Below are positions 1 through 32,000 of a stretch of 32,000 nucleotides of DNA, one piece after another (within the stretch, counting starts at the first letter, position 1; each line of letters opens with the position of its first letter). A model generated the notes under the pieces. It saw only the letters and a program-made list of their open reading frames with translations, did not search any database and was not told the DNA's origin. Made by a program: the position numbers and the translations under genes. Source of the DNA: an uncultured Chloroflexia bacterium (GTDB taxonomy: Bacteria > Chloroflexota > Anaerolineae > Anaerolineales > Anaerolineaceae). Location of the stretch: the NCBI GenBank assembly GCA_963704755.1, contig OY969938.1, positions 510,001 to 542,000 of the forward strand. The letters are read 5' to 3'.

Positions 1-1
1 A

Positions 2-37
2 GGAAAAATACACCTGGTTCTGCGCCGCATGGCCTGA
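2..37 (+). CDS. 3' end of a probable DUF1257 (Ycf35-like) gene, truncated by the window edge
   Basis: Frame 2 reads GKIHLVLRRMA then TGA (35-37). This resembles the ...LVLRRW-type C-terminus I recall for DUF1257 proteins, which usually sit directly upstream of DUF2997 genes. Only 11 codons are visible. Confidence 0.3.
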   Translation, partial: GKIHLVLRRMA

Positions 38-60
38 GCCGGTCGAGGATTTAAGTAATC

Positions 61-270
61 ATGGATGTCCAGGAAATGGAAATCACAATCAGTAAAACCG
101 GCCAGGTGGAAGTGCATGTCCGTGGCGTAACGGGGCCGGCCTGCCTCGCACTGACCCACGACCTCGAAGAGGCCCTGGGCGGCCAGGTGATCCTGCGCCA
201 GATGACCCCTGAGGCGGGAGAAACCGTAGCCAATCCGGTGGACAACCGCTTGAACCTCAAAGGTGGTTAG
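61..270 (+). CDS. DUF2997-family small protein (69 aa)
   Basis: ATG 61, TAG 268-270. The pattern EMEITISKTGQVEVHVRGVTGPACLALTHDLEEALGG matches my memory of the DUF2997 family (beta-rich small protein with one conserved Cys). It starts 24 nt after the preceding stop. Confidence 0.7.
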   Translation: MDVQEMEITISKTGQVEVHVRGVTGPACLALTHDLEEALGGQVILRQMTPEAGETVANPVDNRLNLKGG

Positions 271-276
271 CGGATT

Positions 277-846
277 GTGAGGCAAGTTCGTTTACGTGTC
301 CATCATATCGAACCGGCCAGCCGGGTCAACGGGCCGGGTTTGCGAAGTGTCATCTGGACCCAGGGATGCAGCCTGGGCTGCCCGGGTTGTTTTAATCCGC
401 AGACTCATTCGATCCAGGGCGGTGATGAGATTGCCCCACGGGATTTAGCCGACAAGGCAATTGGCTATGCGCATAATATTGAGGGGGTCACGATCAGCGG
501 CGGCGAACCGCTCCAGCAAATTCGCCCGTTGGTCGAATTTCTGCGCATTTTACGGCCCAAATCCGCACTGTCGGTGATATTATTCAGTGGCTTTACCTGG
601 GACGAAATCCAGGCCATGCCACTTGGGCGAGAAATCCCCGGCCTGGTGGATGTGCTTATTGCCGGCCGATATATCGCCGCTCAAAACGTGGGCCATAACC
701 TGACCGGCTCTGCCAACAAAACGTTCCACTTCTTTTCGGAACGCTATACTATCGCCGACTTCACCGACCTTCCCGAGGCTGAAATCATCATTCTGCCCGA
801 TGGCGGAATTATCTCCAGCGGAATCGCACCGCTCCACCTGCGCTAA
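277..846 (+). CDS. NrdG/PflA-like radical-SAM activating enzyme (4Fe-4S single-cluster domain)
   Basis: GTG 277 preceded by AAGGTGG (260-266). NGPGLRSVIWTQGCSLGCPGCFNPQTH contains the CxxxCxxC radical-SAM cluster in the sequence context of glycyl-radical activases. GVTISGGEPLQQ is a SAM-binding GGE motif. 189 aa. Confidence 0.85.
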   Translation: MRQVRLRVHHIEPASRVNGPGLRSVIWTQGCSLGCPGCFNPQTHSIQGGDEIAPRDLADKAIGYAHNIEGVTISGGEPLQQIRPLVEFLRILRPKSALSVILFSGFTWDEIQAMPLGREIPGLVDVLIAGRYIAAQNVGHNLTGSANKTFHFFSERYTIADFTDLPEAEIIILPDGGIISSGIAPLHLR

Positions 847-850
847 TCGC

Positions 851-3097
851 ATGATCGATTCTGACGAACGCAATTTACTGTCCAATATCCTTGCCTCCAT
901 CCAACCGCCCGACGGCCTGGATGAGGCTTTCCATTTAAAGCTGTTGATGAAAGGCGCATTGGCTGCCTTGCAAGCCGACGGCGCACCCGAATCGGTTTTG
1001 ACCCTGGAACAAGCCGCGATCCATGCGCCCGTGCCCGAGATTAGCATCGAAGCCCTGGCCGGCTTGAAAACCCTGGTCGAAAAGGGATCGCGCGATGCCG
1101 TCGCTGCCCTGGCCCGCCTGGCGGTATATCAGGCCAAACCGGATGCCATCGCAGCCCTCAAAGATAAATCCCTCGATCTTACCGATCGTTCCTTGCAAGC
1201 TGCATTCCTTTTTCTTTTCACCTCTCTGGATGACTACACGCAGTTCGATCCGGATTATGAAACACTGGTGGGTTTTTACCTCACGCCTGAGAACAGCACT
1301 ATCCGCGAGCGCATCCGTAATTCAGCCAGCGCCCGCCATCTGGAAAACCTGGCCTGGATTCTGCTGTCCCTGGCCGAGCCCGGGCAGGACGTCCTCGAGC
1401 TGGTCGTCGATCTCTATCCTTCGATGACCCAGGCCGAACGTGATTTGGTCCTGCGCCGTTTTGGACAGTTCGCCCTGGCCGGTGACAGCCCCTTCCGCGA
1501 AGCGGTCTGCCGCCTGGCCATCGCCAGCGAGGAAAACCCCTTCCGCCCGTTTGCTCAGCAGTACGGCCTGGAACCCGAAGATCCCATCCAACGCGCCTTG
1601 TTCTTGTTCCTGACCGAACAGTGGGAACGATACGAGACGGTTGACTTTACCCATAAATACCTGGCCACGGCCTACAGCCTGTCTGACCCGGCCCAGCGGC
1701 GTAGAATTCTTTCTCAGGCTCGTTACGCCGGACAAATCGGATGGTTGGGCCAGGTCGCCCAGCTCCAGGATGTACGCTGGATCCGCGACTTGAGCGACGC
1801 CGACTGGCAATCGGTGGTTCGCCAACTGGTCGATGCGGGCCGCTGGCCTGAATTGTGGCAATTGAGCCAATCCGCACCCGCAGTCTGGTCGGTCGAAATA
1901 TTGAGCCGGCTGGATCAATCCGCTTGGCGGCCGGCAGACGGGGACGAAAGGGCCGGCTTCGCAGAAATTCTCGAGCTGGCCAAAGCCTGTGCTGGCGACC
2001 CGCTGCTCGTTCTGCCTATGCGCACCTTGAACACACCCGGCCAGGGTATCAACACCATCTGCGCCAATTCGGACGGTTCGCGGCTGGTGTGTGGCGGCTC
2101 CGACCCGGCGCTTTACCTTTGGGACATCAACGACCGCTCCTGGTTGCCCAAAAAAGTTCTCGGTCCGTCCGCACAGACTCGCAGCCTGGCTTTTAGCCCG
2201 GACGATGAGTACATCGTCAGCGCTTCCGGGGATAACACCATCCGGGTTTATCGTCGCAAGGACCTCTCCCTGGTCAAAACACTGGATGGCCACCAGGCCC
2301 TGGTCCGCAGCCTGCTCGTTCACCCGGATTCACGTACTCTTTTCAGCGCCTCCTTCGACGGAACACTGCGTGCCTGGAGGTTTCCGCTTGGGCCACAATT
2401 GAAGCAAATCAACCCGGCCGCCGGCGAACTCTTTTCCCAGGCGCTCTTCCCGGATTCGAACCTGCTCTGCGCCGCCGGTGCGGACGGCAGCCTGCGGGTG
2501 TGGAAATGGCCCGAGGCGATCCTCCTGCGGACCTTGGAAAGCGTCGACAGCCCGGTTATTCAACTGGCCAATGGCAAGGGCCAGTTGCTGGCCGGGTACA
2601 CCCGCGCAGGAAGCCTGCAGGTATGGAACATCACCAGCGGTAAGCGGGTTAACCAGGCTCAACTGAGCGATGTTCACCTGTCTGCGCTTATCATGGATTC
2701 AAATGAAGAGTGGCTGTATACTCAAGATACGGCCGGAACTATCAATATCGTGAGCATCTCCACGATGAAGGCCGCCGCTACTCTGCCAGGCCGTTATGGC
2801 AGCGCCGCCGGGCTGGCATTATTGAAAGAGAATAATATCCTGGCCAGTGCATCTGACAGCGGCGAAATCGTATTCTGGGACCTGAGCACATTCAACCTGG
2901 TCCACCAGCCAACCAGCAGTGATTTACCCGCGTCTCTCGAGCGAATCGGCGCACTATTGACCAATTCCAATCTGGTCCCATCCAATCGCCGCTGGCTGGA
3001 GTTCATTCAAAAATTAATAGAGTGGAAATCCCGTTTCGACATTCAAATCGCCGAACCCCAGCATCTGCAAGTTGGCGAATTTGATATCCAGCTCTGA
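851..3097 (+). CDS. Large helical-repeat + WD40 beta-propeller protein (748 aa)
   Basis: ATG 851 lies 4 nt after the radical-SAM stop and is preferred over the overlapping ATG at 800. The N-terminal ~400 aa are alpha-helical/HEAT-like. The C-terminal half has repeated WD40-type blades (LYLWD, IRVYR, LRAWRF, LRVWKW, LQVWN, IVFWDL). The tail is RFDIQIAEPQHLQVGEFDIQL. Confidence 0.85.
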   Translation: MIDSDERNLLSNILASIQPPDGLDEAFHLKLLMKGALAALQADGAPESVLTLEQAAIHAPVPEISIEALAGLKTLVEKGSRDAVAALARLAVYQAKPDAIAALKDKSLDLTDRSLQAAFLFLFTSLDDYTQFDPDYETLVGFYLTPENSTIRERIRNSASARHLENLAWILLSLAEPGQDVLELVVDLYPSMTQAERDLVLRRFGQFALAGDSPFREAVCRLAIASEENPFRPFAQQYGLEPEDPIQRALFLFLTEQWERYETVDFTHKYLATAYSLSDPAQRRRILSQARYAGQIGWLGQVAQLQDVRWIRDLSDADWQSVVRQLVDAGRWPELWQLSQSAPAVWSVEILSRLDQSAWRPADGDERAGFAEILELAKACAGDPLLVLPMRTLNTPGQGINTICANSDGSRLVCGGSDPALYLWDINDRSWLPKKVLGPSAQTRSLAFSPDDEYIVSASGDNTIRVYRRKDLSLVKTLDGHQALVRSLLVHPDSRTLFSASFDGTLRAWRFPLGPQLKQINPAAGELFSQALFPDSNLLCAAGADGSLRVWKWPEAILLRTLESVDSPVIQLANGKGQLLAGYTRAGSLQVWNITSGKRVNQAQLSDVHLSALIMDSNEEWLYTQDTAGTINIVSISTMKAAATLPGRYGSAAGLALLKENNILASASDSGEIVFWDLSTFNLVHQPTSSDLPASLERIGALLTNSNLVPSNRRWLEFIQKLIEWKSRFDIQIAEPQHLQVGEFDIQL

Positions 3098-3146
3098 TTC
3101 ACACGGGGATTAAACAAGCTAACCGTATTTCCACTGTGAGGTTTCA

Positions 3147-4424
3147 TTGAAGATTCCAAAAATCTGGTCGAGCCCTCCCGGCTCAGACCCTGTTCAAAAG
3201 AAGAATTATCTCAACTCCCAGGTTGACGCGATCGGCGTTGCGTTTGGGAACGCCGCCACGCCTTTTTTACCCGTATTTCTAACCCGCCTGGGTGCAAGCG
3301 CTTTCGAAGTAAGCCTGCTGACTTCCATGCCGGCCATGGCCGGCTTGTTGTTGACCGTTCCATTGGGCCAATTCCTGCAAAACCAGAAGAATGTTGCCCC
3401 CTGGTATACGTCCACACGCACGATTTCACTCCTTTTCTACGGTTTGACCGGCGCTTTGGCGATATTTTTACACGGCAACGCCTTGATCATTGGCATCCTG
3501 GCCATTTGGGCATTGGCCACTGTGCCCCAGGCTGTGGTCAACATCACCTTTTCTGTGGTCATGAACGCTGTGGCCGGCCCGCACCTGCGCCTGGACCTGT
3601 TGATGCGGCGCTGGTCGATTTTAGGGGTGACCACCGCGGTCATGTTCCTGGTCACCGGCCAGATTTTGGAACGCATCCGTTTCCCATTGAATTACGAGAT
3701 TGCTTTCCTGATTTTAGGCCTGGGCGGATTTATCAGCTATTATTTTTCGTCCAAAATACACCTGGGTGATATTCAATCTCACCGCCAAGCAACACGCTTG
3801 AAGATGCGCGAGCAGCTCAAGGAATACATGCGGCTCGTCAGCCGCGAAAAACCTTTCCAAACTTTCGTCTTGCGACGGTTTGTGGTGCTTTCGGGTTCAT
3901 CTTTGATCTTGCCCATCTTCCCGCTCTATCTGGTCAAGGTTGTCCATGCCAGCGACGCGTGGATCGCGATCATCAATACCGTCCAAACGGCAATCGTGAT
4001 CCTGGGTTATTTCTTTTGGACCAACCAGTCCCGCCACCGCGGGACCCGCCCGGTGCTGCTCTGGACCACCTTTGGCACCGCGTTCTATCCCATCCTGGTC
4101 GCCTTTACCCAAAGTGCCGCGGTGATCACCGTCATCGGCGGGTTGTACGGAATTTTTCTGGCCGGCCTGAACCTGGTTTTCTTCGATGAATTGATGAAAA
4201 CCGTCCCAACCGAATACAGCTCCACTTTCGTGGCCCTGGCCCAGGGTATCCAGTATTTTTCATCCATCCTGGCGCCCATATTGGGTACGATCATCGCGGA
4301 TCAAGTCAGCCTGTCGGCTGCTTTGATCACCGGAGGCACCCTGCAATTAATTGGGTTCGCTATGTTCTTCTTTGGCAAACCGGCTGCATCGATGGTGCCG
4401 GCTAAGAACTTGATCGAAGGATAA
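3147..4424 (+). CDS. MFS transporter
   Basis: TTG start with GTGAGG 6 nt upstream. 425 aa with about 12 hydrophobic segments in two 6-TM halves joined by a charged loop (RQATRLKMREQLKEYMRLVSREKP). Confidence 0.8.
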   Translation: MKIPKIWSSPPGSDPVQKKNYLNSQVDAIGVAFGNAATPFLPVFLTRLGASAFEVSLLTSMPAMAGLLLTVPLGQFLQNQKNVAPWYTSTRTISLLFYGLTGALAIFLHGNALIIGILAIWALATVPQAVVNITFSVVMNAVAGPHLRLDLLMRRWSILGVTTAVMFLVTGQILERIRFPLNYEIAFLILGLGGFISYYFSSKIHLGDIQSHRQATRLKMREQLKEYMRLVSREKPFQTFVLRRFVVLSGSSLILPIFPLYLVKVVHASDAWIAIINTVQTAIVILGYFFWTNQSRHRGTRPVLLWTTFGTAFYPILVAFTQSAAVITVIGGLYGIFLAGLNLVFFDELMKTVPTEYSSTFVALAQGIQYFSSILAPILGTIIADQVSLSAALITGGTLQLIGFAMFFFGKPAASMVPAKNLIEG

Positions 4425-4425
4425 A

Positions 4426-5151
4426 TCAGGTGATTAATTCATCCGGCAGGAACGATGTCCGGTTATGGTAAACCATAGAAACACCTTCGTTGAAAAAGTC
4501 AAACCGGCTGATCGCGCAGTTGTTCATCTCGAACCACATCTTCGGAGAGGCTTCCATATTCAAAATAGACCCAACCAGGTGGTTATAGAAACCCCCGTGG
4601 CTGAAAAATGCTACCCGGTCCTCGCTTTTGCCGTGCTTTTCTAACAGCCAGGCCAGAACCCGCCTGCCGCGCTCTGGCCGGCTTTCCCTGACCTCGAAAG
4701 GCCGGTTCCACCACCCCGCTCAATTCAAACCCTCCGGGAGAATAAGGCGCGGAAAAGCCTCTCTCAATTGCCGGGGAGTTTTTCCGGGTTGGCCAACCAG
4801 CTCGCCGGTAGAGGGATCTTCCAGGTAAATTCCGCCCCCTTCGTAGATATCGGCCAGGCCGTAAATCGGCAGGTCCAATCGTTCGGCAACCTGATTGGCT
4901 GTGGCAAGGGCTCGCCACATCAAACTGGAATACAGGTGAGTCAGTTGGAAGCCCCTGGCGTTGGCCGGGTCATGCAACAGATAACTCTTTTGGGTAGCCG
5001 TACCGGAAGACAGGTAACCGGCCAATAATTCTGCTTGCTCGACACCGAGTGGTGAAAGAATGGGGTCTTCTGAACGGTTCACTTCTCTGCCCGTCTCAAC
5101 CCACAATCGGTTATTCTCGGATTGTCCGTGACGAATGTAATAAAGCTGCAT
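4426..5151 (-). pseudogene. Histidine phosphatase (phosphoglycerate-mutase-like) family gene interrupted by an in-frame TGA
   Basis: The N-terminal 143 aa carry the RHG motif (YYIRHGQSENN). TGA at 4720-4722 (minus strand) is followed in the same frame by 97 more codons, AGWWNRPFEV...AFFSHGGFYNHL...LPDELIT, with a stop at 4426-4428. That part holds the second catalytic His (SHGG). I verified the frame codon by codon. Confidence 0.85.
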
Positions 5152-5366
5152 AATCTTTCTTGTCGCTCCTCCGCCCGTACAGTTACCGGCCTGTTTTACT
5201 GGAAAAGACTGAGAAGCTGCCTTCTATGGCGAATTCAATTTTTGTGGTTCCGTTTGGGTCTCAGGAAAAACCCAAACCCAATTATTATACCTAAATAAAA
5301 CGCAACTAATCGGCCTTCCATTAAAATTCCCCGATTCCCAAACCGGCCTGAGCAGTAAAAGCAGGT

Positions 5367-5375
5367 TGGTACAAT
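5367..5375 (+). promoter_or_regulatory. Candidate extended -10 promoter element (TGgTACAAT)
   Basis: TGGTACAAT lies 33 nt upstream of ATG 5408. No convincing -35 was seen. Confidence 0.3.
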
Positions 5376-5407
5376 CCCTGGCTCAAACTGACGTTAAAAA
5401 TAAAAGC

Positions 5408-6133
5408 ATGAGCCAGATTACCCTCCAGTTTTTCGGCGCATTACGCTATTTCTTGCCGGCCAGTCGGGCCGGTGGTCCTTTCGATTATGCCTTCGACCAG
5501 AAAATCTCGATCAAGCACATCATCGAATCGTGCGGCGTGCCTCACCCGGAAGTCGGAGTAATCCGGGCGAACGATAAACCGGTGGATCTGTCTTATCATG
5601 TCCAACCCGGCGATTCGATCCTGGTTTTCCCCATCGAAACCGGTCAGGTCGAGTCCACTGAGCCGGCCCGTTTCGTTCTGGATAATCACCTGGGTAAGTT
5701 AGCCGATTACTTGCGCCTGCTCGGTTTCGACACCCTATACCATTCCGAATGGGATGACGAGCAACTCGCCCAGGTCGCCTTCGACCAGTCCCGCATCCTG
5801 CTCACCCGCGACCGTGGGTTGTTAAAACGCAAGATCGTCACGCGCGGATATTGTGTGCGCCATGATCTGCCCGACGACCAGGTCGAAGAAGTCATCCGCC
5901 AATTTGGGCTTACCGGCCAGGTCACCCCTTTTATTCGCTGCCCGCGTTGCAATGGGCTCCTCGCCAGTGTTGAAAAAAGTGCTATCATAGACCGGTTGCA
6001 GCCTCTCACCTGCCGCTTTTACGACGAATTCACCCAATGCCAGGATTGTGGCCAGATTTACTGGAAAGGATCCCACTACCAGCGTATGCAGCCCTTCATC
6101 GAACGATACAGCCCACCCGGAGCAGTGAAATGA
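5408..6133 (+). CDS. Mut7-C RNase domain protein with N-terminal ubiquitin-like (Ub-Mut7C) domain
   Basis: MSQITLQFFGALRYFLP...PGDSILVFP is a ThiS/MoaD-like beta-grasp. FVLDNHLGKLADYLRLLGFDT...LLTRD is the PIN-like Mut7-C core. C-terminal Zn ribbon: CPRCNG...CQDCGQIYWKGSH. ATG 5408 is preferred over TTG 5366, which lies inside the putative promoter. Confidence 0.85.
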   Translation: MSQITLQFFGALRYFLPASRAGGPFDYAFDQKISIKHIIESCGVPHPEVGVIRANDKPVDLSYHVQPGDSILVFPIETGQVESTEPARFVLDNHLGKLADYLRLLGFDTLYHSEWDDEQLAQVAFDQSRILLTRDRGLLKRKIVTRGYCVRHDLPDDQVEEVIRQFGLTGQVTPFIRCPRCNGLLASVEKSAIIDRLQPLTCRFYDEFTQCQDCGQIYWKGSHYQRMQPFIERYSPPGAVK

Positions 6134-7155
6134 CGGCCGGGCCTATTCTGCCGGTCGGAAAACTCCCTGCTGAGTTATTAGCCCAATTGATCGCCTCCTT
6201 GCCTTCGCAGGGAGAACGGGTAGCTTTAGGCCCGGGCATCGGCCTGGACTGCGCCGTACTCGAATTTGGAGATACCTGCCTGGTATTGAAAGCCGAGCCG
6301 ATTACCTTCGCCAGTCAAGAGATCGGCTGGTACGCCGTCCAAATCGCAGTCAACGATATCGTCACCACCGGAGCCGTTCCACGCTGGATGATGTTAACTG
6401 CTTTGCTGCCAGAAGGCAAAACGACACCCGAATCTGTGGCCGAAATTAGCCGCCAGGTAGCCAAGAGTTGCCGGGAATTAAGTATCGCCCTCATCGGCGG
6501 CCATACCGAAATCACTTACGGCATCGACCGGCCGATCCTGGTGACCAACATGATCGGGGAAGTCGCGCGTAAGGGCCTGATCACTCCACGCGGTGCCCTG
6601 CCCGGCGACCATTTGCTGCTGACCAAAGGCATCCCGATTGAAGCAACGGCCTTGCTCTCCCGTGAATTTCCCGAGCGGCTGGCCGGCATCCTTAGCCCGC
6701 AGGAAATCGCAGAGGCCCAGGGGTTCTTGTACAAACCGGGCATCAGCGTGCACCTGGACGCGCAGATCGCCGCCGCCAGCGGCGGTGTCCATGCCATGCA
6801 TGATCCTACGGAAGGCGGCCTGGCCACCGCATTGTGGGAGCTGGCCACGGCCAGCCAGCGCAGCCTGAGAGTCGATTTATCCGCAGTTCCCATCCCGCCT
6901 CTCTCGGCTAAGGTCTGCCAGGCCTTTGGCCTGGACCCGCTCGGGACGATCGCTTCGGGGGCATTGTTGTTAGCCTGCGATCCGCAAAAATCCGAGCGCA
7001 TCTTGAACGAGCTGCACCAGCAAGGGATTGCCGGCTCGATTATCGGTGAAGTGGCCGAGGGCCCGGCCAATGTCATCGCCAGGTGCGAGACCGGCTGGGA
7101 ACCGCTAAAAAAATATACCCGGGATGAGATCACCCGAGTGTATGAAAAACCATAA
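6130..7155 (+). CDS. AIR synthase-related (PurM/HypE/SelD superfamily) protein
   Basis: ATG 6130 overlaps the Mut7-C stop (ATGA). GPGIGLDCAVL, AVNDIVTTGA and GGHTE are typical PurM-fold ATP-binding motifs. There is no N-terminal Cys/Sec loop as found in true SelD. Confidence 0.8.
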   Translation: MTAGPILPVGKLPAELLAQLIASLPSQGERVALGPGIGLDCAVLEFGDTCLVLKAEPITFASQEIGWYAVQIAVNDIVTTGAVPRWMMLTALLPEGKTTPESVAEISRQVAKSCRELSIALIGGHTEITYGIDRPILVTNMIGEVARKGLITPRGALPGDHLLLTKGIPIEATALLSREFPERLAGILSPQEIAEAQGFLYKPGISVHLDAQIAAASGGVHAMHDPTEGGLATALWELATASQRSLRVDLSAVPIPPLSAKVCQAFGLDPLGTIASGALLLACDPQKSERILNELHQQGIAGSIIGEVAEGPANVIARCETGWEPLKKYTRDEITRVYEKP

Positions 7156-7169
7156 TTCGAGGGGAATCA

Positions 7170-8159
7170 ATGGGTGTACTCCTTTCCGTTTTCTTTGGCT
7201 ACGTTCCGATGCTGCTTTTCGCATGCTTTGTATACTGGCTGGACCGGTTCGAAAAGGAGCCCAAAGCGCTCATCCGTGGAGCCTTTATCTGGGGTGCGGT
7301 GATCGCTGCTGGCGGAGCCTTCATCTTCAATACCGGTATCGATGTCGGTATCATGGCCCTAACCGGCTCCCCGGACCTGGCCGAGCTCTCCACCAGTTCG
7401 TTAGTCGCTCCGGTGATCGAAGAAACGTTAAAGGCCCTGGCGGTCGTCATTGTGTATCTCTTCTTTCATAATGAATTCGACTCGATTCTGGATGGCATCA
7501 TTTACGCCGCGATCACTGCCTTAGGTTTTGCCGCCACAGAAAACGCCTACTATATTTACAACCTGGGTTATTTGCAAAACGGGATAAATGGCATTTTGTC
7601 GCTGGCTTTCGTGCGGGTAATCCTGGTCGGCTGGCAGCATCCCTTTTTTACATCGTTTTTTGGAATTGGGTTGGCCGCTGCACGGATGGAGAAAAACCGC
7701 GGCCTGAAAATCCTGTATACCGTGCTCGGTTTTACCGCGGCCGTGTTTACTCATTCGCTGCACAATACGATCTCCGAACTGCTGCCCGGTTCGTCAGGAT
7801 TTGTCATCGGCAGTGTCGTCGATTGGAGCGGTTGGATTTTCATGTTCCTCTTCGTCTTATTTATGATCAACCGCGAAAAACGCCTGATCAAGATCGAACT
7901 AGCAGAAGAGGTGGGCCTGGGCATCTTGAACGATCGCCAATACCGCACCTCCTATTCTGGGTTCAACCGTTTTTCGATCGGCCTGGCCACCCTGGGTACC
8001 GCGCAATATCGTGACACGCGCCAGTTCTACCAACTGTGTGGTGAACTGGCCCACAAAAAGAATCAACTGGCCCACATGGGCGACGAAAGCGGAAACGTCT
8101 CCATCATCGCCAATTTGCGCGGCGAACTGGCGCGTCTATCGCCGGTTGTTCGGGGATAG
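7170..8159 (+). CDS. PrsW-family intramembrane metalloprotease
   Basis: Multi-TM protein with WLDRFEKEP, APVIEETLKAL (EExxK), FAATENAYY and HSLHN motifs characteristic of PrsW. Confidence 0.85.
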   Translation: MGVLLSVFFGYVPMLLFACFVYWLDRFEKEPKALIRGAFIWGAVIAAGGAFIFNTGIDVGIMALTGSPDLAELSTSSLVAPVIEETLKALAVVIVYLFFHNEFDSILDGIIYAAITALGFAATENAYYIYNLGYLQNGINGILSLAFVRVILVGWQHPFFTSFFGIGLAAARMEKNRGLKILYTVLGFTAAVFTHSLHNTISELLPGSSGFVIGSVVDWSGWIFMFLFVLFMINREKRLIKIELAEEVGLGILNDRQYRTSYSGFNRFSIGLATLGTAQYRDTRQFYQLCGELAHKKNQLAHMGDESGNVSIIANLRGELARLSPVVRG

Positions 8160-8274
8160 GGAATAAAGTAATTGTGCGCGCTGAACCTGGGTATACATCT
8201 TGAATTTTCGCCGGAAGGCGAAAAAATTTCCGCCCGAACATCCATTTCATGGTAAAATTCTGCCCGTAATAAAT

Positions 8275-8346
8275 GCGCCCGTAGTGAAGTGGATATCACA
8301 TTACCCTCCGAAGGTAAGAGCCCGAGTTCGAGTCTCGGCGGGCGCA
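8275..8346 (+). tRNA. tRNA-Arg(CCG): tRNA-Arg (anticodon CCG)
   Basis: Cloverleaf folded by hand. Acceptor GCGCCCG/CGGGCGC, D-stem GTGA/TCAC, anticodon stem TTACC/GGTAA with loop CTCCGAA, T-arm CCGAG-TTCGAGT-CTCGG, discriminator A. CCA is not encoded. Confidence 0.9.
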
Positions 8347-8637
8347 CAAAACATTTCCTTAAGAGTTCCAATTTGGGGCTCTTTATTATTTGGATCAGTT
8401 ATTGTAACTGCTCAACCACGGCTAAGTTTGTTGGGCGAATAGCCAATTGTCTTTTATTGCATTCCGACTAAAAGTTAATAAATTACTTATAATTCTCTGG
8501 TATATATAATGAATAACTCTATCCAATGTTTACCGTGGGTTAATCGGGCCTGGATGGATGTTATGCAGAAAGAGAAATAATCATCACGGGCAATGCCTGC
8601 GGATTGTTCGCGGCAGGCATGCAAGGAGAATGTTCAA

Positions 8638-9355
8638 ATGGGTCTTTTCTATGGTGGTTTCGCTGGATACGGATTGTACTTGCTCTTTTCCCTGCCAGCT
8701 TTACTCTTTGGTTTGTGGGCGCAATCCAAGGTGCAAGGGGCTTTCAAGAAGTATTCGAAAGTCCGAACCTATACCGGCCTGACCGGGGCCCAGGTCGCCA
8801 GGCGGATGCTCGGATTCACGTGGATTGAACGACGTACGCGTCGAACAAACAACCGGTTATTTGAGTGACCATTACGATCCGCGCAGCCGCGTGCTCAATT
8901 TGAGCCCGCAGGTTTACCAGACCAATAGCCTGGCTGCTGCCGGCGTGGCCGCCCATGAAGCCGGGCATGCTTTGCAACATGCAGAGGGTTACGCTGCGCT
9001 GCAATGGCGGACCGCCATGGTCCCCACCGTGCAAATTGGCAGTTGGCTGGGGCCGATCATCTTCATTGTCGGTTTCCTATTCCAATCGACCATCGGAACG
9101 ACAATCGCCTGGGCCGGAGTAGGACTGTTCGGCCTGACCGCCCTGTTTGCCCTGGTCACCCTCCCGGTCGAGTACGACGCTTCCCGGCGGGCGAAAGCCT
9201 GGTTGTCAACCTCGGGTGTGGTTTATAATGAGGAGATGACCGGGATCAACGGTGTCCTGGATGCAGCCGCCCTGACCTATGTCGCCGCAGCGATCCAGGC
9301 GATCACCACCATCTTGTATTATGTTTTTCTGCTGGGTGGCCGGCGCCGCAACTAA
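8638..9355 (+). pseudogene. YugP-type putative neutral zinc metallopeptidase with a +1 frameshift
   Basis: ATG 8638 with AAGGAG 10 nt upstream. Frame A reads MGLFYGG...GAQVARRML to 8811. The family-typical continuation DSRGLNDVRVEQTTGYLSDHYDPRSRVLNLS...AAHEAGHALQH is in the +1 frame from 8813. One extra G at 8812/8813 explains the shift. Confidence 0.85.
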
Positions 9356-9387
9356 ATCCAATTTCATTCGAAAATAAGGCTCATCCG

Positions 9388-9424
9388 AACCCGCTTCGGG
9401 AATAAATACGAAGCGGGTTTTTTA
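9388..9424 (+). terminator. Rho-independent terminator
   Basis: AACCCGCTTCG-(10 nt)-CGAAGCGGGTT followed by TTTTTT, 33 nt after the peptidase stop. Confidence 0.7.
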
Positions 9425-9649
9425 TGGAAACAGCCCGGTTTAACCGGTAATTCCTCGAATTTATCGTGTGTCCTTGGCCGGCGACCGGAACCAGTTTAAA
9501 TTCGGGTTTTTCTTTTTCAGGACAATGTAGTTACAATATACTTTTCTTTACGGGTATTGTACAATTAAGGAAGCTGCACCGCCGGAAAATTTTTGATTGC
9601 TCAGGCAATCATCTCCTACGGCTAACACAATATCAGGTTTCGAGGTCAA

Positions 9650-10270
9650 ATGAATTCCAAAACAGTTCCCGATATCGTCATCAGCCGCTTGCCACGCTAT
9701 ATGCAGGCGCTTGAGCAGATGCAAAAAGACGGCATTCACACCACATCATCCCAGGACCTAGGGGGAAGCATTGGAATTTCGGCAGCACAGATACGCAAGG
9801 ATCTTTCCCAGTTCGGCGGATTTGGCAAACAGGGTACCGGTTATTCCATCAATTTTCTCATTGATCAGATCCAGGCCATTCTGCACCTGAACCGCACCTG
9901 GGACCTGGCCCTGGTAGGCCTGGGAGGGCTGGGGAATGCCCTGGCGCGTTACCAGGGCTTTGCAAACCGCGGTTTTCGAATCGTTCTGGCCTTCGACAGC
10001 GACCCGGCCAAAATCGGCAAAAAAATCGGCGATTTAACCATCCAGGCCGACAGCCTGATTCAGGAAGAAATACCTCGTCTGGGTGTCAAAATCGCCATGC
10101 TCACCGTACCGGCCAGGGCAGCCCAGGATACTGCTGAATTGCTGGTCAAAGCCGGCGTCTGCGCCATCTTGAATTACGCGCCGGTCAGCTTGAATTTACC
10201 GGAAGAAATCCACGTCGAAAATATCGACCCGATCGTCAAGCTTCAGCACATGACGTTTTATCTGGAATAG
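9650..10270 (+). CDS. rex: Redox-sensing transcriptional repressor Rex
   Basis: SRLPRYMQALEQM...ISSQDLG...ISAAQIRKDLSQFGGFGKQGTGY is a winged-helix domain. It is followed by the Rossmann motif LVGLGGLGNAL. Confidence 0.9.
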   Translation: MNSKTVPDIVISRLPRYMQALEQMQKDGIHTTSSQDLGGSIGISAAQIRKDLSQFGGFGKQGTGYSINFLIDQIQAILHLNRTWDLALVGLGGLGNALARYQGFANRGFRIVLAFDSDPAKIGKKIGDLTIQADSLIQEEIPRLGVKIAMLTVPARAAQDTAELLVKAGVCAILNYAPVSLNLPEEIHVENIDPIVKLQHMTFYLE

Positions 10271-10464
10271 TCACTTCGCAGTTTACGGAAAAGAAACGGG
10301 TGTTTTTATATTTTTTTTCTGGCTTCACCTGCAAAAAATTATAGAAACACCCTGGCTTACTTTACCGGCCTGGGCAGTTACAAATTTCGAGAGTATTCTC
10401 TGGGAAAGCTAGAATTGGCAGGCATCTTGCGGGCAAGGCCCACAAAATGCCTGCCGATTGATTA

Positions 10465-11472
10465 CTAAATTCGGACGAAACTCCGGCGTAAGACTTCGCG
10501 CATGCTCAAGGCGCGGCTGGCACCCTCGGCCGTGCAGGTCATCGGGTTATCCACCAGATAGGCCGGGATACCCAGGGTTTTCGTCAAATATTTATCGATC
10601 CCGCGGATTAATGCACCGCCGCCGCACAGGGCTGCCCCGCGATCGATGATATCCGAGATCAATTCCGGCGGGGTCTTTTCCAACACCCTTTTCACCATCT
10701 GAACGATCTCATTCAATGGCTCCTGAGCCGCCTCGACGATATCATCTGTGGTCAGCGTGACCGGCCGCGGCAGTCCGCTGACCTGATCCTGGCCCTGGAC
10801 TTCCATGGTCAATTGGGTGTCCTGAGGAATCGCTGCACCGATGCGGATCTTCAATTGTTCCGCGGTTGGCTGGCCAATGATGATGCCGTACTTTTTGCGC
10901 ACGTAACCGATGATCGCATCGTCGATGTGCTGGCCGCCCGTGCGAGAGGTTTCGGCCGAGACAATCTCGTTCATCGCCAGGATCGCGACCTGGTTCGTGC
11001 CGCCTCCAAGCGAGATGATCATGTTGCCCGAGGGGGTATGGATTGGCAGGTCGATCCCCAGCGCAGCGGCCAGAGGCTGCTGCAACAAAACCACGTCACG
11101 GCTGCCAGAACCCAGGCCCACTTCGTGGACTGCGCGGGTTTCGACGCTGGTAATTCCATAAGGGATGGTCAACACCAGGGTCGGCCGGAAGATAAACATC
11201 GGTCCGCAAATCCGCTTGACCAGGTATTGCAGCAAGTTTTCGGTAATCTCGAACTCAGCAATAACCCCGTGTTGAAGCGGCCGGACCACCTCTATACTTT
11301 CAGAGACCCGCCCGAGCATATCCCGGGCAGCCTGGCCCCATTCGACCATTTTTTGCTCTTCAACGACAATGGCGACGACGGTAGGTTCCTGTAACACAAT
11401 CTGGTTCCCCTCCGTAATGACCGTGTTCATGGTACCCAGGTCGATACCGAGTTCTCTCGTAAACACTGGCAT
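10465..11472 (-). CDS. mreB: Rod shape-determining protein MreB
   Basis: Actin-fold motifs: LGIDLGTMNTV, ISLGGGTNQVA, GGQHIDDAIIGYVRKKY, LCGGGALIRGIDKYL. Confidence 0.9.
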   Translation of the reverse strand: MPVFTRELGIDLGTMNTVITEGNQIVLQEPTVVAIVVEEQKMVEWGQAARDMLGRVSESIEVVRPLQHGVIAEFEITENLLQYLVKRICGPMFIFRPTLVLTIPYGITSVETRAVHEVGLGSGSRDVVLLQQPLAAALGIDLPIHTPSGNMIISLGGGTNQVAILAMNEIVSAETSRTGGQHIDDAIIGYVRKKYGIIIGQPTAEQLKIRIGAAIPQDTQLTMEVQGQDQVSGLPRPVTLTTDDIVEAAQEPLNEIVQMVKRVLEKTPPELISDIIDRGAALCGGGALIRGIDKYLTKTLGIPAYLVDNPMTCTAEGASRALSMREVLRRSFVRI

Positions 11473-11552
11473 GAGGCTGTAATTCCTTCCTGGAATGTTC
11501 TTTCGAAAGATAATACCAAAATGTAATTACTCAGCCGGATGGGTAAAGACTT

Positions 11553-11604
11553 CGAATTGGATATATTTGTAGAGGGATAAGCCCCCACAAATATATCCAA
11601 TTCG
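11553..11604. repeat. Palindromic hairpin repeat, family member A
   Basis: CGAATTGGATATATTTGT-(16 nt)-ACAAATATATCCAATTCG, 18-bp perfect arms, followed by GGG. Intergenic between mreB and ruvA. Confidence 0.7.
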
Positions 11605-11737
11605 GGGCTTTCTGCTAAAAACCCGAGTAATCACACCAAAATAAAGGTATCAATAATTATACCTTGAACGGAACTATGCAGGCTCGCAAGAAAATCTCCT
11701 GAAGGGAGATATTTCTTGTGCATACATCTGGACCATT

Positions 11738-12316
11738 TTAGCGTGAAAAGAACTGCAGAGCGATCCGCAGTCTTTCCTCAACCTCGTTGGGAGTGTCCCG
11801 TGGAATGGATTGGATGGCGGTTTGCGCTTCGACCAGGCTGTAGCCCAGGGCGGTTAATGCGTCCATCACTTCCTGGTCGACGCTGTCGAACCCGGCCGCG
11901 GCGGAGAAATCGCCCGGTTCACCCAGCTTGCCCTGCAAATGGAGCAGGATCTTGGGGGCAGTTTTCTTGCCGATGCCCGGTACCCGGGCGAAAATCTCGG
12001 GCTGTTCGCCTAAGACGGCCCGGCGGATCGCATCCACCGACAGGCTGGAGAGAATTTGCAGAGCCGAGCGCGGACCGATCCCATTGACCCCCAAGAGCAG
12101 ATTGAAATAATCGCGCTCCTGTTCCGATTCGAAACCAAACAAAGACCAGGACTCCTCCCGGACGATGAACGCGGTGTGCAGGAAGACTTTTTCGCCGGGT
12201 ACGCTTTGCCTGGCCGTGGCGGCGGTTACAAAGACCTTTACTCCCAACCCCGCCAGGTTGATCACAACGTGATCCGCCCCCTGATGGACAATTTCACCCT
12301 GGATCTGAACGATCAT
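11738..12316 (-). CDS. ruvA: Holliday junction branch-migration protein RuvA
   Basis: 192 aa. OB-fold N-terminus, HhH motifs (LLGVNGIGPRSAL, VPGIGKKTA) and the C-terminal domain III. Confidence 0.9.
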   Translation of the reverse strand: MIVQIQGEIVHQGADHVVINLAGLGVKVFVTAATARQSVPGEKVFLHTAFIVREESWSLFGFESEQERDYFNLLLGVNGIGPRSALQILSSLSVDAIRRAVLGEQPEIFARVPGIGKKTAPKILLHLQGKLGEPGDFSAAAGFDSVDQEVMDALTALGYSLVEAQTAIQSIPRDTPNEVEERLRIALQFFSR

Positions 12317-12351
12317 AATTGTATCCTCCCCGTCGACTTTTTTTCGGGCTG

Positions 12352-13152
12352 CTACGCGCGCCGGTCACGCTGATGATTATAGACTTCAAATGCCACCAGC
12401 GCGGTGGCGATGGCCAGGTTTAACGAATCGCCCGTCCCGCGCATGGGGATAGATACGACCTGGTCGCAGATTTGCAAATGATCGTCCTGTAATCCCTGGC
12501 GTTCACTGCCCATTAATATCACCAGTTGCTGGGGATAGTCAGCGTAATGGTAGTCCTGCTCGGCCCTATCCGAGGTGCCAACCACCGCGATGTGTTCACG
12601 TTTCTTCCAGCGGCTAAATTCGGCAAAACTGGCCTTGACCAGGCCGCATGAGAAAAGCGCACCCATGCTGGCCCGCACCGCCGAAGGATCGAATGGATCG
12701 GTGGATTGGTCCAAAAGAATGATCCCCTTGGCCCCCACGGCATCGCAGGTGCGGATTATGGTACCCAGGTTGCCGGGGTCTGCTACCGAATCCAGCGCAA
12801 TCCACACATCGCCCGGCTGCACGGTGACGGCATCCAGCTCTTGCCAGCGCTGCTGTACGATGGCGCCCAACCCTTGCGGCCCATCTTTCAGCGAAAGGCT
12901 GTCGAAAACCTCCCCGGAGACTTCCAGCACCGAACCGCCGCTATCTGCAAAGGATTGCACCGTCTGCTGGCCGAACAGGCTGGTCATACGCTCCGGCGAG
13001 TAGACCAGCACTTCAACTTGCCAGCCACCGGCGATCGCATCACCGACAATGCGCAGGCCTTCGATGAAGAATTTCCCGCTCTGTCGGCGCTCTTTTTTAT
13101 CACGCAGCTTGCGGATGAGTTTGACCGTGGGGTTGGCCGTACTGGTGATCAT
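12352..13152 (-). CDS. TrmH/SpoU-family RNA 2'-O-methyltransferase
   Basis: SpoU substrate-binding N-domain ([10 protein letters not shown]...FFIEG) and SPOUT core ([33 protein letters not shown]). I prefer ATG 13152, which overlaps the ruvC stop as ATGA, over the longer ORF starting at 13191. Confidence 0.85.
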
Positions 13153-13637
13153 TGCATTAACTGGTTGATCCGGTCGGTGTGAAGATGGCAAATGGCAATG
13201 GCCAGTGCATCGGCAGCGTCATCTGGCCGGGGTATATCGTTCAAATTTAAAATGGCTTTGACCATCTGCTGCACCTGGTTTTTGTCCGCCCCGCCGTAAC
13301 CCACCACAGCCTGCTTCACCTGCAGCGGAGTATACTCGCTGACCGGGATACCGGCCTGAGCCAGTGCCAGAATTGCCACGCCACGGGCCTGACCAACCGA
13401 GATGGCCGTGGTCACATTCCGTTGAAAAAAAAGCTTCTCCACCGCACTGGTTTGAGGGCGGTGGAGAGCGATTATTTGGGTCAATTGCTCGTGCAGGCTG
13501 AGCAGCCGTTTTTCCGGCAACTCACCGGCCGGGGTGGTGACGGCACCATACGCGACCAGCTCGATGCCAGTATCCGTATTCCGGATAATTCCATAACCGG
13601 TGATCGCGGTTCCCGGATCGATGCCGAGGACCAACAT
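13149..13637 (-). CDS. ruvC: Crossover junction endodeoxyribonuclease RuvC
   Basis: [23 protein letters not shown] and [12 protein letters not shown] match the RNase H-fold catalytic motifs of RuvC. Confidence 0.9.
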
Positions 13638-13639
13638 GG

Positions 13640-14395
13640 CTACTCTTCTTCCAGAGCGGCCAGTGCCTCCTCGGAGATGCGCATGTTGTGATAAACATTC
13701 TGCACATCATCCAGCTCTTCCAGGTCTTCGATGAACCGCAGTACCTGCAGGGTATCATCCGTGCCCAGTTCCATTTCCTGGTTCGGGACCATGCGCAGTC
13801 CACCTTCGTCTGGGCTGTATTTGGCATCGTTCAACGCGTCGGATAAGGTTTTGAAGGACTCAACGGGTCCGACGATCTCGATCAATTCGTCTTCGTAGTT
13901 GACATCGTCAGCCCCGGCCATAACGGCGACCTCGAACAAGGGCTCCATGTCCTCTTCCTTGCCGGGGATGTCAAAATAACATACGCGCTTGAACTGCCAG
14001 GCGACCGAACCGGCCTCCCCCAGGCTGCCGCCCGACCGGGTCAAAATATGGCGGATTTCCGCCACGGTCCGGTTGCGGTTTTCGGTCACACATTCGATCA
14101 TCATGGCTACCCCATTCGGGCCATAGCCTTCGTAAAAGACCTCTTCAAACACTACCCCGTCTTTGCTTTCGCCCGAACCACGTTTGATGGCGCGTTCAAT
14201 GTTCTCTTTGGGCATGTTCTGGGCACGCGCTTTATCAACTGCAAGCCTTAAGCGGAAATTTGAATCAGGGTCTCCACCCCCTTCGCGTGCAGCCATCACA
14301 ATTTCGCGAGTTAAGCGGGTGAACACTTGACCCCGTTTGGCATCGGCTGCACCTTTCTTGCGTTTGATCGTTGCCCATTTGGAATGTCCAGACAT
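13640..14395 (-). CDS. YebC/PmpR-family DNA-binding transcriptional regulator
   Basis: [28 protein letters not shown] is a near-invariant family N-terminus. 251 aa. Confidence 0.95.
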
Positions 14396-14681
14396 ACCTT
14401 TTTCTCCTTATTTCACCTGAACGGTGTAGCTGACTAATTGTAGCGCAATTATACCACCGGGGCCATTTTCTGAAGGCGCGCTATACGGTCAACCCGGTAA
14501 CAGGATCGGCCTGCGGACACAGCCATAAACCGCAATTTTCCTTCCCTGGCACAAGCAGCTTACAACCAGTTTACAAGGGCTGTAAATCCATTGTCAATAA
14601 ACCAAAATAAAACTATATTAGTATAGTAATCCGATCAATAATTTACCAATAACAAACCAAGATACTATCCGGCATTTACCA

Positions 14682-15353
14682 ATGATGATCAAGAAGAACC
14701 CCCTCTCCCCACTATCTGTCCTCTTTTTTTTACTGGTTTCGGCTGTCTATTCTTTCTCTCCAGTCGCCATCCCGGTTACAGGAACTGCCTCGGGCATTTA
14801 CCAGCCCGTTGGCCGGGCAGATAATTCCCTGACCCAGTTGATCGACCAGGTCTCCACTTCACAAGACGCCAACCTGGTCACCGGAATCTTCCAATATAAA
14901 AATATCCAGGCCGCTGTCGTCCAACAGCCGGCCGGCCAACCCGCTTACGTCTCCACTAACAACGACCAGGTCACCCAATTTGGGATGGCCGCCAAATATG
15001 GCACTACCGCCCTGTTAGCCCACAATTACCTGGAAGGGCAGGCTTTCTTCAACGTCGCCGCCGGTGACAAAATCACGCTGATCTACGGCGATGGACATAC
15101 CCAGAATTACAAAGTAACCGCGATCAAACAATACCAGGCCCTGAGCCCCACCAGTACTTACTCTAAATTCATCGACCTGGATGATCCTTCCGGCACAACC
15201 CTGACCAGCACCGATCTCTTCAACGACATCTACACCGTAAGCGGACGCCTGGTCCTGCAAACCTGCATTGAAAAAGATGGCCAGTCCTCCTGGGGCCGTC
15301 TCTTCATCATCGCTGAACCGGTCACAGCCGCCAACACTGTCGCCATGAATTAA
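14682..15353 (+). CDS. Secreted sortase-fold protein (His...Cys...Arg pattern)
   Basis: N-terminal signal/anchor (LSVLFFLLVSAVYSF). LLAHNY (His), LVLQTCIEK (TLxTC-like Cys) and GRLFIIAEP (Arg) occur in sortase order. Divergent, so the call is tentative. Confidence 0.55.
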   Translation: MMIKKNPLSPLSVLFFLLVSAVYSFSPVAIPVTGTASGIYQPVGRADNSLTQLIDQVSTSQDANLVTGIFQYKNIQAAVVQQPAGQPAYVSTNNDQVTQFGMAAKYGTTALLAHNYLEGQAFFNVAAGDKITLIYGDGHTQNYKVTAIKQYQALSPTSTYSKFIDLDDPSGTTLTSTDLFNDIYTVSGRLVLQTCIEKDGQSSWGRLFIIAEPVTAANTVAMN

Positions 15354-15374
15354 TCACCTTAGCGGTAACGCTGT

Positions 15375-15415
15375 ACAGAAAAAGGAGCGCTAAATCGCTC
15401 CTTTTTCTGTTTACA
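15375..15415. terminator. Bidirectional rho-independent terminator
   Basis: ACAGAAAAAGGAGCG-CTAAAT-CGCTCCTTTTTCTGT. A GC stem is flanked by an A-tract and a T-tract, between the convergent sortase-fold genes. Confidence 0.7.
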
Positions 15416-15446
15416 TGGATTACTTCAGCCCATTGGAGAGGAATTT

Positions 15447-15497
15447 CGAATTTGAGGTGTTCGCATTGGCATAACCGCCGCGAACACCCCAAATTCG
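15447..15497. repeat. Palindromic hairpin repeat, family member B
   Basis: CGAATTTGAGGTGTTCGC-(15 nt)-GCGAACACCCCAAATTCG, 17 of 18 positions paired, followed by GGG. Confidence 0.7.
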
Positions 15498-15510
15498 GGG
15501 TCTCAATAGG

Positions 15511-16326
15511 TTAATTTTGAACCGCGCCGCCTAGCAGGATAGCGTCTCCCACCGGTTTAGCCACAACAATCAAGCGGTGCGTGTTCGAAGTTGCCGGCCA
15601 GCAGGTGACCAGGGTGATCCGTTCGTCGGTGGAAGGCAGGATCCAACGGGCATTATTCAGCCGGGTCTGGACATCCATATCCCGCTCAGGCAAGATCATC
15701 ACGTTGACCACTTCATAGTTGTACTTTATCTGCCCGCCAATCAAGGTGATGATTTGGCCGGGTTGCAACAGGTGTAAGTTCTCGAAAACTTTCCCCTCTA
15801 TATTGTGATGCCCGTTGAGCACCGTGTTTCCCGGCTGGCCTAGCACGGCCGAATTCGTCTGCCAGCCCACGGCGAACTTGTTGGGGGCCTGCCACTGGTC
15901 ATACACCTGCCCACCGATCTTAGCCGTCGACGGCTTCGAGGGAACAATCGGTGCATCCAGGTTGATCGCCGAAATGACGATCCGGTCCGGGGTCACCTCG
16001 ACCCGTGTAGGTGTGGGCTGCGGCGCGGCCGGGGTAGCCTGTGACTCCGGGGTCCCCGCGGCCGGTTCGGCCGTAACCACGAGCGTCGGGGCCAGATCCG
16101 GCGTGACCGATGTAACGATGGTCGGCGCCTTCGTCCCATCCTGATAAGAATCGACCGGCACGACCATCGGAGCAAAGCCCTGGGCCGGAAGCTGCTGGTC
16201 CCACTGAACAAAATCGGTAATGGACTTACCGAACAAATTAAGCACTGACCCCAGCGTTCCCAAAACGCCGAACAAGAGCACTGCGGCCCCTACGATGATA
16301 AATATTGTCGTTGGTTTATGTTTCAC
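15511..16326 (-). CDS. Sortase family protein (membrane-anchored)
   Basis: N-terminal TM segment and a Pro/Thr-rich linker. NTVLNGHHN (His), ITLVTCWP (Cys) and HRLIVVAKP (Arg). Confidence 0.8.
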   Translation of the reverse strand: MKHKPTTIFIIVGAAVLLFGVLGTLGSVLNLFGKSITDFVQWDQQLPAQGFAPMVVPVDSYQDGTKAPTIVTSVTPDLAPTLVVTAEPAAGTPESQATPAAPQPTPTRVEVTPDRIVISAINLDAPIVPSKPSTAKIGGQVYDQWQAPNKFAVGWQTNSAVLGQPGNTVLNGHHNIEGKVFENLHLLQPGQIITLIGGQIKYNYEVVNVMILPERDMDVQTRLNNARWILPSTDERITLVTCWPATSNTHRLIVVAKPVGDAILLGGAVQN

Positions 16327-16364
16327 GAAAAGCCTCTACCTGTAATTTTACCCGGACGGTCTCT

Positions 16365-16413
16365 TTAACGAATATGTTTGCAGAGGTCGAGCCTCTGCAA
16401 ACATATTCGTTAA
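16365..16413. repeat. Palindromic hairpin repeat, family member G
   Basis: TTAACGAATATGTTTGCAGAGG-TCGAG-CCTCTGCAAACATATTCGTTAA, 22-bp perfect arms. Lies between the response regulator stop and the sortase start. Confidence 0.7.
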
Positions 16414-16447
16414 GAGAAAAGTTACCGTGGATTATGCGACTGCGCTC

Positions 16448-17200
16448 TCAAGATTCGCCGGTGAACAACTTGTACCCTAGCCGGTCGATATTGACGATCA
16501 AATCGCCCAATTCGTTGTCCACTTCCTGGAATTTCTGGCGCAGTAAATAAATAAGATATTTGATTCGCTGGCGCGCCTGGGGAAAATCTTTGCCCCAAAC
16601 CGTCTGGGCGATCTTCTGGTAATGAACGATCTCCGGGGCGTGCTTGGCCAACGCCAACAGCACCCCAAATTCCTTGCCGGTGAGCTGGATTTTAGCATTT
16701 TTCAAGCGCACTTCACGGGTCTGAGTATCGATGGCCAGCCCAATCTGCGGATAGACGTAACGGCTGGTATCGCGGGCGGAACGTGAACGCCGCAGGACCG
16801 CATTGACCCGTGCAATTACTTCGGCCTTATAGAACGGTTTGGTCATGTAATCGTCTGCGCCGCGCTGCAAGCAGCTCACGATATTTTCTTTGTTCGCCAG
16901 GGCGGTCAACACAATAACCGGAGTGCTGGTTACCTGGCGCAGCCGGTCGATCGTTTCCCAACCGTCCATATCCGGCATCATCAGGTCCAACACGACCAGG
17001 TCCGGGAAGCTCAGATTGACCTTACTCAGCGCTTCCTTCCCGTTGGTAGCGCTCAATACATCGAAACCGGCATGACGCAAAATCTGCTTGAGCAAAAAGG
17101 CCGTATCCTGGTCGTCTTCCACTACCAGGATGCGAGGTCTTTCACTGGCATAAAATTCGTCAAGGTCGGCTCCAACGCTATCGATTACATTTGCTTCCAT
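16448..17200 (-). CDS. OmpR/PhoB-type response regulator
   Basis: ATG at 17200 with AGGAGG upstream (MEANVID...). Receiver domain (ILVVEDD, VVLDLMMPDMDG, KPF) plus a winged-helix C-terminus (LTGKEFGVLLALA, YLIYLLRQK). No histidine kinase is adjacent. Confidence 0.9.
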   Translation of the reverse strand: MEANVIDSVGADLDEFYASERPRILVVEDDQDTAFLLKQILRHAGFDVLSATNGKEALSKVNLSFPDLVVLDLMMPDMDGWETIDRLRQVTSTPVIVLTALANKENIVSCLQRGADDYMTKPFYKAEVIARVNAVLRRSRSARDTSRYVYPQIGLAIDTQTREVRLKNAKIQLTGKEFGVLLALAKHAPEIVHYQKIAQTVWGKDFPQARQRIKYLIYLLRQKFQEVDNELGDLIVNIDRLGYKLFTGES

Positions 17201-17216
17201 GTCGCTTTCCTCCTGA

Positions 17217-17242
17217 ATAAAAAAACCGGCCCAGGCCGGTTT
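17217..17242 (-). terminator. Rho-independent terminator or attenuator
   Basis: The minus strand reads AAACCGGCCTGGGCCGGTTTTTTTATT. It lies about 200 nt downstream of the FAH gene and 17 nt upstream of the response regulator start. Confidence 0.5.
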
Positions 17243-17450
17243 CGCTATTGGCTCCCTGAATACTTTTCCACACCCCCGTGGAGAAAGCGACCAAATTAAG
17301 CATCCAGATCGTCGCCGCCTTGATATTGAAGCTATTTTGTTGTTATTTCCCCCAAAAACAGGGGATAAAGCTGGCATCCTTTATTTATTATAGTGACCCG
17401 TAAACGGTTTGTCAATGCTAACCATACAGCAAACCATTTTTACAAATTTT

Positions 17451-18227
17451 TCAAACCCGGTTGACGTCGTTCACCACCGGGTTGACCAGTTCGCCAATAC
17501 CCTCGATGGACACCGAAACGGTATCCCCATTCGCCAGGGGGCCAATCCCGGCTGGTGTGCCGGTCAGGATCACATCCCCGGGCAGTAAGGTCATGACCGA
17601 GGAAATATAGGCGATCAACTGCTGGATCGAAAAGACCATATCGCGGGTGGAGGCCATCTGGCGGATGTTGTCGTTTACCCGGGTGGTGATCAAGATATCG
17701 TAGGGATCCAACTCGGTCTCGATCCAGGGACCCATCGGGCAGAAAGTGTCGAAGCCTTTGCCGCGCGTCCACTGGCCATCCCGGCGCTGCAAATCGCGAG
17801 CGGTCACGTCGTTGGCAATGGTATAGCCAAAGACGTAATCGGCCGATTCGTCCGCGCCGATCCAGCGCCCGGTTTTACCGATGACCACCGCCAGTTCGCC
17901 TTCATGCTCCACCTGGTTCGACTGCGGCGGCAGGACGATCCGCTCTTTCTGCCCGATCAAAGCCGAGTTCGGCTTCAAGAAAATCAAGGGGATCTCGGGC
18001 ACTTCGACGTTTTGCTCTTTGGCATGCTCGACGTAATTCCGGCCAATGCAGATAATTTTGCTCGGCACAACCGGGGCAAGCAGCTTGACCGAGCTCAAGG
18101 GCAGCTCGACTTCCTGGCGGCGATAGTCGCCAAACAAATCCCCCTCGATCGGGCCGACCTGGTCCTCGTAAACCCAGCCAAAGCTGGGCTTCTCCTGTCC
18201 GCGCTGGTAACGAACGAATCTCATCAC
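17451..18227 (-). CDS. Fumarylacetoacetate hydrolase (FAH) family protein
   Basis: KIICIGRNYVEHAKE, HEGELAVVIGK, TIANDVTARD and PGDVILTGTPAG are typical FAH-family motifs. Confidence 0.9.
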   Translation of the reverse strand: MMRFVRYQRGQEKPSFGWVYEDQVGPIEGDLFGDYRRQEVELPLSSVKLLAPVVPSKIICIGRNYVEHAKEQNVEVPEIPLIFLKPNSALIGQKERIVLPPQSNQVEHEGELAVVIGKTGRWIGADESADYVFGYTIANDVTARDLQRRDGQWTRGKGFDTFCPMGPWIETELDPYDILITTRVNDNIRQMASTRDMVFSIQQLIAYISSVMTLLPGDVILTGTPAGIGPLANGDTVSVSIEGIGELVNPVVNDVNRV

Positions 18228-18267
18228 AACTCCCTAGATCAAATTATTTAATTTTACCGTAAATATT

Positions 18268-18320
18268 CTTTGGAAGGTTTGTCACTAGCAGCAACGCTGC
18301 CTGTGACAAACCTTCCAAAG
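18268..18320. repeat. Palindromic hairpin with nested inner hairpin
   Basis: CTTTGGAAGGTTTGTCAC-(17 nt)-GTGACAAACCTTCCAAAG, 18-bp perfect arms. The loop contains GCAGC-AAC-GCTGC. Lies between the FAH start and tRNA-Val. Confidence 0.65.
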
Positions 18321-18366
18321 CTTCCTGTTTGTAAGAAACAAAACCCACTAATTAATGTGAGCAAGT

Positions 18367-18396
18367 TTAACACAGTTTCAAAAATCCGATTATAAT
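18367..18396 (+). promoter_or_regulatory. Candidate sigma-70 promoter of tRNA-Val
   Basis: TTAACA (18367-18372), an 18-nt spacer, then TATAAT (18391-18396), 10 nt before the mature tRNA 5' end. Confidence 0.5.
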
Positions 18397-18406
18397 TCCC
18401 CGTACC

Positions 18407-18480
18407 GGGCGGGTAGCTCAGTTGGTTAGAGCACATCTCTTACACAGATGGGGTCGCAGGTTCGAGTCCTGTTCCGCCCA
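18407..18480 (+). tRNA. tRNA-Val(UAC): tRNA-Val (anticodon TAC)
   Basis: Acceptor GGGCGGG/TCCGCCC, D-arm TAGCTCAGTTGGTTAGAGC, anticodon stem CATCT/AGATG with loop CTTACAC, T-arm GCAGG-TTCGAGT-CCTGT, discriminator A. Confidence 0.9.
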
Positions 18481-18600
18481 CAAGAAGAAAATCGGGGAAA
18501 CCATTTATTAAATTGAAGAGAGATCGGCCCGGTCTCCAGACCGAGGCCGTTCTTATCGGCTGGCAGGAAAATCGCTTCGGTTCAAAAAGCTTGTTCATTT

Positions 18601-18730
18601 GTCATTGCGAGCGGTTTTTGCGACCCAGCACCTGCGGTGCCGGGCATGTGAGCAATCTCAACATTTGACAAATAGATCAATGGCCAGTGTTGAGATTGCT
18701 TTGTCGGCAAAAAACGCCTTCTCGCTATGA
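18601..18730. repeat. Nested palindromic element of the GTCATTGCGA...GCAATCTCA type
   Basis: GTCATTGCGA (18601-18610). Inner hairpin GCACC-TGC-GGTGC. 13-bp perfect inverted repeat AGCAATCTCAACA (18651-18663) / TGTTGAGATTGCT (18688-18700). The imperfect outer partner is CTCGCTATGA. Confidence 0.55.
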
Positions 18731-18836
18731 TAAAAATGTGGGTATCGCTGCCTGAGCCTCGTTTCACACCGGGAGACTGCTCCGGCACATAACAGCTATT
18801 AATCTAAGTTAGCCCTCTTTCGACCCCTCTTACCCC

Positions 18837-19994
18837 TCAAAACTGACCCTGCATCGACTGGGCGTAGCCGGTCAACTCTACATAACCGGAGCTATTAACC
18901 TCCTGCCCGGCATAACTCCCGCTGACAGACACCGCCCCTTCCCAGTAAACAAAGGATAGGTTCAGTTCCTGGTCGGCCAGCAAGGGCTGAATCATCAATT
19001 CAATTTGCTCGGCCGGGATCGAGACCTGCCAGCCGGCCGGATATACTCCGCCCGAATGGGGGCTCTTCCACTGGCCGGTGACTTTTACGCTAAACTCGTT
19101 TTCGGCCAGGACCTGGGTGCTGCCATCCGGGCGGATCAGGGTCGCGCTCGAATACAGGCTATACGAACCATCGGCATTGCGCAGGGTGAACAGCATCAAT
19201 TCACTGCCCTGCCCCAGGTGGACCGAGAACCAGTCCCAGCCGACCAGCCCGCTGCCCAAGGCGCTGGTGCTGAACTCGTGGTCCATCCAGCTCATCCCGC
19301 TGACCTCGAAGACCTGGCCGGCCAGGGTGACCGTTCCTTGCGAAGCCAGGTCGGGCTGGCTGAAATAATAGGAAGCATTGCCCGGCTCGGGGCCTTTGCG
19401 GCTCAAGCCCTGGTCCCCCTCCAGCACCGGCCCGCTCTGGTCGCTCAGGGTCAGGTCGATGGCGTTTCCGCCGGAATTCGCCTGGAGGTGGTAGGTTCCT
19501 TCACCGGTTTGCTCCACCTGCCAGTCCTCCAGCCAGACGCTGAACTGAGGCGTGGTCGTCGCGCCGGCCAGCCCGGCGGACCCGCGCGAGAGGCGCTGCA
19601 GCGGGTAAAAAGCCCCGCCGGCGATGTCGCTGATGGCAAAATGGGCCATGTAAACCTGCTCAACCGCCCAGGGGGACTGGCGCGTGGCCCGTTGGTCGGC
19701 CGGCTGGACCGCCCGGCGAAAAAACGTCAGCTCGTATCCGAACTGCCGCCCAGACGCGGTCTCCAGGTTGCCGGTGTAATACCACCACTCGGTCTGGAAA
19801 TCATTGTGGGTGCCATAATCCTGGGGAAACTGGAAAGCCCGCGGCTGGTCGGCCAGGGCGTAATCCCCGCCGCTGCTCAGGTCCAGCCCGTTCAGCGGAA
19901 CCGGCGTGGTTTCAGCCGGCTTATTGCCACAGCCCGCCAGCACGAACAGGAGCAGCAGCGTCGCCAGGCCTTGCGAGAAGCGGTGTCTATTCAT
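18837..19994 (-). CDS. AttH/CrtC-like (lipocalin-like domain) lipoprotein
   Basis: Lipobox LLFVLAGCG. DYGTHNDFQTEWWYYTGNL...YELTFFR is the hallmark N-terminal motif of the AttH/carotenoid 1,2-hydratase-like family. The gene overlaps the upstream permease gene by 8 nt. Confidence 0.75.
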   Translation of the reverse strand: MNRHRFSQGLATLLLLFVLAGCGNKPAETTPVPLNGLDLSSGGDYALADQPRAFQFPQDYGTHNDFQTEWWYYTGNLETASGRQFGYELTFFRRAVQPADQRATRQSPWAVEQVYMAHFAISDIAGGAFYPLQRLSRGSAGLAGATTTPQFSVWLEDWQVEQTGEGTYHLQANSGGNAIDLTLSDQSGPVLEGDQGLSRKGPEPGNASYYFSQPDLASQGTVTLAGQVFEVSGMSWMDHEFSTSALGSGLVGWDWFSVHLGQGSELMLFTLRNADGSYSLYSSATLIRPDGSTQVLAENEFSVKVTGQWKSPHSGGVYPAGWQVSIPAEQIELMIQPLLADQELNLSFVYWEGAVSVSGSYAGQEVNSSGYVELTGYAQSMQGQF

Positions 19995-22554
19995 AGCGAA
20001 TCGCCTCGGCCGCGGCCATGCGGTTCAGGCGGATGGCCGGCAGGATGCCGATCAGCAAGGCTGCTCCCACCGCCAGTCCCAGGGTAAACAGGAATGCGCC
20101 TGGCCGGACCGAGAGCTGGATGGTCCAGCCAAAGGAGCGCAAATTGATCACATACACCAGCACCAGCGCTATCACGTAACCGGTCGGCGCGGCCAGCAGG
20201 CCGGCCGCCAATCCCATCAGCCCGGTCTCCAGCATGACCAGCTTCCACAACTGGGCTTTGGCCAGCCCCAACGCCTTGAGAATGCCCACCTCGCGCTGTT
20301 TTTCCATTTGCAGCAGCAGCAACGTCGAGAGGATGCCGATAAAGGCCACCACGGTCGCCAGCACCCGCAAAGCGGCTGTGACCGCAAAGGTACGGTCGAA
20401 GACAGAGAGCACCTCTGTGCGCAAAGCCTGGTTGGGGCTGATTACCAGTCTTTGGCTGGTATCCAGGGACTGGTTCAGCCGGCCGACCATCTCGTCCGGG
20501 TTCACCCCCGGCTGCAGACGGACCCCGATGGCAGTCACCGCCGGGTCGTCCCAGAACTGGCGGTAAACATTCAGGTCCATCAAAATTTCACCCTGGCTGG
20601 AGGAATAATCGTAATAGACGCCCACGATTTGGGCCTGCTTGAGCCCGGCATGCGAATCCAGTGTGATCGTATCGCCGGCCGATAGGTGCAGCCGGTTGGC
20701 CAGCGGCTCCGAAAGGAGCACCGCCCCCTGGTCGAGTGCGTCATGGACTGCCTGGGCATCCCCGATCTGCTGCTTGAACTGCCGCTCCCAGGCGACGTCC
20801 GGGTTGCTGGAGGCCGAGAGCGTCACTTCGCCATAATTGGTCTGGACCTGGGTCGAACGGGTCAAATCGACCCGCTGGATCCCGGCCATGGACTGGAGCT
20901 GGCTGACCACCTTGGGGTCGATCTCGATCAGCGAGATGTTTTCGGTAAAACTCGGCCCGGTGATGTAGATATCGCTTTGCAGCGTATCGGCCAGCCAGAC
21001 GTTGACCGTATGGCGGAAGCTGTCGATCATCACCGTCACCCCCACCGTGACCGCAAGGGCGACCATCAGTGCCGCCACCGCCACAGCCGTGCGGCTGAGC
21101 GAGTTTAGCAGGTTGCGCGGCGCCATGCGGCCGATGAACCCAAACAAGCGCCCGGTGATGGGAATAAAGGCAACCATCAGCAGGCGGAAAAGGATGGCCG
21201 CCATCAAGGCGATCCCGACCACCACCAGGGTGGTGCCGGCAAAACCCAACTGGATCGAGCTGGACGGGATGGCAAACGAAGCCAACCCCAGCAATAACAG
21301 CAGCAACCCGGCACCCGACAGCAGCCAGACCGTCCGCCGGGCGCTCTTTTCCAGCCCGGAGCGTGAAAGCGCCAGCCCCGGTTCGACGCTGGCCGCCTCC
21401 AACGCCGGCGGGATAGCGGTCAGCACGGTCGCCAGGGTCCCCAAAACGCCGCCCTTGACCAGGCTGGAAAGCGGGATGCCCACGTTGCGGATGGTGGTGG
21501 TGAAGTACAGGTCGTTGATGGTGCCCATCACCATCGAGACCGTGCTGCGTCCTAACAGAATGCCCACCCCTACCCCAATGGCCGAGCCGATCAGCCCGAC
21601 GAACAGCGCTTCCAGCGTCACCAGCAGAAAAATCTCCCGCCGGGTGACTCCCAGGCAGCGCAGCGATCCGAATAGTTCGCGGCGCTGCACGACCGAAAAG
21701 GTCATGGTGTTGTAGATCAGGAACAAGCCCACGATCAACGCGAGCAGCGAAAGTGCGCTCAGGTTGAGCTGAAAAGCGCTGGTCATGGCCTGGACCGAGC
21801 CCTGCCGTGAACTGACCGGTACGATCGTCAGTCCGTCCGGCAGTTGAGCCTGCACCTGCTGCAGGGCCGCGGAGTCATCCGGGCTCAAAATCACGTCGAT
21901 CCGGTCCAGTTGGCCAACCTGGCCGCTTAATTCCTGGGCGGTGGCGATATCGGTCAACAGAACGCCTTCCAGCGAGCGCCGGGTCAGTTCATCACCGGGG
22001 TCGACGATGCCTACCACCACTGCCTGGCCGGCAACGCCGTTGATTTCGACCGCCAGCCGGTCGCCTATCTTGAGCTTATACAGGTCGGCGGTGTCTTTGG
22101 AGATAAAGACCGCACCGGGTTGGGTGAGCAGCGCCACCAGGTCGGGCGAACCGGCTGCGCTCAAAAGGCCGCCGTAGTCATGGATCGTCCCATCCACGAA
22201 CGGGTCGAAGCCGAGAAGCTGGAAAGGTTGTTTGCCTAGCGCAGGCGAGGTCCCATAGGCGGTCACTACCGGCGCGGCGGTTTGCAAGGCGCCCGACCGG
22301 CGCAAGCTGACATAAACCTGGTCGGGGATTTCCCCACCGGACGACACAATCTGGTGGGTCGCTCTACCGGTGATGGCATCCGTGCTCAACTCGAAGGCCC
22401 GCCCGGCGCTGGCGTTGGCCAGGTCGATGGAGACCATCACGGCCACCCCCAGGATAATCCCCAGCACCATCAGCAGGCTCTGCCAGCCTCGCCGTACCAG
22501 GTAACGGGCCGCCAGCCGGACCAGGCCAGAAGGCAAAAAGGTTCTGGTAGCCAA
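19987..22554 (-). CDS. ABC transporter permease, double FtsX-domain (855 aa)
   Basis: Two modules, each a TM segment plus a large periplasmic domain plus three TM segments, with FtsX-type motifs (REIGILKALG-like: [23 protein letters not shown]). Confidence 0.9.
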
Positions 22555-22556
22555 AT

Positions 22557-23255
22557 TTACGCCTCGGCCGGACGGCCGTTGAAACGGCCGTTGTGCAAGT
22601 GTAAGATACGGTCGGCGTGCGCGGCTGCCTCGCGGCTGTGGGTCACCAGGATCAGCGTTTTGCCCAACCCGCGGGTCAACTGTTCCAACAGCCCCAACAC
22701 CATTCGCCCGGTCTCCTCGTCCAGGTTGCCGGTCGGCTCATCCGCCAGGATCAGTTGCGGATCGTGTACCAGGGCCCGCACAATGGCCACCCGCTGCTGT
22801 TCGCCCCCCGAAAGCCGGTCGGGGAAGGCCTTCCGGCGGTCGTCCAGGCCCACTTTATCCAGCAAGCCGGCTGCCCGCTGCAGGTTCTCGGGACTGTCCT
22901 GCCCGTTCAAGTTCAGCGGCAGGGTCACGTTTTCCCACACCGTCAGGGTCGGAATCAGGTTGAAGAACTGGAACACAAAGCCAATATTTTTGCGACGGAA
23001 GAGGGTGCGCCGGTTTTCGTCCAGGCCGGTCAGGCAGACCTCGCCCAGGTAAACCTGGCCGCCATCCACCCGGTCGATCCCGCCGATCAGGTTCAGCAAG
23101 GTCGTTTTACCGGTACCACTTTTGCCCAGGATGGCCACGCTTTCGCCCTCGCTCACCTCTAAAAAAGCATGGCTCAAGATCAGGTGTTCCTGGCCGCCTT
23201 CGCGGTAGCCCTTGCTGACATCCACCAGCCTCAGGAATGCGTCGTTGTTATTCAA
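22557..23255 (-). CDS. ABC transporter ATP-binding protein (MacB/LolD-like)
   Basis: Walker [10 protein letters not shown], signature [11 protein letters not shown], Walker [14 protein letters not shown]-loop THS. Confidence 0.95.
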
Positions 23256-23481
23256 TAATTCCTTTTCAGACCCGCACGAAACCGGGTCGTTAATGTATTG
23301 GTTATGACAATCCTCGGCCTATCTTACCGCGAATGAGCACGGTTTTCCAATGCAAGGGCAAAACCTTGAATTTCAGTAACTACGCAAGCTCCTGTCAAGA
23401 AGTTCCCCGCTAGGCAGAGCAGTCACGAATTTCATATGTTTGCACAAGTACGGCTCGCACGAATCCCTAATTTCGAGATGC

Positions 23482-24414
23482 CTAAAACCATTTGCGCCGG
23501 ATGAAGACCAGCGTAGTAAAAACGACCAGGACGCTGCACATCGCCAGGATGTAAGCCCAGGTTAAAGGGTAGCCCTTGAGCGGTAAATCGACATTCATGC
23601 CGAAAAAACCGGTCACAATGGCCGGCAAATTCAGCAGTATGGTCACCGCGGCCAAAATTTTCATGACCACGTTGAGATTATTGGAGATGATCGACGAAAA
23701 AGAGCCCATCATCGAATTCAAAATGGTGGAGGAGATATTGACCATTTCGATGGCCTGCTGGTTTTCGGTAAGCACATCTTCCAGCAGATCTTCGTCATCC
23801 GGGAACATGCTAAACAATTGGCTGCGCTGCAAACGCTCCAGCAGCAGCTCGTTCTGCTTCAGTGCCGTGGTGAAATATACCAGGCTTTTTTGCACCTTCA
23901 GCAAATCCATCACATCGCTGTTCTGCAACGACTTTTGCAGGCGGTCTTCGATCTCGTCGGTGATGTGGTTGATCTCGCGCAGGAACAGCAGGAATTTGCT
24001 CGCGTTGTTGAGCAAAATTTGGAGCACAAAGCGGATGCGCTTACCGGTAGCCAGCCCGCGAACCTTGCCGGTTAAGAACTCGCCGATCAATTCGGTCGGT
24101 TTGCTGCAAATGGTCAGGATGTAGTGGTCCGTCAGTACGATGCCCAGCGGAATGGTGATGTAAGGCACGTCCACGTCTGGGCCCTGGAAAAAGGGAATGC
24201 GGATCAGGACGAGTAACTTGCCATCATCCTCCCGTTGAGAGCGGGCCCGTTCATCCAGGTCCAGTGGGTAAGTGATAAAGTCCATCGGCAAGCCGAGTTG
24301 GGTTAAATACTCGATCTCTTCCCCGCTTGGATTCACGACATTCATCCAGCAGCCCTCTACAGGCTGAGCCACCGGGTCTAAAACCGCCCCATTGGATTTG
24401 AAGGATTGGATCAT
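23482..24414 (-). CDS. corA: CorA-family magnesium/cobalt transporter
   Basis: C-terminal two TM segments with FFGMNVDLP (the GMN signature). 310 aa. Confidence 0.9.
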   Translation of the reverse strand: MIQSFKSNGAVLDPVAQPVEGCWMNVVNPSGEEIEYLTQLGLPMDFITYPLDLDERARSQREDDGKLLVLIRIPFFQGPDVDVPYITIPLGIVLTDHYILTICSKPTELIGEFLTGKVRGLATGKRIRFVLQILLNNASKFLLFLREINHITDEIEDRLQKSLQNSDVMDLLKVQKSLVYFTTALKQNELLLERLQRSQLFSMFPDDEDLLEDVLTENQQAIEMVNISSTILNSMMGSFSSIISNNLNVVMKILAAVTILLNLPAIVTGFFGMNVDLPLKGYPLTWAYILAMCSVLVVFTTLVFIRRKWF

Positions 24415-24508
24415 GATTACACCTCCCGGCTCGAAACTGGGTATTCCGGTTCAATTCTACCGTGAAAGATCGGTCCGGTCCTTTTTCCGTCGGTCATTTA
24501 GCAAGAAC

Positions 24509-24563
24509 CCCGAAATTGATGTGTTTGTGCGGACTTTGCCTGCACAAACACATCAATTTCGGG
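24509..24563. repeat. Palindromic hairpin repeat, family member C
   Basis: CCCGAAATTGATGTGTTTGTGC-(11 nt)-GCACAAACACATCAATTTCGGG, 22-bp perfect arms. Lies in the divergent corA/DinB intergenic region. Confidence 0.75.
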
Positions 24564-24740
24564 AACTCTTTAACACGAGCCTGAGTAGCTACATTTGGGG
24601 GTTGTTTGAACATGTGTTATATAATAAAAACGCAACGGCGCAACCTGATTGGAAAGATACCCAAATTGAGGTAGGTGCGGTTGTTTTGCCCCAGCATATA
24701 TCTCGTATTTAGGAACTTTTTGAAGGGAGTGAATCGCAAA

Positions 24741-25235
24741 ATGAACGCAGATGACTTTCGAAAGTACTACGATTATCATTTCGCAGAAAATCGCAAACTT
24801 TGGGATAAATACATCCTGCCCCTTACACAAGAGCATTTCACCCAAAAAACGGACTATTCGCACGGCTCCGTTCGCAACCAGGTCGTCCACATCATCAGTA
24901 CGGATGAAACCTGGTTTACAGAATTACGCGATTTCACCTTTTTCGACCCACTCGACCCCGATCGCTTTGGCGACCGGCAGACCCTGCGGGCTTATTGGGA
25001 TAAAGTTGAACAAGACATGCGCAATTACCTGGCCAAACTGAGCGACGACATGTTGAAGACCAAACCCTTCCCGGAAGGCGAGGACAAGGACCTCATCCTC
25101 TGGCAGGTGCTGCTGCACGTGGTCAATCACGGCACCGATCACCGCGCCCAAATTCTGCGCCAGATCAACGATATGGGTTTCAGAACCGGCTCGCAAGATT
25201 ACATTTTCTACGTTTATGAGAGTAATGCCGCTTGA
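24741..25235 (+). CDS. DinB-family (four-helix bundle, metal-binding) protein
   Basis: ATG 24741 with AAGGGAG upstream. SVRNQVVHIISTDETW and LLHVVNHGTDHRAQI are DinB His-triad motifs. Confidence 0.8.
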   Translation: MNADDFRKYYDYHFAENRKLWDKYILPLTQEHFTQKTDYSHGSVRNQVVHIISTDETWFTELRDFTFFDPLDPDRFGDRQTLRAYWDKVEQDMRNYLAKLSDDMLKTKPFPEGEDKDLILWQVLLHVVNHGTDHRAQILRQINDMGFRTGSQDYIFYVYESNAA

Positions 25236-25245
25236 AAAAGTGATC

Positions 25246-25288
25246 GTCATTGCGAAAGCAGCGTTTTTTGCTGCCTTTGGCAATCTCA
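25246..25288. repeat. Second GTCATTGCGA...GCAATCTCA element
   Basis: GTCATTGCGA (25246-25255), hairpin AGCAGC-GTTTTTT-GCTGC, GGCAATCTCA (25279-25288). Same orientation and end motifs as the element at 18601. Confidence 0.45.
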
Positions 25289-25411
25289 GAGCCAGCGTTG
25301 CCGAAGACGCCACGCTCTGGCAGAACAGCCAGGGTTTGCAAAGGCAGCCCTTTACCAGAGAAAGCCTTGTGAATCCAGCGAGTCGCCCTTTTAGCCGGCC
25401 GGGTTACAGGA

Positions 25412-25417
25412 TATAAT
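25412..25417 (+). promoter_or_regulatory. Candidate -10 box for ssrA
   Basis: TATAAT lies 13 nt upstream of the mature tmRNA 5' end. The -35 (TTAGCC) is weak. Confidence 0.4.
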
Positions 25418-25430
25418 AAAGCTAAGTTCT

Positions 25431-25820
25431 GGGGATGAAAGGTCTCGACGGGAGAGGCTGGTCCCGAACTGCGAGCCGAGAGGTGCCGACCTCGCAAAAT
25501 CAGCACAAAAATCAAGTGCCAATCGCACAACGTATGCTGCTCTCCCCCTGGCTGCCTAGTCAGGAATGAGCGCAATGACCTCCTCGTGAGGTCACGTTCG
25601 TCTGCTCCGCCGTCTGACCGGTAGTAGAACGGACGTCACAATGTCAGACTGCCGCATTCCCTGCCGCGTGGCATGCGAAAGAGGGCTTTCGGGCCCAAGC
25701 GGATGGTGGGCTGCCGGTTCCGTCGGTCAGCAAACAGCCCGCGACAACCAAGACCGGCTACGCTCGTAGATGTTCGCGGGTCTATTCTTTCGGACGCGGG
25801 TTCGATTCCCGCCATCTCCA
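25431..25820 (+). ncRNA. ssrA: tmRNA (SsrA)
   Basis: 5' GGGGATGAAAGGTCTCGACGGGA pairs with 3' ...GGACGCGGGTTCGATTCCCGCCATCTCCA. This gives a tRNA-Ala-like acceptor with a G3:U pair and a T-arm. The tag ORF GCC AAT CGC ACA ACG TAT GCT GCT CTC CCC CTG GCT GCC TAG (25518-25559) encodes ANRTTYAALPLAA. Confidence 0.9.
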
Positions 25821-25832
25821 CTGGATGTTTCT

Positions 25833-25873
25833 TAGAGGTGTTCGTGGGTGCGTTGCACCCACGAACACCTCTA
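25833..25873. repeat. Palindromic hairpin immediately 3' of ssrA (family core GAGGTGTTCG)
   Basis: TAGAGGTGTTCGTGGGTGC-GTT-GCACCCACGAACACCTCTA, 19-bp perfect. It may also terminate ssrA, although the T-tract is weak (ATTT). Confidence 0.65.
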
Positions 25874-25915
25874 TTTAGAGACCTTTAAAAACACAACCAG
25901 AAAGGATCAATCATC

Positions 25916-26308
25916 ATGATCGAAGAAATTCTTAGCTTTCTCGAAACACAGCAGATTGCTTACCTATCCACCATCGACCTCCAGGGATATCCGCACACGG
26001 TTCCGGTCTGGTTTGCCATAGATGGCGATGACATAATTTTTAGTTCGGCTAAAGACCGGGCCCGGAGGAAATATATCCAGGCCAATTCCAGGGGATCGGC
26101 CACGATAGGCGGCAAAATGGATGATTCGGCCGGCTACCTGATCAAAGGGAACCTCACCGTCGAAACGGATCCATCACATGGATTAATGAACAAAGTCATC
26201 GGCCGGTATCTCAAAGGCGAAGCCCTGAGCCAATTTCAAGCCATGGCGGAACAGCAAGAGCGCATCATTGTCCGCCTGACTCCGCTGAAAGTGATCAAGG
26301 TTCATTAA
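25916..26308 (+). CDS. Pyridoxamine 5'-phosphate oxidase (PPOX)-family flavin-binding protein
   Basis: 130 aa. IAYLSTIDLQGYPHTVPVWFAIDGDDIIFSS...RKYIQANSR is a typical PPOX split-barrel N-terminus. Confidence 0.8.
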   Translation: MIEEILSFLETQQIAYLSTIDLQGYPHTVPVWFAIDGDDIIFSSAKDRARRKYIQANSRGSATIGGKMDDSAGYLIKGNLTVETDPSHGLMNKVIGRYLKGEALSQFQAMAEQQERIIVRLTPLKVIKVH

Positions 26309-26332
26309 GAACCCGTCTGCCAAACAATTATT

Positions 26333-26371
26333 GGGTGTGTTTTGGGTTGCCAGGCAACCTAAAACACACCC
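26333..26371. repeat. Palindromic hairpin (GGGTGTGTTTTGG core)
   Basis: GGGTGTGTTTTGGGTTGCC-A-GGCAACCTAAAACACACCC, 19 bp with one G-T pair, 25 nt after the PPOX stop. Confidence 0.6.
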
Positions 26372-26521
26372 AGGCAAAACAGGCAATATTAGAAAAAATT
26401 AAGTTGTCCCGCTAAAATAGCCTGACCCCCAATCGTCCGATTTATAATAATTGAATTGGCCTGCCCGTCTATAGAACTCCAATCTCCATTGATAACAACT
26501 CACTATGGATTATAGACCGTA

Positions 26522-26568
26522 AAATTGAGGTGTTTGCAGGAGTTTTACCTCCGCAAACACCTCAATTT
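26522..26568. repeat. Palindromic hairpin repeat, family member F
   Basis: AAATTGAGGTGTTTGC-(15 nt)-GCAAACACCTCAATTT followed by CGGGAAC. The right flank is the same as in member C. Confidence 0.75.
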
Positions 26569-26640
26569 CGGGAACGCCAGACCCCGGCTTGCACATTACC
26601 GGCGTAATTTGAACTTATTTGATTTTAGGGGAGGCACGAC

Positions 26641-27477
26641 TTGCGGGCAAAAACCAAAAAAGTTGCTCTGGTGACCGGCGCTTCATCCGGCATCGGCCGG
26701 GCGACTGCTCTCGAATTGAACGCAGCAGGCTATCGGACGTATGCCAGCGCCCGCCATCCGGAAAAGATGGCGGACTTGCAGGCATACGGCTTGAAGACCA
26801 TACAACTCGACGTGACCGATGAAGATTCGATGGTTTCCGCCATTCAGGCGATCGAAATCGCGTCCGGAAGCGTGGATGTGCTGGTCAATAATGCCGGCTA
26901 CAGCGAATTAGGCCCGGTGGAAGAGGTTTCGCTCGAGCGGGTCCGCCGCCAGTTCGAGACCAATGTGTTCGGGCTGATCCGCCTGACCCAGCTCGTACTG
27001 CCCGAGATGCGCCGCAAAGGTTGGGGCCGCATCATCAACATCAGCTCGATGGGCGGCGAGTTCACCTCCCCTTACAGCGGGATCTATCATGCCAGCAAAT
27101 ATGCCGTCGAGGCCATTTCGGACGCGCTGCGCTTCGAAGTCCAGCCCTTCGGCGTGGACGTAATCGTCATCCAGCCCGGGGTGGTGCAAACTGCCCTGGG
27201 GCAGGCCAGCCGGGATACCATCCGCGCCTCGGCTGACAGCCCCTACGCCGATCAATTGACTCGCTACCGCCATTTTGTCGAAGCCAATGCCGATCCCAAT
27301 GACCCGGCTGTGCTGCTGCCCGGGGATGTTTCCAAAGTGATCCTGCAGGCGGTCGACGCGAAGCAGCCCGAAACGCGCTATAAAGTTGGACCCGAAGCCG
27401 AACAACTCCCGGCCATACGCCGGCGCCTATCGGACCACGAGTGGGACGATATGTATCGCAAATGTTTTGGCTCGTAA
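26641..27477 (+). CDS. Short-chain dehydrogenase/reductase (SDR) family oxidoreductase
   Basis: TTG start with GGGGAGG upstream. TGASSGIG (cofactor binding), NNAG, and the catalytic YHASK. Confidence 0.9.
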   Translation: MRAKTKKVALVTGASSGIGRATALELNAAGYRTYASARHPEKMADLQAYGLKTIQLDVTDEDSMVSAIQAIEIASGSVDVLVNNAGYSELGPVEEVSLERVRRQFETNVFGLIRLTQLVLPEMRRKGWGRIINISSMGGEFTSPYSGIYHASKYAVEAISDALRFEVQPFGVDVIVIQPGVVQTALGQASRDTIRASADSPYADQLTRYRHFVEANADPNDPAVLLPGDVSKVILQAVDAKQPETRYKVGPEAEQLPAIRRRLSDHEWDDMYRKCFGS

Positions 27478-27491
27478 GGCTGGTTCCGCTC

Positions 27492-27500
27492 TGCTAAAAT
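27492..27500 (+). promoter_or_regulatory. Extended -10 element (TGCTAAAAT) abutting the NUDIX start codon
   Basis: TGcTAAAAT ends 5 nt before ATG 27506. No Shine-Dalgarno is present in the 28-nt gap. Confidence 0.35.
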
Positions 27501-27505
27501 AGAGT

Positions 27506-28114
27506 ATGGACATTTTTTTATTGCTCGATGCAATCCAAACTATTGCGCGCAATGGCCTGAATTACGCCGCCAACCCATACGACCGCGAGCGGTATGAGCA
27601 GTTGATGGCCCTCACAACCCAAACGTATGGCGATTTGTTGGCCGTCCCGGCCGCCACCATCCGGGAAAATTTCGCCCGTGAAACCGGCTACATCACCCCC
27701 AAGGTAGGCGCAGATGCAGCGATCTTCAACGAACAAGGGCAGATCCTTTTAATGGAAAGGGCCGACGGCAGCGGCTGGTGCCTGCCGTGCGGCTTTGTGG
27801 ATGCCAATGAAACGCCGGCAGAGGGCATCGTACGCGAAGTTCGCGAGGAAACCGGCCTGGAAATCAAGGTGACCGGCCTGGTAGGTGTGTTTACGCGCAA
27901 GGCCGGCGCCAGCAACGGCCCCCACACGACCATCGGGGTCGTGCATTTGTGCGAGGTCCTGACCGGCGAACTGCGCCTTTCGCACGAAGGCAGCGACCTG
28001 CGCTACTGGCCCATCGATGATGTGCCCTACTGGCACCCGTCTCACGAACGCCATGCCCGGGCGTCTTACGCCTTTTGGCAGTCGCGCGGTTTGTTGCCGG
28101 CCGTCAGCGAGTAA
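27506..28114 (+). CDS. NUDIX hydrolase with N-terminal Nudix_N_2-type helical domain
   Basis: LLLDAIQTIARNGLNYAANPYDRERYEQL is the N-domain. The Nudix box is GFVDANETPAEGIVREVREETGLEI. Confidence 0.85.
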   Translation: MDIFLLLDAIQTIARNGLNYAANPYDRERYEQLMALTTQTYGDLLAVPAATIRENFARETGYITPKVGADAAIFNEQGQILLMERADGSGWCLPCGFVDANETPAEGIVREVREETGLEIKVTGLVGVFTRKAGASNGPHTTIGVVHLCEVLTGELRLSHEGSDLRYWPIDDVPYWHPSHERHARASYAFWQSRGLLPAVSE

Positions 28115-28131
28115 GTTGCCCTCTTACCATG

Positions 28132-28187
28132 AATGGGTATATTTATTTTTGGCCACCTTCGGTGGCCAAAAATAAATATACCCATTT
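28132..28187. terminator. 26-bp perfect hairpin with TTCG loop (terminator and/or family member H)
   Basis: AATGGGTATATTTATTTTTGGCCACC-TTCG-GGTGGCCAAAAATAAATATACCCATT followed by TTTTT. It lies between the convergent NUDIX and DinB-like genes. Confidence 0.7.
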
Positions 28188-28192
28188 TTTGT

Positions 28193-28684
28193 TCATTCTC
28201 TGACCCGTTCGATCATCTGGCGGATCGTTCCCAGGTGATAGGCCGCGTGCGGAATCAGCGCCAGGAGCCCATTCAGGAGTATGCCCGGCAAATCCTCCTG
28301 CCGGCCGATCGCCTGTCGCAACGTCTCGAACTCCGAGCGAAGCTCAGCCCGTAACTGATCCCAGGCCGCCTCGTCCGCATCCAACATTGTCCAGCTTTCC
28401 TTCCATTGGGTATTGTAGGCCTGCCCCAGCAATGCGCCATTGACGTTGGCCAGGCTCCAGCGCAGGTGTTCGACGTTGGCCGCAATTGTCGTCCCAGGCT
28501 TGCCGCTGCGGTCCACCGATGTGGAGGCTTCAGCAGCGCTGACGCCTTTGAGTACCCCCAAGATGCCAGAATCGGGCTCGTTGTCGATAAACCAGCTAGC
28601 CGTTTTGTCGGCGGGGCCTTCATAGGCTTCCGAGAACAATACCACAATCGAAGAGACGAGTGTTTCAATCGCTAAGCTTGTCAT
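28193..28684 (-). CDS. DinB-superfamily-like protein
   Basis: 163 aa, predicted helical. NVEHLRW and IPHAAYHLGTIRQMIE resemble DinB His motifs. Assignment is tentative. Confidence 0.55.
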   Translation of the reverse strand: MTSLAIETLVSSIVVLFSEAYEGPADKTASWFIDNEPDSGILGVLKGVSAAEASTSVDRSGKPGTTIAANVEHLRWSLANVNGALLGQAYNTQWKESWTMLDADEAAWDQLRAELRSEFETLRQAIGRQEDLPGILLNGLLALIPHAAYHLGTIRQMIERVRE

Positions 28685-28701
28685 CAGACCGGTTCCCTTT
28701 T

Positions 28702-28962
28702 TTATTTAATCGCCAGGCGCTCTTGCGCCTGGGTAATCTGGACGACCCGGCTCCTGGGTGGTGCGTTGGTCACCAGCGCATCGAGCAGGTCGTGCGAAGC
28801 CGCAGCGACCGCATCCACAGCAGCCGTAAAGGCTGCCTCATTGGCCCTGGAAGGTTTGCTAAAACCGCTCACTTTGCGCACAAATTGCAAAGCCGCCGCG
28901 CGGATCTCGTCCTCGCTCACCGGCGGATCAAAATTATATAAAGTCTTGATATTTCTACACAT
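28702..28962 (-). CDS. DUF2277 domain-containing protein
   Basis: MCRNIKTLYNFDPPVSEDEIRAAALQFVRKVSGFSKPSRANEAAF matches the highly conserved DUF2277 N-terminus as I recall it. Confidence 0.8.
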   Translation of the reverse strand: MCRNIKTLYNFDPPVSEDEIRAAALQFVRKVSGFSKPSRANEAAFTAAVDAVAAASHDLLDALVTNAPPRSRVVQITQAQERLAIK

Positions 28963-29028
28963 AAAAGGATTCCTTTTTTGGTTGGAACGGATGTTCTCTT
29001 ATAGTATAGAAAGAATATCGTTTAAGTC

Positions 29029-29092
29029 AAGGATAGAGAAGAGGAAAGAGAAGTGGAAAGAGAGTGGAGAATAGAGAATAGAGAGTAGTTGG
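29029..29092 (+). repeat. C-free polypurine tract with 8-nt periodicity
   Basis: 64 nt with no C on the + strand: AAGGATAGAGAAGAGGAAAGAGAAGTGGAAAGAGAGTGGAGAATAGAGAATAGAGAGTAGTTGG. The GAG/GGA motifs recur at roughly 8-nt spacing. Confidence 0.8.
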
Positions 29093-29125
29093 CAATAAGG
29101 CGACGAGGCAATGAGGCAGCGAGGT

Positions 29126-29560
29126 GAAAAAGCAACGAGGCGATGAGGAGATTTCGTAGCCCGGCTTTCGAAGCCGGGGCTAATGCGTACATCGGAGAGA
29201 GACAAGATAGGAAAAAGGCAACGAGGCGATGGAGGTGGATTTCGTAGCCCGGCTTTCGAAGCCGGGGGCTAATGCGTACATCGGAAGGGGATACGTTAGG
29301 AAAAAGGCAGCGAGGCGAAAAGGCAACGAGGCGATGGAGGTGGATTTCGTAGCCCGGCTTTCGAAGCCGGGGGCTAATGCGTACCTCGGAGAGAGACAAG
29401 ATAGGAAAAAGGCAGCGAGGCGAAAAAGCAACGAGGCGATGGAGGTGGATTTCGTAGCCCGGCTTTCGAAGCCGGGGGCTAATGCGTACATCGGAGAGAG
29501 ACAAGATAGGAAAAAGGCAATGAGGCGAAAAGGCAACAAGGCAATGAGGAAAGAAGGTTG
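29126..29560 (+). repeat. Tandem array: 4 copies of an 84-105-nt unit containing a conserved hairpin, flanked by GCNAYGAG octamers
   Basis: The core ATTTCGTAGCCCGGCTTTCGAAGCCGGGGGCTAATGCGTAC starts at 29151, 29239, 29344 and 29449 (spacings 88, 105, 105). Units begin with GGAAAAAGGCARCGAGGCGAAAARGCAACGAGGCGATGGAGGTGG. Units 3 and 4 differ at only a few positions. Confidence 0.9.
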
Positions 29561-29668
29561 ATCCAGGTCGGCTAATATGTTCGCAATCAAAATTTGGTAA
29601 CCATACCCATTCTTCCGTAGGGGAGAAGCAGCCGGCGGGCAGGCTTGGATTGGAAATAGATATTGGCT

Positions 29669-29782
29669 CCGGCAGCTTCGCCCGCTAAGCCGGTTTTAAT
29701 CGAACCCGGGATGACTACAGGCGTTTTGTTTTCCCAGCCAAACCCTGCTGAAGCCATCGGGTATAGCGAGCGAAGCTGCCGG
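29669..29782. mobile_element. MITE-like 114-bp element bounded by 19-bp inverted repeats
   Basis: CCGGCAGCTTCGCCCGCTA (29669-29687) versus TAGCGAGCGAAGCTGCCGG (29764-29782), 18 of 19 positions complementary with 76 nt between them. No coding capacity. Confidence 0.3.
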
Positions 29783-29791
29783 TAAATGGGT

Positions 29792-30118
29792 TCAGTAATA
29801 AATGGCCCGGCGCATCACCCGGACGCCGGAGTAGAAGGGATCAAAATGCACACCCGCTGTATGACCACCTGCCGGTGAGTGTAACTTAACGCCTTCTCCT
29901 TTCGCGAAGCGTTGAGAAGGCTGGGATGAGGGAAGATGCCGGCCGAACCAGGGCATGTACGCAAAAAGCGCCTGGCCGGCATAACCCAGAGAAAAAGGCC
30001 AGGCGCATCGCCGGAGCACCTGGCGTTCGGTTTCAATAGCGTAGTGCCATTGCTTCTTGCATTGCCTGGAGCGCCAATTTAAACGGCTTTTTGGATAAAA
30101 AAACCTATACCCACCCAA
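29792..30118 (-). CDS. Hypothetical protein or gene remnant (108 aa)
   Basis: ORF only. I recognise no family. GGHTAGVHFD loosely resembles the HxxGxAxD Zn motif of M15 peptidases. The ORF stops 10 nt from the right inverted repeat of the MITE-like element. Confidence 0.2.
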   Translation of the reverse strand: MGGYRFFYPKSRLNWRSRQCKKQWHYAIETERQVLRRCAWPFSLGYAGQALFAYMPWFGRHLPSSQPSQRFAKGEGVKLHSPAGGHTAGVHFDPFYSGVRVMRRAIYY

Positions 30119-30225
30119 AAGCTGGCATGTAAATCGAAATTTCCCTTTTCCAGGTACGCTAAAACGGCACCTTACGAATAATTCGATTTAGTTGGAATCG
30201 ATGGTTACCCCATTTGTTTATAATG

Positions 30226-31116
30226 TTATTTCTTTTCATCTTTATTGACAACTGCCGAGACAATGGCGATATCTGTTGGGACTGTTCGGCTGGCATTCGG
30301 ACCGGTAAAATAGCGCTGTTTTAATACATCCAGCGGCATGTTGCGTACATCCTGAAAACCCCGTTGGATCAGAAACTGCTCTACCTGGTCGTGGTCAATC
30401 CCAAACAAATATTCTTCTCCACTCATCTTGCCTGCCCGCTTTAGCGCCTTACCATAACTGTTGTTGGGATTTTTAAAGATGTCGTTATCCATGTAATCAA
30501 AGATCACGCTGCTTCCCCGCCCAGCATGATGGGTGATAAAGTCAAGGGTGGAGTCCACCGCTTGCGCTTTCAGGAAGTAGGTCACCCCCTGCCAGATAAA
30601 CATGGTTCTGGCTTGCTCGTTATAGCCGCCGCTTTGCAGGCGTTCAGCGAGTGATTGGGTATTAAAATCTATCGGGAGGAAGGTGACATTCTCAGGGAGG
30701 GGATCGATCACCTTTTTCAACCCATTCAGCTTAACAGCCTGGGTCGCAGGGTAATCGAGTTCGAACACGTGGGCTTTCTCGATCCCGGGGATGCGGTAAG
30801 GGCGGGTATCAAAACCTGCCCCTAAAAGGACGACCTGGTCAAGCCCTTCTGACAGGCTTGTTTTCAAGCAATCATCGATATAGCGTTCACGAACGACAAT
30901 AAACCCCTGCGCACCCGGCCCCATGCGTTCATATAAACCGCTATCCACGATCAGTTTAACCAGAAAATAGGAAACGGTAGGAACAAACGCACGGGCATAC
31001 GGATCGTTACAAATCCGCCGGGTTTCCGGTTTTTGAGATTCAATGGCGCGGAATAAGGCTATCCCTAGAGCTGATTGACTGGATTGGTCCTGCTTCATGA
31101 GAAAACTCGCTTTCAT
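30226..31116 (-). CDS. Class I SAM-dependent O-methyltransferase, leucine carboxyl methyltransferase (LCM) family
   Basis: ALGIALFRAIES...DPYA, VVLLGAGFDTRPYR (SAM-binding), FELDYP and IWQGVTYFL are typical of the LCM / TIGR00027-type family. Confidence 0.85.
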   Translation of the reverse strand: MKASFLMKQDQSSQSALGIALFRAIESQKPETRRICNDPYARAFVPTVSYFLVKLIVDSGLYERMGPGAQGFIVVRERYIDDCLKTSLSEGLDQVVLLGAGFDTRPYRIPGIEKAHVFELDYPATQAVKLNGLKKVIDPLPENVTFLPIDFNTQSLAERLQSGGYNEQARTMFIWQGVTYFLKAQAVDSTLDFITHHAGRGSSVIFDYMDNDIFKNPNNSYGKALKRAGKMSGEEYLFGIDHDQVEQFLIQRGFQDVRNMPLDVLKQRYFTGPNASRTVPTDIAIVSAVVNKDEKK

Positions 31117-31273
31117 GCCAACATTATGAAATATTTATTCGTTGGATTTCATTATATTTCTTCAGATCAGGTATGTCAATGATTTTATGAAATAAAGCAG
31201 TGCGGAATTTCAAAATCCATGTTATTCTTAAAACAAATAACTTGTTCAGGCATGAAGATATGGAATAAGAAAA

Positions 31274-31891
31274 ATGAACGAAACTGCAAACAGCTCAGAA
31301 GGTTCAAAGATCAACGGATATCAGCGCCGCAGTGAAAATAAGATGAAGAGCATCCTCCTGGCGGCGTTCGAGCTTTTTTCCAACCGCGGGTTTAATGACG
31401 TCACCATAGCGGAAATTGCCGGCAAGGCCGAGGTATCCCAGGTCAGCATCTATAATTATTTTCAGAGTAAAGAAAACCTTGTGCGCCAGACAATTTTTGC
31501 GTTTATGGATGAAACGATGAAGGAAACCGAGCAGGTCTTGGAGAGCGAAATTCCATTCTATGAGAAGTTGGAAAGATTGTTCTTCATAACCGAAGAGGCA
31601 ACAACCCAGGCAAGCCCGGAGTTCCTGCTCTCCGCAATAGGCAACGATCCACTGATGCGCCGGCTGATGGAAGAGTATTATCACGAACGGACAGAGCCGT
31701 TCATTATGCGCATGATCGAGCAAGGGAAAAACCAGGGCGCCATCAGCCGTGATCTGTCGAGCGATTCTATCCGCCTTTACATCCAGGCACTGCAAGGTTT
31801 ATTGGCGCAGCCCGGTTTATCCCACCAGGCAAGGCTCGATATTAACGCACTCTTTTTTTATGGTCTTCAGGGGAAAAAGGCAATGAGTTGA
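31274..31891 (+). CDS. TetR/AcrR-family transcriptional regulator
   Basis: The HTH is ILLAAFELFSNRGFNDVTIAEIAGKAEVSQVSIYNYFQSKENL. It is divergent from the methyltransferase. The last 6 codons plus the stop (GKKAMS*) lie inside the GGAAAAAGGCAATGAG repeat. Confidence 0.9.
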   Translation: MNETANSSEGSKINGYQRRSENKMKSILLAAFELFSNRGFNDVTIAEIAGKAEVSQVSIYNYFQSKENLVRQTIFAFMDETMKETEQVLESEIPFYEKLERLFFITEEATTQASPEFLLSAIGNDPLMRRLMEEYYHERTEPFIMRMIEQGKNQGAISRDLSSDSIRLYIQALQGLLAQPGLSHQARLDINALFFYGLQGKKAMS

Positions 31892-31975
31892 TGAGGCAAC
31901 GAGGCAATGAGGCGATTAGGGAGGAGGATAAAAACACCGAATCACCGTAACACCGCATCACCCTGACACCCCCCC
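31872..31975 (+). repeat. Second locus of the GGAAAAAGGCAAYGAGGC octamer repeat, followed by CACCG octamers
   Basis: GGAAAAAGGCAATGAG TTGATGAG GCAACGAG GCAATGAG GCGATTAG GGAGGAGG, then AACACCGA ATCACCGT AACACCGC ATCACCCT GACACCCC. The first 16 nt are identical to 29509-29524. Confidence 0.8.
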
Positions 31976-32000
31976 ACTTGACCCCTGACGCAATATTTTA

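Follow-up and report, generated by a model that had tools for sequence, protein, structure and literature searches.

An orphan NrdG-like radical-SAM enzyme in a chaperone operon

Radical-SAM activases of the NrdG/PflA clade are textbook one-enzyme-one-partner proteins. What, then, does such an enzyme do at a locus where no glycyl-radical enzyme is found and where its neighbours are small proteins of the DUF1257 and DUF2997 families and a WD40 protein? The locus lies at positions 2-3097 of the window, the 32-kb stretch of DNA analysed here, whose nearest relatives are Anaerolineae. A sequence-only reading proposed that these four genes form a conserved, undescribed multi-protein system, that the WD40 scaffold could be the partner or substrate of the radical-SAM enzyme, and that the two small DUF proteins could be accessory subunits. 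We found that what it observed at the locus is real. Its interpretation was only partly supported, since the module is larger than four genes and the role assignment is the wrong way round.

Organization of the locus

The four genes are tightly packed on the + strand. The first, at 2..37, is the 3' end (last 11 codons plus stop codon at 35-37) of a DUF1257/Ycf35-family gene. The 11-residue fragment GKIHLVLRRMA is the true C-terminus of a 125-aa protein, because the Logan contig L001, which is 99.9% identical to window 1-988 with one indel, carries the whole gene (Pfam PF06868, 7.6e-24) and continues upstream. The AlphaFold2 model of the DUF1257 protein had a pLDDT of 89, but a fold search against the PDB gave nothing significant (best E 0.04, TM 0.32) and a sequence profile against the PDB also found nothing. 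The DUF2997 gene (69 aa; Pfam PF11211, 1.5e-16) lies at 61..270, starting with ATG. The protein is predicted to be a beta-hairpin plus helix and has invariant G14, C28 and G40, with L39 nearly invariant; its model (pLDDT 64) was too low in confidence for a fold search.

The radical-SAM gene starts with GTG at 277 and ends at 846 (189 aa). Pfam gave Fer4_12 (2.8e-27) and Radical_SAM, and the PflA structures 8fo0/3c8f matched at E of about 1e-19. The cluster motif reads VNGPGLRSVIWTQGCSLGCPGCFNP, with C31-x3-C35-x2-C38 encoded at 367..390. In an alignment of 18 family members NGPGxR, C31/C35/C38 and SGGEP are invariant, as are Y157, D161, P166, E169, G176, G182 and P185 in a family-specific C-terminal extension of about 40 aa. 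The scaffold gene lies at 851..3097, starting with ATG, and encodes 748 aa; an in-frame ATG at 800 would give 765 aa, but homologues start at the position matching 851. Residues 1-390 have no Pfam match, whereas WD40/beta-propeller families match between residues of about 390 and 703 (approximately 2018..2950). The conserved C-terminal tail at 2987..3097, ending in WLEFIQKLIEWKSRFDIQIAEPQHLQVGEFDIQL, is a candidate docking element: the C-termini of about 40 scaffold proteins, including paralogues of distant phyla, share R[FY]R[FY]DIE, 8 to 10 residues, and (G)E[FY]DIE[LI], with a degenerate form in Streptomyces rishiriensis.

L001 shows that the operon starts upstream of the window with a Ycf46-like, Cdc48/FtsH-type AAA+ ATPase of about 510 aa and an Hsp70-like ATPase. 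The AAA+ protein is closest to p97/Cdc48 D2 (1e-48) and has Walker A, Walker B and arginine fingers. The Hsp70-like protein aligns with DnaK/Hsc70 into the substrate-binding domain; it has a nucleotide-binding domain and a beta substrate-binding domain but no lid. Gaps between the genes are short, and in L002, a complete block, start and stop overlap by 4 nt. A scan of 1-4600 found no terminator-like excess over shuffled sequences, and six promoter-like sites against a shuffle mean of 2.6 (sd 1.9), none of them usable. No glycyl-radical enzyme was found in the window: the 11 largest further ORFs, scanned with Pfam or our own models, are MFS, His_Phos, Mut7-C, AIRS-like, PrsW, MreB, CrtC-like, MacB/FtsX, CorA and a response regulator.

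Conservation of the module

We surveyed 81 loci of this radical-SAM family. DUF1257 was scored with a rebuilt model, since a first model gave false hits in other reading frames over AAA+ genes, caused by over-extended ORFs in GC-rich genomes. Of the 81 loci, 52 have at least one of AAA+, DUF1257 and DUF2997 within 9 kb, 35 have all three and 17 have all six families. Thirteen show no partner nearby, although several of these sit on short contigs. Gene order differs between Chloroflexota, the Planctomycetota/Verrucomicrobiota/Actinomycetota group, and Desulfobacterota and other deltaproteobacteria, but DUF2997 lies directly upstream of the radical-SAM gene in nearly all module loci. The blocks have clean edges in S. 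rishiriensis and a deltaproteobacterial contig. These rare families recur next to the radical-SAM gene in dozens of unrelated genomes, and the arrangement is far beyond chance. A monophyletic Myxococcota clade has a TldD/TldE-like protease pair instead of the core, and in the deltaproteobacterial form the AAA+ is fused to a Peptidase_M41 domain. No large family other than AAA+, Hsp70-like, WD40 and TldD/E recurs in the 81 loci, no C-terminal glycyl-radical fingerprint recurs, and no metabolic, exporter or immunity gene is co-conserved.

The constant partners are therefore AAA+, DUF1257 and DUF2997, and the WD40 protein is the most dispensable part. Its orthologue follows the radical-SAM gene in all Chloroflexota loci, but it is absent from the deltaproteobacterial form and from the Paenibacillus, Paenarthrobacter and Bacillus plasmid versions, is replaced by a TPR protein in Calothrix, and is present as up to four tandem paralogues in the actinomycetes Spirillospora and Actinomadura. 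We found nothing to show that the WD40 protein is the substrate. Firmicute and actinobacterial plasmids carry reduced versions of the module: Paenibacillus has AAA-DUF1257-DUF2997-radical SAM, and Paenarthrobacter, Bacillus cereus and Calothrix carry variants.

The sequence-only reading had suggested a link of DUF1257/DUF2997 to an AAA+ ATPase in a stress-responsive cyanobacterial operon, and this is correct. Geminocystis has DUF1257-DUF2997-AAA (L085), with 53-55% identity for DUF1257 between Geminocystis and this organism, and slr0373-slr0374(ycf46)-slr0376 of Synechocystis is a stress operon (PMC7496141). In the DUF2997-ycf35-fed7 cluster of cyanobacteria the pair also sits next to a [4Fe-4S] protein, Fed7, which binds a DnaJ-like co-chaperone (PMC4284462). 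The cyanobacterial versions have no radical-SAM, Hsp70-like or WD40 genes, and what is known of their function is limited to stress induction, known only for Synechocystis, and a CO2-utilisation phenotype of ycf46 mutants (PMC7496141).

The enzyme is NrdG-like but orphan. It shares with the NrdG/PflA activases the Fer4_12 fold family, the N-terminal (D/N)GPGxR loop, the CX3CX2C and SGGEP motifs and small size. Its score against the NrdG model TIGR02491 is 97.7 bits (6e-28), below the curated cutoff of 126.1, those against NrdG2, NrdG3 and PRK11121 are also far below their cutoffs, and those against all other activase models are below theirs. The family is large and separate, with 938 clusters at 50% identity and E<=1e-30. 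Other activase-clade enzymes without a known glycyl-radical partner, the AmmeMemoRadiSam-type and the YjjW-type (TIGR04041, 2e-13), are precedents for action in other contexts, but they belong to different subfamilies with different partners, and the scores are far below their cutoffs. The FtsH ternary systems of Kaur et al. 2020 (PMC7159879) share with this module an FtsH-type AAA+ with an apparently inactive N-terminal half, beta-propeller or helical proteins, an accessory radical-SAM enzyme and enrichment in multicellular bacteria. However, they are defined by a MoxR ATPase and a vWA protein, and neither was seen in the Pfam labels of the complete blocks L002, L087 and L088 or as a further conserved family in the cluster analysis. 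Their radical-SAM enzyme is described as the Memo-AMMECR1-associated type, not the NrdG-like type, and they have no DUF1257, DUF2997 or Hsp70-like gene. The parts tested match no specific NCBIfam model. In PADLOC-DB 2.0 there was no hit for DUF2997, the radical-SAM enzyme or DUF1257, and the remaining hits were all weak or partial: generic AAA similarity to IetA, PDC-M61B for the Hsp70-like protein and HEAT-ARM_XIII for the WD40 protein. Literature searches on DUF1257, ycf35 or ycf46 together with radical SAM, Hsp70 or WD40, and on NrdG in anti-phage defence, found no description of the system.

Possible function of the enzyme

The operon layout, its conservation, the absence of a glycyl-radical enzyme and the intact catalytic motifs rest directly on the sequences, whereas the mechanism, including the chemistry itself, is our inference from sequence alone. 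In this view AAA+, DUF1257 and DUF2997 form an old protein-remodelling core, which exists on its own in cyanobacteria and which in other phyla has recruited an enzyme of the glycyl-radical-activase clade. The known members of this clade abstract a hydrogen atom from a protein backbone loop, not from a small molecule. We therefore propose, tentatively, that the enzyme makes a radical-based change (glycyl or other C-alpha radical, cross-link or cleavage) on a protein held by the complex. The two ATPases would unfold, present or recycle that protein, and the WD40, TPR or helical-repeat proteins would be exchangeable adaptors that select clients or signals and dock through their shared C-terminal tail. 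DUF2997, the constant upstream neighbour, is the most likely direct binding partner of the enzyme. The M41 fusion and the TldD/TldE-like pair are consistent with a protein-processing theme. However, no substrate was identified: the fingerprint R[VIT]xG[YFW] is not conserved in any co-encoded family, and no gene fusions between the enzyme and any partner were found, the long homologues having only low-complexity or mis-called extensions. C28 of DUF2997 was considered as the target, but this is weakened because the invariant Cys and Gly are also kept in cyanobacterial and phage copies that lack the enzyme. A ubiquitin-like tail, suggested by the C-terminal Gly-Gly of DUF2997 in the window, was rejected because it is not conserved.

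It is possible, although we consider it unlikely, that the module is an anti-phage or other conflict system, in which WD40 or TPR proteins sense an invader, the AAA+ and Hsp70-like ATPases act as the switch and the radical-SAM enzyme is the effector. This concerns the biological role and can be combined with the proposed mechanism; stress proteostasis is the other role considered. The distribution is patchy and favours filamentous or developmentally complex bacteria, gene order is shuffled, and the scaffold paralogues occur in tandem. The module lies at the extreme end of the S. rishiriensis chromosome and on plasmids next to integrases, transposases, an HNH nuclease and a DNA methyltransferase, and a related enzyme sits with a PIN nuclease and two ATPases in Polaromonas. 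Cyanophages encode the DUF2997-DUF1257 pair, which could be a decoy, but the phage copies fit equally well as auxiliary host-like genes. The theme resembles the NTP-dependent conflict systems of PMC7159879. On the other hand, no PADLOC model matches beyond generic AAA similarity, chromosomal neighbours are ordinary genes, synteny is stable within Anaerolineae, and the core triad is a conserved stress-induced operon of cyanobacteria and a plastid gene set.

The other readings are less likely. Action on a small molecule, by QueE-like chemistry or to produce a signal, with the chaperone genes only regulating or assembling the enzyme, cannot be excluded from sequence alone, since QueE belongs to the same Fer4_12 group (weak hits at E 0.003-0.03) and no protein substrate could be pinpointed. 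However, similarity to NrdG and PflA is many orders of magnitude stronger, no metabolic genes are co-conserved, and the NGPGxR loop is invariant; the equivalent loop is reported to contact the peptide in the PflA complex structure 3cb8. A RiPP-like system, with DUF2997 as a precursor or carrier modified by the radical-SAM enzyme and processed by the AAA+ protease or TldD/TldE, is likewise improbable. The small protein just upstream of the enzyme, the M41 fusion and the TldD/TldE context, which recalls microcin B17 processing, would fit it, but DUF2997 is a uniformly conserved, folded domain with no variable core and exists without the enzyme in cyanobacteria and phages, and the enzyme has a single cluster motif and no SPASM or twitch domain. 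That the enzyme is an ordinary NrdG whose NrdD lies elsewhere in the genome, so that its place among these genes would have no functional meaning, is very unlikely and already disfavoured, although its best named match is NrdG and JGI annotates homologues as the anaerobic RNR activating protein. Besides its score, the C-terminal extension is absent from the 154-position NrdG model, which aligns over residues 8-149, and true phage NrdG proteins next to NrdD are at most 36% identical. Linkage to DUF2997, DUF1257 and AAA+ survives gene-order changes across phyla, no glycyl-radical enzyme recurs at the 81 loci, and the enzyme is present in aerobic actinomycetes such as Streptomyces, Actinomadura and Dactylosporangium.

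A bolder possibility, doubtful but not excluded, is a previously unrecognised kind of protein machine in which the enzyme is delivered to client proteins by the AAA+ unfoldase, the Hsp70-like ATPase and exchangeable WD40/TPR adaptors, and marks, cross-links or cleaves those clients by radical chemistry; this would be a radical-based branch of proteostasis or of immunity, built on the ancient Ycf46/Ycf35/DUF2997 core. Cultured, tractable carriers exist, including S. rishiriensis, other Streptomyces and Actinomadura, and the Paenibacillus polymyxa M1 plasmid, so the question can be tested directly. A large, separate branch of the activase clade that, in the loci surveyed, never sits beside a glycyl-radical enzyme, occurs in aerobes and is wired to two ATP-driven chaperones would widen what this chemistry is used for. 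The finding also gives a concrete handle on ycf46, ycf35 and DUF2997, which are conserved in cyanobacteria, algal plastids and even cyanophages and are among the most strongly stress-induced genes of Synechocystis, but whose function has been open for decades.

The gene cluster and its radical-SAM enzyme

Four ORFs are packed on the + strand at the left edge of the window: the end of an ORF with its stop codon at 35-37, an ORF from ATG 61 to the stop at 270 (69 aa), an ORF from GTG 277 to the stop at 846 (189 aa), and an ORF from ATG 851 to the stop at 3097 (748 aa). An in-frame ATG at 800 is also possible for the last of these; however, its homologues begin at the position of 851. Pfam assigned DUF2997 to the 69-aa protein (1.5e-16), Fer4_12 (2.8e-27) and Radical_SAM to the 189-aa protein, and WD40 propeller families to residues about 390-700 of the 748-aa protein, the first 390 residues of which match nothing. 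The 189-aa protein reads VNGPGLRSVIWTQGCSLGCPGCFNP and also carries an SGGEP motif, and both features are invariant in its family.

A contig from Logan (L001) is 99.9% identical to positions 1-988 of the window with a single indel and therefore serves as its upstream continuation. The 1-bp indel lies inside the radical-SAM gene and splits that ORF in L001, which is probably an assembly error or a strain-level frameshift. L001 shows that the 11-residue fragment at the edge of the window is the end of a 125-aa DUF1257 protein (Pfam 7.6e-24), that a 530-aa Hsp70-like protein precedes DUF1257, and that the C-terminal part of a classic AAA+ ATPase precedes the Hsp70-like protein. The locus is thus a six-gene operon, of which the window holds the last four genes. 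The rest of the window holds no glycyl-radical enzyme, and its largest other ORF is a MacB/FtsX permease. The observation made in the sequence-only reading, an NrdG-type enzyme packed with DUF1257, DUF2997 and WD40 genes and lacking a glycyl-radical enzyme nearby, was confirmed. An MFS transporter gene (3147-4424) and a histidine-phosphatase gene (4720-5151) follow the operon both in the window and in the Thermanaerothrix locus (L002). Since the MFS family clusters in only nine loci, we read this as lineage synteny and not as part of the module. Further on, at 5366-7155 (+), a Ub-Mut7C/Mut7-C RNase protein and an AIR-synthase-fold (ThiL/HypE/SelD-like) protein are encoded by adjacent genes. 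They are also adjacent in the Thermanaerothrix locus (L002, 2314-4073), there beside a 405-aa radical-SAM protein, and this may be a separate conserved pair.

The best NCBIfam match of the 189-aa enzyme is NrdG (TIGR02491, 6e-28, aligned over residues 8-149). The score of 97.7 bits, however, is below the cutoff of 126.1, and every other activase model is much further below its own cutoff. A family profile found the PflA structures 8fo0 and 3c8f at about 1e-19, whereas true NrdG proteins of phages, annotated beside NrdD, are at most 36% identical. The family adds a conserved C-terminal extension of about 40 residues with invariant Y157, D161, P166, E169, G176, G182 and P185. In a profile search of 1.84 billion cluster representatives, 938 proteins were found at E<=1e-30 and 6391 at E<=1e-10. 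This is a large branch of the activase clade in its own right.

Neighbourhoods of the radical-SAM family

A scan of one genome per species found at least 592 relatives, of which the best 80 were obtained with flanks. ORFs were called, profiles for the six families were built from the window, L001 and L002, and all loci were scored. Of 81 loci, 52 have at least one of AAA+, DUF1257 or DUF2997 within 9 kb of the radical-SAM gene, 43 have two, 35 have all three, and 17 have all six families. Because many contigs are short, these counts are lower bounds. For nine GC-rich loci the DUF2997 call and for five the DUF1257 call were added by hand from a first-pass listing, which predates the rebuilding of the DUF1257 model, since the refined profile had missed them.

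Gene order differs between lineages, which argues for selection rather than inherited synteny. In Chloroflexota the order is AAA, (scaffold), Hsp70-like, DUF1257, DUF2997, radical SAM and scaffold, where scaffold stands for the WD40-type protein. In Planctomycetota, Verrucomicrobiota and Actinomycetota it is DUF1257, DUF2997, radical SAM, AAA, a second DUF1257, one to four scaffolds and Hsp70-like. In Desulfobacterota and other deltaproteobacteria it is an AAA fused to a Peptidase_M41 domain (712 aa), a short DUF1257-like protein, a 58-62-aa DUF2997-like protein, radical SAM, and an 888-aa Hsp70-like protein with N-terminal helical repeats, and this form has no WD40 gene. Streptomyces rishiriensis has a clean six-gene block bounded by unrelated genes at the very end of its chromosome. 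An archaeal-labelled metagenome bin also has WD40, AAA, DUF1257, DUF2997 and radical SAM, although contamination of that bin cannot be excluded. DUF2997 sits directly upstream of the radical-SAM gene in almost every module locus. The gap is 6 nt in the window and in Paenibacillus, and the genes overlap by 4 nt in L002 and by 13 nt in Streptomyces.

In sixteen loci, mostly of Myxococcota (L033, L035, L041, L045, L047-L050, L052-L054, L056-L058, L065 and L067 of the survey), a pair of TldD/TldE-like proteins of about 600-660 aa each is encoded directly upstream of the radical-SAM gene instead. Several of these loci also have a protein nearby that consists only of an Hsp70 nucleotide-binding domain. 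In a rough neighbour-joining tree these enzymes form one clade nested in the family, so this looks like a later change of partner. Two Obscuribacterales loci have only the radical-SAM gene followed by the scaffold, and eleven more loci show no partner nearby; they are scattered among module-linked sequences in the tree.

More distant relatives (31-38% identity) on plasmids repeat the theme. Paenibacillus polymyxa pPPM1a has AAA, DUF1257, DUF2997, radical SAM and two unknown proteins. Paenarthrobacter pC has AAA, an unknown protein, DUF2997, a helix-hairpin-helix protein and radical SAM, and a Bacillus cereus plasmid has radical SAM, an unknown protein, a helix-hairpin-helix protein, AAA and DUF2997. 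In these two reduced versions the helix-hairpin-helix (DNA-binding type) protein (5105-5989 in the Paenarthrobacter locus L093 and 7090-7830 in the B. cereus locus L091) stands in place of the Hsp70-like and WD40 genes. A Calothrix plasmid has Hsp70, a 1316-aa TPR protein, radical SAM, an unknown protein and AAA. In Polaromonas naphthalenivorans pPNAP02 (L089, 1-7621), a 38%-identical relative of the enzyme ends a block made of a large AAA protein, an 821-aa PIN-domain protein, an unknown protein and a ClpB-like AAA_2 ATPase, which is a different, conflict-like context. No recurrent glycyl-radical enzyme or C-terminal glycyl-radical fingerprint was found in any of the loci examined.

Partner families and their cyanobacterial and phage counterparts

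The AAA+ ATPase has one active cassette, as judged from sequence, which is closest to the D2 domain of p97/Cdc48 (1e-48). Walker A is GIPGTGKS, Walker B is IWIDEME, and arginine fingers are present. Pore loop 1 reads SLVGESE, with Leu where an aromatic residue is usual, and an N-terminal domain of about 230 residues has no match. The Hsp70-like protein aligns with DnaK and Hsc70 from the nucleotide-binding domain into the beta substrate-binding domain. It ends with FEVTFDIDANKRLLVTARD, which resembles the last strands of the DnaK substrate-binding domain, and there is no helical lid. DUF1257 has strongly conserved MSHF(S/T)xIKT, DIGFRK, ADWxG and QRYAY motifs and no cysteine. Its AlphaFold2 model is confident (pLDDT 89, pTM 0.79) but has no significant structural neighbour in the PDB (best E 0.04, TM 0.32). 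DUF2997 is predicted to be a beta-hairpin plus helix, with invariant G14, C28 and G40 and nearly invariant L39. Its model is only moderately confident (pLDDT 64), which would fit a subunit that needs a partner. The C-termini of about 40 scaffold proteins in loci L002-L087, as well as window 2987-3097, share a striking tail across distant phyla: R[FY]R[FY]DIE, 8-10 residues, then (G)E[FY]DIE[LI]. We read this tail as a common docking element on otherwise divergent, sometimes multiplied putative adaptors. None of the parts tested matches a specific NCBIfam or PADLOC model.

DUF1257 of the cyanobacterium Geminocystis is 55% identical to the one here. In Geminocystis herdmanii (L085, 4372-8035) it sits in a DUF1257, DUF2997, AAA (507 aa) arrangement without a radical-SAM gene, which is flanked and interrupted by toxin-antitoxin genes (HigB/HTH, Zeta toxin) and lies next to Tn3-type transposase genes. 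In the literature slr0373-slr0374(ycf46)-slr0376 is described as a multi-stress-induced operon of unknown function, and a CO2-utilisation defect is reported in ycf46 mutants (PMC7496141). Equating that operon with the DUF1257/DUF2997 pair rests on the AAA+ (ycf46) identity and the Geminocystis arrangement, not on the sequences of slr0373 and slr0376. A second conserved cluster is DUF2997-ycf35-fed7. Fed7 is a [4Fe-4S] ferredoxin that binds a DnaJ-like protein and is fused to a DnaJ domain in photosynthetic eukaryotes (PMC4284462). So the small pair is tied to a [4Fe-4S] protein and to the Hsp70 system in two independent settings. One idea is that the pair is an interface for [4Fe-4S] proteins.

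T4-like cyanophages also encode the pair. In Prochlorococcus phage P-SSM2 (L094, NC_006883.2, 2302-2881) DUF2997 (PSSM2_178) and DUF1257 (PSSM2_179, 41% identical) are adjacent between a carbamoyltransferase gene and the DNA polymerase gene, and an adjacent pair is found in P-SSM5 and in several marine virus single-cell assemblies. It could be an auxiliary host-like gene pair or a decoy. The invariant Cys and Gly of DUF2997 are kept in these copies without the enzyme; therefore, they cannot be taken as the target site of the enzyme. In addition, a DUF1257 gene lies inside a phage-tail and baseplate gene cluster of Treponema succinifaciens pTRESU01 (L095, 5001-5408).

Inferred mechanism, possible roles and related systems

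The analysis establishes that the six genes form one conserved unit, that the enzyme belongs to the protein-directed activase clade and keeps its catalytic motifs, that no glycyl-radical enzyme partner occurs in the window or recurs in the loci examined, and that its constant partners are AAA+, DUF1257 and DUF2997. Proteolysis and unfolding recur around it, as seen in the Cdc48/FtsH-type AAA+, the M41 fusion, the TldD/TldE swap and the Hsp70-like proteins. What the enzyme does is an inference from sequence and gene context: it would perform hydrogen abstraction on a protein held by an AAA+/Hsp70 remodelling complex, DUF2997 would be its probable docking partner, and the repeat proteins would act as exchangeable adaptors. 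We hold this coarse mechanism only tentatively. The interpretation in the sequence-only reading was supported in part. Its central inference, a conserved and undescribed multi-protein system around an orphan activase, is supported and extended, whereas its guess about roles, with the WD40 protein as partner or substrate and the two small DUF proteins as accessory subunits, needs to be reversed.

Of the possible biological roles, stress proteostasis or redox sensing is favoured by the cyanobacterial data and by stable synteny in Anaerolineae. A conflict or anti-phage role is favoured by the plasmid and chromosome-end locations, the shuffled gene order, the multiplication of adaptors and a variable periphery; we consider it doubtful, but it is compatible with the mechanism. 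It is very unlikely that the enzyme is an ordinary NrdG with a distant NrdD, since it falls outside NrdG on score, partner and architecture. A RiPP-like pathway and small-molecule chemistry are both unlikely but not excluded.

From its sequence, the enzyme would work like an NrdG/PflA activase. The core is a member of the Ycf46/Ycf35/DUF2997 gene set, itself uncharacterised. The FtsH ternary systems of Kaur et al. (PMC7159879) are thematically close; however, they are defined by MoxR and vWA components that are not seen here, and they use a different radical-SAM type. No paper linking DUF1257, DUF2997 or ycf35/ycf46 with a radical-SAM enzyme was found in a literature search that covered few subscription journals, which is not proof of absence. 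We take a conservative view, in which an activase-clade radical-SAM enzyme with dedicated co-encoded protein partners, a kind of arrangement already known, is grafted onto the ycf46 module. If the radical-proteostasis or immune reading is right, the system would be categorically new.
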